64,000 bases of DNA from an uncultured cyanobacterium. GTDB lineage: Bacteria; Cyanobacteriota; Cyanobacteriia; Cyanobacteriales; Cyanobacteriaceae. How positions within the stretch are numbered: position 1 is the first letter of the stretch; each line of letters begins with the position of its first letter. The translations under genes and the position numbers were made by a program. Below are positions 1 to 64,000 of this stretch, in pieces. Below the pieces are notes generated by a model. It was not told the origin of the DNA. It made no database searches and saw nothing but the letters and a program-made list of their open reading frames with translations. The DNA lies in NCBI GenBank assembly GCA_963710605.1, contig CAVQBA010000004.1:1312001-1376000 (forward strand), read 5' to 3'.

Positions 1-779
1 ATTGACCTGATTCGACATAATCAGCGTAAAGCATTTTACCAGCTGAATCGGCTACTTCTTCAGCAACATCATTATAATTCCAAGTACGTAAAAAGTCTGG
101 ATTGCTTGTGTCTCCATCTCTTTTACCGATCGAAGAACGATTATCACCATCAGCACAAAGAAGATTATAACCGACTGATTGAGTTAAACGAATATCACGA
201 GCAAAAATACCATCACTAGACGCAACTAAAACTTCTTGCCAGTCACGGAAATAAGCGGCACGACGAGATTGGACATGATTCGCTTTTTTAGCTAATTGTT
301 GATTAGCACCAAGTAACACATCTCCCATTTCTTGCATATTACTACAGTTACCTAACCATGCGTCTTTGTTCTTTAAGGTTGGCATAATCTCGGAACATTT
401 CTAAATTGATTTCGGGAACAAAAGATGCTCCAGAAGGTGTGTTGAGAGCTAAGATTGATAATGCTTTTTCTAAGGCTAGTTTTAATCCGGTAAAAGAAAG
501 ATCGTTAGTGCTGACATAACATTCACCTTTACCTTTAAAAACTCTTACCCCTGCACCTGTGGCGAGTCTGGGGGTGATACTAGTAATACGATCGTCTTCG
601 GCTAAACAACTAATATAATTACTTTTTTCGAGGAAAAATTCGACAAAATCCGCACCTGCCGCCCTTCCTAAACCTAGTAAGGTGGAAAGTGGTTTTTCCC
701 ATGTTAAATCAAAACGATCGTGACTAGGACTATAGGATAAATTAGGAATTTCACGGGATACTAGTAAGGTTGGAGACAT
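1..779 (-). CDS. tldD: TldD/PmbA family metalloprotease, 5' part (runs off window start; apparent 1-nt frameshift near 372)
   Basis: ORF 348..779 has the TldD N-terminus ([17 protein letters not shown]); the shifted frame continues [10 protein letters not shown]...[11 protein letters not shown]...RDIRLTQS...[13 protein letters not shown] to the window edge. Confidence 0.85.
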
Positions 780-1565
780 ATAATTATTAACTTTTCTCTT
801 TACTTTTTACTTTGATTCTTACCCCTATTCTACTACGCTCAATCTGTAATTCACATTCTTAGTCATTAATAACCATTGCTTATTCTTTATTTATCTTTGA
901 TTTAAAATTAGAATAAAAGCGGTTTTTGGCACTTCATTCTTTCAATCGATCGTTTTCGCTGATTTTGCCTATTTTTGCCCGATTTTGACCGTTGACTTTT
1001 AAGTACAAATTTCGTATTATGACACTTACAGTGTTGGGTTAGTTACTTTGTCAATTTTTGAAATTATCTACCTCAAACTATAGTAAAAAGGTTAAAACGT
1101 AATATCTCTACATTTAGCTTAATTTAACTTAGCAATTCTGTGGTGTAACTGTTTATGAAGGTAAGCTTGACAAATAAGACCAATACGACTAAAAAATATA
1201 CAAGTTTTAATCTTCCTCATCAACTCGATCGAATTAATAATTAATAATTTAATAGAAGTAAAAGCGAGCTTTTTTATTTGACAAAGATAGATAATCATCT
1301 AGTAATACCATAGTGTTCGATATAACTGATGATAAATAGACTATACATAGTAGTTGATATTCTTTACTCCTTACCGATTAACTATCTAGTTCACAAAGCA
1401 TTGATTAGTCTTGTCCCTTGTACGAGCGTCCTTCAATTGAAGGTTTTATTTTAAATAGTTAGTCTTCTGGTTGAAAATCGATCGATTTATTGACTTAATA
1501 GAATGTCAACAGAAAAATATATAATTGAAGAGAAAAAATAAATTAAGAAAAAAATAACGAACTTA

Positions 1566-2054
1566 ATGACCAAAATGAGTGGAACTTTACAACCAGCTTG
1601 TCATTCTAGTAATAACACTTTGCCAAACGAGCGTCAACCTTGGGGACAACATTTAGTCCTAGACATCGGTGGTTGTAACGACAATATTTTAACCAAAGAA
1701 AAGATTAGTAATTTTGTGCAAGAATTAGTCTGTGCGATCGATATGGTTGCCTATGGTGAACCACAAATCGTTCATTTTGCTGAACATAGTTATGAAGCCG
1801 CTGGTTATTCTTTAGTTCAATTAATCGAGACATCCGCCATTATGGGGCATTTTAGTGACCATAATCGTGATGCTTATTTAGATATCTTTTCTTGTAAAAA
1901 ATTTGATAATCAAATAGCTATCGATGTTGTGCAAAAACACTTTGCCCCTAACAAAATCAAAAGTGTTTGTCTTAATAGAGGCATAAATTTACCCTCAGAT
2001 AATAGCGTTGTTTCTCGAGTCAATTATTTATCTCAAGTTACCAGCACAACATGA
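1566..2054 (+). CDS. S-adenosylmethionine decarboxylase-like pyruvoyl-dependent decarboxylase proenzyme (divergent)
   Basis: WGQHLVLDIGGC, GYSLVQLIETSAIMGHF, AYLDIFSCK motifs of the short SpeD/AdoMetDC fold; ATGA overlap with the next gene. Confidence 0.85.
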   Translation: MTKMSGTLQPACHSSNNTLPNERQPWGQHLVLDIGGCNDNILTKEKISNFVQELVCAIDMVAYGEPQIVHFAEHSYEAAGYSLVQLIETSAIMGHFSDHNRDAYLDIFSCKKFDNQIAIDVVQKHFAPNKIKSVCLNRGINLPSDNSVVSRVNYLSQVTSTT

Positions 2055-3154
2055 GTTTGAAGACACCTTATTATTTAATCGACGAGAGTAAGTTGCAACA
2101 AAATCTCGATCGAATTAATTTTGTCCGTCAAAATTCGGGTGCCAAAGTTGTTTTAGCTTTAAAATGTTTTGCGACATGGGCAACTTTCAAACAAATACAA
2201 CCTTTTTTAGATGGTACAACTAGTAGCTCATTTTATGAAGCCAAACTAGGTTATGAAGAATTTGGTAAGGAAGTTCATGCTTATAGCTGTGCTTTTTCTC
2301 AAGCTGATATTGATCAGTTAAAGGGATTTGCTGATAAGGTGATTTTTAACTCTCTTGCTCAATTACAAAGGTTTCACCGTGATTTAGAGCCAATAAATTT
2401 AGGATTAAGAGTCAATCCGCAAATAAGTTATTCAGATTATCAATTAGCTAATCCCGCTAGACGTTATTCTCGTTTGGGCGTAATTAATCAGCACGATATT
2501 GAGCAAAATCTATCTTTAATTAACGGTGTCATGCTACATTACAATTGTGAAAATAGTGATTATGACAATTTTGCTACTGTTTTAGATCAGATTGTCGATC
2601 GCTATAGCCATATTTTACAACAGTTAGATTGGTTAAGTTTAGGAGGTGGTATTAGTTTTACTCAACCTGATTATCCGCTACTAAAATTTAGCGATAAACT
2701 CAAAGCGATTAGCGATCGTTTTAAAGTACAAATATACTTAGAACCGGGAGAAGCAGTTGTTTCGCAAACTACTTATTTGGTGGTAGAAGTGTTAGATATA
2801 GTCTATAACGAAATTGAAATTGCGATCGTTAATAGTTCATTGCAAGCACATCTACCAGACTTATTAATTTACAATGATTCAGCTCAAATTGCGTCACCAT
2901 CAGCAGGAGAATATCGTTATATGATAGCAGGGCAATCTTGTTTAGCAGGGGATATTTTTGGCACTTTTGGTTTTGAAAAAAAATTGCAAATCGGCGATCA
3001 AATTTGTCTAGCCAATGCAGGAGGTTATACGATGGTGGAAAATAACTGGTTTAATGGTTTAAGCAAACCCTCGATCGTCATTCGCAAAAGTAACGGTGAA
3101 GAACAAATAATCAAACAATTCTCTTACAGTGATTATAAATCGTCTTTGTCGTGA
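2051..3154 (+). CDS. nspC: carboxy(nor)spermidine / carboxyaminopropylagmatine decarboxylase (PLP, alanine-racemase fold)
   Basis: TPYYLIDE, LALKCF (PLP Lys), SRLG, LGGG, LEPGEA, SCLAGD, YTMV.NNWFNG. Confidence 0.9.
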   Translation: MSLKTPYYLIDESKLQQNLDRINFVRQNSGAKVVLALKCFATWATFKQIQPFLDGTTSSSFYEAKLGYEEFGKEVHAYSCAFSQADIDQLKGFADKVIFNSLAQLQRFHRDLEPINLGLRVNPQISYSDYQLANPARRYSRLGVINQHDIEQNLSLINGVMLHYNCENSDYDNFATVLDQIVDRYSHILQQLDWLSLGGGISFTQPDYPLLKFSDKLKAISDRFKVQIYLEPGEAVVSQTTYLVVEVLDIVYNEIEIAIVNSSLQAHLPDLLIYNDSAQIASPSAGEYRYMIAGQSCLAGDIFGTFGFEKKLQIGDQICLANAGGYTMVENNWFNGLSKPSIVIRKSNGEEQIIKQFSYSDYKSSLS

Positions 3155-3224
3155 AAACCATCTTTTTTTGTGAACAAATTGTCAGGTGATTTATCCAATC
3201 AGAATATACCATTGCCTTAATACT

Positions 3225-3249
3225 GTAAGGGTTGAATATTACTCAACCC
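3225..3249 (+). repeat. REP-like hairpin (GTAA-GGGTTGA-N7-TCAACCC)
   Basis: 7-bp inverted repeat preceded by a GTAA tetranucleotide in the nspC-dehydrogenase spacer. Confidence 0.4.
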
Positions 3250-3408
3250 AAAACTTGAGAATTCTGGTGTTAATTATCAGTTGTCGTATCGAACACTATG
3301 GTATTACTAGATGATTACGCATCTTTGGGTATGTAAAAAGTAAAAAACAAAAAGCATTAATGGTTTGACTGTTATTATCTGTTAATTATAAAAATTAATC
3401 TATTGTCA

Positions 3409-4629
3409 ATGAAAAAAAACGTCTTAATTATCGGTGCAGGAGGTGTAGCTAATGTCGCTGTTCATAAATGTGCTCAAAATAATGATATCTTGGGAAATAT
3501 TAACATCGCCTCTAGAACGATCGATAAATGTAATCAAATTATCGAAAGTGTCAAACGTAAAAATAGTTTAAAAGATAAACAAGGTCAACTTAAAGCTTAT
3601 CAATTAGATGCCTTAGATATTGAAGCTACCATCAAATTAATTGAAGAAACTGATACCCAGATTGTGATTAATTTAGGTACAGCTTTTATTAATATGTCTG
3701 TGCTTCAAGCTTGTCTTAAAACAGGAGTTGCTTATATTGATACAGCAATTCACGAAGAACCTGATAAAATTTGTGAAACTCCCCCTTGGTATGCTAATTA
3801 TGAATGGAAATATTTAGCAGAATGTCAAGACAAAGGAGTCACCGCAATATTAGGAGCAGGATTTGATCCAGGCGTAGTTAACGCTTATAGTGCTTATATG
3901 GTCAAACATCACTTCGATCGAGTAGAAGAAATTGATATAGTTGATGTTAATGCTGGTAATCACGGTAAATATTTTGCCACAAATTTTGACCCCGAAATTA
4001 ATTTTCGAGAATTTACAGGCGGCGTTTGGACGTGGATTGATAAACAATGGCAAAAGTATCAAACCCATGAAATCAAAAAAACTTACGATTTACCTATTGT
4101 GGGTGAGCAAACAGTTTATTTAAGTGGTCATGATGAGTTGCACTCATTATCAAAAAATATTGACGCTAACAGTATTCGTTTTTGGATGGGGTTTAGTGAT
4201 CATTATATTAACTGTTTTACCGTCTTAAAAAATATTGGCTTACTTTGCGAGCAACCCGTAACTACCGCCGAAGGTTTAGAAGTTATACCGCTAAAAGTGG
4301 TTAAGGCTTGTTTACCTAACCCTGCTTCTTTAGCTGAAAATTATCAAGGTAATACATTTATTGGTAATATTGTCAAGGGAGAAAAAAATGGTCAAGAAAA
4401 AACAATGTTGATTTATAATACCTGTGATCATGCTCAATGTTATCAAGAAGTAGAATCTCAAGCTATTTCTTATACTGCGGGTGTACCGCCAGTCGCTACG
4501 GCGATATTAATTGCGAGGGGCGATTGGGATTGTCATTCAATGAAAAATATCGAAGAATTAAATCCTGATCCTTTTCTTGAATTACTAGCTAAAATAGGTT
4601 TACCTTCAGTAGTTAATAGTTTATTGTAG
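3409..4629 (+). CDS. carboxy(nor)spermidine dehydrogenase (saccharopine dehydrogenase family)
   Basis: IIGAGGVA Rossmann motif, GAGFDPG, FATNFDPEINFRE, HDELHSL, QAISYTAGVP; adjacent to nspC (ORF track starts at TTG 3403). Confidence 0.9.
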   Translation: MKKNVLIIGAGGVANVAVHKCAQNNDILGNINIASRTIDKCNQIIESVKRKNSLKDKQGQLKAYQLDALDIEATIKLIEETDTQIVINLGTAFINMSVLQACLKTGVAYIDTAIHEEPDKICETPPWYANYEWKYLAECQDKGVTAILGAGFDPGVVNAYSAYMVKHHFDRVEEIDIVDVNAGNHGKYFATNFDPEINFREFTGGVWTWIDKQWQKYQTHEIKKTYDLPIVGEQTVYLSGHDELHSLSKNIDANSIRFWMGFSDHYINCFTVLKNIGLLCEQPVTTAEGLEVIPLKVVKACLPNPASLAENYQGNTFIGNIVKGEKNGQEKTMLIYNTCDHAQCYQEVESQAISYTAGVPPVATAILIARGDWDCHSMKNIEELNPDPFLELLAKIGLPSVVNSLL

Positions 4630-4707
4630 ATATGATCGATCTCATCTATAATTTATTTATTCACTCTAGACACTCTAGACACTGTTATCTGGATTACGGT
4701 TTAATTT

Positions 4708-4971
4708 ATGTCCCAAAAATATAATTCTCGTGTTTATGTTACTCTACGACCATCAGTCTTAGATACGGCTGGTACTGCTGTAAAATCAGGATTACAACAG
4801 TTAGGTTATCAAGGAGTAGAAGATGTTAGGATTGGAAAATATATTGAAGTGACTTTATCTGCTGATAACCAAGACGATGCAGACAAACAATTACATAAAA
4901 TGTGTGATCAATTATTAGCTAATCCTGTCATTGAAAATTATTCTTTTGAGTTAAATACAGTAGAAGAATAA
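4708..4971 (+). CDS. purS: phosphoribosylformylglycinamidine synthase subunit PurS
   Basis: VTLRPSVLDTAG, VRIGKYIE, LLANPVIENY. Confidence 0.97.
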   Translation: MSQKYNSRVYVTLRPSVLDTAGTAVKSGLQQLGYQGVEDVRIGKYIEVTLSADNQDDADKQLHKMCDQLLANPVIENYSFELNTVEE

Positions 4972-5056
4972 ATTGATTAGAGAAAGATAAATAAGTAGAT
5001 TTTTTTTGAAGTCTGTAGCAAGTTTTACTGTTTAAATAAGCAAGATAAGGTAGCAA

Positions 5057-5737
5057 ATGAAATTTGGTGTAGTTGTTTTCCCTGGAAGTAATTGCGATCG
5101 AGATATAGCAATGGTAACCGATGGTATTCTTAATCAACCCACTCGTATGATATGGCATCAAGAAACCGATATTGATGATCTTGATGTGGTAGTAGTACCC
5201 GGTGGGTTTAGTTATGGTGATTACCTGCGTTGTGGTGCAATAGCCAGATTTTCACCTGTAATGAAAAGTATTGTGGCTCATGCTAAGGCTGGTAAATTAG
5301 TTTTGGGTATTTGTAATGGTTTTCAGGTACTTACAGAAGTTGGTTTATTGCCAGGGGCGTTAATTCGTAATCGAGATATGCACTTTATTTGCGATCGAGT
5401 TTCGGTTAAAGTAGAAAATAATACTTCTGTCTGGACAAAAGGTTATCAAGAGCAAGAAGTGGTTTGTTTGCCTATCGCTCACGGAGAAGGTAACTATTAT
5501 GCTGATGAAGATACATTAAAGTCTTTAGAAGATAACGGACAAATATTATTTCGTTATTCTAGCTCTACAGGTAAAATTAATAATGAAAGTAATCCTAATG
5601 GTTCGTGTCATAACATTGCTGGGATTACTAACAAACAAGGAAATGTATTAGGTATGATGCCTCACCCAGAAAGAGCAAGTGATCAACTTTTGGGTTTAAC
5701 TGACGGTAAACCACTTTTTGCTAGTTTGCTAACTTGA
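5057..5737 (+). CDS. purQ: phosphoribosylformylglycinamidine synthase glutaminase subunit PurQ
   Basis: [33 protein letters not shown]. Confidence 0.97.
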
Positions 5738-5829
5738 ATTGAAAAGATGAATAAATAATGGAGATAAATACCTGCTTCGCACTTTTTTGGTAAAACTAAA
5801 TATATCTGATGTGGTCATGAAAAGTAATC

Positions 5830-5878
5830 AACTCTGAACTCTGAACTCTTAACTTTTAACTCTTAACTTTTAACTCTT
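5830..5878. repeat. heptamer short tandem repeat (STRR; AACTCTG/AACTTTT)
   Basis: seven consecutive 7-mers immediately before the ATG at 5879. Confidence 0.9.
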
Positions 5879-6559
5879 ATGTCAACGATCGAAAAACTCA
5901 TTTCTCAAATAAAAACCGAAGCCCAAAAAGAAGAATTTCCTGTAGATATAGATGTTTATAAATCAGCGGATAAAGATCCAAATGAACCAATTTTATATTA
6001 CGGTAATTTAGAAAGTAATATTTGTTTTTTAGCTCGAGATTTGGGTAGAGATGAGGTAATAGCCGGGCAACCATTAATCGGTGCATCTGGGCAATTAGTT
6101 CGGCAAGGTTTTTATCAAGCAATCCATCAAGAAAAGACTGAGGATAAAACTAAACTAGATTCAATTAAAGATCGTTTGATTTTAACCAATACAGTACCTT
6201 ACAAGCCACCCGGAAACAAAGCATATTTACAAAAAGTCAAAAAAAGATTTCGTCCTTTCATCGCTCAATTATTAGTATGTTACTGGCAGGGAACACAAAT
6301 AATTACATTAGGTACAGAAGCGTTTAAATGGTTTAAAGATTATTCAACTAAAGAAGAGATTGAGCAATTTTGGTCACAAGGTGATTCACGTTATCAAAGT
6401 AGTTTGCAAGTTAATCTCACTGCTAAAAATGATGATGGCGAAACAAAAAACAAATTAGTAACTGTTTATCCTTTACCTCATCCTTCACCTTTAAATCAAA
6501 AATATTATAATAAATTTCCTCATATGTTACAAAATACTATTTCTCAACTTGATTTTTAA
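5879..6559 (+). CDS. uracil-DNA glycosylase superfamily protein
   Basis: ARDLGRDE...GQPLIGASG, LTNTVPYKPPGNK, IITLG, LPHPSPLN. Confidence 0.8.
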   Translation: MSTIEKLISQIKTEAQKEEFPVDIDVYKSADKDPNEPILYYGNLESNICFLARDLGRDEVIAGQPLIGASGQLVRQGFYQAIHQEKTEDKTKLDSIKDRLILTNTVPYKPPGNKAYLQKVKKRFRPFIAQLLVCYWQGTQIITLGTEAFKWFKDYSTKEEIEQFWSQGDSRYQSSLQVNLTAKNDDGETKNKLVTVYPLPHPSPLNQKYYNKFPHMLQNTISQLDF

Positions 6560-6760
6560 AATAACCGACGTTTACGTACTCATGTTTCGGTTGTTAGGTG
6601 TTTAGAATAATTGACAATTGACAATTGATAATACTTCTTCCTCATTACTCCTTACTCATTACTTTTCTTTTTTTAATCTCGAACTCAGCTTAGCTATATT
6701 GTATAGTTTAGAGATAGAAAGTTACAAATAGAACAATTATTAATTATTAATTATTAATTA

Positions 6761-9700
6761 TTAATTATCGATGAATTTTTCTAATTTACTGGTCAAAATA
6801 TCAGGAGTGATTGGTTTACTAATATAGTCACTCATTCCTGCTTCTAAACATTTTTCTTGCGCACCTCTCATTGCATTCGCCGTCATGGCAATAATTGGTT
6901 TATTTTGGTTATGTATTCCTGCTTCACCTTGTCTGATTAATTTAGTCGCTTCATAACCATCCATTCGTGACATCAAACAATCCATTAAAATTAGATCGTA
7001 GCTAGATTCAGGAGAAGTTTTACTTAAGATTTCGATTGCTTCTATTCCATTCTTAGCAACTGTAATATTATTTAATCCTTGTAATCCTAAAAGCCCTTTG
7101 ACAACAATCTCATTGGTTTCATTGTCTTCTACTAATAAAATACGAAAACTATGTAACTCAGGAGATAAATTATCTAATTTACGATTATTGATTGTTGATG
7201 ATGAACTATCTGTCGTAGTCGGTTTCGGTTGAGGACAACGAATTAGCTCTTTGGCATTACTAACTTTTGTTAAAATCTCTAATAAATGGGTAACTACGAA
7301 AGGTTTAGACAGATAATATTTTATTTCTAATTCAGAAGAATAATTAGCATGACAATCGTGAGTCATTAAAATAATTGGTATTGGTTGAAAATAGGCATCA
7401 GCTTTAAGTAAAGTAATTAATTCTAAACCATTAATCATCGGTAGTTGTTCATCAATAATCATCACATCAAATAAACAACCAGAAGGTATTTGACTGATTT
7501 TAGATGAGTTATTCATTGTTTTACACAAATTCCATGCTTTAATCCCATCTACTGATTCGGTTACATCAACTCCCCAAGCTTCTAATTGGTTAGTTAAAAC
7601 TTGACGGCTAGTATCATTGTCTTCGACGACTAAAACAGATAAACCATTTAAGGAAGAAGAAACTGTAGTTGCTTGAGTTGGGTTTACCTCACTCGCTTGT
7701 AACTTGACTGTAAACTCAATCTTAGTTCCTTGATCGATCGTACTTTGCACTTTTATATTACCACCCATTAATTCACATAAATTTTTACAAATAGCTAATC
7801 CTAACCCTGTACCACCATATTTACGAGTTGTACTAACATCTACTTGAGTAAAATGCTCGAATAGACTATCAATTTTTTCTTCACGAATGCCTATACCAGT
7901 ATCTTCTACTATGGTATGTAAAATTAGATCGTTGCCTAAATTTTCTAAACGGCATTTGATCATAATTTCCCCTTGCTCAGTAAATTTTAGGGCATTACCG
8001 ACCAAATTAGTTAATATTTGTCTAAAACGAGAAGGATCACCTTTAACAAAGGTATCGTTTCTATATGGTAAGTCTAAGATTAATTCTAAACCTTTTTGAC
8101 GAGCTGGTAAAGTCATGGAACTAACAAAGTCGTTAATTTCTTGATAAAGATCAAAATCGATTATTTCTAAATCTAGTTGACCTGCTTCTATTTTAGAAAA
8201 GTCAAGGATATCATTAATTAAAGTTAGTAATGATTGAGCACTTGATTGAGCTATTTGGACGTAGGATGCCTGTTGAGAGTTAAGCTTACTTTTTTGTAAA
8301 ATATCAAGCATACCAATAACACCATTCATGGGCGTTCTAATTTCATGACTCATATTAGCGATAAAAAGACTTTTGGAGTTATTTGCTAATTCGGCTATTT
8401 TTTTCGCTTTCAAATATTTTTGAGCTAAATGATTACGTTGTTCTACTTCTTTTTGTAATGATGTATATAATTCTGCTTGTTGGATAGCGATCGCAATTTG
8501 AACTGATAATCTTTTTAAAAAGGATATTTCTGACTCTTCCCACTTTCTGGTGTAAGAACATTGATTGACAATTAATAAACCCCAAAGTTTTTCACTAGAA
8601 TTTTGAACACAAGTAACAATTGGAGCAATTAAGCAACTACTAATATCAAAGTTAGTGAGTAATTCTAAATATTGCTCATTATCAGGTGCTAGTGATAATT
8701 GATCATTAAATTGATAAATTTCACCATTTTGATAACTATCTAGCGAAGTAAGTGGACAATCTACACTGGCAATTTCCATTCCTAAACAAGCTTGCCAAGG
8801 TTGGTTTACAGATTCGGCGGTAATAAAACCTTTATTTTCTTTTGCTAACTGATAAATAAATGTTCGATCGCTATTAAGAAAACCTCTAACTTCTCTAACT
8901 GTAGCCGATAAAACATCTTCTAGATTTAAAGAGCGACGAATTCTTAAAGATATATCACTAATAATTTGTTCTTGTTGTTGAGAACGAATTAAACGAATTT
9001 CTGATTTAACTTTATTGGCAACGGCTTTAACTGTATCTTGTAATTTAAGTGGCGTTAAGTCGTTTTTAACTAAATAATCAGCCGCTCCTTCTTTCATGGC
9101 TTTAACAGCACGTCTTTCGTCTCCTTGACCTGTTAAAATGATAGCGGGTAAAATACTAGTTGGGTAATCTGGAGCAATCTTATTGAGAAATTCAATCCCA
9201 TCACCATCTGGTAAACTAAGATCGATTAAAAGTACATCAGGACGTTCTACTTTCCACAAGTCATAGCCTTCTTTTAAGGTTTCGGCTTCTAAATAAGTAT
9301 AAATATGTGTTTGATCTGAATTAAAATAACGAATATATACTTCACGATCGATCGGCGAATCATCAATCATCAATATTTTGATTTTATTCTCTGATAATAG
9401 GCAATAATTATTACTGTTATTATCTGAAGTAGGAATTAAATTATCTAATCTACTGGTAGTTGTATCCGAAATTAGATTTAAAAGTTGGCTAGAGATATCT
9501 TTTTTATGTACATAATCTATTGCACCTAACTTAATTGATTTAGCCGCTATTTGTTCATTACCTTGTCCTGTCACAATCACCACAGGTACATTAATGCCAC
9601 TATCTTGTTTTTCCTTCATGATTTTTAGCAACTCTAAACCATCCCCATCAGGTAAAATCAAATCTAAAAAGATTAAATCAGGTTGTTCATCTTGCCATAA

Positions 9701-9868
9701 CTTAATTCCTTCTTGTAAAGTCTCCGCTTCTAAAATATTGTATTCACGAGAGGAATCTTGCTCTAAATAACGAATATATGTTTCTCGATCGCTTTTTGAA
9801 TCCTCAATTAAAAGAATTGTTATCACTAATACTTCTTGATTATTTTCGTTCGATGGTTTGTTGGACAT
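6761..9868 (-). CDS. hybrid sensor histidine kinase REC-REC-GAF-HisKA-HATPase-REC-REC
   Basis: receiver motifs FLDLILPD, LIDLSLPD, IIDEQLP, LMDCLM; H-box MSHEIRTP; NLVGNALKFT, DTGIG, GGTGLGL. Confidence 0.92.
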   Translation of the reverse strand: MSNKPSNENNQEVLVITILLIEDSKSDRETYIRYLEQDSSREYNILEAETLQEGIKLWQDEQPDLIFLDLILPDGDGLELLKIMKEKQDSGINVPVVIVTGQGNEQIAAKSIKLGAIDYVHKKDISSQLLNLISDTTTSRLDNLIPTSDNNSNNYCLLSENKIKILMIDDSPIDREVYIRYFNSDQTHIYTYLEAETLKEGYDLWKVERPDVLLIDLSLPDGDGIEFLNKIAPDYPTSILPAIILTGQGDERRAVKAMKEGAADYLVKNDLTPLKLQDTVKAVANKVKSEIRLIRSQQQEQIISDISLRIRRSLNLEDVLSATVREVRGFLNSDRTFIYQLAKENKGFITAESVNQPWQACLGMEIASVDCPLTSLDSYQNGEIYQFNDQLSLAPDNEQYLELLTNFDISSCLIAPIVTCVQNSSEKLWGLLIVNQCSYTRKWEESEISFLKRLSVQIAIAIQQAELYTSLQKEVEQRNHLAQKYLKAKKIAELANNSKSLFIANMSHEIRTPMNGVIGMLDILQKSKLNSQQASYVQIAQSSAQSLLTLINDILDFSKIEAGQLDLEIIDFDLYQEINDFVSSMTLPARQKGLELILDLPYRNDTFVKGDPSRFRQILTNLVGNALKFTEQGEIMIKCRLENLGNDLILHTIVEDTGIGIREEKIDSLFEHFTQVDVSTTRKYGGTGLGLAICKNLCELMGGNIKVQSTIDQGTKIEFTVKLQASEVNPTQATTVSSSLNGLSVLVVEDNDTSRQVLTNQLEAWGVDVTESVDGIKAWNLCKTMNNSSKISQIPSGCLFDVMIIDEQLPMINGLELITLLKADAYFQPIPIILMTHDCHANYSSELEIKYYLSKPFVVTHLLEILTKVSNAKELIRCPQPKPTTTDSSSSTINNRKLDNLSPELHSFRILLVEDNETNEIVVKGLLGLQGLNNITVAKNGIEAIEILSKTSPESSYDLILMDCLMSRMDGYEATKLIRQGEAGIHNQNKPIIAMTANAMRGAQEKCLEAGMSDYISKPITPDILTSKLEKFIDN

Positions 9869-9998
9869 AGTGGCGTCAAGTCATTCGCATATTACTAAAA
9901 ATATTACTTTTAACAATATAGCAAAATTACTATTAATTTTTGTTAAGAAAAGTTAGTATATACTCTCCTTTCATAATGTTGATTAACAATTAGCAACC

Positions 9999-10148
9999 AA
10001 AAGTTAAAAGTTAAAAGTTAAGAGTTAAGAGTTAAAAACTGACACTTGACACCTTCATTCTCAATTCTCAATTCTCAATTCTCCATTCTCAATTCTCAAT
10101 TCTCCATTCTCAATTCTCAATTCTCCATTCTCAATTCTCAATTCTCCA
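9999..10148. repeat. STRR arrays (AAAGTTA/AGAGTTA and ATTCTCA/ATTCTCC)
   Basis: heptamer arrays; the ATTCTCM array 10057..10148 overlaps the cobJ stop codon. Confidence 0.9.
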
Positions 10149-11997
10149 AGTATCCTCTAGGAGTAATTAATAAGTTTTGATATTGTTTAGTGTTGCTATT
10201 ACCAATCATGACAGTGGTGAGCATATCGATCGAATTATCTAACATAAGAGCCAAAGTTGTCAAAGTAATTTGTTCGTCTTCTCGACCAATAGAACGAGCG
10301 ATCGCTACTGGCGTGTTAGGATGACGATACTCTAAGAATATACTTTGTAATTTTACTATTTGTTCTTGTCTAGTTTTCGATCGAGGATTATAGATAGTAG
10401 TCACAAAATCAGCACTAGCGGCGGCAACTATTCTTTTTTCAATCACATCCCAAGGTGTCAACAAATCACTCAAACTAATTGCACAGAAATCGTGCATTAA
10501 TGGCGAACCGATTTTAGCCGCTAAACTTTGTAATGCTGTAATCCCAGAAAATACTTCTACAGAAGGAGTTTTTCCATTCCAACCCTGTTGAGCTAAAATT
10601 TCTAAAACTAACCCCGCCATCCCGTAAATACCACAATCTCCTGACGAAATCACAGCTACGGTTAAACCCCAACTAGCTAATTGAATCGCTCTTTGGGCTC
10701 GTTGTTTTTCTTGGGTAATAGAATAAGACTCGATTATTTGCTCAGGGCGTAGTAATGTTTTGATTAAATCAATATACAAACCATAACCAATAATTACATC
10801 AGCTTCTGCTAAAGCGGTTTGAGCGTAGTTAGTTAGATATTTAAGATTACCAGGACCTGTCCCAATCAGATATAATCTACCTTGGTGAGGATTATACTCT
10901 AATGAAGACTCAGCGATCGCTATTGTAACTGCCCCTTTTTCGGTTTCCTCTTTAATAATCTGTTTGGAGACAATTAAATTAGCGGTGTTATTTTCCCAAT
11001 CAGTAAAACTTGCACCTTTAATTGCCGAGGCTTCAGCTACACTGGGAGTACCAACTTCAGATTTTACTATTTTAGAAGGATTCGGTACTGCAATATTTTT
11101 TAATTCTTCTGCCGAATAAGTTTGTAAAGGTAAATTCAACTCTTCGGCTAATTTGAGAATACCTACTTCATCACTTTTAAGATCAATTGTAACAATTGAA
11201 GCGATCGATTCTTCTGCTAAATTATACTTACTCAAAACTTGAATTAAAGCCGATCGAATTAAAGAAAAAGAAGTATTTCGCTCACAACCAATTCCTACCC
11301 ACAATACTTGAGGATGCCAAGAAACAAAGTTGAGGTTATTAGTTGTAATATTTTGCTTTGTACCAATATAAATCATACTGTTACATTTCGAGTGACTATC
11401 TTCAGTAAATACAAAAGGATGAGATAGTGGTAAGCGTTTTTGCCACCACTTTAATCCTGCATCTTGTTTTACTAAAGTAGTTTGATTACGGGTAATATCA
11501 GCCGCAACACTCGTCCAATCACCCTTCCCTTTTCGCCAACCAAATATATCACCAAAAGTATCTATCGGGGGAAGATTCAAAGCAAAAGAAGCACTAGTAA
11601 TAATTGGTTGTGCATTTAACTGATAAGCAATCAACTCAGTTAATTTATCTCCTTGTGCTTGATGCCCACCAACTAAACTAATTACAGAATCAAACTCAGG
11701 AGAAATAACAATGATTGCAGGGTCATTTTTTTTACTTTGTAATAAAGGAGCTATTAAACGTACCACAGCCCCAATTGTCAGACTAAAAACGATCGATTTT
11801 GATTCAGACCAAATTTGTTCGATATGTTTAGCTAGACTATCATCATAGTATTGTGTCTGAACTTGCGTTTGTTGTTCAAACTTACTAGACAACCACAAAA
11901 CACCATCTGTATTTTCAACTAAAACCGATAATCGATCAACATTGTGAAGATTGACAGTAATAAAATTTAAAGGCTGATAATCACTAAAAATTGACAT
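10138..11997 (-). CDS. cobJ: CbiG-CobJ(CbiH) fusion: cobalt-precorrin-5A hydrolase / precorrin-3B C17-methyltransferase
   Basis: CbiG part (GAVVRLIAPLL..K..DPA, VGIGCER, GTPSVAEA) plus methyltransferase part (IGTGPG, SSGDCGIYGMAG, HDFCAISLSDLLTPW, TPRGY). Confidence 0.92.
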   Translation of the reverse strand: MSIFSDYQPLNFITVNLHNVDRLSVLVENTDGVLWLSSKFEQQTQVQTQYYDDSLAKHIEQIWSESKSIVFSLTIGAVVRLIAPLLQSKKNDPAIIVISPEFDSVISLVGGHQAQGDKLTELIAYQLNAQPIITSASFALNLPPIDTFGDIFGWRKGKGDWTSVAADITRNQTTLVKQDAGLKWWQKRLPLSHPFVFTEDSHSKCNSMIYIGTKQNITTNNLNFVSWHPQVLWVGIGCERNTSFSLIRSALIQVLSKYNLAEESIASIVTIDLKSDEVGILKLAEELNLPLQTYSAEELKNIAVPNPSKIVKSEVGTPSVAEASAIKGASFTDWENNTANLIVSKQIIKEETEKGAVTIAIAESSLEYNPHQGRLYLIGTGPGNLKYLTNYAQTALAEADVIIGYGLYIDLIKTLLRPEQIIESYSITQEKQRAQRAIQLASWGLTVAVISSGDCGIYGMAGLVLEILAQQGWNGKTPSVEVFSGITALQSLAAKIGSPLMHDFCAISLSDLLTPWDVIEKRIVAAASADFVTTIYNPRSKTRQEQIVKLQSIFLEYRHPNTPVAIARSIGREDEQITLTTLALMLDNSIDMLTTVMIGNSNTKQYQNLLITPRGYLEN

Positions 11998-12127
11998 AAA
12001 AAAGTCGAGAGTTAATTATTAATTATTAATTGTTAATTGTTACTTTATTCCATAGAATGATCATAATTCACGTTAATATGACTTAATAGCATTGTCATTA
12101 CATGAGACTTACCAATAAAATTGTATT

Positions 12128-13228
12128 ATGATTGGAGAAATTTCTTACACTCAAGAGATATATCATCTTCTGACTTTTCTAGTTGCCATGAATGTAGTTT
12201 TGTGGTGTACGCCCGTAGTCAAAAGTATTGGCTTGAAATGTGGTTATGTCGATAAACCAAATGCTCGCAAAATACATCATCTACCAATTGTACGTATTGG
12301 CGGAATAGCTATTTTTGCTGGTACAACAGCGGCTTTACTGATTGTCTGGTGGTTAGGAGGATTTGGGGTTTTATCTCCTGAAAAAGATGCTGAAATCTGG
12401 GGTGTAACCATCGGTGCTATCCTTTTCTTTTTTATTGGTTTGGCAGATGACTTATTTAGTTTATCACCTTCTTCACGTTTATTGATGCAAGCGATCGTTG
12501 CTTCTTTTGCATGGTATAAAGGTGTCAAAATTAGTTTTTTTAGTATTCCTTTTGGCGATTCGATTATTAATATAGATATGTGGTGGTTGAGTTTACCGAT
12601 TACCGTCATTTGGTTAGTGGGAATGGTTAATGCAGTTAATTGGATTGATGGCTTAGATGGTTTAGCCGCAGGAGTTTGTGGGATAGCGGCGGTGGTAATG
12701 TTAGTTGTCAGTTTATTCATGAATCAACCAGCGGCGGCATTGTTAGCGGCGGCATTAGCAGGAGGTGCATTAGGTTTTCTGAGGTATAATTTTAATCCTG
12801 CCCAAATTTTTATGGGTGATGGCGGGGCATACTTTATGGGTTTTATGTTAGCTGGTGTAGCTGTCATTGGTATTTCTAAAACCGCAGTGGTAACGGCTGT
12901 ACTTTTACCTTATGTTATTTTGGCAGTACCCATTTTAGATATGTCTTGGGTAATTCTGTCTCGTGTTTTACAAGGTAAGTCTCCTCTTTTAGCCGATAAT
13001 CGACATTTACATCATCGATTGTTAGAAGCTGGTATTTCTCAACGTTTAACCGCAATGTATATTTATTCTCTTACTTTGTGGGCAGGAAGTTTAGGTTTAG
13101 CTTTTTCAGGTTTTCCTAGTGGCGGAGTTTATGCGGCTGGGGCAACTATGTTACTTTTTTATACTACTTGGTATGTCTGGAAAAATCGACGAACAAAATC
13201 AAAAACGATCAAGATTAAACAAGATTAA
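12128..13228 (+). CDS. glycosyltransferase family 4 (WecA/MraY-like undecaprenyl-phosphate GlcNAc-1-phosphate transferase)
   Basis: DKPNARKIH, GLADD, NAVNWIDGLDGLA, NFNPAQIFMGDGG, HLHHRLL; multiple TM helices. Confidence 0.9.
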   Translation: MIGEISYTQEIYHLLTFLVAMNVVLWCTPVVKSIGLKCGYVDKPNARKIHHLPIVRIGGIAIFAGTTAALLIVWWLGGFGVLSPEKDAEIWGVTIGAILFFFIGLADDLFSLSPSSRLLMQAIVASFAWYKGVKISFFSIPFGDSIINIDMWWLSLPITVIWLVGMVNAVNWIDGLDGLAAGVCGIAAVVMLVVSLFMNQPAAALLAAALAGGALGFLRYNFNPAQIFMGDGGAYFMGFMLAGVAVIGISKTAVVTAVLLPYVILAVPILDMSWVILSRVLQGKSPLLADNRHLHHRLLEAGISQRLTAMYIYSLTLWAGSLGLAFSGFPSGGVYAAGATMLLFYTTWYVWKNRRTKSKTIKIKQD

Positions 13229-13421
13229 TGGATTGACAGGATTATTTATTGGCGATGAAAAATTGACAATTGACAATGTTTAAACGTTTTAGCTTTATTT
13301 ACTATTTTTTAAGATATTACAAGTGATTTAATTTTATTAGATAAATTATGAAGTATATTAAGTTGAAGAAAGACGATCGACTATACTTCAATTATTAACT
13401 ATTAACTATCAACTATATAAA

Positions 13422-13661
13422 ATGTCTTTAAAATACAATAACAATCAATCTCAATATCAATTAAAAGTAGAAGATAATGATCAAAAAATTGAAGCTTGGT
13501 TAACCGAAAATATTAGTAATATGTCTCCTGAAAAAGTAGATCAACTTATTACTGAAAATCAAATATTAATTAATAAATCCGTTTGTAAAAATAAAAATAC
13601 TATTCTTAAACAAGGAGACGAAGTTATTGTTAATGTACCACCTGATTTTTCTGAAAAATAA
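13422..13661 (+). CDS. stand-alone S4-like domain protein; partial duplicate of the 5' end of the downstream pseudouridine synthase
   Basis: colinear with the first ~74 aa of 13813.. (NNQSQYQLKVED, ENQIL.NKSVCKNK, ILKQGDE). Confidence 0.65.
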   Translation: MSLKYNNNQSQYQLKVEDNDQKIEAWLTENISNMSPEKVDQLITENQILINKSVCKNKNTILKQGDEVIVNVPPDFSEK

Positions 13662-13812
13662 TTCGATCGAATAAGTAAAGATTAGATATATATCTTGATC
13701 ACAACAATTACGCAAAAAATGGTAAGTATTAATTACTAATTATTAATTATTCACTTATACTGAATAATACTTTAAATATGCTTTCAGTCTTATTAGCTAT
13801 TCATGATTTTAA

Positions 13813-14759
13813 ATGAGTTTAGAAAACGATAATAATCAATCTCAATATCAGTTAAAAGTAGAAGACGATGGTCAAAGAATTGATGCTTGGTTAGCTGAAA
13901 ATATTAACCCAATATCTAGAACTAGAATTCAAAAACTAATTAGTGAAAACCAAATACTAGTTAATAAATCTGTTTGTAAAAATAAAAAAATAATTCTTAA
14001 ACAAGGAGATGAAATTGTTGTTAATATTCCTCCTCCTGTTTCTTCTGAATTAATTGCTCAAGATATTCCTTTAGATATTCTTTATGAAGATGAATATTTG
14101 CTCGTTATCAATAAATCTGCTAATTTAGTCGTACATCCTGCCCCCGGACATTATCAAGGCACACTTGTCAACGCACTTTTAGCTCATTGCCCCGATTTAA
14201 AAGGGATTGGTGGTGTCGAACGCCCCGGGATTGTTCACCGCTTAGATAAAGATACCACAGGTGCGATCGTAGTAGCGAAAACAGAACCCGTTTTACACCA
14301 TCTTCAAGCTCAAATTAAAGCTAAAACTGCCCAAAGAGAGTATCTAGGAATAGTTTATGGTGCTCCACCTACACACAGCGGTATAGTTGATTTACCTATA
14401 GGTAGAAATCCTCACGATCGTAAAAAAATGGCGATCGTTCCTGTCGAAAAAAATGGTAAATCTGCGGTAACTCATTGGCAAATAGAAGAAAGAATCGGTA
14501 ATTATAGTTTGATGCACTTTCGCTTAGAAACAGGGCGTACTCATCAAATAAGGGTACATATTAGCCAGTTAGGACACTCGATCGTAGGCGACCCTTTGTA
14601 TAGTTCTGGACGTAATTTAGACGTTAATTTAACGGGACAGGCTTTACACGCTGTTCGTTTGACTTTAATTCATCCGATAACCGAAGAAACTATCAGTGCG
14701 ATCGCTCCTTTACCTCAAGAATTTGAAACCTATTACGAATTTTGAGACAGAAACAATAA
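13813..14759 (+). CDS. rluD: RluA/RluD family pseudouridine synthase (apparent 1-nt deletion near 14731)
   Basis: S4 domain, HRLDKDTTG, LETGRTHQIRVH, QALHA; ORF stops at 14745 but adding one T gives ...FETLLRILRQKQ* ending 14759. Confidence 0.88.
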
Positions 14760-14825
14760 GAATGAAGAGTAAAGGATGAATAATAATTGAGAATGAATAA
14801 TTAGTAATCATTTTGAAAAAATATC

Positions 14826-15530
14826 ATGTCAGATTTAATTTACTATTTAGAAAAAATCGATCGTTATGTAGAGCAATATTGCAATACATCTAATAATAGA
14901 GTTTCTATATTAGCAGAAGGAATATCTCGTGAAGAAATCGATCGTCTTATTTTTGACCAAGTACAATTTTATACTAAGCGTAATCCCAAGTCTAACTTAA
15001 ACAATATTTCATTCAATCCTTGTGAAGATTTTTATCAATTACATCAATGGCATAATGGAGCAGAATCATATTCTCAAATTACAGAGTTTTCTGATAGTAT
15101 CGAATATATCTCATTTCTGAATGAAGAGATATATTGGTACGACCTCAAATCTACATTGAATATTAATGAATCAGGAGTAAACTGTAGCTTATTTTTAGAT
15201 GAAGGAGGAGGCTCTTGTTTAACAAGTAACAAAAAATTGCATCAAGAATCTAAAATTTTCTTCGATTGGGAAAGTGATAGTTGTTGTTCTTTAACTGAAT
15301 TTATCAAAGGTTATGCAGAAGTATTAGATATTACTCTTAATCTTTTATTTGAAAAAGGCAACTTTGATGGAGATTATAAAGATCGTTTAGAAAGCTGGGA
15401 AAATATTGTTATAACTTTAAATGAAAATCAGGAAACAAATTGGGCGTTTAAATGGCTAAGTATTACAGGTTTTTTAAATGCTGCTTTAAATGTTGAGGGA
15501 TATGACTCTAAGTTATGGTACTCTTTATAA
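14826..15530 (+). CDS. hypothetical protein, SMI1/KNR4 (SUKH)-like
   Basis: GISREEID...PCEDFYQLHQWHNG resembles the SUKH G.S.EEI...LP.D...LY.WHNG pattern. Confidence 0.5.
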   Translation: MSDLIYYLEKIDRYVEQYCNTSNNRVSILAEGISREEIDRLIFDQVQFYTKRNPKSNLNNISFNPCEDFYQLHQWHNGAESYSQITEFSDSIEYISFLNEEIYWYDLKSTLNINESGVNCSLFLDEGGGSCLTSNKKLHQESKIFFDWESDSCCSLTEFIKGYAEVLDITLNLLFEKGNFDGDYKDRLESWENIVITLNENQETNWAFKWLSITGFLNAALNVEGYDSKLWYSL

Positions 15531-15720
15531 CAAAATTCGCTTGTCACTCAAACAAATAAAGATGGTAGCTAATAATTTGATTCCTAACTTCCACCTTCAA
15601 AGATATTTATTTTGGCGTTATTCTTTGATTTGGCAAAAACCTTAATATTTCGGCTGTTTGATTTATTGACGATGATTTAAAGCTCAGTTATAAATAAATT
15701 GATTAAAGTTGACGATCGAT

Positions 15721-15771
15721 GCCTAACCCATCCTACTACTGAATCAAGGGTGCAATACCTTGCACCCCTAC
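15721..15771 (-). repeat. GTAG-type REP-like elements between convergent genes
   Basis: minus strand GTAGGGGTGCAA-GGTA-TTGCACCC (8-bp stem) and GTAGGATGGGTTAGGC. Confidence 0.6.
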
Positions 15772-15789
15772 AAAAGAATATCTAATAAC

Positions 15790-16491
15790 TTAAGGTAAAT
15801 CAAAAAGCAAAATTTCGCTATCATCTTTATTGGCTACGATCGTAATTTGTTGTTCTTGAGTTATACCTGCACCGTCACCTGCTGTTAAAACTCGATCGTT
15901 AACTTCTATTGAACCTTTAGCTACTTGTATCCATACCGATCGATCATTGTTGTTAGTATAATCAACTCGATCGCCATTATTTAACGAGCCGACATATAAA
16001 TTGACATCCTGATGAATTTTAACCGAATTGTCTCTACCATCTTCTGATACAACTAGTTGTAACTTACCTTGATTAGCTTGAAAATCGAAATGTTTTTGTT
16101 CGTAACTAGGTTTAATGCCATATTGATTCGGTGTAATCCAAATTTGTAGAAAATGGACTGGGTTAGTATCCGAAGCATTGTATTCACTATGAGCGATACC
16201 CGTACCTGCCGACATTCTTTGTACATCCCCTGGGCGGATAATTGAACCATTACCGATACTATCTCTATGCTCTAATTCTCCTTTTAAGACATAAGAAATG
16301 ATTTCCATATCTCGGTGAGAGTGAGTACCAAATCCTTGCCCAGCTTTTACTCTGTCTTCATTAATTACTCTTAACTTATTAAATCCCATCTGATTAGGAT
16401 CATAATAACTACCAAAGGAAAACGTATGTTTGCTATCAAGCCAACCAAAATTAGCATTACCTCTTGCTTGGTTAGAACGAATAGTAATCAT
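15790..16491 (-). CDS. pirin family protein (YhhW-like)
   Basis: WLDSKHTFSFG.YYDP, LRVINED, THSHRDMEI, MSAGTGIAHSE, FLQIW. Confidence 0.95.
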   Translation of the reverse strand: MITIRSNQARGNANFGWLDSKHTFSFGSYYDPNQMGFNKLRVINEDRVKAGQGFGTHSHRDMEIISYVLKGELEHRDSIGNGSIIRPGDVQRMSAGTGIAHSEYNASDTNPVHFLQIWITPNQYGIKPSYEQKHFDFQANQGKLQLVVSEDGRDNSVKIHQDVNLYVGSLNNGDRVDYTNNNDRSVWIQVAKGSIEVNDRVLTAGDGAGITQEQQITIVANKDDSEILLFDLP

Positions 16492-16612
16492 CGTTTATAC
16501 CTCCTTTCTCTTTCCTTTTTTATCTATATCTTAATTATGCACTGTCTATTATAAAATGACAATAAGCAATTTTATTGACATATTGTATCTATTTTAAGGA
16601 CAATATTAGATT

Positions 16613-17521
16613 ATGGATAAATTTGAAAGTATCAAAGCATTTACCAAGGTAGTTGAAGAAGGAGGATTTGCGGCGGCGGCTCGTAAAATGCAGTTGTCTC
16701 GCTCTTCTGTGAATAAGTTAGTAATTAATTTAGAGAATCAATTAGGAGTACAATTACTTTATCGAACTACCCGTCAAGTGACACCTACAGATACAGGTAG
16801 AGTTTTTTACGATCGTTGTTTGGCTATTCTATCTAGTTTAGAAGAAGCAGAAATTTTAGTCAGTCAACAACATGAGCAACCAAAAGGAATATTGAAAATC
16901 AATGCCCCGATGTCTTTTGGTATTTCGTTTTTAGGAGCAAAAATAGCTGATTTTATGGCTGAGTACAAGCAAGTTAAAATACAATTGACTTTAGAAGATC
17001 GCTTTGTCGATCCGATCGCTGAAGGTTATGATTTAGTGATTAGGATTGGTTCGCCTATTTCTTCACCTAATTTAGTGGTCGATCATTTAACGACAATTCC
17101 TCGTGTAATTTGTGCTTCTCCTGGTTATTTAGAAACTCATGGCATACCTCAAAATATTTCAGAGTTAAAAAATCATGCTTGTTTGACTTATGGTTATTTA
17201 GCAACAGGTTGTCAGTGGCTATTTATTAATTCAAATGGTGATGAAGAAACAGTTAAAATTGAAAGTATTTTTTGTTCTAATAATGGCGAAACTCTTAGAG
17301 ATATAGCTGTCAAAGGTTTAGGCATTGCTTTGTTACCTACTTTTATCGTCGTTCGAGAATTAAAGGAAGGACGATTACAAGTTATTTTATCTGATTATCA
17401 ATGTCCACAATTAAATCTAAGTACTATCTATCCTCTTCATCGACATTTATCTACCAAAATACGATTATTTAATCAATTTCTACAAGAATGTCTAACACCA
17501 GAAAATAATCAAAAAGTTTGA
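16613..17521 (+). CDS. LysR family transcriptional regulator (CrgA-like), divergent from pirin
   Basis: N-terminal HTH (GGFAAAARKM, LENQLGVQLLYRTTR) and substrate-binding domain. Confidence 0.95.
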   Translation: MDKFESIKAFTKVVEEGGFAAAARKMQLSRSSVNKLVINLENQLGVQLLYRTTRQVTPTDTGRVFYDRCLAILSSLEEAEILVSQQHEQPKGILKINAPMSFGISFLGAKIADFMAEYKQVKIQLTLEDRFVDPIAEGYDLVIRIGSPISSPNLVVDHLTTIPRVICASPGYLETHGIPQNISELKNHACLTYGYLATGCQWLFINSNGDEETVKIESIFCSNNGETLRDIAVKGLGIALLPTFIVVRELKEGRLQVILSDYQCPQLNLSTIYPLHRHLSTKIRLFNQFLQECLTPENNQKV

Positions 17522-17538
17522 GGTGATATAATAGCTTA

Positions 17539-17887
17539 TTACTGACCGATAGTAATCACCCTACGAATCTCTTCGTTACGAAAACCGATCGCCAATAGTT
17601 TTCTCTTGCTGGCAAAGTGTTTTCAAATAGCCATAGTTGATACAAAGTACTGACGTAAAGACTATTCTTATTAGCAAACATACCCATACATCGATCGAGA
17701 GTACGTTCAAATACAGATAACTTACCGTCGGTTTTTAAACCAATAAACCAATAAAAAATATTTTACCTGCTTGATAAGTCGTAAAAGCAAGAGATCACTT
17801 TTGTTTATATAATCAAGAAGTAAATTGCCGAAAAGCATCAATTTCTAACAATCTTTAGTCAGATTTTAGTGTTTGAGGATTAGTCAT
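17539..17887 (-). pseudogene. decayed copy of the TIGR03032 gene (internal deletion and nonsense codons)
   Basis: 17595..17887 aligns with ~22031..22315 and 17539..17594 with 21257..21312; reads MTNPQTLKSD*...TS*; about 0.7 kb of the middle is missing. Confidence 0.9.
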
Positions 17888-18047
17888 TTTAATAATTTAC
17901 TTAGACAAATAATTGCTATATGCAACCTAATAATTAAGCCATATTTTAATTGCATCATCTTCCAAAAAATGTTAAATTAATTACCTTCAATGTACGATGA
18001 TTAACACAATTAAACAATACTTCAAAAATTAAAAAAATTAATTTATT

Positions 18048-20123
18048 ATGAATGTTATTAGCACCTTTGAACTAAGTAGCCTAAATGGAAGTAATGGTTT
18101 TGTTCTCAACGGTATCGATCAAGGCGATCGATCGGGACGTTCTGTTAGTAGTGCAGGAGATATTAATGGAGATGGTTTTGATGACATAATTATTGGTGCA
18201 CCGACCGCTTCTCCTAATGAGGATCAGACTCCGGGAGAAAGTTATGTAGTGTATGGTCGCGCGAATGGTTTTTCTCCATTGATTGAGTTATCTTCACTTG
18301 ATGGAAGTAACGGTTTTAAAATTAATGGTATTGATGACAGAGATCGATCAGGACGTTCTGTTAGTAATGCAGGGGATGTCAATGGAGATGGTCTTGATGA
18401 CATAATTATTGGGGCACCGCTTGGGGATGCCAATGGCAATGATACAGGAGAAGCTTATGTTATATATGGTAGTACGAACGGTTTTTCTTCATCAATTGAA
18501 TTATCCTCACTTAATGGAAGTAACGGTTTTCAAATCAATGGTCTTGATGACAGAGATAATTTCGGACAAGATGTCAGTTACGCAGGGGATGTCAATGGAG
18601 ATGGTCTCGATGACATAATTATTGGTGCAGATCGTGCCGATCCCAATAACATAGATGAAGCGGGAAAAAGTTATGTCGTGTTTGGTAGCATAAGCGGTTT
18701 TGCTCCTGAAATTGAATTATCCTCACTTAATGGCAGTAATGGTTTTGTTATCAACGGTATCGATAGTCAAGATAATTCAGGACGTTCTGTTAGTAGTGCA
18801 GGGGATGTCAATGGAGATGGTCTTGATGATGTAATTATTGGTGCACCTTTTAGCGATGTTAATAACGATGACGCAGGAGGAAGTTATGTCGTGTTTGGTA
18901 GCACAAGTGGTTTTACTCCTGAAATTGAATTATCATCACTTAACGGCAGTAATGGTTTTAGAATCAATGGTATCGATTTCCAAAGTAAATCGGGTTTTAG
19001 CGTCAGTAGTGCAGGGGATGTCAATGGAGATGGTATTGATGACGTAATTATTGGTGCATCGTTCGGCGATGATAATCTTAATGAGACAGGAGTAAGCTAT
19101 GTAGTATTTGGTAAGACAAGCGGTTTTGCTCCTGAAATTGAATTATCATCACTTAATGGCAGTAATGGTTTTAAAATCAATGGTATCGATCCCAATGATT
19201 TTGCGGGAGAGAGAGTCAGTAGCGCAGGAGATTTCAATGGTGATGGTCTTGATGACATAGTTATTGGTGCTAGATCAGCCGATGCCAATGGCGATTCATC
19301 AGGGGAAAGTTATGTCCTGTATGGTAGCACAAGCGGTTTTGCTCCTGAAATTGAATTATCCTCACTTGATGGTAGTAATGGTTTTGTTATCAACGGTATT
19401 GATAGTTTTGATAGTTCAGGACGTTCTGTCAGTAGTGCAGGGGATGTCAATGGAGATGGCTTTGACGATTTAATTATTAGTGCAGATGGAAGCGATCCTA
19501 ATGACAAGCGGCAGGCCGGAGAAAGTTATGTAGTGTTTGGTTTTTCCAGTTCTTTAACCTTGATGGGAGGTACTGCTCAAATTGCTTACGTTGCCTATTA
19601 TGGCAGACCAGCCGATAACGGCGGACAAGCTTTTTGGAATCAAGTACTTAGCGATAATAATATTAATTATTCTCCTCGTACTGGCGATTCTTTGACAGGA
19701 AACGATCTAGATACTTATAACCTAGTTGTTAATGATTTTGGTAATGCAGAAGAAGCTAATCGTATATTCGGAGCGTTAAATAATCGAGATAAAGTCAATA
19801 CGGTTTATAACTTTGCTTTTGATCGTGATGGAGATACTGGAGGTTTAGACTTTTGGACAGATCAGCTCGATCGAGGTAATGTAAGCTTAACTTCTTTTGC
19901 GATGGAAGTAGCATTGGGTGCACAAAACGAAGATATTATTACTTTAACTAATAAAATTGAAAGTGCCAATTTATTTTCTAGTTCGATCGATACACCCGCG
20001 GAAACTCAAGCTTATACGGGAAATACGGGAGAAGTATTTGGACGAGATTGGTTAGCAGGATATGGAACACAAATCGCCAGTCAAACGCAAGTTGATAATG
20101 CTTTGACCGATTTAGTCGGATAA
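18048..20123 (+). CDS. FG-GAP/integrin-alpha repeat protein (7 repeats) with C-terminal DUF4214/S-layer-like domain
   Basis: seven AGD.NGDG.DD.II repeats with ~71-72 aa period; C-terminal AYVAYYGRPAD...FW and GGLDFW. Confidence 0.9.
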   Translation: MNVISTFELSSLNGSNGFVLNGIDQGDRSGRSVSSAGDINGDGFDDIIIGAPTASPNEDQTPGESYVVYGRANGFSPLIELSSLDGSNGFKINGIDDRDRSGRSVSNAGDVNGDGLDDIIIGAPLGDANGNDTGEAYVIYGSTNGFSSSIELSSLNGSNGFQINGLDDRDNFGQDVSYAGDVNGDGLDDIIIGADRADPNNIDEAGKSYVVFGSISGFAPEIELSSLNGSNGFVINGIDSQDNSGRSVSSAGDVNGDGLDDVIIGAPFSDVNNDDAGGSYVVFGSTSGFTPEIELSSLNGSNGFRINGIDFQSKSGFSVSSAGDVNGDGIDDVIIGASFGDDNLNETGVSYVVFGKTSGFAPEIELSSLNGSNGFKINGIDPNDFAGERVSSAGDFNGDGLDDIVIGARSADANGDSSGESYVLYGSTSGFAPEIELSSLDGSNGFVINGIDSFDSSGRSVSSAGDVNGDGFDDLIISADGSDPNDKRQAGESYVVFGFSSSLTLMGGTAQIAYVAYYGRPADNGGQAFWNQVLSDNNINYSPRTGDSLTGNDLDTYNLVVNDFGNAEEANRIFGALNNRDKVNTVYNFAFDRDGDTGGLDFWTDQLDRGNVSLTSFAMEVALGAQNEDIITLTNKIESANLFSSSIDTPAETQAYTGNTGEVFGRDWLAGYGTQIASQTQVDNALTDLVG

Positions 20124-20516
20124 AAATGAAAATAGTTTAACTAAAATTAATCTTTTATAAATTGTCATAGACAAAAATAATATTTGATCGTCAATTTTAA
20201 AAATACCTTAATCTTAATTAGTTTATTCTCCTATCTTTTTACTGTAAGTAGCTTTTTTATAACAGAGTTTGATTTTTATCTGGATGTTTTATCTGGCTTT
20301 ATCTGTTGCCGGCTTAATTTAATTTGGTATTATATTCGGTGATAAGTAGAAAGTGAAAAGTATTAATTATTATTTAAGGTATTTCTATGGCTAAAATCTG
20401 TTATTTTTGTCCTAATTTTGAAAAACTAGATGAAGGCATTCATGAAACCTATTGGCGGGTATGACAATTACGTTAACAAAGAGATCATACATATGATGCA
20501 ATAGTAGTATTCAATT

Positions 20517-20592
20517 CTTAATTTTTTAGTCTCGATCGTTGTTTTTCCTCAATTCAAGCTTGTTTAACTTCTTTACCAAAAAGTACAAAACC
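20517..20592 (-). pseudogene. duplicated 3' tip of gltS
   Basis: 20533..20592 matches 24918..24977 at 55/60 nt by hand alignment. Confidence 0.85.
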
Positions 20593-21087
20593 GATCCGAT
20601 CGCTGAAGGTTACGATTTAGTGATTAGAATTGGTTTACCTACACCCTCACCTAATTTAGTGATTCATCCACTAACAAAAATTCCTCGTGTAATTTGTGCT
20701 TCTCCTATTTATCTACAAACTTATGGAATACCCAAAAATATTCAAGAGTTAAAAAACCATGCTTGTTTAAATTATGGCTATTTAACTACAGGTTGTCAGT
20801 GGCAATTTATCAATTCAGATGAAGAAGAAGAAACCGTAAGAATTGAAAGTTTTTTTTGTTCTAATAATGGTGAAATTCTCAAAGATATTGCAGTTAAAGG
20901 TTTAGGGATTGCTTTGTTACCTACTTTTATAGTCGATCGAGAATTAAAGGAAGGACGATTGCAAGTTATTTTGCCTCAATATCGCTCTCTAGAATTAAAT
21001 CTCAGTATTATTTATCCCCTCCACAGACATCTTTCTACTAAAATTCAATTACTCAAGCAATTTTTACAACAATGTTTGAGTAATTGA
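20592..21087 (+). pseudogene. 5'-truncated duplicate of lysR (substrate-binding half only, no HTH)
   Basis: colinear with lysR from 17008 (DPIAEGYDLVIRIG...YPLHRHLSTKI); frame still open. Confidence 0.85.
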
Positions 21088-21101
21088 AAACGATCGTTTA
21101 G

Positions 21102-21236
21102 TAAGTAGCTCCACTTAATTAAACGTAAAATAGACTTATGTTAGTAGTTAGGGCTTTAGCCCTTGTGTTAATAGCGTTTTGAACCGCCATTAAGGGGTAA
21201 CTACTAAATGCGTGTTTATTTAGTTTGAGCTACTTA
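21102..21236. mobile_element. MITE-like element with ~23-bp imperfect terminal inverted repeats
   Basis: TAAGTAGCTCCACTTAATTAAAC ... GTTTATTTAGTTTGAGCTACTTA; internal AGGGCTTTAGCCCT hairpin; absent at the equivalent position in duplicate copy 1. Confidence 0.75.
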
Positions 21237-21256
21237 TGATATGAGAGAATAGTATG

Positions 21257-22315
21257 CTATTTGCCGATAGTAATCACCCGGCGAATCTCTTCGTTACGAA
21301 AACCAATCGCCATTGGTGTTAACTTATTTGGTAAAACTACTACATCAAATAGTTCGATGACGCATCCTTCTATATTAAGACTATGAACTATATCCCCTGT
21401 CGTTAAATTAATAATCAAAATCCCACAACGAGGACTAATTTTTTCTTTCTCCAAACGATCGTTGAAAGCCAAACTAGAAAAACTTTTATTCTCTCTAGAT
21501 TTTGATAAACCAACGATCGCAAAATTATCATAAAAAGCCATCCCTCTTAGATAACCAGGACAAAAAGTAACGGGAATAAATTCGCCACGATCGAAATCTA
21601 CATAACCAAATTCACCCTTCCCTGAATTATGTACCCATAACTTTCCTTGATAAAAACGAGGAGAATGAGGCATCGATAAACCCGTTGTTATAATTTCATT
21701 TGTCTGCATATCGATAACACAACCACCATCATTTCGATGCTCCCGCCAGCCATCAAGTATATTACTCTGACTTACCGCAGTTACATAACGAGGTTGCCCA
21801 TCTCTAAGTGCTAAACCGTTTAAATGACAGCGATCTTCTGCCGCTAGTTTATCAATAAATGGCGGTTTCCATAAAGGAGTAAAACTATGGGTAGTAGAGA
21901 CTGTGGCGACACAATTGAATAGAGTATTGACAAATACTATTTTTCCATCTTCTAATACTACCAAATCGTGAATATCCAAATCTCCTGTCACATAACTCAT
22001 TTGAGGAACGAAATAACTATCATAACCTCGATAATTTTCTCCTGCTGATAAAGTATTTTCAAATCGCCACAACTGATATAAAGTACTAACGTAAATACTA
22101 TTTTGGTTAGCAAACATACCCATACAACGATCGAGAGTACGTTCAAATACAGATAATTTACCCTCGGTTGTTAAACCTACAAAAAAGATTTTACCTGCTT
22201 GATAAGTAGTAAAAGCAAGAGATAACTTTTGTTCGTATAGCCATGAAGTGAATTGCCGAGAAGCGTCAATTTCTAAAAACTTTTGGTCGGATTTTTGAGT
22301 TTGGGGATTAGTCAT
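21257..22315 (-). CDS. TIGR03032 family protein (DUF4915)
   Basis: LAFTTYQAGK, TGDLDIHD, FVNTLFNC, EDRCHLNGLA, GLSMPHSPR, CPGYLRG, ELFDV. Confidence 0.9.
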   Translation of the reverse strand: MTNPQTQKSDQKFLEIDASRQFTSWLYEQKLSLAFTTYQAGKIFFVGLTTEGKLSVFERTLDRCMGMFANQNSIYVSTLYQLWRFENTLSAGENYRGYDSYFVPQMSYVTGDLDIHDLVVLEDGKIVFVNTLFNCVATVSTTHSFTPLWKPPFIDKLAAEDRCHLNGLALRDGQPRYVTAVSQSNILDGWREHRNDGGCVIDMQTNEIITTGLSMPHSPRFYQGKLWVHNSGKGEFGYVDFDRGEFIPVTFCPGYLRGMAFYDNFAIVGLSKSRENKSFSSLAFNDRLEKEKISPRCGILIINLTTGDIVHSLNIEGCVIELFDVVVLPNKLTPMAIGFRNEEIRRVITIGK

Positions 22316-22630
22316 TTTAATAATTTACCAAAAAAATTAGCACAACGCTCTCACGATAATTTTAATTTAAAGGCAATCGCACTTCAAGCATTTAGTTTAT
22401 TTATTCTTATTCAACAGTATCTTCTGGCGAGCGAATAAACTCAAAATAAAATAGTTTTGAAGGCGAGCGAAAAATTATCTCAGTAAGATTATTAACAACT
22501 GTGAAAATTGGTAATTATTCGATCGAATTTTCCTTTTCTTAGGAAGCTTTAAGTATTGTATGAATTATATATCATTGTATCAATTACGTATTATTATCTA
22601 CTTAGTCAAAAAAACTAAAGTGAATCTGTG

Positions 22631-24718
22631 ATGAGCAATCCTATTTTTGAACTAAGCAGTCTGAACGGAAATGATGGTTTTGTGATTAATGGTATCGATG
22701 AAAACGATTTTTCAGGAATTTCTGTCAGTAGTGCAGGAGATGTCAATGGCGATGGCATTGATGACCTGATTATTGGTGCCAAAGGAGGCCGTCCCAACGG
22801 TGAATATTCAGGAGAAAGTTATGTCGTCTTCGGTAGCACGAGTGGTTTCTCTTCATCCTTGGAGTTATCTTCACTTAATGGTAGTAATGGTTTTGTGATC
22901 AATGGTATCAATGAAGACGATCGCTCGGGAAGTTCTGTCAGTAATGCGGGGGATGTTAATGGCGATGGTATTGATGACCTAATTATTGGTGCGAGAGGAG
23001 GCGATCCCAATGGTCGTAATGGTGCGGGAGAAAGTTACGTCGTCTTTGGTAGCACAAGTAGTTTTTCTTCATCCTTAGAGTTATCTTCACTTAATGGAAG
23101 TAATGGTTTTGCCATTAATGGTATCGATGAATTCGATCGCTCGGGAAGTTCTGTTAGTAGTGCGGGGGATGTCAATGGCGATGGCATTGATGACGTTATT
23201 GTCGGTGGGAGAGGAGGCGATACTAATGGTATATTTTCAGGAGAAAGTTACGTCGTCTTTGGTAGCACGAATGGTTTCTCTTCATCCTTAGAGTTATCTT
23301 CACTTAATGGAAGTAATGGTTTTGTGATTAATGGTATCGATGAAGGTAATTTTTCGGGAAGTTTGGTCAGTGGTGCGGGGGATGTTAATGGTGATGGCAT
23401 TGATGACCTGATTATTGGTGCATATAGGGCAGATCCTAATAGTCGTTATGCGGCGGGAGAAAGTTATGTAGTCTTTGGTAGCACAAGTAGTTTCTCTTCA
23501 TCTTTGGAGTTATCTTCACTTAATGGAAGTAATGGTTTTGTGATTAATGGTATCGATGAAAGTGATTTTTCGGGTCGTTCGGTCAGTAGTGCGGGAGATG
23601 TCAATGGTGATGGTATTGATGACCTGATTATTAGTGCCACAGGAGGCGATCCCAATGGTCGTGATAGTGCGGGAGAAAGTTATGTGATCTTTGGTAGCAT
23701 GAGTGGTTTCTCTTCATCCTTGGAGTTATCTTCACTCAATGGAAGTAATGGTTTTGTAATTAATGGTATCAATCAATTCGATCGAACGGGAGGTTCTGTT
23801 AGTAGTGCGGGGGATGTCAATGGCGATGGCTTTGATGATCTAATTATTAGTGCATATACGGCAGATCCCAATGGTCGTAGTGGTGCGGGAGAAAGTTACG
23901 TAGTTTTTGGTAGCACGAGTGGTTTCTCTTCATCCTTGGAGTTATCTTCACTTAATAGAAGTAATGGTTTTGTGATTAATGGGATCGATGAAGGTGATTT
24001 TTCAGGTCGTTCGGTCAGTAGTGCGGGGGATGTCAATAAAGACGGTTTTGACGATCTAATTATTGGTGCAATTCATGCCGATCCCAATGGTCGTAATAAG
24101 GCGGGAGAAAGTTATGTCGTCTTTGGTTCTGCTGGTAATCCCGCTCCTTTAACCTTAAAAAGAGGAACTGCTCAAATTGCCTATGTTGCCTATTATGGCA
24201 GACCTGCCGATAACAGCGGACAAGGCTTTTGGAATCAAGTTCTTACCGATAATAACATCAGCTATTCTCCTCGTAATGGCGATTTGTTAACTGGAAATGA
24301 AGAACCCGTTTACAACCAATTCGTCAACGATTTTGGTAATAGCGATGAAGCTAACCGTATTTTTGGCGGGTTAAGTAACCGCGATCAAGTCAATACGGTT
24401 TATAATTTTGCCTTCGATCGAGATGGAGAAGTTGGAGGTTTGGATTTTTGGACGACTCAGCTAGATTTAGGTAATGTGAATTTAACTACTTTTGCGATGG
24501 AAGTAGCATTGGGTGCACAAAATGAAGATATTGTTACTTTAAATAACAAAATTACCAGTGCCGATTTATTTAGTAGTTCGATCGATACCCCCGCAGAAAC
24601 TCAAGCTTATACGGGAAATACGGGAGAAGTATTTGGACGAGATTGGTTAGCAGGATTTGGGACAAATGTAGCCAATCAAATGCAGGTGGATACTGCTTTA
24701 ACCGATTTGGTGGGGTAA
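22631..24718 (+). CDS. FG-GAP/integrin-alpha repeat protein (7 repeats) with C-terminal DUF4214/S-layer-like domain, paralogue 2
   Basis: seven AGDVN.DG.DD repeats; C-terminal domain closely similar to that of 18048..20123. Confidence 0.9.
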   Translation: MSNPIFELSSLNGNDGFVINGIDENDFSGISVSSAGDVNGDGIDDLIIGAKGGRPNGEYSGESYVVFGSTSGFSSSLELSSLNGSNGFVINGINEDDRSGSSVSNAGDVNGDGIDDLIIGARGGDPNGRNGAGESYVVFGSTSSFSSSLELSSLNGSNGFAINGIDEFDRSGSSVSSAGDVNGDGIDDVIVGGRGGDTNGIFSGESYVVFGSTNGFSSSLELSSLNGSNGFVINGIDEGNFSGSLVSGAGDVNGDGIDDLIIGAYRADPNSRYAAGESYVVFGSTSSFSSSLELSSLNGSNGFVINGIDESDFSGRSVSSAGDVNGDGIDDLIISATGGDPNGRDSAGESYVIFGSMSGFSSSLELSSLNGSNGFVINGINQFDRTGGSVSSAGDVNGDGFDDLIISAYTADPNGRSGAGESYVVFGSTSGFSSSLELSSLNRSNGFVINGIDEGDFSGRSVSSAGDVNKDGFDDLIIGAIHADPNGRNKAGESYVVFGSAGNPAPLTLKRGTAQIAYVAYYGRPADNSGQGFWNQVLTDNNISYSPRNGDLLTGNEEPVYNQFVNDFGNSDEANRIFGGLSNRDQVNTVYNFAFDRDGEVGGLDFWTTQLDLGNVNLTTFAMEVALGAQNEDIVTLNNKITSADLFSSSIDTPAETQAYTGNTGEVFGRDWLAGFGTNVANQMQVDTALTDLVG

Positions 24719-24902
24719 ATAGAGACGTAGCTAGCAATATTTTTATTAAATTATATCGCTAGATATACAACTTATCGACCCCTCTACATCTCCCATTCAA
24801 GGGAAGACTTAGGACAGTTTTATCTAAGCAAAACTATTAGTAAGATTGAATCGAAATGGTATGACCGAGTAAAGATGTCAAGAAGCAACAACTACTTAGT
24901 TA

Positions 24903-26408
24903 TTAACTTTCAGCGATCGATCGTTGTTTTTCCTTAATCCGAGCTTGTTTAGCTTCTTTACCAAAAAGGACAAAACCAAAAATTAACCAAAAAGCTAATA
25001 AAACAGAGGTGACGATTAACATCGTTACTGAACCAAAATTAACAATCAAAATAGGTGCAGCGGCTGTAAATAAACCACCACCGACGATCGGTTCAAAAAA
25101 TAATTGTTTATAAGCAAAACTTTCAAATGCTTGTGACTTGTTATGAGGATCAACCATTCTTAGTAATAAAATACCAGTTGCTGTCACTCCCATTGATTGC
25201 CCCATATCACCAATACCCCTTTCAAACCAAAATTGAGGAATCAAACGAGGAGCAAGAAAGACGAATGCAAATATATTCCAAGCAATACCAACGACACTTA
25301 GAATCACGAATACGCCTAAATTACCACCTAATACTTGAAGCGAAATAGAAGCCAAAGCAGAGACAATCACTACATCAAGAGCCAAACCTGCTAAATTATC
25401 CATTAACGATCGTCTAATTAATAACTGTAAATTTAATTTACGTAAACCTAACTGAACTATAATTCCACCCAACAAAGTCATTGGAAACAAAGGTACATAA
25501 TCAACTATTTCTAAACCAGTTAATCCCCAAGTGAAAGACTCGATAATTTGTAATAGGTGTAAAATTAACCAACCAATTACTACAGCTAAACCAATAAAAC
25601 CAAAATTAAGCGAAAGAGGATCGATTAATAAGTTTTTAGTCAACTCTTTTCTTCTAGAGCGAATAAACTCTTCTCTTTCTTCCTTTTCTTTTTCTTCTTC
25701 ATCTCGTCTTTGTAAAACTTCCTTAGGAACTATTCCTTCATATTCATCAAGTTCAGGATAGTTTATTTTAGCACTTTCAATATACTCTTTTCTTCTACCC
25801 CAATTAACTAAAAATGTTCCTACTACTATCCCTGAAATAATCCCTACAGTAGCTAATCCTACCGCCAAATCTCCTCCCTCGGCAAAACCTAACTTAGCAA
25901 AAGTATCTTGCATACCTGCGGCTGTACCATGCCCTCCTTCAAAAGCAATCTCGATTAAAGCCCCAACTGTCGGATCGACATTAAATACAGGTACTAAAAT
26001 TAGTAAAGTAACGAGTAATCCTAATACGTATTGTCCCCAAGCGATACTTTGTCCAAAAACAACTTGTGGAGCGGCTTTTTGCCAAATACTTTTCAAGTTA
26101 GGTATCGATTCACCTAAAAATAAGGCGGCAAAGACGATATTAATAAATACTGAGGGTGCTTGTTGCCAAACTGTTCTGATTTCAGGGGAAAATAATCCTC
26201 CAGCAATAATTGTATTTTCTCCTAAAATGTTAGATGCGATCGTGCCTAAAACTTCAGGACCTAAAATTAACGCTAAAAAACCTGCAATTACAGATTCTGG
26301 TAAATATAGTTTTTGTAACCAAGTTGATTTTTGTTGAATAACACGCCCAATTAATATCAGTAAGCCGATTATAACTAGAGCAAAAAATACGTCTTTTAAA
26401 TTAAACAC
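24903..26408 (-). CDS. gltS: sodium/glutamate symporter
   Basis: LYLPESVIAG, FEGGHGTAAG, GQSMGVTATG.LLLRMVDP; many TM helices. Confidence 0.85.
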   Translation of the reverse strand: MFNLKDVFFALVIIGLLILIGRVIQQKSTWLQKLYLPESVIAGFLALILGPEVLGTIASNILGENTIIAGGLFSPEIRTVWQQAPSVFINIVFAALFLGESIPNLKSIWQKAAPQVVFGQSIAWGQYVLGLLVTLLILVPVFNVDPTVGALIEIAFEGGHGTAAGMQDTFAKLGFAEGGDLAVGLATVGIISGIVVGTFLVNWGRRKEYIESAKINYPELDEYEGIVPKEVLQRRDEEEKEKEEREEFIRSRRKELTKNLLIDPLSLNFGFIGLAVVIGWLILHLLQIIESFTWGLTGLEIVDYVPLFPMTLLGGIIVQLGLRKLNLQLLIRRSLMDNLAGLALDVVIVSALASISLQVLGGNLGVFVILSVVGIAWNIFAFVFLAPRLIPQFWFERGIGDMGQSMGVTATGILLLRMVDPHNKSQAFESFAYKQLFFEPIVGGGLFTAAAPILIVNFGSVTMLIVTSVLLAFWLIFGFVLFGKEAKQARIKEKQRSIAES

Positions 26409-26421
26409 GATAAGTTTTTTT

Positions 26422-26526
26422 GAGTAAGGAGTAATAAGTAAGAAGTAATGAGTAAGAAATAATGAGTAAAGAGTTTTAATTGTTCATTGTTCATTGTTAA
26501 CTGTTCATTGTTAACTGTTCATTGTT
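26422..26526. repeat. STRR arrays (GAGTAAK and ATTGTTC-type heptamers)
   Basis: tandem 7-mers between divergent gltS and parA. Confidence 0.85.
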
Positions 26527-26594
26527 TAGTATAATTCCTGATAGTTTATGCTCATCATAGATTATGTTTTTAATCAAATAAATTTTAAAAAAAT

Positions 26595-27206
26595 ATGTTA
26601 ATAGCACTTATTTCTCTCAAAGGTGGAGTTGGCAAAACTACTACTGCAATACATTTAGCTACTTATTTACAAAGTAAAAAACCAACATTGTTAATTGATG
26701 CCGATCGTAATCGTTCTGCTTTAGTTTGGTCAACCAACGATAATTTACCTTTTACTGTAGCATCTCAAGCGGGTTCTACAGCTTTTATTGCTCAACACGA
26801 ATACATCATCACAGACATGAAAGCAGGACCAGAAGAAGCCGATTTAGTTGATTTAGCTAGAGCTCATGATTTAGTTATTCTACCTACAACTCCTAATCAT
26901 CTTGATTTGAATTCCACAGTCAGAACGGCAGAAATATTTGCTAAACACAATATTACTAATTATAAAGTTCTCTTGACAAAAGTTGACCCTCGTACTACCA
27001 GTAGCAAAATGGCTAAGTTATTTTTAGAGGATCAAGAGTTACCAATATTTAAAGCCCAAATACCTTTATTAGTTGCTTTTGAAAGAGCATCCCAACATGG
27101 GAAAACAGTTAAAGATTATAGTAACGATCGAGCTAAAAAGGCATGGAAAAAATATCAAGAAGTAGGTAAAGAAGTTCTCAAATATTATCAAGAAAATAAA
27201 GTTTAA
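26595..27206 (+). CDS. short ParA family ATPase
   Basis: deviant Walker A KGGVGKTT, LLIDAD; no N-terminal HTH and no adjacent parB. Confidence 0.9.
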   Translation: MLIALISLKGGVGKTTTAIHLATYLQSKKPTLLIDADRNRSALVWSTNDNLPFTVASQAGSTAFIAQHEYIITDMKAGPEEADLVDLARAHDLVILPTTPNHLDLNSTVRTAEIFAKHNITNYKVLLTKVDPRTTSSKMAKLFLEDQELPIFKAQIPLLVAFERASQHGKTVKDYSNDRAKKAWKKYQEVGKEVLKYYQENKV

Positions 27207-27219
27207 TCTAGTTAATAAA

Positions 27220-27244
27220 GACGTTACGCGCGTAACGTCCCTAC
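27220..27244 (-). repeat. GTAG-type REP-like perfect palindrome
   Basis: GACGTTACGCGCGTAACGTC (20-bp palindrome) followed by CCTAC, between convergent genes. Confidence 0.7.
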
Positions 27245-27256
27245 ATACTTTATAGT

Positions 27257-27631
27257 TTAATCGATCAAATCATCTTTAGTCAGTAAAACTTTAACTTTAT
27301 CTACTCCGCCCCAAATATCGTCATAGGAAATTTTGAGTAAAGAAAGGATACCAATTAAAATTAAAATATTACCAAAAATAAAATTACGATCGTATAAATA
27401 TAAACCAACAATCACAATAAAATAAGGAGATAAAATACTACTAATTTTTTCGACCAATTTAACTGTTGGAGATTCTTCTTGTTCAATTTCTAGCTCAATT
27501 TCTGACCTTAATTCATCAGTTAGTATTTCGTTAGTAGTAACCCGATTAATTTCGTCAACATCGTTAATAATAAGCTCATCCACAAGCGGAGTTTTATCGA
27601 TTTTTGGTTCTTGATTTCCTCTGCTAAACAT
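27257..27631 (-). CDS. hypothetical membrane protein
   Basis: acidic N-terminus and two C-terminal hydrophobic segments. Confidence 0.7.
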   Translation of the reverse strand: MFSRGNQEPKIDKTPLVDELIINDVDEINRVTTNEILTDELRSEIELEIEQEESPTVKLVEKISSILSPYFIVIVGLYLYDRNFIFGNILILIGILSLLKISYDDIWGGVDKVKVLLTKDDLID

Positions 27632-27754
27632 ACTTTTATGATGCTCCTTTACGTTAGTTTATTCATTATATGTTGATAATTCCACAGGTAGTCATAAGGT
27701 TAATCAGATTTTTAGCTCAAATAATTAACTTGTTATGACAAAATCATTTCTCTC

Positions 27755-27821
27755 GTAGGTTGGGTTAAGCCTAGAACAATTTAAGCGATAAACGATACAT
27801 AAAAAAAAGCGAAACCCAACA
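27755..27821 (+). repeat. GTAG-type REP-like element
   Basis: GTAGGTTGGGTTAAGC ... GCGAAACCCAACA. Confidence 0.6.
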
Positions 27822-27828
27822 GAAATAC

Positions 27829-27921
27829 TATAGCAGAGAACGAGTTTGCTCTTGGCACTCAACCACCCCTAACCCCTCCTTGCTAAGGAGGGGAACTTGA
27901 TTTAACTTATTTACTGCTATA
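27829..27921. mobile_element. TATAGCAG...CTGCTATA MITE-like element enclosing a GC-rich dispersed-repeat hairpin
   Basis: 8-bp terminal inverted repeat; internal AACCACCCCTAACCCCTCCTTGCTAAGGAGGGGAA (27861..27895). Confidence 0.6.
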
Positions 27922-28020
27922 CGGTTCAAAGAATCATTACAAAATTAGCAATAACCTTTGTGATTCCTTAAACCGAAATTGTTTTATTCTGCTTATTGAA
28001 AGTAAAATTAAAATCAGTAT

Positions 28021-29523
28021 TTACCGAAGCCAAAAATCAGGTAATAAATTTTCAGTGAGAGTTTTGAGATTCTGATTAATTGTACGAGCAAGTTGAATAT
28101 GAGGTTCATCTTTTTCTACGGGTACAATATAAGCGTTACTACCTTCATTTAAATGGTTAACTACCTGATTCGCCGCTTCTAAACCCGTGACATAAGCCTT
28201 TTCTTGCGACCATGAACCGTGATCGGTTACAATCCAATCACCACTCATAAACAAATTAGGTATATCGGTATTAACTCTGAGTAAGTTTTGGTAACTACCA
28301 GGGGCAAAATGAGTTACACCTTGAGATATTTTAATCACGCTACTGTCGATAATTTGAGCAGTACCAAATTCGCTAATACAAGTAGCCAAATCTTGATGTA
28401 CTTTTTTGATTATTTGTTCGTCAGTCATAGCTAATAGTTGATTGGCATGATAAAAATCAACTTCAACTACCGTACCAGCTTCGTCTTTGTATTTATCATG
28501 AAGGTTATTAAGATCGAAGAATGTCCAACCTGTCGTATCATCAAAACCAAAACAAGCATTTGAAGGTAAAGGTATATTAACACGTCGATCGAACCATAAT
28601 CTTACAGCTAAAACATCGATCGAATTTAGATTCATTAAATTACGGAATTGACGATATTTACTAAGGGTATTACTTTGACGCACAACTTTTTTCATCCCTG
28701 CAATACTAATCCCCGAAATTACCGCATCCGCTTCAAAACTTTCCTCTCCACAAATAACAGCCGTTGCTTCACCTTCATCATTAACAGCTATATCGGTAAC
28801 TTTTTTACCAATCAACACTTTTGCACCTAACTGTCTAATCTGTTGAATCCAAGGTTGAAAAATCATCTCTCCTACCGTGCCACGACACCAAACCACATCA
28901 AAATCGGGTTGATGAGCCAAAATAAAATAATATAACATCCCTAAAGCCGCCGCCGCACTACATTGTTCGCCTGGTGCAAATAAACCAACTAACAACATTG
29001 GCTCAAAAGATTCCTTGTATAATTTAGCGGATACACCGTACTCACGAAATAATTCTCTAGCACTAATTTTGTCGTATTTAAGCCATGCTTCGTGAGAATT
29101 ATCAAAATCTACTACCGCCGACATTAAAGGTAACGCTGAAAGTCGATCGAGTAACGGTAAACGGAAAAATTGAGGATAGACAAATGTACCTAATGGGCTA
29201 GGTAAACGAGGCTCATTTTGAAAGATAGGTGATTCGGTTTCTAAGCCATAAGGAGAGTATTGATTGGAGCGAGTAAAAGCAGTAAAAGGATTCAGTTTTA
29301 ATTCTCTAATCAAGCGAAATATATTTTGATAAGGATACCAAAAACCATGTATTCCTGCTTCCACACTACGCCCTTTTTCTGTTTGCCAACCCGCAACTAA
29401 TCCTCCTGCTTGAGGTGATGCTTCGAGTAAGGTGACATCATAACCTTGTTTGGCTAAATGATAAGTTGCACCTAAACCTGCCCATCCTGCACCGATAACT
29501 ACTACTTTCTTTTTTTCTGACAT
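28021..29523 (-). CDS. FAD-dependent oxidoreductase (carotene desaturase/amine oxidase family)
   Basis: VVVIGAGWAGL, LLEAS..AGG, EAGIHGFW, SGDW...SQEKA; start taken at MSEKKK. Confidence 0.85.
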   Translation of the reverse strand: MSEKKKVVVIGAGWAGLGATYHLAKQGYDVTLLEASPQAGGLVAGWQTEKGRSVEAGIHGFWYPYQNIFRLIRELKLNPFTAFTRSNQYSPYGLETESPIFQNEPRLPSPLGTFVYPQFFRLPLLDRLSALPLMSAVVDFDNSHEAWLKYDKISARELFREYGVSAKLYKESFEPMLLVGLFAPGEQCSAAAALGMLYYFILAHQPDFDVVWCRGTVGEMIFQPWIQQIRQLGAKVLIGKKVTDIAVNDEGEATAVICGEESFEADAVISGISIAGMKKVVRQSNTLSKYRQFRNLMNLNSIDVLAVRLWFDRRVNIPLPSNACFGFDDTTGWTFFDLNNLHDKYKDEAGTVVEVDFYHANQLLAMTDEQIIKKVHQDLATCISEFGTAQIIDSSVIKISQGVTHFAPGSYQNLLRVNTDIPNLFMSGDWIVTDHGSWSQEKAYVTGLEAANQVVNHLNEGSNAYIVPVEKDEPHIQLARTINQNLKTLTENLLPDFWLR

Positions 29524-29740
29524 AATAATTGCAGATGATTGTAAACAAATGTTAACTACCATTATGACAATTAATATGAGAAAGTATCCTACGAAGGTTT
29601 TAGAGTAACTAATTTAAAAATAGAATTATAATACTGTTATGAATAAAGGAGTAAGAGAATGGATATAAAGAGATCGAGATAGCTATGCTAATAAATAACA
29701 TTTATTTCTATTTTGATAATTAAAAACAGAGTAATTAAAT

Positions 29741-30481
29741 ATGAGATTAGTATCGCAGTCTGTAGAGCTACAAAATGCTTTTAAAGCAAAAGTGAAGCAA
29801 AAAGTATCAAGACAACAAGAAAAAATAAAAGACAAATTTAATAATGATTATTTTGCAAGTTTTGTTAGTTTTGGTACTTCATTACAACAAAGCAGAAATA
29901 ATTTTATTGGTAATCTAGGAGAATTATCGGTTTCAGTATTGTTAAATTTATTACCTCATGATTGGGTAATGTTTAAAAATGCTTTAATTCCAACAACTAA
30001 TGGTAATTTGACAGAAATAGATTTATTAATAGTTGGCAGTAAAGGTATTTTTTTGATAGAAGTAAAAACTTGGAGAGGTGCTTTTTGTGCTTATCAAGAT
30101 CGATGGAAAATGAAACAAAATAATCAATGGATACCTTTACAAAATAGTCCGTCTCGTCAAAGTTTATATCACTTAGATATTTTTTCTAGTTGGTTAAAGA
30201 AAAACGAAATTACGATCGCAGATTGTAAAATGTATGCTCCTGTGGTATTCAATCTTGTCAAATGGTTAGGAATAACAGACTGTTGTGTACCTATATTCAA
30301 AAATCAAATAGAATTATTAAAATACATCAAAGAGTGTCCTGATTGTTTGAGTAAATCTGAAATTGAAATTGTTAGTAGTGCGATCGAAAATTGTAAATTA
30401 AAACTAACTAATAACATTTCAAAAAATAGCACATCTAGACCAAAACAAAAACCAATCTTACGAAAAAAATCTCAGTTTTGA
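29741..30481 (+). CDS. NERD (nuclease-related) domain protein
   Basis: GNLGE...EIDLLIVGSKGIFLIEVK...SPSRQ. Confidence 0.85.
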   Translation: MRLVSQSVELQNAFKAKVKQKVSRQQEKIKDKFNNDYFASFVSFGTSLQQSRNNFIGNLGELSVSVLLNLLPHDWVMFKNALIPTTNGNLTEIDLLIVGSKGIFLIEVKTWRGAFCAYQDRWKMKQNNQWIPLQNSPSRQSLYHLDIFSSWLKKNEITIADCKMYAPVVFNLVKWLGITDCCVPIFKNQIELLKYIKECPDCLSKSEIEIVSSAIENCKLKLTNNISKNSTSRPKQKPILRKKSQF

Positions 30482-30631
30482 TTAATCTGACTTAGTATCA
30501 TACGTAATTTACAACTAACAACAAAGAATATTAAATAATTTTTTTAATTGTTTGTAGATTGGCTTCGATTAATTATAGAGATTTTACTTAGTCATTCGAT
30601 CGATCGTTCATTATTATCTGTTATCTGGTTT

Positions 30632-31777
30632 ATGGTTAAAAATTATTCTTCTAAATCGCAACAACAAAGAGCATGGATTAATATTAATCATCAAGCATTT
30701 ATTCACAATGTCAAAACGATTAAAAATTTTCTCTCACCTGATACTCTTTTTATGGCGGTGATTAAAGCCGATGCTTATGGGCATGGAGTAGTAAAAGTTG
30801 CTAGAACTATTTTGGATGCAGGAGTTGATGAAATTGCGATCGCTACTTTATCTGAAGGGATAGAATTAAGAGAAGCTGGTATCACTGCACCGATTATGAT
30901 TTTAGGGGCAATTAATACCGCTGAGGAAGTTAAACAAATAATTGAATATAAACTTGAGCCAACTTTATGCACTCCCCAACAAGCTCTAGTTTTTGCCGAT
31001 ACAGTCGCTAGTTTAAATACTAATTTATCAGTACATTTAAAGTTAGATACAGGAATGTCAAGACTTGGTACAAATTGGCAAAATGCAGTTGATTATGTCG
31101 AGTATATTCAGCAGTTTAACCATTTACAAATAAAAAGTATTTATTCCCATTTAGCTACCGCCGATGATGAGGATAAAACTTTTATGTACACACAACACGA
31201 TCGTTTTAAGCAAGTAATTGAGGCGTTAAAATCAGCAAATATTGATCTTCCTCGTTTACATTTAGCTAACTCCGCAGGTACTCTTAACGATCGATCTTTA
31301 CATTATGATATGGTAAGAATTGGACTAGCTTTATACGGTTTATATCCTTCACCTCATCTTCAACACAAACCAAAATTACAACCACCTTTAGAAGTTAAAG
31401 CTCGGATTACGCAAATAAAAACTTTACCAGCAAACACAGGAGTAAGTTATAGTCATACTTTTGTGACGAAAAAAAAGACTAAAATAGCGATCGTGGGTAT
31501 TGGTTATGCTGATGGTATTCCTCGTCTTTTATCTAATAAAATGCAAGTAATTATTAACGGTAAATTAGCGAATCAAATTGGTAATATTACAATGGATCAA
31601 TTAATGTTAGATGTAAGTGATTTTCCTGAAATAAAAGTAGGTCAAATCGTTACTTTATTAGGAAAAGAAAAAGACATAGTAATTACAGCAGATGACTGGG
31701 CAAATACGATCGGGACTATTTCTTGGGAAATTTTATGTGGTTTTAAAAATCGTTTACCCAGAATTAATTTAGCTTAA
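30632..31777 (+). CDS. alr: alanine racemase
   Basis: AVIKADAYGHG, LKLDTGMSRLG, IGYADG, TMDQ; start taken at MVKNYS. Confidence 0.97.
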   Translation: MVKNYSSKSQQQRAWININHQAFIHNVKTIKNFLSPDTLFMAVIKADAYGHGVVKVARTILDAGVDEIAIATLSEGIELREAGITAPIMILGAINTAEEVKQIIEYKLEPTLCTPQQALVFADTVASLNTNLSVHLKLDTGMSRLGTNWQNAVDYVEYIQQFNHLQIKSIYSHLATADDEDKTFMYTQHDRFKQVIEALKSANIDLPRLHLANSAGTLNDRSLHYDMVRIGLALYGLYPSPHLQHKPKLQPPLEVKARITQIKTLPANTGVSYSHTFVTKKKTKIAIVGIGYADGIPRLLSNKMQVIINGKLANQIGNITMDQLMLDVSDFPEIKVGQIVTLLGKEKDIVITADDWANTIGTISWEILCGFKNRLPRINLA

Positions 31778-32057
31778 CTATAGCAAGAAACCAGTTACTT
31801 AGGACATTATATTTAAGATATTTTCCCTTTGAGCAAGACAGGACTGTCTCAAAGTTGCTCATAAATTAGAGCTGTAACTGTTATGGGATAAAGTAAAAAT
31901 AGATTTTAAATTATGAGTTTTTTAAAAGTAGATGAAAAAGGCGAGATTCATCATTTTTCGTGAAAAACATTTCATTACTCATTACTTCTTACTCATTACT
32001 TCTTACTCATTACTATGCAACTAATATTTGAAGAGATAATAATAGATTAATTAACAT

Positions 32058-32088
32058 AAAAAAAGAAGGTAACTATGGCTTACCTTCT
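32058..32088 (-). terminator. intrinsic terminator of the small minus-strand gene
   Basis: minus strand AGAAGGTAA-N7-TTACCTTCT followed by a T-run. Confidence 0.75.
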
Positions 32089-32138
32089 AACTATTGTGTA
32101 ATGTTGTAGTATTTATTGTTTAAGTAAAATTTGTCTAA

Positions 32139-32363
32139 TTAATTATTCCTCGCTGTATCCTGAGGGTCAAAATAGTACGCAGGCACTCTTACTAAGTAAT
32201 TAGTCTTATTACCTGTAAAAGTTCTTGCTAATAGATCAAAAGCACTAGAATTCCAATTACGTTCGTGAATTGTCTTCGTTTGCTCTCCTCTAAAGTATGC
32301 TTGTGTACCGATTGCAGAAACTGCTAACCAGCCAATTATGAATAAAGAAATTAATAATAGCAT
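32139..32363 (-). CDS. small single-TM protein, Psb35-related family
   Basis: TM helix followed by IGTQAYFRGEQ.K.IHERNW; family call from recall. Confidence 0.6.
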   Translation of the reverse strand: MLLLISLFIIGWLAVSAIGTQAYFRGEQTKTIHERNWNSSAFDLLARTFTGNKTNYLVRVPAYYFDPQDTARNN

Positions 32364-32596
32364 TAAGTTCAAACTCCTTGTTTTGTTTGACTACTACTTA
32401 AGATTAACAGTTGTAAACTTTTGTTACAAGTACTTGACACGCCTAAAATAGATGGTTAATACCACTTGACTAAAATGCAAATATATGATGGAGTAATTCT
32501 CAGACTAATAATTAACGATCGATTATTTTTGCTTATTACTTAAGTCCGAAGGGCTTTGGTAAGGTATATTAAAAAAGTTATCTCAACCATATAACT

Positions 32597-33364
32597 ATGA
32601 AATTAATCCAACTAGTTTCTTTATCATCACTATTTTGTCTTAGTGCAAGTATAATTTCACCAATTTATGCTCAGACAAGTACAACCGAAACTAATATTAG
32701 TCAACAACAATTAGATCCCGAAGATAGATCTAAACAAAGTAAAAATTTATTAGTAGAAAGAAAAGCCATTCAGGCTTCTGAACTATTCTTTAATCAGAAT
32801 TTTTTCAGATTCAAGCAAATGATTCATCCTGATATTCGTAATGAAGTTACGATCGAATTATTAAAACAAGAATATTCAGAAATAGTTTCAACTACTGGTG
32901 CTTTTAAAAGAATTAAAGGGATTCAAGTTATTGATTCATTAGATACTGATATTGCAATTATAACGATACAGTTTGCTAATTTAACCGAAGATTGGACAAT
33001 TATTTTTGATGAGAAACAACAGATGTTAGGAACGGATTTTCTTGTTTCTCGTGGTATTAACGAGATTGCCCTAGAATTTATCGAGTCTTTGTCTGAAGGT
33101 AAATACGATTATGCTAGATCTTATTTACATCCTTTTTTGAAAGAACAAGTTTTTCCTCAAGATGTAAAATCAACATGGCAAAAAATGGAACAACAATACG
33201 GCAAATATCAAAAAATCGTTGATAGTAATATTCGAGTTGGTTCGTCTTTAGAAAAAGTTGATTTAGTTTTTGTCGATGTCGAATTTGGTAATGAAATTCA
33301 CAATATCTTATTTTCTTTCGATTGTAATAAAAAAATTACTAATGTAGATATATTTCAAAATTAA
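32597..33364 (+). CDS. secreted DUF3887-like tandem-domain protein
   Basis: signal peptide; two similar halves (..HP.....V....LK..W/Y......G.F/Y...FD.....). Confidence 0.7.
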   Translation: MKLIQLVSLSSLFCLSASIISPIYAQTSTTETNISQQQLDPEDRSKQSKNLLVERKAIQASELFFNQNFFRFKQMIHPDIRNEVTIELLKQEYSEIVSTTGAFKRIKGIQVIDSLDTDIAIITIQFANLTEDWTIIFDEKQQMLGTDFLVSRGINEIALEFIESLSEGKYDYARSYLHPFLKEQVFPQDVKSTWQKMEQQYGKYQKIVDSNIRVGSSLEKVDLVFVDVEFGNEIHNILFSFDCNKKITNVDIFQN

Positions 33365-33555
33365 AGCTAATTACTAAAAGTAAGTAAAACCCCGTTAGTT
33401 GATTATTAATCTAATTACGGGAAGTTAATCTAAATGAGTAATTGTGTAGTGTAGATATTATTTATCAACAAAAAAAACAAAGACTTGTTTTCCTTAATTA
33501 ACGGAAAAAAGCAACTCTCAATTCTCTTACTGAACAACTCTCAATTCTTTATTCT

Positions 33556-34893
33556 ATGTCTTACGATTGGCTTGGATTATTAATGTTTGTCGGTGCATTA
33601 ATATTTTTATCGATTGGCTATCCTGTTGCTTTTTCTTTAGGAGGTGTTGCCCTAATTTTTGCCATTATCGGTAATATTTTGGGTATTTTTGAGCCAATTT
33701 TTTTTATGGCAATGCCTTCACGTATTTTTGGCATCATGTCTAACTATACCTTGCTAGCAATTCCTTATTTTATTTTTCTCGGCTCGATGTTAGAAACCAC
33801 AGGGATAGCCGAAAAACTTCTAGAAACAATGGGAATCCTTTTTGGTAGAGTTAGAGGTGGTTTGGCTTTAGCCGTTGTCATCGTTGGTGGATTACTCGCC
33901 GCTACCACAGGGGTTGTCGCCGCAACTGTCGTCGCAATGGGTATGATTTCTTTACCTATTATGCTTCGGTATGGTTATAACAAACAGTTAGCTACAGGTG
34001 TCATCGCCGCTAGTGGTACTTTGGGGCAAATCATACCTCCTAGTGTCGTGTTAGTTGTTTTAGCTGACCAATTAGGTATTCCTGTTGGAGACTTGTTTAT
34101 TGGCTCATTAATACCGGGATTGATGATGGCGGGTATTTTTTGTCTTCATGTTTTAATTGTGGCATGGCTAAAACCAGATGTTGCTCCTGCTTTACCTTTA
34201 GAAGTGAGAAATATCAAAGGTAAACAATTATGGGTTAGAGTCGCTAAAGCGATGATTCCTCCTTTATTATTGATTATGTTAGTTTTAGGGAGTATTTTCT
34301 TCGGTATTGCAACCCCTACAGAAGCAGGTGCGATTGGTTCTCTTGGTACAATTATATTGGCTGGTTTTAATGGTAATTTATCATGGCAAACATTACGTAA
34401 GGCTTGTTTAGCTACCATGACGATTACGACGATGGTAATCTTTATTTTATTAGGTTCGACGGCTTTTAGTTTAGTTTTTAAAGGTATTGGAGGCGATTGA
34501 TTTATTGCCGATATCTTAATTAATCTACCCGGTGGTCAATGGGGTTTTTTATTAGTTAATATGGTTTTAATTTTCTTTTTAGGCTTCTTTATTGACTTTT
34601 TTGAAATTGCTTTTATCGTCATTCCTGTTTTTGCTCCTGTAGCGGAAACTTTAGGTATCGATTTATTATGGTATGGAGTGATATTAGGTGCTAATTTGCA
34701 AACTTCTTTCCTTACTCCTCCTTTTGGTTTTGCATTATTTTATTTACGAGGTGTTGCACCAAAAGAAGTTAAAACTGAAGATATTTATAAAGGGGTAATA
34801 CCTTTTATTTTACTTCAATTGTTTGTTTTGCTTCTCATCATCGTTTTTCCCGCTTTAGTCAATTTTCTTCCTTCGTTATCGAGTAATTTTTAA
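33556..34893 (+). CDS. TRAP transporter large permease (DctM-like), interrupted by an in-frame TGA at 34498..34500
   Basis: LLAIPYF, AASGTLGQIIPPS, ATPTEA, QTSFLTPPFGFALFYL; ORFs 33556..34500 and 34561..34893 share a frame and the intervening 20 codons are open. Confidence 0.88.
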
Positions 34894-34925
34894 TTAATTT
34901 ACCCTTTATCTTTCGTTATTAATTG

Positions 34926-35123
34926 TTAATTATTATTTGATTTAGGAAGATAGTTTTTGATTGAAGGCAAAAAATCATTAAGATTATTTTCGTAATTAGA
35001 AGCTAAAGCTAAACTTGCACCACCTAAAATATAAAAAGGAAGAGGGATAAAAAAGCTTTTTAACCAAATAATAAATTGTACTGAGACGAATAAAATAGCA
35101 ATACTCACTAGTAATACTCTCAT
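34926..35123 (-). CDS. small hypothetical membrane protein
   Basis: two hydrophobic segments, PLPFYILGGA.LALASN. Confidence 0.65.
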   Translation of the reverse strand: MRVLLVSIAILFVSVQFIIWLKSFFIPLPFYILGGASLALASNYENNLNDFLPSIKNYLPKSNNN

Positions 35124-35655
35124 TTGAATAACTCCATTAACATTAGCAAATAATAATCAAGATTGAAAAAAATTTAATTAATTAATACTATCATAGGCTA
35201 AACAATTAACAAGGATGATTAAGAAGAGGCTTTTGTCCTTTACTTTTTTAGTCGATGTAAATAATATTTTATCGATCGTATCCGTATTAAAATCAATCTA
35301 ACTTTTTACATTGAAAAAAATCTATTTCGTAATTGGTGACATTATCTATTGATTTGAAAACAAAGATTTGAAAACTCTTTTCGTGTAGTTAAACCGAGTT
35401 AAATCATCTTCACTTTTCAAACCATTATCTTTAATACAATTATTATTCATTGCATCATTAGCAACATTTTGTTGCCGAAGAAAAAATTTGATTCCTTCAG
35501 CCTAAAGTTATTATTGTTAAAAACAAACTCGCTGAGGATAGGTAAATTTATTACTCCTTAAACGTAATTACTCTAAGCAAAATAATTCGCTCAAAAATTT
35601 GAGTATCTATTTATATGTAGATACGATCGATTATTCTTGTCGTAGCTACCTAATT

Positions 35656-36270
35656 TTACTTATTTAAACGACAAACACCGAGCAAAATACCTTGTACTTC
35701 TACATGCTCAGGAGCGGCTGTAATCGGTTCATATTTAGCATTAGAAGGTTTTAGAGTAACTTGCTCTGGGCTAAAATAAATTCTTTTTAAAGTAGTGCCA
35801 CTACCTTCTACTCTAGCGGCTACAATATCTCCATCTTTTGTTTGTTGGATAGAAGTAATTTGTTGCATGACTACATAATCACCCTCGGTGATATGATCTT
35901 CAATCATACTATCTCCAATTACTTGTAAAGTATAACAATCGGGAAGATTGAAAAAAGTCCCAAAATCAATTTTTTCTTGCTCATCACGAAAAGGTTCAAC
36001 TAAACCACCTGCGGTTATTTTACCTAATAAAGGTATTCCTTCACCATGAGGCTTTAAAATTTTAAGAGTACGTGCTTGTCCTTCTGTCCAATCAATATAC
36101 CCCTTATTACGCATTTTTTCCAAACGACTTTGAATTGGTGCAGGAGAGCGTAGTTTCATCGCTTTCATCATCTCTCGAATTGAGGGTGAATGCCTATTTG
36201 TATTAATATACTGTATCAGCCAGTCATACAATTCTTTTTGGACGGGTGTTAAACTTTCCATAATTTTCAT
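35656..36270 (-). CDS. lexA: LexA repressor
   Basis: wHTH (SPSIREM, SPAPIQSRL), Ala-Gly site (ITAGG), GDSM serine, TLKR lysine. Confidence 0.95.
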   Translation of the reverse strand: MKIMESLTPVQKELYDWLIQYINTNRHSPSIREMMKAMKLRSPAPIQSRLEKMRNKGYIDWTEGQARTLKILKPHGEGIPLLGKITAGGLVEPFRDEQEKIDFGTFFNLPDCYTLQVIGDSMIEDHITEGDYVVMQQITSIQQTKDGDIVAARVEGSGTTLKRIYFSPEQVTLKPSNAKYEPITAAPEHVEVQGILLGVCRLNK

Positions 36271-36313
36271 TTTCTTTCCTTTAATTCTTGGTTTTATTTA
36301 TTCTAACTTATTT

Positions 36314-36329
36314 TAGTACAAACGTCCTA
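36314..36329. promoter_or_regulatory. cyanobacterial-type LexA box upstream of lexA
   Basis: TAGTACAAACGTCCTA, an imperfect palindrome resembling RGTAC-N4-GTWCB, ~45 nt upstream of the start. Confidence 0.7.
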
Positions 36330-36594
36330 AATAAATTAAGATATTTGTAGTTTTTATTAACAAATGATAATAACAATGTCTTAATTACATGATGGTATAA
36401 GACTCTGACAAAATTGATGATTATACTTAAAGTTACTGATTAAAAATAAGTATTTGTTAAAAAACTTTTACTTTTTTTAGTTTAAGTTAATAAAGTTTCT
36501 CAAATCAGAAAAATTATTACATAATACTTTTTTTCTCACCTCTTTATAATCATTTGTAACTACTTTACTAATATAAAGATACTTTATTTTACAG

Positions 36595-37920
36595 CTAATA
36601 ATTACTTTTTAGGATAATTTTTCCCTGTTTATTACGAGGTATCTTCTTAATTGGATACCATTTTTTAGGTATTTTATGTTTACTAATAGTTTCATTTAAT
36701 TTACTTTTTATTTGTTCGATCGTAATTAAGTCGTTTTTCGGTGTATAAAAAGCGATAATAATTTGTCCCCAATAACGATCGTTTTCGCCCGTCACATAAA
36801 CATCCTCAACCAATTGAGTTTGAAAAATTGCTTTTTCTACTTCTAAAGGATAAACATTCTCGCCACCTGTAATAATGACATGACTCTTTCTACCTAAAAC
36901 GTGTAAATTTTGTTGCTTGTCAAAATAGCCAATGTCATCAGTAATAAATATTTGGTTAATTTGTCTTTGAGGATAATAACCTTGGAATAAGGACTTAGAT
37001 TTAATTTTGATTATACCTTCACCTTCACATTCTGAAGTAATTAATACTTGAGCATGAGGCAGAATTTCACCACTACTATAATTATTAGTAGATAGTTTTT
37101 CAGATTTGAGTAAACTAATCCCCGAAGCGGTTTCTGTCATTCCGTAAGTTAAGGCAATAGGTATCTTGTATTTTTGAGCTAAAATTATTTGTTGAAGATG
37201 AATAGCCGCACCACCGACCAAAATTGTTTTAAATTTAGTTAGTAATAAAGGATTTTTGTCTAAAAAAAATTGTAGTTGAGTTGGCACAAAAGAAATAAAA
37301 TAGTCTTGATAATTATCATTGATTAATAGATTATTTTTCAACTCCTGAAACGAAGTAACGATTAGTTTTCCTTGACTAAGTAAACTACGAATAATCGGCA
37401 GTAAACCACTAACATGATACAAAGGCAAGCATGAATAAAAATTCAGAGGTATTTGACCAAAAAAGTGGTAAAAACCTTGAGCTGAAGCGGTTAAAGTTTG
37501 CCATGTATGAATTGCAAATTTAATTTTACCTGATGTGCCTCCTGTGGGTATCATAATTCCTGTAAAGCTAGGAGAATTATTTTTATCTTCATTCAAGCTA
37601 AATTGATACTCTAGTTTACCAAAGATAAGATCGGCAATCACTATTTGCTCTATTTGTTGCCATTCGTATTTTTTCCAATCAGGATTAATTAAAAATAAAC
37701 AAGCTTGATTGATTACACTTGCAAAAAAAGCAGGTAAAAATCGATCGATTTCTTTCTCAATTAAAAAAACGATCGGTATTCGATTATGTTTTTGTTTGTA
37801 TTGATTAATTTGTGTTTGATAATTATTAAATAATTGCCAAAAACTATTCTCACTAACATTAGCTAAATTACCTGAATTTATACTAAATTCTAATAAAGAT
37901 AAAATATTCTCTATCATCAA
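36595..37920 (-). CDS. menE: o-succinylbenzoate-CoA ligase
   Basis: PTGGTSGKIK, LPLYHVSG, TYGMTET, TDDIG, TGGENVYP.EVE. Confidence 0.85.
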   Translation of the reverse strand: MMIENILSLLEFSINSGNLANVSENSFWQLFNNYQTQINQYKQKHNRIPIVFLIEKEIDRFLPAFFASVINQACLFLINPDWKKYEWQQIEQIVIADLIFGKLEYQFSLNEDKNNSPSFTGIMIPTGGTSGKIKFAIHTWQTLTASAQGFYHFFGQIPLNFYSCLPLYHVSGLLPIIRSLLSQGKLIVTSFQELKNNLLINDNYQDYFISFVPTQLQFFLDKNPLLLTKFKTILVGGAAIHLQQIILAQKYKIPIALTYGMTETASGISLLKSEKLSTNNYSSGEILPHAQVLITSECEGEGIIKIKSKSLFQGYYPQRQINQIFITDDIGYFDKQQNLHVLGRKSHVIITGGENVYPLEVEKAIFQTQLVEDVYVTGENDRYWGQIIIAFYTPKNDLITIEQIKSKLNETISKHKIPKKWYPIKKIPRNKQGKIILKSNY

Positions 37921-38004
37921 ATATACCTATCTAATAATCACAATTCTCGTAGTCTTAACTTTGTTCATAGAATATAACAATTATTAATTATTAATTATTA
38001 ATTA

Positions 38005-38886
38005 TTAATTAGTATCTAATGCTTTAACATAATCGATCGCCGCTTCTAATTTAGAAGGATAAGACAAAGCAAATTCTTCAAACCAAAAACCCTCGTCCGA
38101 TAAGGGGTCTAAGGTTTTCAACCAAGTTTGAGCTTTGGAAGTTAGTTGTTTTATTTGTCTTTGTTTATTTAATTCTTCTTGTCGAATATCATCTAAATTG
38201 TGATTAGTTTTTTGAGCTTGAACAGTTTTAGTTTTACGTTCAGTATGTTTGAGTATCTGTTTAATAGAATTATCAACGATCGAGGGGACTTGTGAATCTG
38301 ATTTTAAAGATTTTTTTTGCTGTTTAAATTTATTTTCAATTTCAGATAACGATGAAGATGATGCGACATTCCCTAAATTAGAAGCAGTTTGTTTTTGTTT
38401 ATTTTGTTTAAATTTATTTTCGATTTCAGATAACGATGAAGATGATGCGATATTCTCTGAATTAGAAGTAGTTTGTTTTTGTTTATTTTGTTTAAACTTA
38501 TTTTCGATTTCAGATAACGATGAAGATGATGCGATATTTCCTGAATTAGAAGTAGTTTCTTTTTGTTTATTTTGTTTAAATTTATTTTCAATTTCAGATA
38601 ACGATGAAGATGGTGTTACATTCTCTGAATTAGAAGTAGTTTGATTTGATTGATAGTTATTAGTTAATTCGCTAAATAAATCATCAGTTTGTACAGGTTT
38701 AGTTGGCTTTTTTTTCTCTGTTTCTAATCGGGAAAAATAAGCATCGATATTATTTTTATTAGAATTCATCACAGAAGAATTATTTATTGAGTTAGAATTA
38801 GAAGTAGGTTGTTGATTATTTAATTTTTTTTGTTTTTCCTGATGTTCATTAACTACTTGTTCAAGAAAATCATCAATATTACCCAT
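38005..38886 (-). CDS. Slr1339-like (salt-stress family) protein with internal 28-aa repeats
   Basis: C-terminal AQTWLKTLDPLSDEGFWFEEFA.SYPSKLEAAIDY; start taken at MGNIDD. Confidence 0.65.
   Translation of the reverse strand: MGNIDDFLEQVVNEHQEKQKKLNNQQPTSNSNSINNSSVMNSNKNNIDAYFSRLETEKKKPTKPVQTDDLFSELTNNYQSNQTTSNSENVTPSSSLSEIENKFKQNKQKETTSNSGNIASSSSLSEIENKFKQNKQKQTTSNSENIASSSSLSEIENKFKQNKQKQTASNLGNVASSSSLSEIENKFKQQKKSLKSDSQVPSIVDNSIKQILKHTERKTKTVQAQKTNHNLDDIRQEELNKQRQIKQLTSKAQTWLKTLDPLSDEGFWFEEFALSYPSKLEAAIDYVKALDTN
38320..38643. repeat. 84-bp intragenic tandem repeat, ~4 copies
   Basis: TTCAGATAACGATGAAGATG starts at 38341, 38425, 38509 and 38593. Confidence 0.95.
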
Positions 38887-38971
38887 GACAATAATAGTAA
38901 TAGTATCTAGCGTGAACGATCGAACAGTGAACAGATTAAGAGTCAAAAATTAATCTTCTGACAATCCTGTC

Positions 38972-40315
38972 GTGAACTACCCCACCCTATAGAGGGATGG
39001 GGCTTCTAACTTCATTGGGGATTGCGTCTGACAAAACCGAAATTTTACCAGTCCGTCTTACATCCTCTCCATTAGCAGTATCGCTGGTTCCCAACGATAA
39101 TATCCGTAAGGCTTCATTTCTGATGTTTATTGATGCGTTTATGTCACGATCATGGTTAGTTTGACAATGTTCACAAGTCCAACTTCTAATATCAAGTGGT
39201 AAACTTCCCACTTGGTTTAGACAGACATTACAAGTCTTCGAACTTGGGAAAAATCTACCAACTTCGATGTAAGTTTTTCCGTCATTTTCCGACTTGTATT
39301 TAAGCATTGTACAGAACATTCCCCACCCACAATCACTAATAGCTTTAGCTAAATTGTGGTTTCTCACCATGCCTTTGACATTAAGATTTTCTACAGCAAT
39401 AACTTGGTTTTCGTTGACTATCTTACGGGATAGTTTGTGCAAAAAATCCTCACGACAGCGAGAGATTCTCGAGTGGACTTTGGCTACTTTATTTTTCGCT
39501 TTTTGTCTGGTTTTACTCCCTTTTTGTTGACGAGAAAGCTTTTGTTGTTTACGCTTCAAGTTTCGTCTGTGCTTAGCAAAATGCCTAGGATTATCATATT
39601 TTGAATTGTTAGACGTTACACAAAAATGAGTTAACCCTAAATCAATTCCTATTGCCTTACCATCAGTTGATGATTTTCTACCTTCAAAACCATCGTCAAC
39701 TAAGACACAAGCGTAATACTTACCATCGGGATTTTTTGAAATGGTAACTGTCTTAATAGTCCCTTCAAAATCTCGATGACGAACACAATAAACTAAACCA
39801 ACTTTTCCAGGTAATTTGAGATAATCAACTTCAAATTTGACATTAGCAGGATAACTAATTGATTGCCTACCATGTTTTGATTTGAACCTGGGAAATCTAG
39901 CTCGTTTATCAAAGAAGTTTTTGTAAGCAGTTGATAGGTTTAAGGCAACAACCTGTAAGCACTGGGAATAAGCGTCAGTCAACCAAGGATATTCTTTTTT
40001 AAGTCTTGGTAGTAATCCTTGGATTACTTTTCTACTTAGTCCTTTTCCTGTTGCTTTATAAGTTTCTTGGCACAAATTCAGGCTATAATTCCAATACCAT
40101 CTACAACATCCGAAGCTTTTGGCTAGGGCTATTTCTTGCTCGGTATTTGGATAGATTCTGTATTTGTACGCTTTATACATTATCGGGATTAGATAACGAT
40201 CGATAAAAGTATAGCACAACATTCTAGAATGTTGAGGCTTCGCCGCTTTTTTGTTAGTCGGGCATTCATCCCTAACCTGTAGAGGATAAGGGAATTGTGC
40301 CCGACATTTCGTTAA
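38972..40315 (-). mobile_element. IS200/IS605-family solo-tnpB element (IS1341-like, no tnpA)
   Basis: left-end hairpin TCGGGCA...TGCCCGA (~40258..40304); right-end hairpin CCCCATCC...GGGTGGGG then TAGTTCAC; no terminal inverted repeats. Confidence 0.85.
38987..40180 (-). CDS. tnpB: RNA-guided endonuclease TnpB
   Basis: KAYKYRIYP, RuvC I GIDLG, RuvC II AVENL, Zn ribbon CNVC/CEHC, RuvC III DRDINA. Confidence 0.95.
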   Translation of the reverse strand: MYKAYKYRIYPNTEQEIALAKSFGCCRWYWNYSLNLCQETYKATGKGLSRKVIQGLLPRLKKEYPWLTDAYSQCLQVVALNLSTAYKNFFDKRARFPRFKSKHGRQSISYPANVKFEVDYLKLPGKVGLVYCVRHRDFEGTIKTVTISKNPDGKYYACVLVDDGFEGRKSSTDGKAIGIDLGLTHFCVTSNNSKYDNPRHFAKHRRNLKRKQQKLSRQQKGSKTRQKAKNKVAKVHSRISRCREDFLHKLSRKIVNENQVIAVENLNVKGMVRNHNLAKAISDCGWGMFCTMLKYKSENDGKTYIEVGRFFPSSKTCNVCLNQVGSLPLDIRSWTCEHCQTNHDRDINASINIRNEALRILSLGTSDTANGEDVRRTGKISVLSDAIPNEVRSPIPL

Positions 40316-40764
40316 AATAATTAATTACCAACTATTGTCTAAATGACCACAAGTCTTATGACAGTCGTATTTAGCATAAATCTTGTTTTTGTTTTATTAT
40401 GACATAAATTTTGGCATTCATTTTAACGATCGCTTTTACCGATAAATAAAATAAAGAGTAGATTCTGAGAAAATTATTGAGGATGCGAATCTAGACAAGA
40501 TACAATAGTTTTAGGCTTTCTTTACTCAATAACTATAAATATAGTTTGTCATTAAAATTAGAATTATGTTAAGTTTAGTTAAGAAGCAATTGTTAATTTA
40601 CGTAAACAAACGATTATAGACAAAAATAAACGATCGTCAAAATGAAGCCCTACTCAAGATAAAGTCTTGAAGGGAGTTAGCAAATATCTTAGCAAACAGA
40701 TAATTAAGCGAACACAGACGCTCATAAATTAAATTTGTTTTATTAATAAATAAAAAGAAAAAAT

Positions 40765-42648
40765 ATGAAATCATCTTGGCGAACAGCCTTATTGTGGGCA
40801 GTACCACTTTTAGTAGTTGGATTTTTCATCTGGCAAGGAAGTTTTGCGAGTAATGTAACTCCTAGCAATAACAATACAGCTAGTACTCGTATGACTTATG
40901 GTCGATTTTTAGAGTATCTAGATAAAGGTAGAGTCGGTAGTGTTGATTTATACGAAAATGGACGTACCGCAATCGTTGAAGCGATCAATCCAGAATTAGG
41001 TCAAGTACAAAGATTAAGAGTTGATTTACCCGGTGCTTCACCTGAATTAATCAGTAAATTAAGAGCCGCTGATGTTAACTTCGACACTCACCCAATGCGT
41101 AGCGAAGGTGCTGTTTGGGGTATCTTAGGCAACTTAGTCTTCCCAGTCTTACTTATCGCCTCTTTATTCTTCCTCTTCCGTCGCTCTAGCAATATGCCAG
41201 GTGGCCCGGGGCAAGCAATGAATTTTGGTAAATCCAAAGCACGTTTCATGATGGAAGCCAAAACAGGTATCATGTTCGATGATGTTGCCGGTATTGATGA
41301 AGCTAAAGAAGAATTAGAAGAAGTTGTTACCTTCCTTAAGCAACCTGAAAAATTCACCGCAGTTGGTGCCAGAATCCCTAAAGGTGTCTTGTTAGTCGGT
41401 CCTCCCGGAACTGGTAAAACATTACTAGCTAAAGCGATCGCTGGTGAAGCTGGTGTTCCTTTTTTCAGTATCTCTGGTTCTGAATTTGTTGAGATGTTTG
41501 TCGGTGTTGGTGCATCTCGTGTCCGTGACTTATTTAAAAAAGCGAAAGAAAACGCTCCTTGTTTAATCTTCATCGATGAGATTGACGCAGTAGGGCGTCA
41601 ACGTGGTGCAGGTATTGGTGGTGGTAATGATGAAAGAGAACAAACCCTAAACCAATTACTCACCGAAATGGATGGTTTTGAAGGTAATACAGGTATTATC
41701 GTCATCGCCGCTACTAACCGTGCAGATGTACTTGATAGTGCGTTGATGCGTCCCGGACGTTTCGATCGTCAAGTAATGGTCGATCCACCCGATCTTAAAG
41801 GTCGTGTTGGTGTCTTAGAAGTACACGCTCGTAACAAGAAAATTTCCTCTGATATTTCCATCGAAACTATTGCTCGTCGTACCCCCGGATTTAGTGGTGC
41901 AGATTTAGCTAACTTACTCAACGAAGCGGCTATTTTAACTGCTCGTCGTCGTAAATCCGAAATTACCATGCTCGAAATTGATGCGGCAATCGATCGTGTT
42001 ATCGCTGGTATGGAAGGTACTCCTTTAGTCGATAGCAAAAGTAAACGTCTAATTGCTTATCATGAAGTTGGTCACGCAATCATCGGTACATTACTAAAAG
42101 ACCACGATCCCGTGCAAAAAGTAACCTTAATTCCTCGCGGACAAGCACAAGGGCTTACTTGGTTTACTCCTAACGAAGAACAAGGTTTGACAACTAAAGC
42201 TCAGTTAATGGCAAGAATTGCTGGAGCGATGGGCGGACGTGCGGCTGAAGAAGAGATTTTCGGTCATGATGAAGTAACCACGGGTGCGGGTGGAGATTTA
42301 CAACAAGTTACAGGAATGGCACGTCAGATGGTAACTCGTTTTGGGATGAGTGATATGGGACCGATGTCTTTAGAAGGGCAAGGCGGAGAAGTATTCCTCG
42401 GTGGCGGTGCGATGAATCGTGCTGAATATTCAGAAGAAAGTGCTTCTCGTATTGATGCTCAAGTGCAAGAAATTGCTGAGCATGGTCATCAATTAGCTCG
42501 TACAATCGTCCGTGAAAACCGTCAAGTAATCGATCGTTTAGTTGATCTATTAATTGAAAAAGAAACAATGGATGGTGAAGAATTCCGTCAGATTGTAGCT
42601 GAATATACTGAAGTTCCTGAAAAAGAACAATTTGCACCTCAGTTTTAA
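40765..42648 (+). CDS. ftsH: ATP-dependent zinc metalloprotease FtsH (FtsH2-like)
   Basis: [33 protein letters not shown]. Confidence 0.97.
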
Positions 42649-42693
42649 ATAATCAGAGTAAGGACTAAACTCCTTCTTTCTACACCATATACA

Positions 42694-42766
42694 TATAGCA
42701 AGTAATCAATTTGCTTTTGAGGTTCAACTACCCCCAGATGTCCTCATTTACTCGGTTACTGCTATA
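42694..42766. mobile_element. TATAGCA...TGCTATA MITE-like element
   Basis: TATAGCAAGTAATCAA ... CTCGGTTACTGCTATA. Confidence 0.6.
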
Positions 42767-42774
42767 TATTACAC

Positions 42775-42805
42775 AAGAGGTAAGATTAGTCTTGCCTCTT
42801 TTTTT
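42775..42805 (+). terminator. intrinsic terminator downstream of ftsH
   Basis: AAGAGGTAAGA-TTAG-TCTTGCCTCTT followed by a T-run. Confidence 0.75.
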
Positions 42806-42913
42806 AGGTAAAATTAATAGTACAATAATTATTTCCCTATTTTCAATAAAATCAACTTATTTTGACCAGAATAGATTACTCCTAATATATAGTTCTTAAA
42901 AAGACATAAATCT

Positions 42914-43405
42914 ATGAAAATAAACACCAACAAAGAATTAACATTTAATTGGGAAAAATATTGGCAATATTGTGAATCAGTAAGCCAAAGTATAAAACAA
43001 ACTGGTAAATCTTATACCCAAATAATTGCGATCGCTCGTGGTGGATTTTATTTAGGAGATTATCTTTCTCGGCGTTTACAAATTCCTTTATCAGTCATCA
43101 CCGCTAGTAGCTATAACCCCAATAATCAACAACAAGAATTATTATTAGGAAAACTATCATATATTCATCCGCCCAATGGTCATATATTATTAGTCGATGA
43201 TTTGCTTGATACTGGTAAGACGATGGTTGCTGTCAAAAAACAATTAGAGGATGATTGGAATATCCAAATAGACACCGCCGTAATTTGGCAAAAGATAAAA
43301 TGCCAGTGTAAAGCTGATTATTATTATTCTGTCACACCTGATGAACCTTGGATTGTGCAACCTTTTGAACGTGTAGAAAACGATCGTCAAACAATCGAAA
43401 ACTGA
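42914..43405 (+). CDS. type I phosphoribosyltransferase (purine salvage-like)
   Basis: AIARGG, LLVDDLLDTGKT, WIVQPFE. Confidence 0.9.
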   Translation: MKINTNKELTFNWEKYWQYCESVSQSIKQTGKSYTQIIAIARGGFYLGDYLSRRLQIPLSVITASSYNPNNQQQELLLGKLSYIHPPNGHILLVDDLLDTGKTMVAVKKQLEDDWNIQIDTAVIWQKIKCQCKADYYYSVTPDEPWIVQPFERVENDRQTIEN

Positions 43406-43572
43406 TAATCTTCCGATTTAAAAGAATTAAGTTTTTTATTTATTCAAGTTCTATTTTAAAGAGCCTACTCAAACCTGTGCCAATCAAATAAATTGAGTTA
43501 AATAGGGTTGAAGTCTCAATAGATTGACTATTAAGTTTATCTACATCTGTACATCTTCGCCACAGGCTTTAA

Positions 43573-43818
43573 TTCCCCTCCTTTTAAAGGAGGGGCTAGG
43601 GGTGGTTTATTCTCGTTCGCCCAAAATAGCTATCTGCTCAAAATAAATAGCTATCTGCTATTACTACATACATACAATACGATCGATCGAGAGTGGTTAT
43701 ATTTTCTTTTTACTAAAGCGAAAAAAACGGCTAAATTTACTGCTATTTCTTAGTTATAGAAATTCCAAAAATAAGACATGAAACAGCCCTGCTTTTAAAG
43801 GAGGGATTAGGGGTGGTT
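43573..43818. repeat. two GC-rich small dispersed repeats
   Basis: 43573..43607 and 43787..43818 (CCCT.CTTTTAAAGGAGGG..TAGGGGTGGTT), reverse complement of 27861..27895. Confidence 0.8.
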
Positions 43819-43851
43819 CTCGATTTCAACTAACTCATTCTCAATTCTCAA

Positions 43852-45330
43852 TTACTCTTCAGGTACCCAGACTGAAACCGAACCAGCTAGACAGGAAAAC
43901 TCTGCCCAACCATTCTCGTCAGTGACGATTTTATCAGTAATGTGTCCAGTCAGATCGATATAAGTTTGCTTAGGTTGACCAACTTCCATTGATTTTGTAC
44001 CTTCATCGCCATTACTGAGAATAACAGCCATTCCCCCTGAATGCTCTTCATCCCCCAGTCTTGTCCAACCAATGACATTACCATGATCAAAATAATCATA
44101 TTGCTCACCAAAGGCATAATTCTGACGGGCAGACAAAAACTTGTCAATTATCCATTTATGTTCAGCAATCCAAATTTCGTAATCTCCGCCATCGCTTCCT
44201 TTATCCTTATAATTAGCACCATAATAGTCAGCGTAAAAAATACAAGGATAACCATCTCGACGTAATAAAATCAGAGCATAAGCCAACGGTTTAAACCAAG
44301 CCTCAACTACAGATTCAAGTGCTTGTAGCGGTTGAGAATCATGATTATCAACTAAGGTTACTGCCAAAGAAGGTTCTTGTTGAACTAGAGTACCATCAAA
44401 AATAGTACGCATATCATAATCATTACCTACATTACTAGCCTCGCTGAAATTGTAGTGTAAAGGAGCATCAAATAAAGCAATATCTCCTCTTGTTATTTCC
44501 ACAAAATGAAGTAAGGCATCTAAATGATTAGACCAATATTCACCTACAGCGAAAATTTGTTTACCGGCATACTCACGGACATGATTTAACCAATCAGGAA
44601 AAAATCCAGCTTTAACGTGTTTAACTGCATCGAAACGAAAACCATCAACATTAGTAGTATCCATATACCATTCACCCCAATAATTTAGTTCGCCTCGTAC
44701 TTCGGGGTGTTCCATATCCAAATCGCAACCCATGAGGTAAGCAAAAGAACCTTTTTCTAAATCTACTTGCTCGTCAAATCTTTTATCTTTGAATAGATAG
44801 ATAGCATCAGCATCTCCATCATAAACATTATAATCAACTGCATCAAAATGCCACCAATGCCATTCTAACGAAGAATATTTACCATCACGCCCAGGAAAAG
44901 TAAAATGTGTCCAAACTTTAACTGTTTGTTGTTCGCCGATCGCTTCGTGACGGTTATCCGGACTCATTGGTGTTGCTTCAACTTCTTCTTCTAAATCTCC
45001 ACCAAGTTTATGGTTTAAAACCACATCGGCATAAACATGAATACCCGACTCTTGAGCTTTTTTAATCGCATCTACATATTCTTGTTTTGTACCGTATTTA
45101 GTTCTGACAGAACCTTTTTGGTCAAATTCACCTAAATCAAACATATCATAAACGCCATAACCGACATCATAACCTCCTGCTGTTCCTTTGTAAGCAGGAG
45201 GTAACCAAACAGATGTAATTCCTACTTTGGCTAAATCCTCAGCATTTTGGGCTAATTCATTCCACAGATTACCATCAGGTTCGGTGTACCAATGGAAATA
45301 CTGCATCATAACACCATTAAATTCAGACAT
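43852..45330 (-). CDS. amyA: cytoplasmic alpha-amylase (GH13, AmyA-like)
   Basis: MMQYFHWY, DVVLNH, GFRFDAVKH, VGEYW, LVDNHDSQ. Confidence 0.93.
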   Translation of the reverse strand: MSEFNGVMMQYFHWYTEPDGNLWNELAQNAEDLAKVGITSVWLPPAYKGTAGGYDVGYGVYDMFDLGEFDQKGSVRTKYGTKQEYVDAIKKAQESGIHVYADVVLNHKLGGDLEEEVEATPMSPDNRHEAIGEQQTVKVWTHFTFPGRDGKYSSLEWHWWHFDAVDYNVYDGDADAIYLFKDKRFDEQVDLEKGSFAYLMGCDLDMEHPEVRGELNYWGEWYMDTTNVDGFRFDAVKHVKAGFFPDWLNHVREYAGKQIFAVGEYWSNHLDALLHFVEITRGDIALFDAPLHYNFSEASNVGNDYDMRTIFDGTLVQQEPSLAVTLVDNHDSQPLQALESVVEAWFKPLAYALILLRRDGYPCIFYADYYGANYKDKGSDGGDYEIWIAEHKWIIDKFLSARQNYAFGEQYDYFDHGNVIGWTRLGDEEHSGGMAVILSNGDEGTKSMEVGQPKQTYIDLTGHITDKIVTDENGWAEFSCLAGSVSVWVPEE

Positions 45331-45589
45331 CTTTAAATCGCTCCATTAAAAACTAATAAATTATAGTTCAGACAAATTGCAAAAATCAGTCCCCACAAGA
45401 AATGGAAAATGGCGATCGTCTGGGAGTTACAACCCAAAATACCGTTTAGTTTTCTTGTTGATTAGCTGTAATATTAACATTTGTAAAATTATCATTTAAT
45501 CATCCTTTAGACATAGATGATAATTGACCATTGATAATGGACAATTGACAATAAATTTGTTAGGTTAAGTTTTTTGTTATTGGCGTAAG

Positions 45590-45694
45590 TATAGCAGTAG
45601 CCATAACAGTTAGGACAAATATAAAAGCTCAAACTATTAACATATAAGCATTAAACCTTTGCCCCTTGCCCCTTGCCCTTTGCCCTTTGCTATA
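45590..45694. mobile_element. TATAGCA...TGCTATA MITE-like element containing a CCCTTGC-type STRR
   Basis: terminal 7-bp inverted repeat; heptamer array 45656..45690. Confidence 0.5.
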
Positions 45695-45759
45695 TTTTGA
45701 ATAATATTTCAAGCAAATCAGTAAAATAACCTTTGCCCTTTTGACCAAAAAAGGGTGTT

Positions 45760-46134
45760 TTAGACAAGACTACTTTTTTCTTTGATTTTTATTTCTTCCT
45801 TTAATTCTTGGTTGAGGAAATAGTTTAAAAATGTTCTAATCGCCGCTAAAACACCTAATCGAGCTAAAAATTCTAAATCAGGTGCGATCGTTGTTTCCAA
45901 AATATCAGCCCCTAATTGTAATTCTAAAGCGATCGATAACCACAAACCAAATTTGAGTCTCGCTTCAATAAAAGGAAAATTAGTACTACGGCGACGTAGT
46001 TTAATCTTGATGGCTAATTCGATTGTTTTGATTAAACCCATCATCACACAAAGTGCAGAGGCAAACTCTAAAATTATTTGTAAAAATACAACTATATTAC
46101 TTAATAAATGTTCTAAACTTTCGATCAATTCCAT
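45760..46134 (-). CDS. DUF1622 family membrane protein
   Basis: RLKFG.WL..ALELQLGADILETT.AP, IRTFLNYFL..E; start taken at MELIES. Confidence 0.9.
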   Translation of the reverse strand: MELIESLEHLLSNIVVFLQIILEFASALCVMMGLIKTIELAIKIKLRRRSTNFPFIEARLKFGLWLSIALELQLGADILETTIAPDLEFLARLGVLAAIRTFLNYFLNQELKEEIKIKEKSSLV

Positions 46135-46186
46135 AATGCGTGTTATCTTACACAATAGATAATTTTTGATCACATATATGATCACT

Positions 46187-47255
46187 ATGACTACTTTAAA
46201 ACAATTACAACAACAATCCGAAGCAGTTTTTTTAGCTGAAGAAAATACACCCCTTACTTTTAATCAAGATGCTGATATCATCGACTATGATGGTGAAAAG
46301 CTAGTTTTGTGCGATCGTAGTAACTGGGGCATACTTAGCCTCACAAAAGAAGATAGAGCGAGATTTTTACATAACCAAAGCACTAATGATATTGAAGCCT
46401 TAAAAACAGGAAATGGATGCGAGACAGTATTTGTTAATTCTACAGGTAGAAATATAGATTTAGCCACAGCTTACATTCAAGATACACAAATATTGTTAAT
46501 GGTATCTCCTGAGCAAAATAAACATTTGTTTGATTGGATGGATAGATATATTTTTCCTTTTGATAAAGTTGCACTACAAGATTTAACAAGTGAATATGCG
46601 ATTTTTACCCTTATTGGCGATCGAAGTAAAGAAAGTTTGTCACAATGGTTGGATGAAGATTGGCTTAACAACGCACCTGAATATAATCATCAGATAATTA
46701 AAATTGAAGATATTGAAGTTATCGTTACCGTTGGTTGTGGTTTGAAATTGACAGGTTATAACTTAATTATTCCTCAAGCCCAAGCAGATATTATCTGGCA
46801 AAAATTAGTCGAAAAAAACCCAATTTTAATAGGTAGTCAAGGATATGAATATTTAAGAATACAGCAAGGAAGACCAAAACCAGAAGCGGAATTAACCCAA
46901 GATTATAATCCTTTAGAAAGCGGTTTATGGGATGCTATTTCTTTCGAGAAAGGTTGTTATATTGGGCAAGAAACGATCGCTCGTTTGAATACTTATAAAG
47001 GCGTAAAACAAAGATTGTGGGGAATTAAATTAGCTCAGAGCGATCGATTTAGAAACCGATAACATAATTACTCTTGATGGTGAAAAAGTCGGTAAAATAA
47101 CCAGTTATTACCAAACAGATAACAATCAAAATTTAGCTTTAGGTTATATTCGTACCAAAGCAGGTGGAGAAGGTTTAACTGTAAAGGTAGGTAATACTGA
47201 AGCTGAGGTTGTTTCTCTTCCTTTTATTACTCATGAATATTATGGTGGTGAATAG
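46187..47255 (+). CDS. ygfZ: folate-binding protein YgfZ (apparent extra base near 47037)
   Basis: FLHNQSTND, KGCYIGQETIAR; shifted frame continues IDLETDNIITLDGEKVGKITS...ALGYIRTKAGG...* at 47255. Confidence 0.9.
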
Positions 47256-47269
47256 TAGTAAAATTAATG

Positions 47270-47289
47270 ATATAGTAAATTTACTATAT
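47270..47289. promoter_or_regulatory. perfect palindrome, probable antitoxin operator
   Basis: ATATAGTAAATTTACTATAT directly upstream of the toxin gene. Confidence 0.75.
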
Positions 47290-47295
47290 TTTTAG

Positions 47296-47676
47296 TTGAG
47301 AGTCTTAAAATTGAATGAGTTAGACTTACCTGTTATTCGTCCTCTAATTTGGTTAGGAAATAGTAAAAAGAATGTGATTGTTTTTCCTGATGAGGTGAAA
47401 AAATTGCTCGGCGATGAATTACAATTAATTCAATTTGGAGGTATGCCTAAAGATGCAAAACCATTTAAAGGAATTGGTAGTGGAGTTGTTGAGATTGCCA
47501 TTAAATATGATAAAGAAGCTTATCGTTGCATACAGGCATTACAATTAGGGAAAAAAATATATATTCTTCACGCTTTTCATAAAAAATCAAAACAAGGTAT
47601 AAAAACTTCAAAACAAGACATAGATTTAATTAAAAAACGCTATCAAGAAGCATTGGAGTTAGCTAAAAATGATTAA
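47296..47676 (+). CDS. type II toxin, RelE/HigB (Gp49-like)
   Basis: AKPFKGIGSGVVEI, YILHAFHKKSKQGIKT...DIDLIKKR. Confidence 0.9.
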   Translation: MRVLKLNELDLPVIRPLIWLGNSKKNVIVFPDEVKKLLGDELQLIQFGGMPKDAKPFKGIGSGVVEIAIKYDKEAYRCIQALQLGKKIYILHAFHKKSKQGIKTSKQDIDLIKKRYQEALELAKND

Positions 47677-48001
47677 TCATCAAGAAATAGAATTTGAACA
47701 AGGAAGCACTAACGTTTTTGCTGACTTAGGTTTGCACGAAGCAGAAGAACTTTATACTAGATCTCAAATTGGCTTTCATATTTATCAAGTATTAAAAAAG
47801 AAACAATTAAAACAAAAAGAAATCGCATCTTTGTTAGGTATTTCTCAACCAGATGTTTCTCATTTAATGAACGGACATTTTAGTCGTTTTACAACTGATA
47901 AATTACTAGATTTTTTGAAACGTCTTAATCTGAAAGTGACGATCGAAATTAGTCCTCATCAAAATGGTGAAGCTTATCAACAAATTGCTTTTGTTAGTTA
48001 A
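47669..48001 (+). CDS. XRE/HigA-like antitoxin
   Basis: GSTNVFADLG, LKQKEIA.LLGISQPDVS.L, FTTDKL; overlaps the toxin stop. Confidence 0.9.
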   Translation: MINHQEIEFEQGSTNVFADLGLHEAEELYTRSQIGFHIYQVLKKKQLKQKEIASLLGISQPDVSHLMNGHFSRFTTDKLLDFLKRLNLKVTIEISPHQNGEAYQQIAFVS

Positions 48002-48050
48002 ACTTTTAATCACTTTAACTGTCAATTATAGATTGTCCATTAGATTTGTG

Positions 48051-48977
48051 TTATTCAAAATTTCTGAGTTGCTTTGTCGTGAGGGTTGAAACCCTCATTT
48101 TAGCGTTTATATTCTCAGATAACTGTTGAATAAACTCCTTTGTTTTTCTTGGTAGATAAGAGTGAGCAACATAAACAGCATGGACAGGATAACTTTTCAA
48201 AGCATAATTTGGCAAAATTTTACTCACTTCTCCTTTTTCTAGGGCTTCTTGAAAAAGCCACATCGGTCCTAAATGAATACCCAAACCGTTTTTGACTAAC
48301 GCTAAAATTGCATTCACGCTATTGACGGTAATATTACTTTGCATCTTCAAATATGAAAATTTACTTCCATCAGCAAATTCGAGATCGCTTTTAGCCTGAG
48401 TAGGTGAATAGAAAATAAAGTTATAATTTACTAAATCCTCTGGCGTTTTAGGTGTACCAAAGTTTTTTAAATAAGTATTACTAGCTACAAGCACTCTGGG
48501 TACGTTACCAACTTTTTGAGCAATTAGATTAGATTTTGATAGTTTACCAATCCTAACTGCAACATCTATATTTTTCTCAACTAAGTTCATGAAACTACTT
48601 CCTAATAATAACTCAGCCGAAAGTTCAGGAGAATTGTTAAGCATTTCTTGTACTACAGGAACTACAAATTTAGCACCAAAATCAACAGGTGCACTTATTC
48701 TAAGTTTTCCTCGTAGTGTGGTAACTCCACTGGTTATTTCTTCTTCTAAAGCTATTTCTTCATCAAGTAATCTGCGTAAGCCTTGATAGTATTTTTTACC
48801 AAGCTCTGTCGGATGGGTTTGGCGTGTCGATTGATGAAGTAATTTTACATTAAGACGTTTTTCTAATGTGGCTATCTTACGGCTAACAGATGAAGGCTCA
48901 ACGTGCATTTGTTCTGCCGCTTTTTTAAAACTCCCTGCTTCAACTACTTGAATAAATAATTTTTGAAGACTATACAT
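48051..48977 (-). CDS. LysR family transcriptional regulator
   Basis: GSFKKAA...SSVSRKI..LE.RL HTH and substrate-binding domain. Confidence 0.93.
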   Translation of the reverse strand: MYSLQKLFIQVVEAGSFKKAAEQMHVEPSSVSRKIATLEKRLNVKLLHQSTRQTHPTELGKKYYQGLRRLLDEEIALEEEITSGVTTLRGKLRISAPVDFGAKFVVPVVQEMLNNSPELSAELLLGSSFMNLVEKNIDVAVRIGKLSKSNLIAQKVGNVPRVLVASNTYLKNFGTPKTPEDLVNYNFIFYSPTQAKSDLEFADGSKFSYLKMQSNITVNSVNAILALVKNGLGIHLGPMWLFQEALEKGEVSKILPNYALKSYPVHAVYVAHSYLPRKTKEFIQQLSENINAKMRVSTLTTKQLRNFE

Positions 48978-48985
48978 ATCTATTT

Positions 48986-49002
48986 ATTGCTGATAACGCA
49001 AT
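48986..49002. promoter_or_regulatory. LysR-type binding site (T-N11-A)
   Basis: ATTGC-N7-GCAAT between divergent lysR and SDR genes. Confidence 0.7.
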
Positions 49003-49125
49003 TTATAATTGCATTTTATCCTACTACCCTTATTTTTATCAATTAGTTAAAATATTTGAGCAGGTGGAATTACGGACTGAAAAACAGGCTAGTCATTGCA
49101 TGAAAATTTTAATCCTCAAAAAACT

Positions 49126-49881
49126 ATGTCCAAAAATGATTTAACCGATAAGATTGTTCTTGTTACAGGTGGTGCGAAAAATCTAGGAGGACTTATTAGT
49201 CTAGAGTTTGCTAGTAAAGGAGCAAAGATAGTTGTTCATTACCATAGTAAGACCACACAAAAGGATGCAGAAGCTACAGTAAAAGCTATTCAACAATTAG
49301 GTAATAAAGCTTTTGCTATCCAAAGTGATTTAACCAAAATAGATAATATTACTGCTTTATTTGAGCAAACTAAAGAACGATTTGGTGGAATAGATATTTT
49401 AGTTAATACGGTAGGCAAAGTATTACGTAAACCGATCGTTGATACTACCGAAGCTGAATTTGATTTTATGTTCGATGTTAATGCTAAAACTGCTTATTTT
49501 TTGATCAAAGAAGCAGGGAAACATCTTAATGATAATGGCAAGATAATTACGATCGTCACATCTTTATTAGCGGCATTTACAGATGGTTACTCAACTTATG
49601 CGGGTGCAAAAGCTCCAGTAGAAGACTTCACCCGTGCGGCGGCAAAAGAGCTTGCCAATAGAGGGATTTCGGTTACTGCGATCGCTCCAGGACCAATGGA
49701 TACACCTTTTTTCTATGGAGAAGAAACACCAGAGAGGGTCGAATTTCATAAATCACAAGCAATGGGTAATCAATTGACTCAAATTGAAGATATAGTTCCG
49801 ATTGTCAGATTTTTAGCCACAGAAGGTTGGTGGATAACTGGTCAAACAATCTTCGCTAATGGGGGTTATACCACAAGATAA
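49126..49881 (+). CDS. short-chain dehydrogenase/reductase
   Basis: TGGAKNLG, YAGAK (YxxxK), PGPMDTPFF, ANGGYTTR. Confidence 0.93.
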   Translation: MSKNDLTDKIVLVTGGAKNLGGLISLEFASKGAKIVVHYHSKTTQKDAEATVKAIQQLGNKAFAIQSDLTKIDNITALFEQTKERFGGIDILVNTVGKVLRKPIVDTTEAEFDFMFDVNAKTAYFLIKEAGKHLNDNGKIITIVTSLLAAFTDGYSTYAGAKAPVEDFTRAAAKELANRGISVTAIAPGPMDTPFFYGEETPERVEFHKSQAMGNQLTQIEDIVPIVRFLATEGWWITGQTIFANGGYTTR

Positions 49882-50108
49882 ATCAATAATTAATAATTAA
49901 TAATTACCTCTGGCATGAAAAGAAGAGGATTGACTAATTATGTACATTTTTATTTTTTATCCTCAACCAAGGGCAAGTTTTGAACCACAATTTTTCGGTA
50001 ATAAAAAATAATATCAAGGTAATTAAATTTTTAGACAAAAGCAAATTTTTGTATCTTGATTAGGTCTGATCAAAATTTCAATACTAATATTATAGGAGTA
50101 GTTAATTA

Positions 50109-50513
50109 ATGAACTTTATTCAAATGAAAACATTTAATTCAATTATGTTTTTTAGTTTGCTTTGGAGTGGAATAGGGTTTGCCCCTTTCGTCGCAAATGC
50201 TAGTTCACGGATAGAATCAAATAATCTTTTGAGTCGGCATCAAAGAGTGGACAAAACTTTTGAATGTGGTGGCAAATTTACAGTCTCGATCGAGGAAAAT
50301 GCTTCTGGCTATTCTTACACAGCCGTTAACGTTCGTGGTGATGATCTTGTTATCGATGGTGGAACATCTCACACAGGTCGTAATTACGCAATCATCTATG
50401 TATTTTCTTACGAAGGTACAGAGTACATATTAGAAGATTACGGAACTAAAAAAGCCGATTTGAGCATAGCAACTTATCCTCAAAAGCCAGTAACCTACCG
50501 TTGCGTCGAATAA
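50109..50513 (+). CDS. small secreted hypothetical protein
   Basis: signal peptide (..VANA), two Cys flanking a beta-rich domain, AGGAG RBS. Confidence 0.7.
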   Translation: MNFIQMKTFNSIMFFSLLWSGIGFAPFVANASSRIESNNLLSRHQRVDKTFECGGKFTVSIEENASGYSYTAVNVRGDDLVIDGGTSHTGRNYAIIYVFSYEGTEYILEDYGTKKADLSIATYPQKPVTYRCVE

Positions 50514-50702
50514 AATACTTGTAGTTGGTTAGGTTACAAAAAATGAAGACTAAAAACACCTAATCTGATAACTCAATCAATCGGGCGATCGACTATATTA
50601 ACGTTGTCTTAGTGTAACAGTAACTAACAAAGCCAATTATACCAAAATAGATCGAGATAAGTAATTCATTGACGATTGTTAGTTTTTTTAAGGAGGTTAG
50701 TG

Positions 50703-52448
50703 ATGAAAATAAGTAGTAATTTAAAGTTGAGATTAAGATGTCGTTCTCAATGGTTGAGCTTAGTGATGACATTTTTCTTTGCTCTAGTCATCAGCTTGAT
50801 TATTGGTCAACCTAGTTGGGCTGTGTTTCCACTCCCCCAAGGTTTGGGTACAGACAATACTGTCACTTTACCGAATGGAGTAACTCGCTACGGCAATATT
50901 GAAGCGACGACCGTCGAATCTCCTTTAAGCAATAAAACCTTATTTACGATCGCTTCGGCGACGGTTAAAGATCGTACCTCCCCTGGCGATCGAATAGCTG
51001 TAGAGCTTAGAGCCGCCGCAATACGGGATAAACTTTTGCTTCTCATTGGTCGTCCGATGGACCCTCAAACCTTAGTTTTTGAAGTATCTACTTTACGCAA
51101 TTCTCCAGTTATCGACGTTCGAGATGCCAAATTTCCTCAACCTTTAATTATCGCAACTATCACCGAATACGATTCTACCTACACTGGTTTACCAGTAGAT
51201 GAACTAGCAACACAATGGCGTGATACTCTAGAAAATGATCTTCGTAGCGGTTTGGTAGATCTGCCACTGAGTGCACAGCGAATAAGTACGATCGTTACAG
51301 GTTTAATAATTTTATCGGCGATCGCACTCATCCTCAAGTTTGTGATTTCTCGCCGTCAAAAACAGCTTTTAAGCAAAAAAGAAGCAATTACTGCTCAAGT
51401 AGAGAGTTCGATCGCTACTAAAGAATTTTCAACCGAGGATAGTCCAGAAGTTATCCATCAACAGGTTGAGCAAAAACAAGCTAAACTCTTACAAGAAAGA
51501 GAGAAAACCTCGACTCTAGATCGTCAGCTTTCAGCCCTTAGCTTCATCCAATGGCTATTGTTTTGGCTTGTCATTCTAGCCTGGTATAGTGGAGTTGCTT
51601 GGGTGGGTTGGGTATCTCCTTACATACTGCTCAATTCTCCTATCGGTGAACCCCTCAGAGTTGTTGTTGACTTATTATCAGTCTGGTTTTTAGTTAGTCT
51701 TGCGATTCAAATTAGCCGTCGTTTTATTGACTACTTGGCTACTGAGCGAGAAGGGCTAGATTTAGGAGATTTGATTGCCTTAGGAGGAGATCATGAGCGT
51801 CGTCATCTGCGTGCTACAACTATTGCTGGGGCTTTAAAAGGTTTAATTACTATTGTGTTAGTTATAATTGGTATCTTATTAGCACTGCGTTCTCTAGAAA
51901 TCTCTACTGCGTCATTGGTTGCTATCACCAGTGTTGCAGGTCTGGCAATTACGTTTGGCTCACAAAACTTAGTTAAAGACTTAGTCAATGGCTTTTTTAT
52001 CTTAGCTGAAGATCAATATGCAGTTGGCGATGTAATTAATGTGGGTAATTCCGCAGGTTTGGTCGAAAACCTTAATCTACGGGTTACTCAGCTACGTAGT
52101 GATAATGGTGAGTTGGTTACAATTCCTAACAGCAGTATTACCCAAGTTAAAAATTTAACCCGTAACTGGTCGAGGGTATCATTCAACATTAACATAGCTT
52201 ACGAAACTGACCCCGATACAGCGATCGAAGTACTTAAAAAAGTAGCTCAAACTTTTTATCACGACCCCCAATGGCACAGTGCAATGTTATCTGAACCGAA
52301 AGTACTAGGTCTCGATAGTGTTTCTAAAAGTGGTATATCGATCACTATCTTGATTCAAACCGAACCAGCACAACAATGGGCAGTGGGGCGTGAATTACGT
52401 CTGCGTGTTCGTCGTATTTTGGCAGAACATGAAATAGATATTGCCTAA
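50703..52448 (+). CDS. mechanosensitive ion channel (MscS family) with large N-terminal extension
   Basis: FGSQNLVKDLVNGFFIL.EDQYAVGD, GLVENLNLRVTQLR, IPNS. Confidence 0.9.
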   Translation: MKISSNLKLRLRCRSQWLSLVMTFFFALVISLIIGQPSWAVFPLPQGLGTDNTVTLPNGVTRYGNIEATTVESPLSNKTLFTIASATVKDRTSPGDRIAVELRAAAIRDKLLLLIGRPMDPQTLVFEVSTLRNSPVIDVRDAKFPQPLIIATITEYDSTYTGLPVDELATQWRDTLENDLRSGLVDLPLSAQRISTIVTGLIILSAIALILKFVISRRQKQLLSKKEAITAQVESSIATKEFSTEDSPEVIHQQVEQKQAKLLQEREKTSTLDRQLSALSFIQWLLFWLVILAWYSGVAWVGWVSPYILLNSPIGEPLRVVVDLLSVWFLVSLAIQISRRFIDYLATEREGLDLGDLIALGGDHERRHLRATTIAGALKGLITIVLVIIGILLALRSLEISTASLVAITSVAGLAITFGSQNLVKDLVNGFFILAEDQYAVGDVINVGNSAGLVENLNLRVTQLRSDNGELVTIPNSSITQVKNLTRNWSRVSFNINIAYETDPDTAIEVLKKVAQTFYHDPQWHSAMLSEPKVLGLDSVSKSGISITILIQTEPAQQWAVGRELRLRVRRILAEHEIDIA

Positions 52449-52553
52449 GCTTTTGTAGCAAAAAAGGGCAAAGGAATGATTGCCCAGATGTAAACATTTT
52501 AGGAATACTTAATATCTTAACTAACTCATTCTCTGCTATGTCAAGTTGATCTG

Positions 52554-52591
52554 ACCTCACCCCCAACCCCTCTCCTACTAAGAGAGGGGAG
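52554..52591. repeat. GC-rich small dispersed repeat
   Basis: ACCTCACCCCCAACCCCTCTCCTACTAAGAGAGGGGAG, related to 27861 and 43573. Confidence 0.7.
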
Positions 52592-52714
52592 TTATAATCA
52601 GAAAACTTATAGTGATCACTTCTGGTATTTTTATGATTTAGCAATCACCTAAGTCATATTTTTATCACTATTTAATTAAAATTGCTAGAATTCTTAATTC
52701 TCCATTCTCCATTC

Positions 52715-54046
52715 TCAATTCTCAATTATTCTTATGCCCATCAAGGTTTTAATTGCCTCTACATTTTCTTTAATTTTGGGATGCTCTAGAATTTGATTGA
52801 CATAATCTTGAGTGGCTAAAATGGCTAAATAACGAGCAGGTGGGTAGTTAACTTTTTGGTCGCCATCTTTGGCGATACCTTCCTCACAATCAAAAAAATC
52901 TATTCCATGTCTAATTTTACGATAAGGTACAGTACAAGAGCTAATTGTACCTACTCCCATGAAATATCCTGAAGTCAAAAGATTTTTGTCTTTACTACCA
53001 ATAAATTTGGGTAATAATTGTCCTGCTTTGTCTGATTTGGCGGCTGCTATTTTATAGGCTAGTTGACGAAATTCACTATTGTTTTCATATTCTTGTTGAT
53101 AATTAAGTGATTTTTTATCTTTATATCGATCGATTTTGACAGGAAAACTATCATCGGATTGAAATTGAATATACAAATCTAAAATTTCGGCATCAGTTAT
53201 TTCTGGTGAAATATACATATCCGCAGGAGGATTGGAAATTATTTGTCTTCCTAAACGAGTATCTATTTCTTCGGTGAAACCTAATTCCACCCAATTAGTG
53301 TGAGCATAAAAATCTTGTAAGGTATGTAAAGCCGCTCCTAAAAAATAACGAGCTTCTTGCCCATTTGGCTTATCGTTACTTAGAATATCAACTATACGCT
53401 TTTTAAGATCGATTAAACGAATCGAGCCGTCATGAAATTGCTCGTTACTAAAATGAATACAAGATACAGTAAATTCAGCACTGAGTAAAAAAGATTCACC
53501 CATATCCATGTGTTTATTACTATCACCTATTTCAATAATTGCTTTTTGAGTAAATTGTAATTGATTAGTTTCGTTTTCTAATTCTTTTTTTTCTTCAATA
53601 ACGATCGCTTCTAAGGCTTCTGTTGTCATACTTAAATGACCTTCATAATTAGGATAAAAAGCAATCAAATCAGGTGTTTTTTGAAGTTCTCCTAAGTTTT
53701 TTTTAAGAATATTTTTTTTGATAATTTTGTTATATTTTATTTCTTTTTTAGTAGCTATTTTTTCTTTATTTGAATTTTTTTCTTTTGAATAATAATCTAC
53801 TAACCAGCTATATCGATAACAATAACGATCGTCATATTTAGACAAATATTCCTTTGATAAATTAATTTTAGGTGATGATTGCTTGGTAGAATCATTAAGT
53901 TGTTCTGTATTTTGAGCATTAACTAAAGGAGAAAATAAATTAGAATAATGACGATCGGTAATTGTATTCTGTGCTGATAAATTTAAAGTTAATATTGGTA
54001 TTAGTATTAAACTGATAACTAAAATGGAAATATACTTAAACAACAT
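52715..54046 (-). CDS. secreted VWA7-N/HET-C-like putative zinc hydrolase
   Basis: signal peptide; HFSNEQF, LGAALHTLQDFYAHTNWVELG, LLTSGYF, KIRHG, GIAKD. Confidence 0.7.
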   Translation of the reverse strand: MLFKYISILVISLILIPILTLNLSAQNTITDRHYSNLFSPLVNAQNTEQLNDSTKQSSPKINLSKEYLSKYDDRYCYRYSWLVDYYSKEKNSNKEKIATKKEIKYNKIIKKNILKKNLGELQKTPDLIAFYPNYEGHLSMTTEALEAIVIEEKKELENETNQLQFTQKAIIEIGDSNKHMDMGESFLLSAEFTVSCIHFSNEQFHDGSIRLIDLKKRIVDILSNDKPNGQEARYFLGAALHTLQDFYAHTNWVELGFTEEIDTRLGRQIISNPPADMYISPEITDAEILDLYIQFQSDDSFPVKIDRYKDKKSLNYQQEYENNSEFRQLAYKIAAAKSDKAGQLLPKFIGSKDKNLLTSGYFMGVGTISSCTVPYRKIRHGIDFFDCEEGIAKDGDQKVNYPPARYLAILATQDYVNQILEHPKIKENVEAIKTLMGIRIIEN

Positions 54047-54275
54047 TGAAAATAAATAATAATGATTACTAATTTATTTATACCCACCCTTAAAAAATTT
54101 TTTTAGTGAATATAATTTTAGTTTTAATAAAGTTAATTAATAGTAAATATAATTAATAATTTGAAAATATATAAAAATATCAGTTATCAAATTCTATCAG
54201 TAAATTAGCTAGATTGATAATTTTAATTCTTGTTATTCAGAAATAGTTATGAACGATCGACTATTGACAATCTAA

Positions 54276-55157
54276 TTATTTGGATTCATTGGTTGGAGAA
54301 TCATCACTAAACTTTTCTTGATCATAATAGTAAAGGGTACGAATAGGATAAGGAATCGTAATTGAGGCTTGATCAAAAGCATCTTTTATATCTAAAATTG
54401 CTTCAGTTTGAATGTTTCTAACTATTTTTTGCTGGGGGGAAGTCCAATAACGCACCACAAAATCGATCGAACTATCACCAAAATTAACTAAATCTATTTC
54501 AGGTTGAGGATGAGACAAAACACCATCAAGATTACTAACTACTTTAGCCAATAACGATCGAGCTTCTCTTAAAGGAGTATTATAATCGACACCCACCGCT
54601 AAATCTGTTCGTCTGCGAGTAAAACCTGTTCTTACTTGTACCGAATTAGTAAAAAGATTAGAATTAGGAATTAGGATTTTTTCACCTTGATAAGTACGTA
54701 TAGTAGTTGTTCTCACATCAATTTGTTCGACAAACCCTTCATTACCATCAATAACTATTTCATCATCAATACTAAAAGGTTCTTGTAATAAAATTAAAAT
54801 ACCAGCCAGAAAATTTTTAAATATATCTTGAAATGCAAAACCGATCGCTACAGTACTTAATCCTAAAGCACCGACAACATTACCTAAACTTAAACCAGGG
54901 AAAGCCAAAACACAAGCGATAAAAAAACCTATCACCCACGTAGTAACATAAGCACCTTTAGCAAACAGAATTTGTAAAGATTTGCTTTTAACAGTTCGAC
55001 GAGCTACTTTTTCAGCAATTTGTTGACTTTTGTTAGCTACTGAGCGGGTAATTAAAATCGCCACAAACCCCGCAAAAAAACCGGGTATTACTTTAATAAA
55101 GTCAGTAATTAGTTCTCGAATACTACTTATAATTGCTTCAATAAATTGTTTGAACAT
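54276..55157 (-). CDS. small-conductance mechanosensitive channel
   Basis: GFAFQDIFKNFLAG, EGFVEQID.RTT, IPNS, FGDSSIDF, IPYP. Confidence 0.92.
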   Translation of the reverse strand: MFKQFIEAIISSIRELITDFIKVIPGFFAGFVAILITRSVANKSQQIAEKVARRTVKSKSLQILFAKGAYVTTWVIGFFIACVLAFPGLSLGNVVGALGLSTVAIGFAFQDIFKNFLAGILILLQEPFSIDDEIVIDGNEGFVEQIDVRTTTIRTYQGEKILIPNSNLFTNSVQVRTGFTRRRTDLAVGVDYNTPLREARSLLAKVVSNLDGVLSHPQPEIDLVNFGDSSIDFVVRYWTSPQQKIVRNIQTEAILDIKDAFDQASITIPYPIRTLYYYDQEKFSDDSPTNESK

Positions 55158-55221
55158 TATTATTTATTAATCCTAATTTAATCAACATAGAAAAAATTTA
55201 TTCTTATTCATCAATAATCAA

Positions 55222-57504
55222 TTATTGAACAAGCATTTTTAAAACAGGGCAAGGTTTTTTATCATCTCTGAGTAAAGATTCATTTTTATAATCAGCGAAG
55301 AAACTCCATCGCCAAGGAGCTTTTTTTGCCGCTGACATCCATAATAACTTTTTCGCTCTAGTCATAGCTACATATAATAGTCGATATTCTTCCGCTTGTT
55401 TATTTTCACTCGCTATCAAAGATGCTGAGGTGACGCTGAGTAATTCAAATTGATCATTGTTTTGCTCGTACTGTTGATGAAGAGCATTTCTAATTTGAGT
55501 CCGAATTATATCGGCAAAATTATTTTCACCTAAAAACTTACGGCTTTGAGGCACATATGGTGTACTGTCCCCGGGTAAAACATCTTCATGCAAAAATGGT
55601 AAAAAAACATAATCCCACTCTAAACCCTTAGCTTTGTGCATTGTCATGATTGTTACTTGCCCTGACAATGTATAAGCGTCTTCATTTTCAGTTTCAACTC
55701 CTGTAAATTTTTCTTCAGTGATAATTTGTTGTAAGGTACTGATAATATTTACGATCGAATATTGACCATTAATCTGTTTTTGAATCCTTTCACTAAGTTT
55801 TTGAGCCGTGGCTAATTCTGATTCTTGATATTTTAAAACTTGAGCAAAAAAAGTAATTAGATGATAAGCAGGTAATTCAAAACGAGCGTTGATTAGCTGT
55901 AAACAATATTCTTGTGCTTGTTTAACATAGTCTGGTTGCTCTGATTCTAAAACGCTGGGGTAGAGAAATTTTTCAGGGTAAATACTTAAGGCGTTGACAT
56001 CTTGAGCTGTAATTAATTCTTTAGCTTGTAAAGTTTGTAAAGCATTTTTCAGATATTGAGGTGAGTGTGGTTGATAGATAAATTGCAACAAAGACAATAT
56101 CTGTTGGGGTAAATGACGATGATTATGAGATTCGTTGACTAATTTGAGGTTAATACCATACTCTAGCTTTAAATGCTCTAAATATTGATAAACAAATGTT
56201 CCTTGTTTATTTTCTCTGACTAAAATCGCAAAATTAGCTTGAGGGTTAGTTAAATGCAAATCAAGAATTCTATTACTAATAAGGGTGGTAGTTTGATAAA
56301 TATCGGAGGGAAAATAAATTTCGACTCCTTCACCTTCAGGTTGTGGATTCACCTCAACTTCATTATCAATGGGGCTAATTGGTTCAATAAATTGTGTTGT
56401 AAAAGGAGGATTAATCGATAAATGAGGGGCTATTTGTTGATTAACCCAAAGGAGAGTTTGATTTGCTGTGGTGATGATATTAGGAGTGCTTCTCCTTGCC
56501 TGAGTCATGGTTTGATATTGTTTATTTTTAGCACAAAGTTGAGTAAATTGCTGAAAATAAAGGGGATCTGAAGCGGTAAAAGTTGAATTAATTGCTTGGT
56601 TGGGATCGCCTACCCTAACTAGGTTTGGCTCTGGTTGCCCCGATTTAGTGGCGAGTATTTCTAATAATTTTCCTTGTAATAAAGAAGAGTCTTGTGCTTC
56701 GTCTTCAAAAACAGCAAAGGTTTCTGATTGCCATAACAGACGAACTTCTTCATTTTCTAGCACTTTTAAGCCGCCTAAAATTAAATCGTCATAATCAATT
56801 AAGTTACGAGTTTTCATTAGTTTTTGGTATTCTTGATACAACCCAGCGGCAATTTGTAGTAAGGGATAATCTGCTTGTGGCGATCGTTTTGCTAGATTTT
56901 CAATCTCATTGACACTCAGACAAGAACTTTTAGCTACACTAATAACTTGATAGGCAAGATTTGGTAAAACTTCTGTGGTTAGAGCTAATTGACGGCGTAA
57001 AACTTCGCTTTGTTCGTTATCAAATTTTTGTTTACCTTGAATTAATAAGTCAAAATAATCGGGTTGTGATTCTACCCAAAGTGCGATCGTTTCTTTAATT
57101 AAATTACTGTTAGTGTTAAGTTCGACTAAAGTACTAGTTTCTAAATTCAACCCCGAAAATTGCGGATGACGATTGGCAATATTTAAAGCTAATCCATGAA
57201 TTGTTTGCACAGTAAAACCAATAGGTGGTAAAGATAGTTGTTTTAACCTTTGTTGAATTTTCTGTTTGATACTCGCAGTTGCTGAGCGGGTATAAGTGAC
57301 AACTACTAATTGCTTTTGTGGGTGTAATTTTTCACGGGCAATTGTGATGGCACTAGCGATCGCTAAACTATGAGATTTTCCTGCCCCCGGTACTGCTGAA
57401 ATCGCCATCCGACCACTTTTCCATTGGGCTAATTCTTTTTGCCCTGGGAGTAATTGACTAATCAAATCAGTAATTTGTTGGTTGAGACAATCAGCATCAT
57501 TCAT
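55222..57504 (-). CDS. UvrD/REP family ATP-dependent helicase
   Basis: AVPGAGKS, FEDEAQD, VGDPNQAI, MTMHKAKGLEWD, EEYRLLYVAMTRAK. Confidence 0.92.
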   Translation of the reverse strand: MNDADCLNQQITDLISQLLPGQKELAQWKSGRMAISAVPGAGKSHSLAIASAITIAREKLHPQKQLVVVTYTRSATASIKQKIQQRLKQLSLPPIGFTVQTIHGLALNIANRHPQFSGLNLETSTLVELNTNSNLIKETIALWVESQPDYFDLLIQGKQKFDNEQSEVLRRQLALTTEVLPNLAYQVISVAKSSCLSVNEIENLAKRSPQADYPLLQIAAGLYQEYQKLMKTRNLIDYDDLILGGLKVLENEEVRLLWQSETFAVFEDEAQDSSLLQGKLLEILATKSGQPEPNLVRVGDPNQAINSTFTASDPLYFQQFTQLCAKNKQYQTMTQARRSTPNIITTANQTLLWVNQQIAPHLSINPPFTTQFIEPISPIDNEVEVNPQPEGEGVEIYFPSDIYQTTTLISNRILDLHLTNPQANFAILVRENKQGTFVYQYLEHLKLEYGINLKLVNESHNHRHLPQQILSLLQFIYQPHSPQYLKNALQTLQAKELITAQDVNALSIYPEKFLYPSVLESEQPDYVKQAQEYCLQLINARFELPAYHLITFFAQVLKYQESELATAQKLSERIQKQINGQYSIVNIISTLQQIITEEKFTGVETENEDAYTLSGQVTIMTMHKAKGLEWDYVFLPFLHEDVLPGDSTPYVPQSRKFLGENNFADIIRTQIRNALHQQYEQNNDQFELLSVTSASLIASENKQAEEYRLLYVAMTRAKKLLWMSAAKKAPWRWSFFADYKNESLLRDDKKPCPVLKMLVQ

Positions 57505-57718
57505 GAATTGATAATTGATAATTGATAATTAATAATTAAATATAGTTATTGATAGTTGGCTTTTAGGTTTTAGGTTTTAAGTTATTCCTTGAATAGAGAA
57601 TGCTTGAGTGAGAGAATGGAAAATGTAGGAGTAACATAATAGAGAATAGCTAACAGCTAAAAATAACAACTTTTAACTTTTAACTTTTAACTTTTAACTG
57701 CTAAGGCTTTTAACTAAT

Positions 57719-58186
57719 TTAATTCCACAATACTCGAACTAAACGTACAGCTAACCAAACTAATAAAGCATAAACACCAATAGCAACAATAGTCGTAATT
57801 TCAAAAACGGCAGTTTCATTAATTTGAGGATTATTAAACAAATCAGTAAAAGGATTAACAAAAACAGCAGATAGGTCTAAAATGAAACTGGCAACAATAT
57901 TATCAGGATTGGCTCCTAAGATACGTAAAAGAAAGCGTAATGATAACAAAATCATTAATGCTCCACCTAGATAATAAATTGTCTGTATCACACGAGAAAT
58001 TTTTTCTTGATGCTGAGCTTTAGCTAATCTTTTTTCTTCTTGCTCTAAACGTAACAATTCGTTTTGTTCATTTTTTCTTTGTTTCTGTAATCTTTGTTGC
58101 TCTATATCTTCACGTGTTTGATCAGAATTACTGCGATATTCACGATCGAGATTATCTTTATCATTCGGATTATAAGGATTTGTCAT
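57719..58186 (-). CDS. YggT family membrane protein
   Basis: LRFLLRILGANP.N...FVNPF..LF; coiled-coil N-terminus. Confidence 0.75.
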   Translation of the reverse strand: MTNPYNPNDKDNLDREYRSNSDQTREDIEQQRLQKQRKNEQNELLRLEQEEKRLAKAQHQEKISRVIQTIYYLGGALMILLSLRFLLRILGANPDNIVASFILDLSAVFVNPFTDLFNNPQINETAVFEITTIVAIGVYALLVWLAVRLVRVLWN

Positions 58187-58306
58187 CGGTTTTAATTGAC
58201 TTTATTTCAAGTTTAAAATTAATCTATAGTTTATATCCTAATTTATTATTCATTCTCAATTATTAACTTTTTACTCGTATATTTGTACTAATTATATCGT
58301 AAAATT

Positions 58307-58621
58307 ATGGAATCGATCGTTGACTTAATTATGACGAAAGAGAATTTGTTTGCTATTTCTCTTTTTCCCTATCTGGGATTTTTATGGTTTTTAACCAATT
58401 CTAAAAAAGCACCAAAATTAGCTGTAATTGGCTTTTACGTTTTACTCTTATTTGTCGGTATCACTATCCCCGCAGGGCTTTACGCTGAAAAACATTATGG
58501 TACAAGTTTAGCTAATGTAGATTGGTTACACGGAGGGGCAGAATTTTTCCTCACTTTATCAAATATCTTAGTTGTCTTAGGATTTCGTCAGGTAGTTATG
58601 GCTAAAGAAAAAGGCGAGTAG
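58307..58621 (+). CDS. DUF3593 family membrane protein
   Basis: LFAISLFPYLGFLWFL, SLANVDWLHGGAE.FLTLSN. Confidence 0.85.
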   Translation: MESIVDLIMTKENLFAISLFPYLGFLWFLTNSKKAPKLAVIGFYVLLLFVGITIPAGLYAEKHYGTSLANVDWLHGGAEFFLTLSNILVVLGFRQVVMAKEKGE

Positions 58622-58807
58622 TAAAGCAGATACAGCGAACAATGATTAATTATCAACTATTTAAATTCGTAATTGATTATTACTTAATTTTTAATTGTTA
58701 ATCATTAAGTAGTACTATATAATACTTAGGAATTTAGTTTTGCTGATGTAAATAAACTAAAATAAGATCATAACTGTGGACTAATTCTTTATCTCAAAGA
58801 CTAATTT

Positions 58808-59368
58808 ATGAATATAGAAAAAATTGTTGATCAGGCATTACATGCTGGTTATTTAACCCCGTCAATGGAAGCAGAAGTAGCTAGATTATGTGAAGCAACG
58901 AGCGAACTTTCACCAGAAGAATATAAAGCCTTAGATAAATTAATGGGTGCTTTATTAACAGGGGAAATAGTTGCCACACCTAAAAAACAATTTATTAATG
59001 TGATGGAAGAATTAGTTCTCGCTGAAGTGATTTCTCGTGTTGCTGAAATCGAAACAAGCAGTTATTCTTTACTAGATGTAGGAGATATCGCTGCCTACGC
59101 ACTCAATCGCTTACCTCCTTTATATGCTACAACCGAAGAAGGAGCTAATTTTCAGAAACAAAAGGCAAAAGAAGAATTACAAAGTCTAATTAATAAACAA
59201 GTAAATTCAGCAGTATCTTTGTATCTCGATCGACCTGATTTTTATCCTGAAAGACAAGCAATTAGCAAATCTGATGTTAATCATAATGTTTTTGAGCAAG
59301 TAAACAGACTCTTGCAATCTCAAGCAACTCTTTTTGAAGGCGAAAACGAATCAATATCAAACGACTAA
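58808..59368 (+). CDS. ComFB family protein
   Basis: NVMEELV, DIAAYALNRLPPLYATT. Confidence 0.85.
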   Translation: MNIEKIVDQALHAGYLTPSMEAEVARLCEATSELSPEEYKALDKLMGALLTGEIVATPKKQFINVMEELVLAEVISRVAEIETSSYSLLDVGDIAAYALNRLPPLYATTEEGANFQKQKAKEELQSLINKQVNSAVSLYLDRPDFYPERQAISKSDVNHNVFEQVNRLLQSQATLFEGENESISND

Positions 59369-59461
59369 TAGTTAATTAGGAAATTAAGAAGGATAAATAA
59401 CAATTAACTTTTAACTTTTATTTAATTCTTAACTTATATCTGTATTTAGGTGTGCCGAAGT

Positions 59462-59498
59462 ATTCTCAATTCTCAATTCTCAATTCTCAATTCTCAAT
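59462..59498. repeat. STRR (ATTCTCA)n
   Basis: five heptamers ending ~10 nt before the Cu-ATPase ATG. Confidence 0.9.
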
Positions 59499-59507
59499 TA
59501 TTTACCT

Positions 59508-61862
59508 ATGGCTTTATTAAGTGCAAAAAAAAAGACTACTAATAGTAAAGCAGAAGTAGTCGATTCCATTATTCTTGATATCGAAGGGATGAAATGTGCC
59601 GCCTGTGTTAATGCGGTTGAAAAACAGATTAAAAAACAAAATGGTGTAGTTACCGCTAATGTCAATCTGATTACGTGTATCGCATCAGTAGAATATCAAG
59701 CTGATTTAATTAATCCTCAAGTTTTAGCTGATAAATTAACGACAGTTGGTTTTGACACCCAAGTTAGAAAAACTGAACAAACTTATCAACAGCAACAGCT
59801 TAAAATTCAAGCAAAAAGAATAGAGCAAGAAAAAAAACAACAATATGAATTAATCACCGCAGGTGTTTTATTATTATTTTCTAGTATCGGACATCTTCAT
59901 CATTTAGGTTTTCATTATCATAATTTTTTAACTAACATTTGGTTTCATTGGACGTTAGCCACTTTAGCCTTAATTATTCCGGGTAGAGAAATTATCCTTA
60001 ATGGTTGGCAAGGTTTATGGCATCGAAAACCGAATATGAATAGTTTAGTCGGTTTAGGAACAGTTGCCGCTTATTTGACTAGTTGTTTGGCTTTAATTAA
60101 TCCTCAATTAGGTTGGGAATGCTTTTTTGATGAGCCGGTGATGTTACTCGGTTTTATTTTTTTAGGTAGAGTATTAGAAGCTAAAGCTAAAAACAAAGCA
60201 ATCAATTCTTTAGAAACATTATTAAAATTACGTCCTCAATTTGCTCGTTTAGTAGGTAAAAAAAACACCTCAGAAGATGAAGGAATAAAAATTCCCGCCC
60301 TTCAAGTCAAACCAAATGAGTGGATTAGAGTTTTAGCAGGAGAGCAATTTCCTGTTGATGGTCAAATTGTGGCAGGAGAAACCACAGTTGATGAGTCTTT
60401 CTTGACAGGAGAATCTATCCCCATAATTAAAAAAACAGAAGATAAAGTTTGTGCTGGTACAATTAATCAAGAACAAATGGTAATTGTCGAAACCACAAAT
60501 TCAGGTAGCAAAACAAGATTAGGACAAATCATTGCTACAGTTGAATCAGCTCAAACTGCTCAAGCACCTGTACAAAAATTAGCTGATCTAGTTTCGGGTT
60601 ACTTTGCCTATATTATTATCTCGATTTCTTTATTAACTTTGTGTTTTTGGTATTTTATCGGTACACAAATTTGGTTAGATATTATACCTACTTTAGGTAC
60701 TAGTAAAATTATTCTGAGTATCAAGTTAGCGATCGATGTTTTGGTAATAGCCTGCCCTTGTGCTTTAGGTTTAGCCACACCTACTGCTATTCTTGTCGGG
60801 ACTAGTTTAGGTGCAGAAAATGGTTTACTAATTAAAGGAGGAGATGTACTCGAGCAGGCGAAAAATTTAAAGACAATTGTTTTTGATAAAACAGGCACTC
60901 TTACTCAAGGTTATCCTCAAATTACGCAAATAATTAGTTGTCAACCTCAAGTTTATTCTCCACAACAACTATTAACCATTGCCGCTAGTTTAGAAATTGT
61001 GGCACTTCATCCTCTAGCTGAAGCTATCCTCACCGAAGCTAAAAAACAAAATTTAACTCTTTATGGTACTGATAAACTTACTAATCATACAGCTCGAGGT
61101 GTTAAAGGGATTATTCCTCCTGAGAATCAATTTTTATATTTAGGTAATCAATCATGGTTAGCTGAAAATGGGATTACGATCGATTCATCAATACAAGAAA
61201 AAATAGAGGATTATACTCAGCAAGGTCAAACCGTTGTCTATCTAGCTAAAAACGATCGTCTAATCGGTTATTTTCTTTTAAACGATACCCTCCGAGAAGC
61301 GGCACTAAGTACTGTAACTGAGCTTAAAAATAGAGGTTTGAAAGTGATTATGATGAGTGGAGATAAAACTAATGTAGCAAAATATATTGCTCAAAAATTA
61401 GGTATTACTGATTATTATGGTGAAGTTAGCCCTCAAGAAAAATCAGATTTGATCAAACAAATTCAACAACAATACCCTCAGCAAATTGTCGCCATGGTTG
61501 GTGATGGAATTAATGACGCACCTGCTATGACTACCGCAGGATTTGCTATTGCCATGCCTCAATCAGCTCAAATTGCAATTCAATCAGCCGATATTGTTCT
61601 CACACGAGGCAATCTTCAAGATTTAATCACCGCTATTGATTTAAGTGCTGACACTTTAACTAAAATCAAACAAAATTTGTTTTGGGCATTAAGTTACAAT
61701 CTAATCGCTATACCTGTAGCGGCGGGAATTTTATTACCTAGCTTTGGTTTACTTCTTAGCCCTGCTGTTTCTGGGGCTTTTATGGCTTGTAGTTCTATTT
61801 TCGTCATTACTAATTCTTTATTCTTAAAAAGAAAAAAATATCAATCGATAATTGACAATTGA
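59508..61862 (+). CDS. ctaA: copper-translocating P1B-type ATPase (CtaA-like)
   Basis: GMKCAAC, TGES, CPCALGL, DKTGT, HP, GDGIND, YN...MACSS. Confidence 0.9.
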   Translation: MALLSAKKKTTNSKAEVVDSIILDIEGMKCAACVNAVEKQIKKQNGVVTANVNLITCIASVEYQADLINPQVLADKLTTVGFDTQVRKTEQTYQQQQLKIQAKRIEQEKKQQYELITAGVLLLFSSIGHLHHLGFHYHNFLTNIWFHWTLATLALIIPGREIILNGWQGLWHRKPNMNSLVGLGTVAAYLTSCLALINPQLGWECFFDEPVMLLGFIFLGRVLEAKAKNKAINSLETLLKLRPQFARLVGKKNTSEDEGIKIPALQVKPNEWIRVLAGEQFPVDGQIVAGETTVDESFLTGESIPIIKKTEDKVCAGTINQEQMVIVETTNSGSKTRLGQIIATVESAQTAQAPVQKLADLVSGYFAYIIISISLLTLCFWYFIGTQIWLDIIPTLGTSKIILSIKLAIDVLVIACPCALGLATPTAILVGTSLGAENGLLIKGGDVLEQAKNLKTIVFDKTGTLTQGYPQITQIISCQPQVYSPQQLLTIAASLEIVALHPLAEAILTEAKKQNLTLYGTDKLTNHTARGVKGIIPPENQFLYLGNQSWLAENGITIDSSIQEKIEDYTQQGQTVVYLAKNDRLIGYFLLNDTLREAALSTVTELKNRGLKVIMMSGDKTNVAKYIAQKLGITDYYGEVSPQEKSDLIKQIQQQYPQQIVAMVGDGINDAPAMTTAGFAIAMPQSAQIAIQSADIVLTRGNLQDLITAIDLSADTLTKIKQNLFWALSYNLIAIPVAAGILLPSFGLLLSPAVSGAFMACSSIFVITNSLFLKRKKYQSIIDN

Positions 61863-61940
61863 TAATTGACAATTGACAATTAAGAATTTAACTCTTGCCT
61901 CTTGCCTCTTTTTACTCATTACTCATTACTTATTACTCAT
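61850..61940. repeat. mixed STRR arrays (AATTGAC, TCTTGCC-like, TTACTCA)
   Basis: tandem short repeats overlapping and following the ATPase stop codon. Confidence 0.8.
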
Positions 61941-62083
61941 ACGTACGTACTTTATCAAAACAAAATAAAAATTGTATAATAACTAATGTATCTTGTAATA
62001 AAAATAACAAATACTTAGAAGATAATAATTCCAATTAATTGATCAACAATTAATCAAACTAAAATTCTTAGTGAAACAGACTC

Positions 62084-62539
62084 ATGACTACACTTCTAAC
62101 AATGAAAAAAAATCTTGTCCAACCCCATAAAGCCCACATTATAATCGTGGAAGATGATAAAGGTAAAAGAGAGATTTTATTGCGTAAAAGTGTTTATACG
62201 ATCGGTCGTTCACAACAATGTAATATTAAGATTAATTCAGCGTTCGTCTCCCGTTATCACGCAACTATCTTAAGAGAATTTGATTCTCAAGGCTATGTTA
62301 ATTACAAAATTGTCGATGGAGATGGGCAAGCAAAGTTTAGTGTTAATGGGATTTTAGTTAATGGTAAAAAAGTAGCTAATCAGCTTTTAAAACACGGAGA
62401 TAAAGTTGTTTTTGGACCACAAGTATCGATCGTTTATCAGCATTGTCAAAGAGATATATTCCCTTCTTTACCGCCAGATGATCCTTTTGATATTACTTTG
62501 ATTGATCCTGCTATGATGATTGGGGAATTAGATGATTAA
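62084..62539 (+). CDS. FHA domain protein
   Basis: IGRS, VSRYHA, SVNGILVNG, LKHGD.VVFG. Confidence 0.92.
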   Translation: MTTLLTMKKNLVQPHKAHIIIVEDDKGKREILLRKSVYTIGRSQQCNIKINSAFVSRYHATILREFDSQGYVNYKIVDGDGQAKFSVNGILVNGKKVANQLLKHGDKVVFGPQVSIVYQHCQRDIFPSLPPDDPFDITLIDPAMMIGELDD

Positions 62540-62683
62540 AAAAATACGTAGCATTCTATTTGTCAACTGGGGATAAAGTTTTTACTAAACTTAGATAAAA
62601 TACCCGAAAATAATTATGTTACGATGTAAGCGATTAGTTATAATTCCAAAAAGCTAGAACAAATTATCTTTAGATTAATCTCT

Positions 62684-63863
62684 ATGATCGCATCGTCAGA
62701 CATTATTGCAAGTATTGCCGATGATTTAAATCGTTTACAAGAAAAAAAAAGAGCCAAAAAATTAGTTTTTTATATTAGTCAGAGATACTGGGAGTCTGAT
62801 TACTCTTTTGTTGAGAGTCATTCGTTTGAATCATTACTTAATAACATACATCAAACCAATCCGACTTTAGAAGATTTAAAAGCACTACTTTATCAAGCAG
62901 TTAATACTCTCAACAACAAAACTGTTTATACTAAAATTGCTCAATATATTTTCAAGCGGATGTCACCGTTGTATGTAGAAGTGGCTGAAGATAATCAAGG
63001 TCAAGGTAATGAATTAGAAACACAAATAATCGATCGTATTAGTGAAAATATACAATACCACGAAGAAGCATCGAGAATTAAAAAACTAATTTTTGCCGCT
63101 TGCAAACAATATTGGGAAAATGACAGTGATGTTATTGAAATGTATGATTTTAAGGAATTACTTTTAGAATTGTATGAGCTATATCCTAATCAGAAAAGAT
63201 TGAAAAAAGCCTTATACAAAATAGTTGCAAGTATCAATCGTCAAAATTTTTATTCTTTTATCGCCGATGCAATTATTAATGAGTTAACTTATCTTTATAA
63301 TCATGAAGTTAGAGAAATTCGAGCAGAAGAAGATAGCACTGCATTGATTAGAGCGAAAAGAAGAAAAAGCCCGATTTTAGATACAGATGAATCTACCTCA
63401 ATTAGAATTAATACCCAAAACCAGCAGGTTGATTTAGACGAAGATGATACACAAATTAGTATTAGCGAAGCAGGAGAAGAAAGTTTATCGATCAAGTTAG
63501 GTACAGATGTTATGCCTAGTACTGTACCTGAAGGACAAGTTATACCTTGGTTAAAAGTTGATAGTTTGTTTGACTTAAAGCAAGAGATAATGCAATATAC
63601 TAATCCTTTAAAAGCTAAAATTATCTTGTTTTATACTGTTTATCAAATTGATCCTTATGAACAACATTGGGCTGTAGTTAGAACTTGTAGTTTAGATGAT
63701 CTACTAATTAAACTTTTTCAACAATATGGCAAAAATATAGAAACGATTCGAAACTGAGCTATCTAAAATAGCTAATTATCAAATAGAAACTTTAGAAATA
63801 GAAGAAAACGCTCAAGTTGTTAGTGCTTTAACTGAGAGTATTAAACGTTTTTACAAAAAATAA
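62684..63863 (+). CDS. hypothetical protein with three related helical domains (apparent extra base near 63747)
   Basis: recurrent R.KKL.F......WE.D motif; shifted frame continues IETELSKIANY...SIKRFYKK* to 63863. Confidence 0.7.
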
Positions 63864-63894
63864 ATCAATCTTTAAATATTTGGCTCAAGATAAA

Positions 63895-64000
63895 ATGGAA
63901 ATTAATCAATTTATAGAAGAGTTTAATTCTGGGAAAGTTGATTTTACCCGAATAATGTTACCCGGAATCGATTTGACAGGAACTGATTTAATTGGTGTTA
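63895..64000 (+). CDS. probable pentapeptide repeat protein, N-terminus (runs off window)
   Basis: MEINQFIEEFNSGKVDFTRIMLPGIDLTGTDLIGV. Confidence 0.6.
   Translation, partial: MEINQFIEEFNSGKVDFTRIMLPGIDLTGTDLIGV

Follow-up and report, generated by a model that had tools for sequence, protein, structure and literature searches.

A three-gene cassette of a known type, predicted to make spermidine from ornithine without decarboxylated SAM, in an uncultured cyanobacterium

Three adjacent genes in the genome of an uncultured cyanobacterium (Cyanobacteriaceae; assembly GCA_963710605.1) very probably encode all the steps that lead from L-ornithine to spermidine, with no need for decarboxylated S-adenosylmethionine (dcSAM), on a cassette most likely gained by horizontal transfer. 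The genes lie in a 64,000-nt stretch of contig CAVQBA010000004.1, referred to here as the window, and this reading is based on gene order, protein fold, conserved Ser, His and Cys residues, clade membership, identity to an assayed enzyme, a dehydrogenase signature, and the lack of another diamine route in the assembly. In the proposed pathway, a 162-aa proenzyme would self-cleave before Ser90 to generate an N-terminal pyruvoyl group, and the processed SpeDC-type enzyme would decarboxylate L-ornithine to putrescine. Carboxyspermidine dehydrogenase (CASDH) would then use NADPH to join putrescine and aspartate beta-semialdehyde by reductive condensation, forming carboxyspermidine, from which the PLP-dependent carboxyspermidine decarboxylase (CASDC) would strip the carboxyl group to yield spermidine. 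The cassette is an already known type of compact spermidine pathway: anomalous speD homologues clustered with casdh and casdc, and named speDC, are described in Li, Liang, Phillips and Michael 2023 (JBC, PMC10407285), and the original prediction of an undescribed system is not supported. The features of the region are:

1282..1336: inverted dispersed-repeat copy, within the 786-bp region upstream of speDC
1566..2054, forward strand: speDC, 162 aa; AdoMetDC-fold (class 1b) proenzyme, predicted pyruvoyl-dependent L-ornithine decarboxylase
2051..3154, forward strand: casdc (nspC family), 367 aa; PLP-dependent carboxyspermidine/carboxynorspermidine decarboxylase, TIGR01047 match
3155..3402: spacer between casdc and casdh, 248 bp, with one dispersed-repeat copy at about 3269-3328
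3403..4629, forward strand: casdh, 408 aa; predicted NADPH-dependent carboxyspermidine dehydrogenase, putrescine type (I116, W129, H243-D244)

The casdc ATG overlaps the speDC stop codon as ATGA (2051-2054, read in the DNA), and the open reading frames at 1566-2054, 2051-3154, and 3403-4629 agree with the original prediction, which had described a SpeD-like gene overlapping a decarboxylase gene and followed by a dehydrogenase gene. Besides the ATG at 1566, speDC has an alternative TTG start at 1620, and casdh likely begins at the ATG at 3409, inside its reading frame. The spacer repeat is 84% identical over 57-58 nt to its inverted partner upstream of speDC, and about 20 more matches, each 30-58 nt long, lie on C1, C5, C6, and C7 among the genome's contigs (blastn). 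No regulatory RNA was matched in Rfam at E <= 1 within positions 1-7000 of the window, spacer included, while scans for promoters (17 promoter-like sites versus 21.8 expected) and terminators (1 terminator-like site versus 1.9 expected) did no better than shuffles. That a repeat-bearing 248-bp spacer parts casdc from casdh weighs against assuming one transcript. The order speDC, casdc, casdh was found again in the 7 closest of 80 genome loci fetched, the seventh being interrupted by a contig end. Because the same order recurs in these loci, the arrangement is not due to chance; the original prediction had named a lack of recurrence as a ground for refuting it, and recurrence was found.

At the level of protein families, the SpeD-like protein matched PF02675 (AdoMet_dc) at 64.6 bits, that is, 65 bits versus the 118-132 bits reached by SpeD of family relatives, and failed the AdoMetDC equivalog TIGR03330 (40.7 bits versus a cut-off of 75.65). 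A phmmer search of the PDB with this protein gave no match at E <= 1, and a profile of the homologue alignment reached the Thermotoga maritima AdoMetDC weakly (E 0.019). The class 1b AdoMetDC fold was resolved by structure comparison of an AF2 model (pLDDT 85.3), with a TM score of 0.85 to the T. maritima enzyme, and the best Foldseek matches were 1tmi, 1tlu, and 1vr7 at TM 0.84-0.86 (by target length).

The central motif of the protein reads QLIETSAIMGHF...YLDIFSC, within a wider string of ...VQLIETSAIMGHFSD...AYLDIFSC. Ser90, His95, and Cys110 have the same +5/+20 spacing as S63, H68, and C83 of T. maritima SpeD and align to those residues; Ser90 is the predicted cleavage and pyruvoyl residue, and His95 and Cys110 are predicted to be catalytic. 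Cys110 is the cysteine of DIFSC that the original prediction had singled out as kept, and its reading of Glu replaced by Thr and His by Ala was also right, with ETS-A in the window protein versus AES-H in canonical SpeDs of the phylum. Specifically, 19 SpeD-like proteins of the same phylum have AES-H...HT at the motif positions, and 11 of the 19 carry the AdoMetDC-specific Pro, which is completely conserved among bona fide AdoMetDCs according to Li et al. 2023 (PMC10407285). The window protein has D98 in this Pro column and T89 in the Glu column before the Ser. Q85, T89, S90, H95, F96, Y104, and C110 were invariant in a 30-sequence alignment, and QLIETS...HF...YLD.FSC was present in all 120 of the matches listed. 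Four residues of the central region, Gln, Thr, Phe, and Tyr, are given as diagnostic of SpeDC in the text of Li et al. 2023 (PMC10407285), and we take them to be Q85, T89, F96, and Y104, with positions assigned from the paper's text and not its figure; all four are present in the window protein and shared with its assayed relative, RWX43081. Across the 80 SpeDC-like loci, the F96 column held Phe in 50 and Thr in 29, while counts of Gln, Thr, and Tyr are circular there, because the patterns used to fetch these loci contain those residues.

The closest assayed enzyme is RWX43081, from Ca. Electrothrix aarhusensis, to which the window SpeDC is 70% identical (86/122 residues, gap-free), and one of the fetched loci (L011:3868-4272) encodes exactly this protein, RWX43081.1. 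The SpeDC proteins in Li et al. 2023 (PMC10407285) are pyruvoyl-dependent L-ornithine decarboxylases, and for RWX43081 the paper's Table 3 gives L-ornithine as the sole active substrate, with a kcat/Km of 340 M-1 s-1; the enzyme was inactive on Arg and Lys and did not rescue an E. coli speD mutant. In our tree, the window protein and RWX43081.1 were placed in a clade of six (97% SH-aLRT) that was split from the phylum's SpeD/SpeDA-like proteins with 100% support. These sequence data point to an amino-acid decarboxylase, not a SAM decarboxylase, and favor conversion of ornithine to putrescine over production of agmatine, because the dehydrogenase carries the I/W/D residues, no agmatine-processing enzyme was found in the assembly, and the protein is 70% identical to a strict ornithine decarboxylase. 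Its predicted ornithine specificity draws on that identity together with the motifs, and self-cleavage and the final product of the cassette are likewise put forward as predictions. What stood of the original prediction was a repurposed AdoMetDC homologue feeding a dcSAM-independent three-gene pathway, and of the products it had offered, the evidence favors putrescine over agmatine.

Of the two partner genes, casdc passed the TIGR01047 nspC cut-off (421.1 versus 409.05 bits), had as its best solved relative 3mt1_A, a 'putative carboxynorspermidine decarboxylase' (428.4 bits), and shared 54-63% identity with the gene found after speDC in loci L008-L014. The dehydrogenase matched Sacchrp_dh_NADP (110.8 bits) and Sacchrp_dh_C (107.2 bits), and fell below the cut-off of the NCBIfam carboxynorspermidine synthase model NF043000 (474.3 versus 800). 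Substrate signatures, which consist of three residues and come from one paper's alignment and docking, were reported by Xi et al. 2023 (PMC10599626) as I113/W126/D241 for Agrobacterium tumefaciens CASDH, N104/F113/E228 for carboxyaminopropylagmatine dehydrogenase (CAPADH), and V/E/D for carboxynorspermidine dehydrogenase (CANSDH). The window enzyme has I116, W129, and D244, spaced +13/+115 as in the A. tumefaciens CASDH, and I/W/H-D was found in it and in all five cassette dehydrogenases that include the region. The CAPADH signature, N/F/H-E, was present in 15/15 dehydrogenase homologues from 400 other genomes of the phylum, and N..F..HE also stands in each of the four homologues with solved structures. 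Identity of the window CASDH was 73-76% to full-length cassette copies and 64% on the L013 fragment, and 41-47% to homologues of the same phylum. This signature suggests a putrescine-type carboxyspermidine dehydrogenase, not an agmatine-type enzyme.

We considered whether the SpeD homologue might instead be an arginine decarboxylase (SpeDA-like) that supplies agmatine to a CAPA-like route, as in Synechocystis. The type of pathway found in cyanobacteria is the agmatine-based CAPADH/CAPADC one, and the arginine decarboxylase of Pelagibacter phage HTVC201P falls inside the SpeDC clade in Li et al. 2023 (PMC10407285), therefore substrate switches within the clade do occur. However, the dehydrogenase here has I/W/D in place of the CAPADH-specific residues, and the closest assayed enzyme was inactive on arginine in that study. 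The genome does encode one arginase-fold protein, yet it matched 7esr/7oi1 at 802.9 bits and its gene is preceded by a Guanidine-I riboswitch (75.7 bits versus 63), with a hypA homologue nearby, which is the published gdmH arrangement; we rejected it as an agmatine-processing enzyme, since it is a riboswitch-controlled guanidine hydrolase of the gdmH type. The assembly, which comprises 3.93 Mb, is rated 84.88% complete, and missing SpeA, SpeD, and SpeE are therefore to be read as not found in 3.93 Mb and not as proven absences. Agmatine deiminase was not found in it (no PAD_porph), nor were PvlArgDC, DHS, a second Sacchrp_dh_C, or a canonical arginine or ornithine decarboxylase; SpeA was also not found, the best TIGR01273 match being lysA (74.7 bits). 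An AAT-fold decarboxylase is present, with a homologue in 21/21 relatives, and Li et al. 2021 regarded such cyanobacterial homologues as probably unrelated to polyamines. Taken together, an arginine decarboxylase is unlikely.

A different substrate, such as lysine or 2,4-diaminobutyrate, would lead to another triamine, for example aminopropylcadaverine or norspermidine. CASDC/CANSDC enzymes take more than one carboxy-polyamine, and both downstream genes are named for norspermidine in NCBIfam. Nevertheless, lysine was used by none of the AdoMetDC homologues assayed in Li et al. 2023 (PMC10407285), and the dehydrogenase has I/W where the Vibrio cholerae CANSDH has V/E, such that we hold this reading to be very unlikely.

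That the protein is still a true S-adenosylmethionine decarboxylase, acting outside polyamine synthesis or with an unrecognized aminopropyltransferase partner, is likewise very unlikely. The AdoMetDC fold and the catalytic Ser, His, and Cys are present, but the protein fails the AdoMetDC equivalog, carries D98 for the conserved Pro and Thr for the Glu before the Ser, and has a 70%-identical homologue that gave no E. coli speD rescue in the published assays. The original prediction had noted that the window lacks speE, and none was found in the window or in the rest of the 3.93-Mb assembly. One borderline PF01564 (Spermine_synth) match on contig C7, outside the window (22.5 bits), could be taken as a partner; we rejected it as SpeE, the best fit being to MnmC2 tRNA methyltransferase models (109.4 bits, under their own cut-off of 136). 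Canonical SpeD was not found in the assembly, in which PF02675 matched one gene only, and tblastn searches (E <= 10) that used SpeA, SpeE, and SpeD of relatives to look for remnants of an ancestral pathway returned only lysA and the speDC gene itself.

With an ornithine-to-spermidine route as the preferred reading, we examined its distribution. The cassette grouped with gammaproteobacterial and cable-bacterium copies in the tree. Among 400 other genomes of the phylum, none had a SpeDC homologue above 31% identity, and neither the cassette CASDH nor a SpeDC-profile match was found in five genus or family relatives. In family relatives, SpeA was present in 10/12, SpeE in 11/12, and canonical SpeD in 12/12, and the same-genus genome, only 67% complete, keeps canonical SpeD. 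The cassette thus appears to stand in for the SpeA, SpeD, and SpeE carried by family relatives. Most likely, all three genes arrived together by horizontal transfer from, or are shared with, Gammaproteobacteria or cable bacteria. We lean slightly towards a fairly recent swap of the whole pathway, in which a speDC-casdc-casdh cassette, common to large sulfur bacteria, further Gammaproteobacteria, and cable bacteria, took the place of the SAM-dependent SpeA/SpeD/SpeE route, which the remainder of the family has kept. Searches for a mobile vector returned plasmids (4 records) and phages (8 records) that hold only homologues of <=38% identity, with the cassette-type protein in none. At the insertion site, homology to the same-genus genome ends 4 bp before purS, and no clean empty site could be demonstrated, because gene order upstream of purS was shuffled in all six family chromosomes examined. 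Misassembly or contamination is scarcely credible, even though the closest relatives are all non-cyanobacterial and the three genes have a slightly higher GC3 (0.22-0.26) than their neighbors (0.15-0.21), since the cassette lies inside a 1.42-Mb contig, overall GC agrees with that of the window, the adjacent downstream genes purS and purQ have 80-85% DNA identity to the same-genus genome, and a genome-native repeat (about 20 matches elsewhere) occurs both upstream of and inside it.

The cassette opens no new kind of biochemistry, and its novelty looks modest, consisting of an oxygenic cyanobacterial host and apparent whole-pathway replacement by horizontal transfer. If true, it would place a pyruvoyl ornithine decarboxylase in a photosynthetic cyanobacterium, and would offer a concrete case of pathway-cluster transfer and replacement of a host pathway, which is raised only as a possibility in the text of Li et al. 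2023 (PMC10407285). For evolution, it forms a testable case of an entire polyamine pathway crossing phyla and ousting the host's own on a genus-level time scale. The prediction for this cyanobacterium is SAM-free spermidine synthesis that starts from ornithine and aspartate semialdehyde, as opposed to the agmatine (CAPA) route known from cyanobacteria. In annotation, the gene should not carry the name S-adenosylmethionine decarboxylase, as the few named database relatives do.

Of the known systems, the closest is the Ca. Electrothrix aarhusensis cluster, which matches the cassette in gene content and order (speDC-casdc-casdh), with identities of 70% (SpeDC), 58% (CASDC), and 75% (CASDH) and an identical central motif. 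It differs in that the host here is an oxygenic cyanobacterium, a phylum absent from the abstract of Li et al. 2023, whose supplementary species tables may list cyanobacterial SpeDC. Additionally, translation from the ATG at 1566 would make the window SpeDC ~20 residues longer at the N-terminus; its gene shares an ATGA overlap with casdc, and casdh comes after a repeat-bearing 248-bp spacer. The CAPA pathway of Synechocystis sp. PCC 6803 (Xi et al., Sci Adv 2023, PMC10599626) has a homologous dehydrogenase and decarboxylase pair and likewise uses aspartate semialdehyde as aminopropyl donor, with dcSAM not required. In contrast to the window enzyme with its I/W/D, CAPADH takes agmatine and has N104/F113/E228, and the pathway requires arginine decarboxylase and aminopropylagmatine ureohydrolase, neither of which was found in this assembly.

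T. maritima SpeD (class 1b; 1TLU, 1TMI, 1VR7) shares the fold (TM 0.85, rmsd 1.8-1.9 A), with its processing Ser, catalytic His, and Cys at spacing equal to that in the window protein. Identity is ~20%, however, and around the active site the window protein has Gln, Thr, Phe/Asp, and Tyr where T. maritima SpeD has Val, Glu, Thr/Pro, and Ala; unlike class 1b SpeD, it fails TIGR03330, and a SpeE partner was not found in the assembly. Finally, the classical CASDH/CASDC route (A. tumefaciens, and V. cholerae for norspermidine) resembles the cassette in its nspC-family decarboxylase, which scores above the cut-off here, and in its I/W/D dehydrogenase, with spacing identical to that of A. tumefaciens, whereas the predicted source of putrescine in the cassette is a small AdoMetDC-fold pyruvoyl enzyme and not a PLP-dependent ornithine or arginine decarboxylase.

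The three genes lie on the forward strand in the following arrangement, and a family scan of the flanks identified the cassette's neighbours as ordinary housekeeping genes:

2-779, reverse strand: TldD/PmbA-family gene, upstream of the cassette (also at 5310-6780 of the fetched locus L136)
1566-2054, forward strand: speDC, 162-aa ORF, AdoMet_dc (Pfam PF02675, 64.6 bits)
2051-3154, forward strand: casdc, 367-aa ORF, nspC family carboxy(nor)spermidine decarboxylase (NCBIfam TIGR01047, 421.1 bits against a cut-off of 409.05)
3403-4629, forward strand: casdh, 408-aa ORF, saccharopine-dehydrogenase fold (PF03435, 110.8 bits; PF16653, 107.2 bits), carboxyspermidine/carboxynorspermidine dehydrogenase
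downstream of the cassette: purS, purQ and a UDG-family gene

The original prediction therefore described these genes accurately, including the unusual ...QLIETSAIMGHF...YLDIFSC motif. In the DNA, the casdc ATG overlaps the speDC TGA as ATGA, while a 248-bp spacer separates casdc from casdh.

Several further features of the region were observed. A short dispersed repeat of ~40-58 nt, a candidate MITE-like element or other repeat type, is located upstream of speDC (~1282-1336) and, inverted, in the casdc-casdh spacer (~3269-3328), with ~20 further matches on contigs C1, C5, C6 and C7 of the genome and clusters of copies at 25-30 kb of C7 and 554 kb of C6. The TldD/PmbA gene occupies two reading frames, of 143 aa and 358 aa, which overlap at 348-385 and mark a frameshift that is either real or an assembly error; if frequent, such frameshifts could be a reason for the 84.88% completeness rating of an assembly in only 7 contigs. 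At 6761-9868 on the reverse strand, a by-eye reading of the translation indicated a 1035-aa multi-domain sensor in which a histidine-kinase core is flanked by receiver-like regions, two of them N-terminal and the others C-terminal.

The AlphaFold model of SpeDC had a mean pLDDT of 85.3, exceeding 95 over residues 31-130, and its best structural matches were Thermotoga maritima AdoMetDC chains (TM 0.84-0.86 by target length, rmsd 1.7-2.2 Å, ~20% identity). As modeled, the protein has the class 1b AdoMetDC fold, and Ser90, His95 and Cys110 align to S63, H68 and C83, which serve processing and catalysis in the T. maritima enzyme. It nevertheless scored below the cut-off of the curated AdoMetDC equivalog model (40.7 bits vs 75.65). 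The candidate start at ATG 1566 places 25 residues before the conserved WGQHL, and an alternative TTG at 1620 gives a family-typical length; the residues between the two starts were modeled at low confidence. The closest metagenomic relatives (P0002, P0005, P0008 and P0010), 74-87% identical in the core of a 30-sequence alignment, have predicted N-terminal extensions of ~35-75 residues before WGQHL, on short contigs. These extensions are acidic and of low complexity, and those of P0002 and P0008 are partly alike.

Li, Liang, Phillips and Michael (JBC 2023, PMC10407285) sought SpeD homologues in SpeE-less genomes, often beside casdh/casdc, hss or speY, and showed these homologues to be pyruvoyl-dependent arginine (SpeDA) or ornithine (SpeDC) decarboxylases. 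SpeDC proteins fall in one clade, whose four diagnostic residues around the processing site are Gln, Thr, Phe and Tyr, and bona fide AdoMetDCs retain a Pro that the others have lost (PMC10407285). The window protein has Q85, T89, F96 and Y104, with D98 at the Pro column. Other genomes of the phylum yielded 19 SpeD-like proteins, which instead read ...AESH...HT, with the Pro in 11. In eight of the 19 (L097-L099, L101, L103, L104, L106 and L107; families f35 and f36), AES-H...HT is kept and Gln or Glu replaces the AdoMetDC-specific Pro, a pattern tied to SpeDA arginine decarboxylases in the same source (PMC10407285).

A scan of species-representative genomes yielded 80 loci with SpeDC homologues, among them one from Ca. 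Electrothrix aarhusensis with an ORF (3868-4272) identical letter for letter to RWX43081.1. L-ornithine was the only substrate on which this purified enzyme was active (kcat/Km 340 M-1 s-1), arginine and lysine were not used, and E. coli speD was not rescued (PMC10407285). The window SpeDC is 70% identical to RWX43081 over 122 residues without gaps, and a maximum-likelihood tree of 100 sequences placed both in one clade of six (97% SH-aLRT); this tree was built by a quick method from 141 columns, with many deeper forks lacking resolution and two rows on long branches. The arrangement recurred in the seven nearest loci by identity to the window SpeDC (64-79%), which came from Gammaproteobacteria MAGs, Ca. 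Parabeggiatoa, Thiogranum and Ca. Electrothrix. All seven had casdc directly downstream and six had casdh after it, the seventh contig ending inside casdc. Both genes were absent beside the SpeDC homologue in the other 73 loci, within flanks of up to 6 kb (shorter on some contigs).

The dehydrogenase bears on which diamine is used. Published signatures are N104/F113/E228 for the agmatine-using CAPADH, I113/W126/D241 for A. tumefaciens CASDH and V112/E125/D240 for V. cholerae CANSDH (Xi et al. Sci Adv 2023, PMC10599626). In the window enzyme the corresponding residues are I116/W129/D244, spaced +13 and +115 as in A. tumefaciens CASDH, and I/W/D was also found in all five cassette copies that include the region; N..F..H-E was present in all four solved homologues and in 15/15 homologues from 400 other genomes of the phylum. 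Because it carries I/W/D and not N/F/E, the window dehydrogenase is, by its signature, a putrescine-type enzyme; this agrees with an ornithine decarboxylase upstream and argues against an agmatine route. The original prediction, an amino-acid decarboxylase feeding a dcSAM-independent pathway, was right in outline; ornithine is the most likely substrate, and the agmatine variant is disfavored by the dehydrogenase.

We also searched for other diamine sources in the assembly (3.93 Mb, 7 contigs, rated 84.88% complete), to which all gene absences apply. SpeA was not found: the best TIGR01273 match (74.7 bits) is lysA (479.7 bits on TIGR01048), and the only alanine-racemase-fold decarboxylase matches were lysA and casdc itself. 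Neither agmatine deiminase (profile search), archaeal-type pyruvoyl ADC, a deoxyhypusine-synthase homologue nor a second Sacchrp_dh_C protein, such as homospermidine synthase, was found. The sole arginase-fold gene scored 802.9 bits to the solved 'Probable agmatinase 2' (7esr/7oi1), presumably the Synechocystis Sll1077 protein, and is located in a gdmH-type guanidine hydrolase locus:

L003, 595094-598921 of contig C4 (locus positions): riboswitch 1023-1163; arginase-fold gene 1207-2421; a 200-aa ORF; hypA-like nickel chaperone gene 3517-3828

The riboswitch is Guanidine-I (RF00442, 75.7 bits against a gathering score of 63), and the hypA homologue lies two genes downstream of the arginase-fold gene; in published work gdmH (sll1077, formerly speB2), which encodes a Ni-dependent guanidine hydrolase, has the same arrangement (PMC12704784). 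One AAT-fold decarboxylase (495 aa) was present, with the same protein in 21/21 relatives, including those with SpeA. Cyanobacterial AAT-fold homologues gave no support to polyamine synthesis when the AR-fold ADC was deleted and are judged probably unrelated to polyamines by Li et al. 2021 (PMC8503589).

A photosynthetic reaction-centre protein (PF00124, 186.5 bits) is encoded in the genome, which is treated here as that of an oxygenic cyanobacterium. Related genomes in the collection all belong to one phylum, and some have CAPADH-type genes, as described for cyanobacteria (Xi et al. 2023, PMC10599626). No SpeDC homologue above 31% identity occurred in 400 other genomes of the phylum, and CASDH homologues there were 41-47% identical, compared with 73-76% for full-length cassette copies in other phyla. 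SpeA was present in 18 of 20 close relatives (10 of 12 within the family), SpeE in 11 of 12 family members and canonical SpeD (PF02675, 118-132 bits) in all 12, including the sole other genome of the genus, whereas the only PF02675 gene here is SpeDC, at 65 bits. Searches by tblastn with the relatives' SpeA, SpeE and SpeD recovered no fragments in the 3.93 Mb. Queries with the cassette CASDH and a SpeDC profile, both of which match the window's genome, had no match in four family genomes or in the other genome of the genus (67% complete). DNA homology between that other genome and this one starts 4 bp before purS, with none farther upstream; gene order upstream of purS is shuffled across the family, so no empty site was demonstrable. 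In one family relative (L140, G402:C152:3000-6000), a 309-aa gene of the Spermine_synth family directly follows a canonical speD (134-aa frame), forming the classical pair missing from the window's genome.

Cassette GC (0.34-0.36) is close to that of the genome, with GC3 slightly above neighboring genes. An assembly artefact was rejected on the evidence taken together, including this near-genomic GC and the presence of the genome's dispersed repeat in the spacer and upstream. From the homologue distribution, the relatives' SpeA, SpeE and SpeD, GC and the repeat taken together, we conclude that the cassette is resident and most likely foreign in ancestry, and that it apparently stands in for the SAM-dependent pathway of the family.

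The compact SpeDC system is already known, and its proposal as an undescribed system was not borne out: the homologue at 70% identity, with the same gene order, had been biochemically characterized (PMC10407285). For SpeDC in an oxygenic cyanobacterium we found no report in the passages covered, including those of a 2026 homospermidine paper (PMC13625781); supplementary tables may hold one. Relative to the known system, the residual interest lies in the cyanobacterial host and in what looks like an entire pathway displaced through horizontal transfer.
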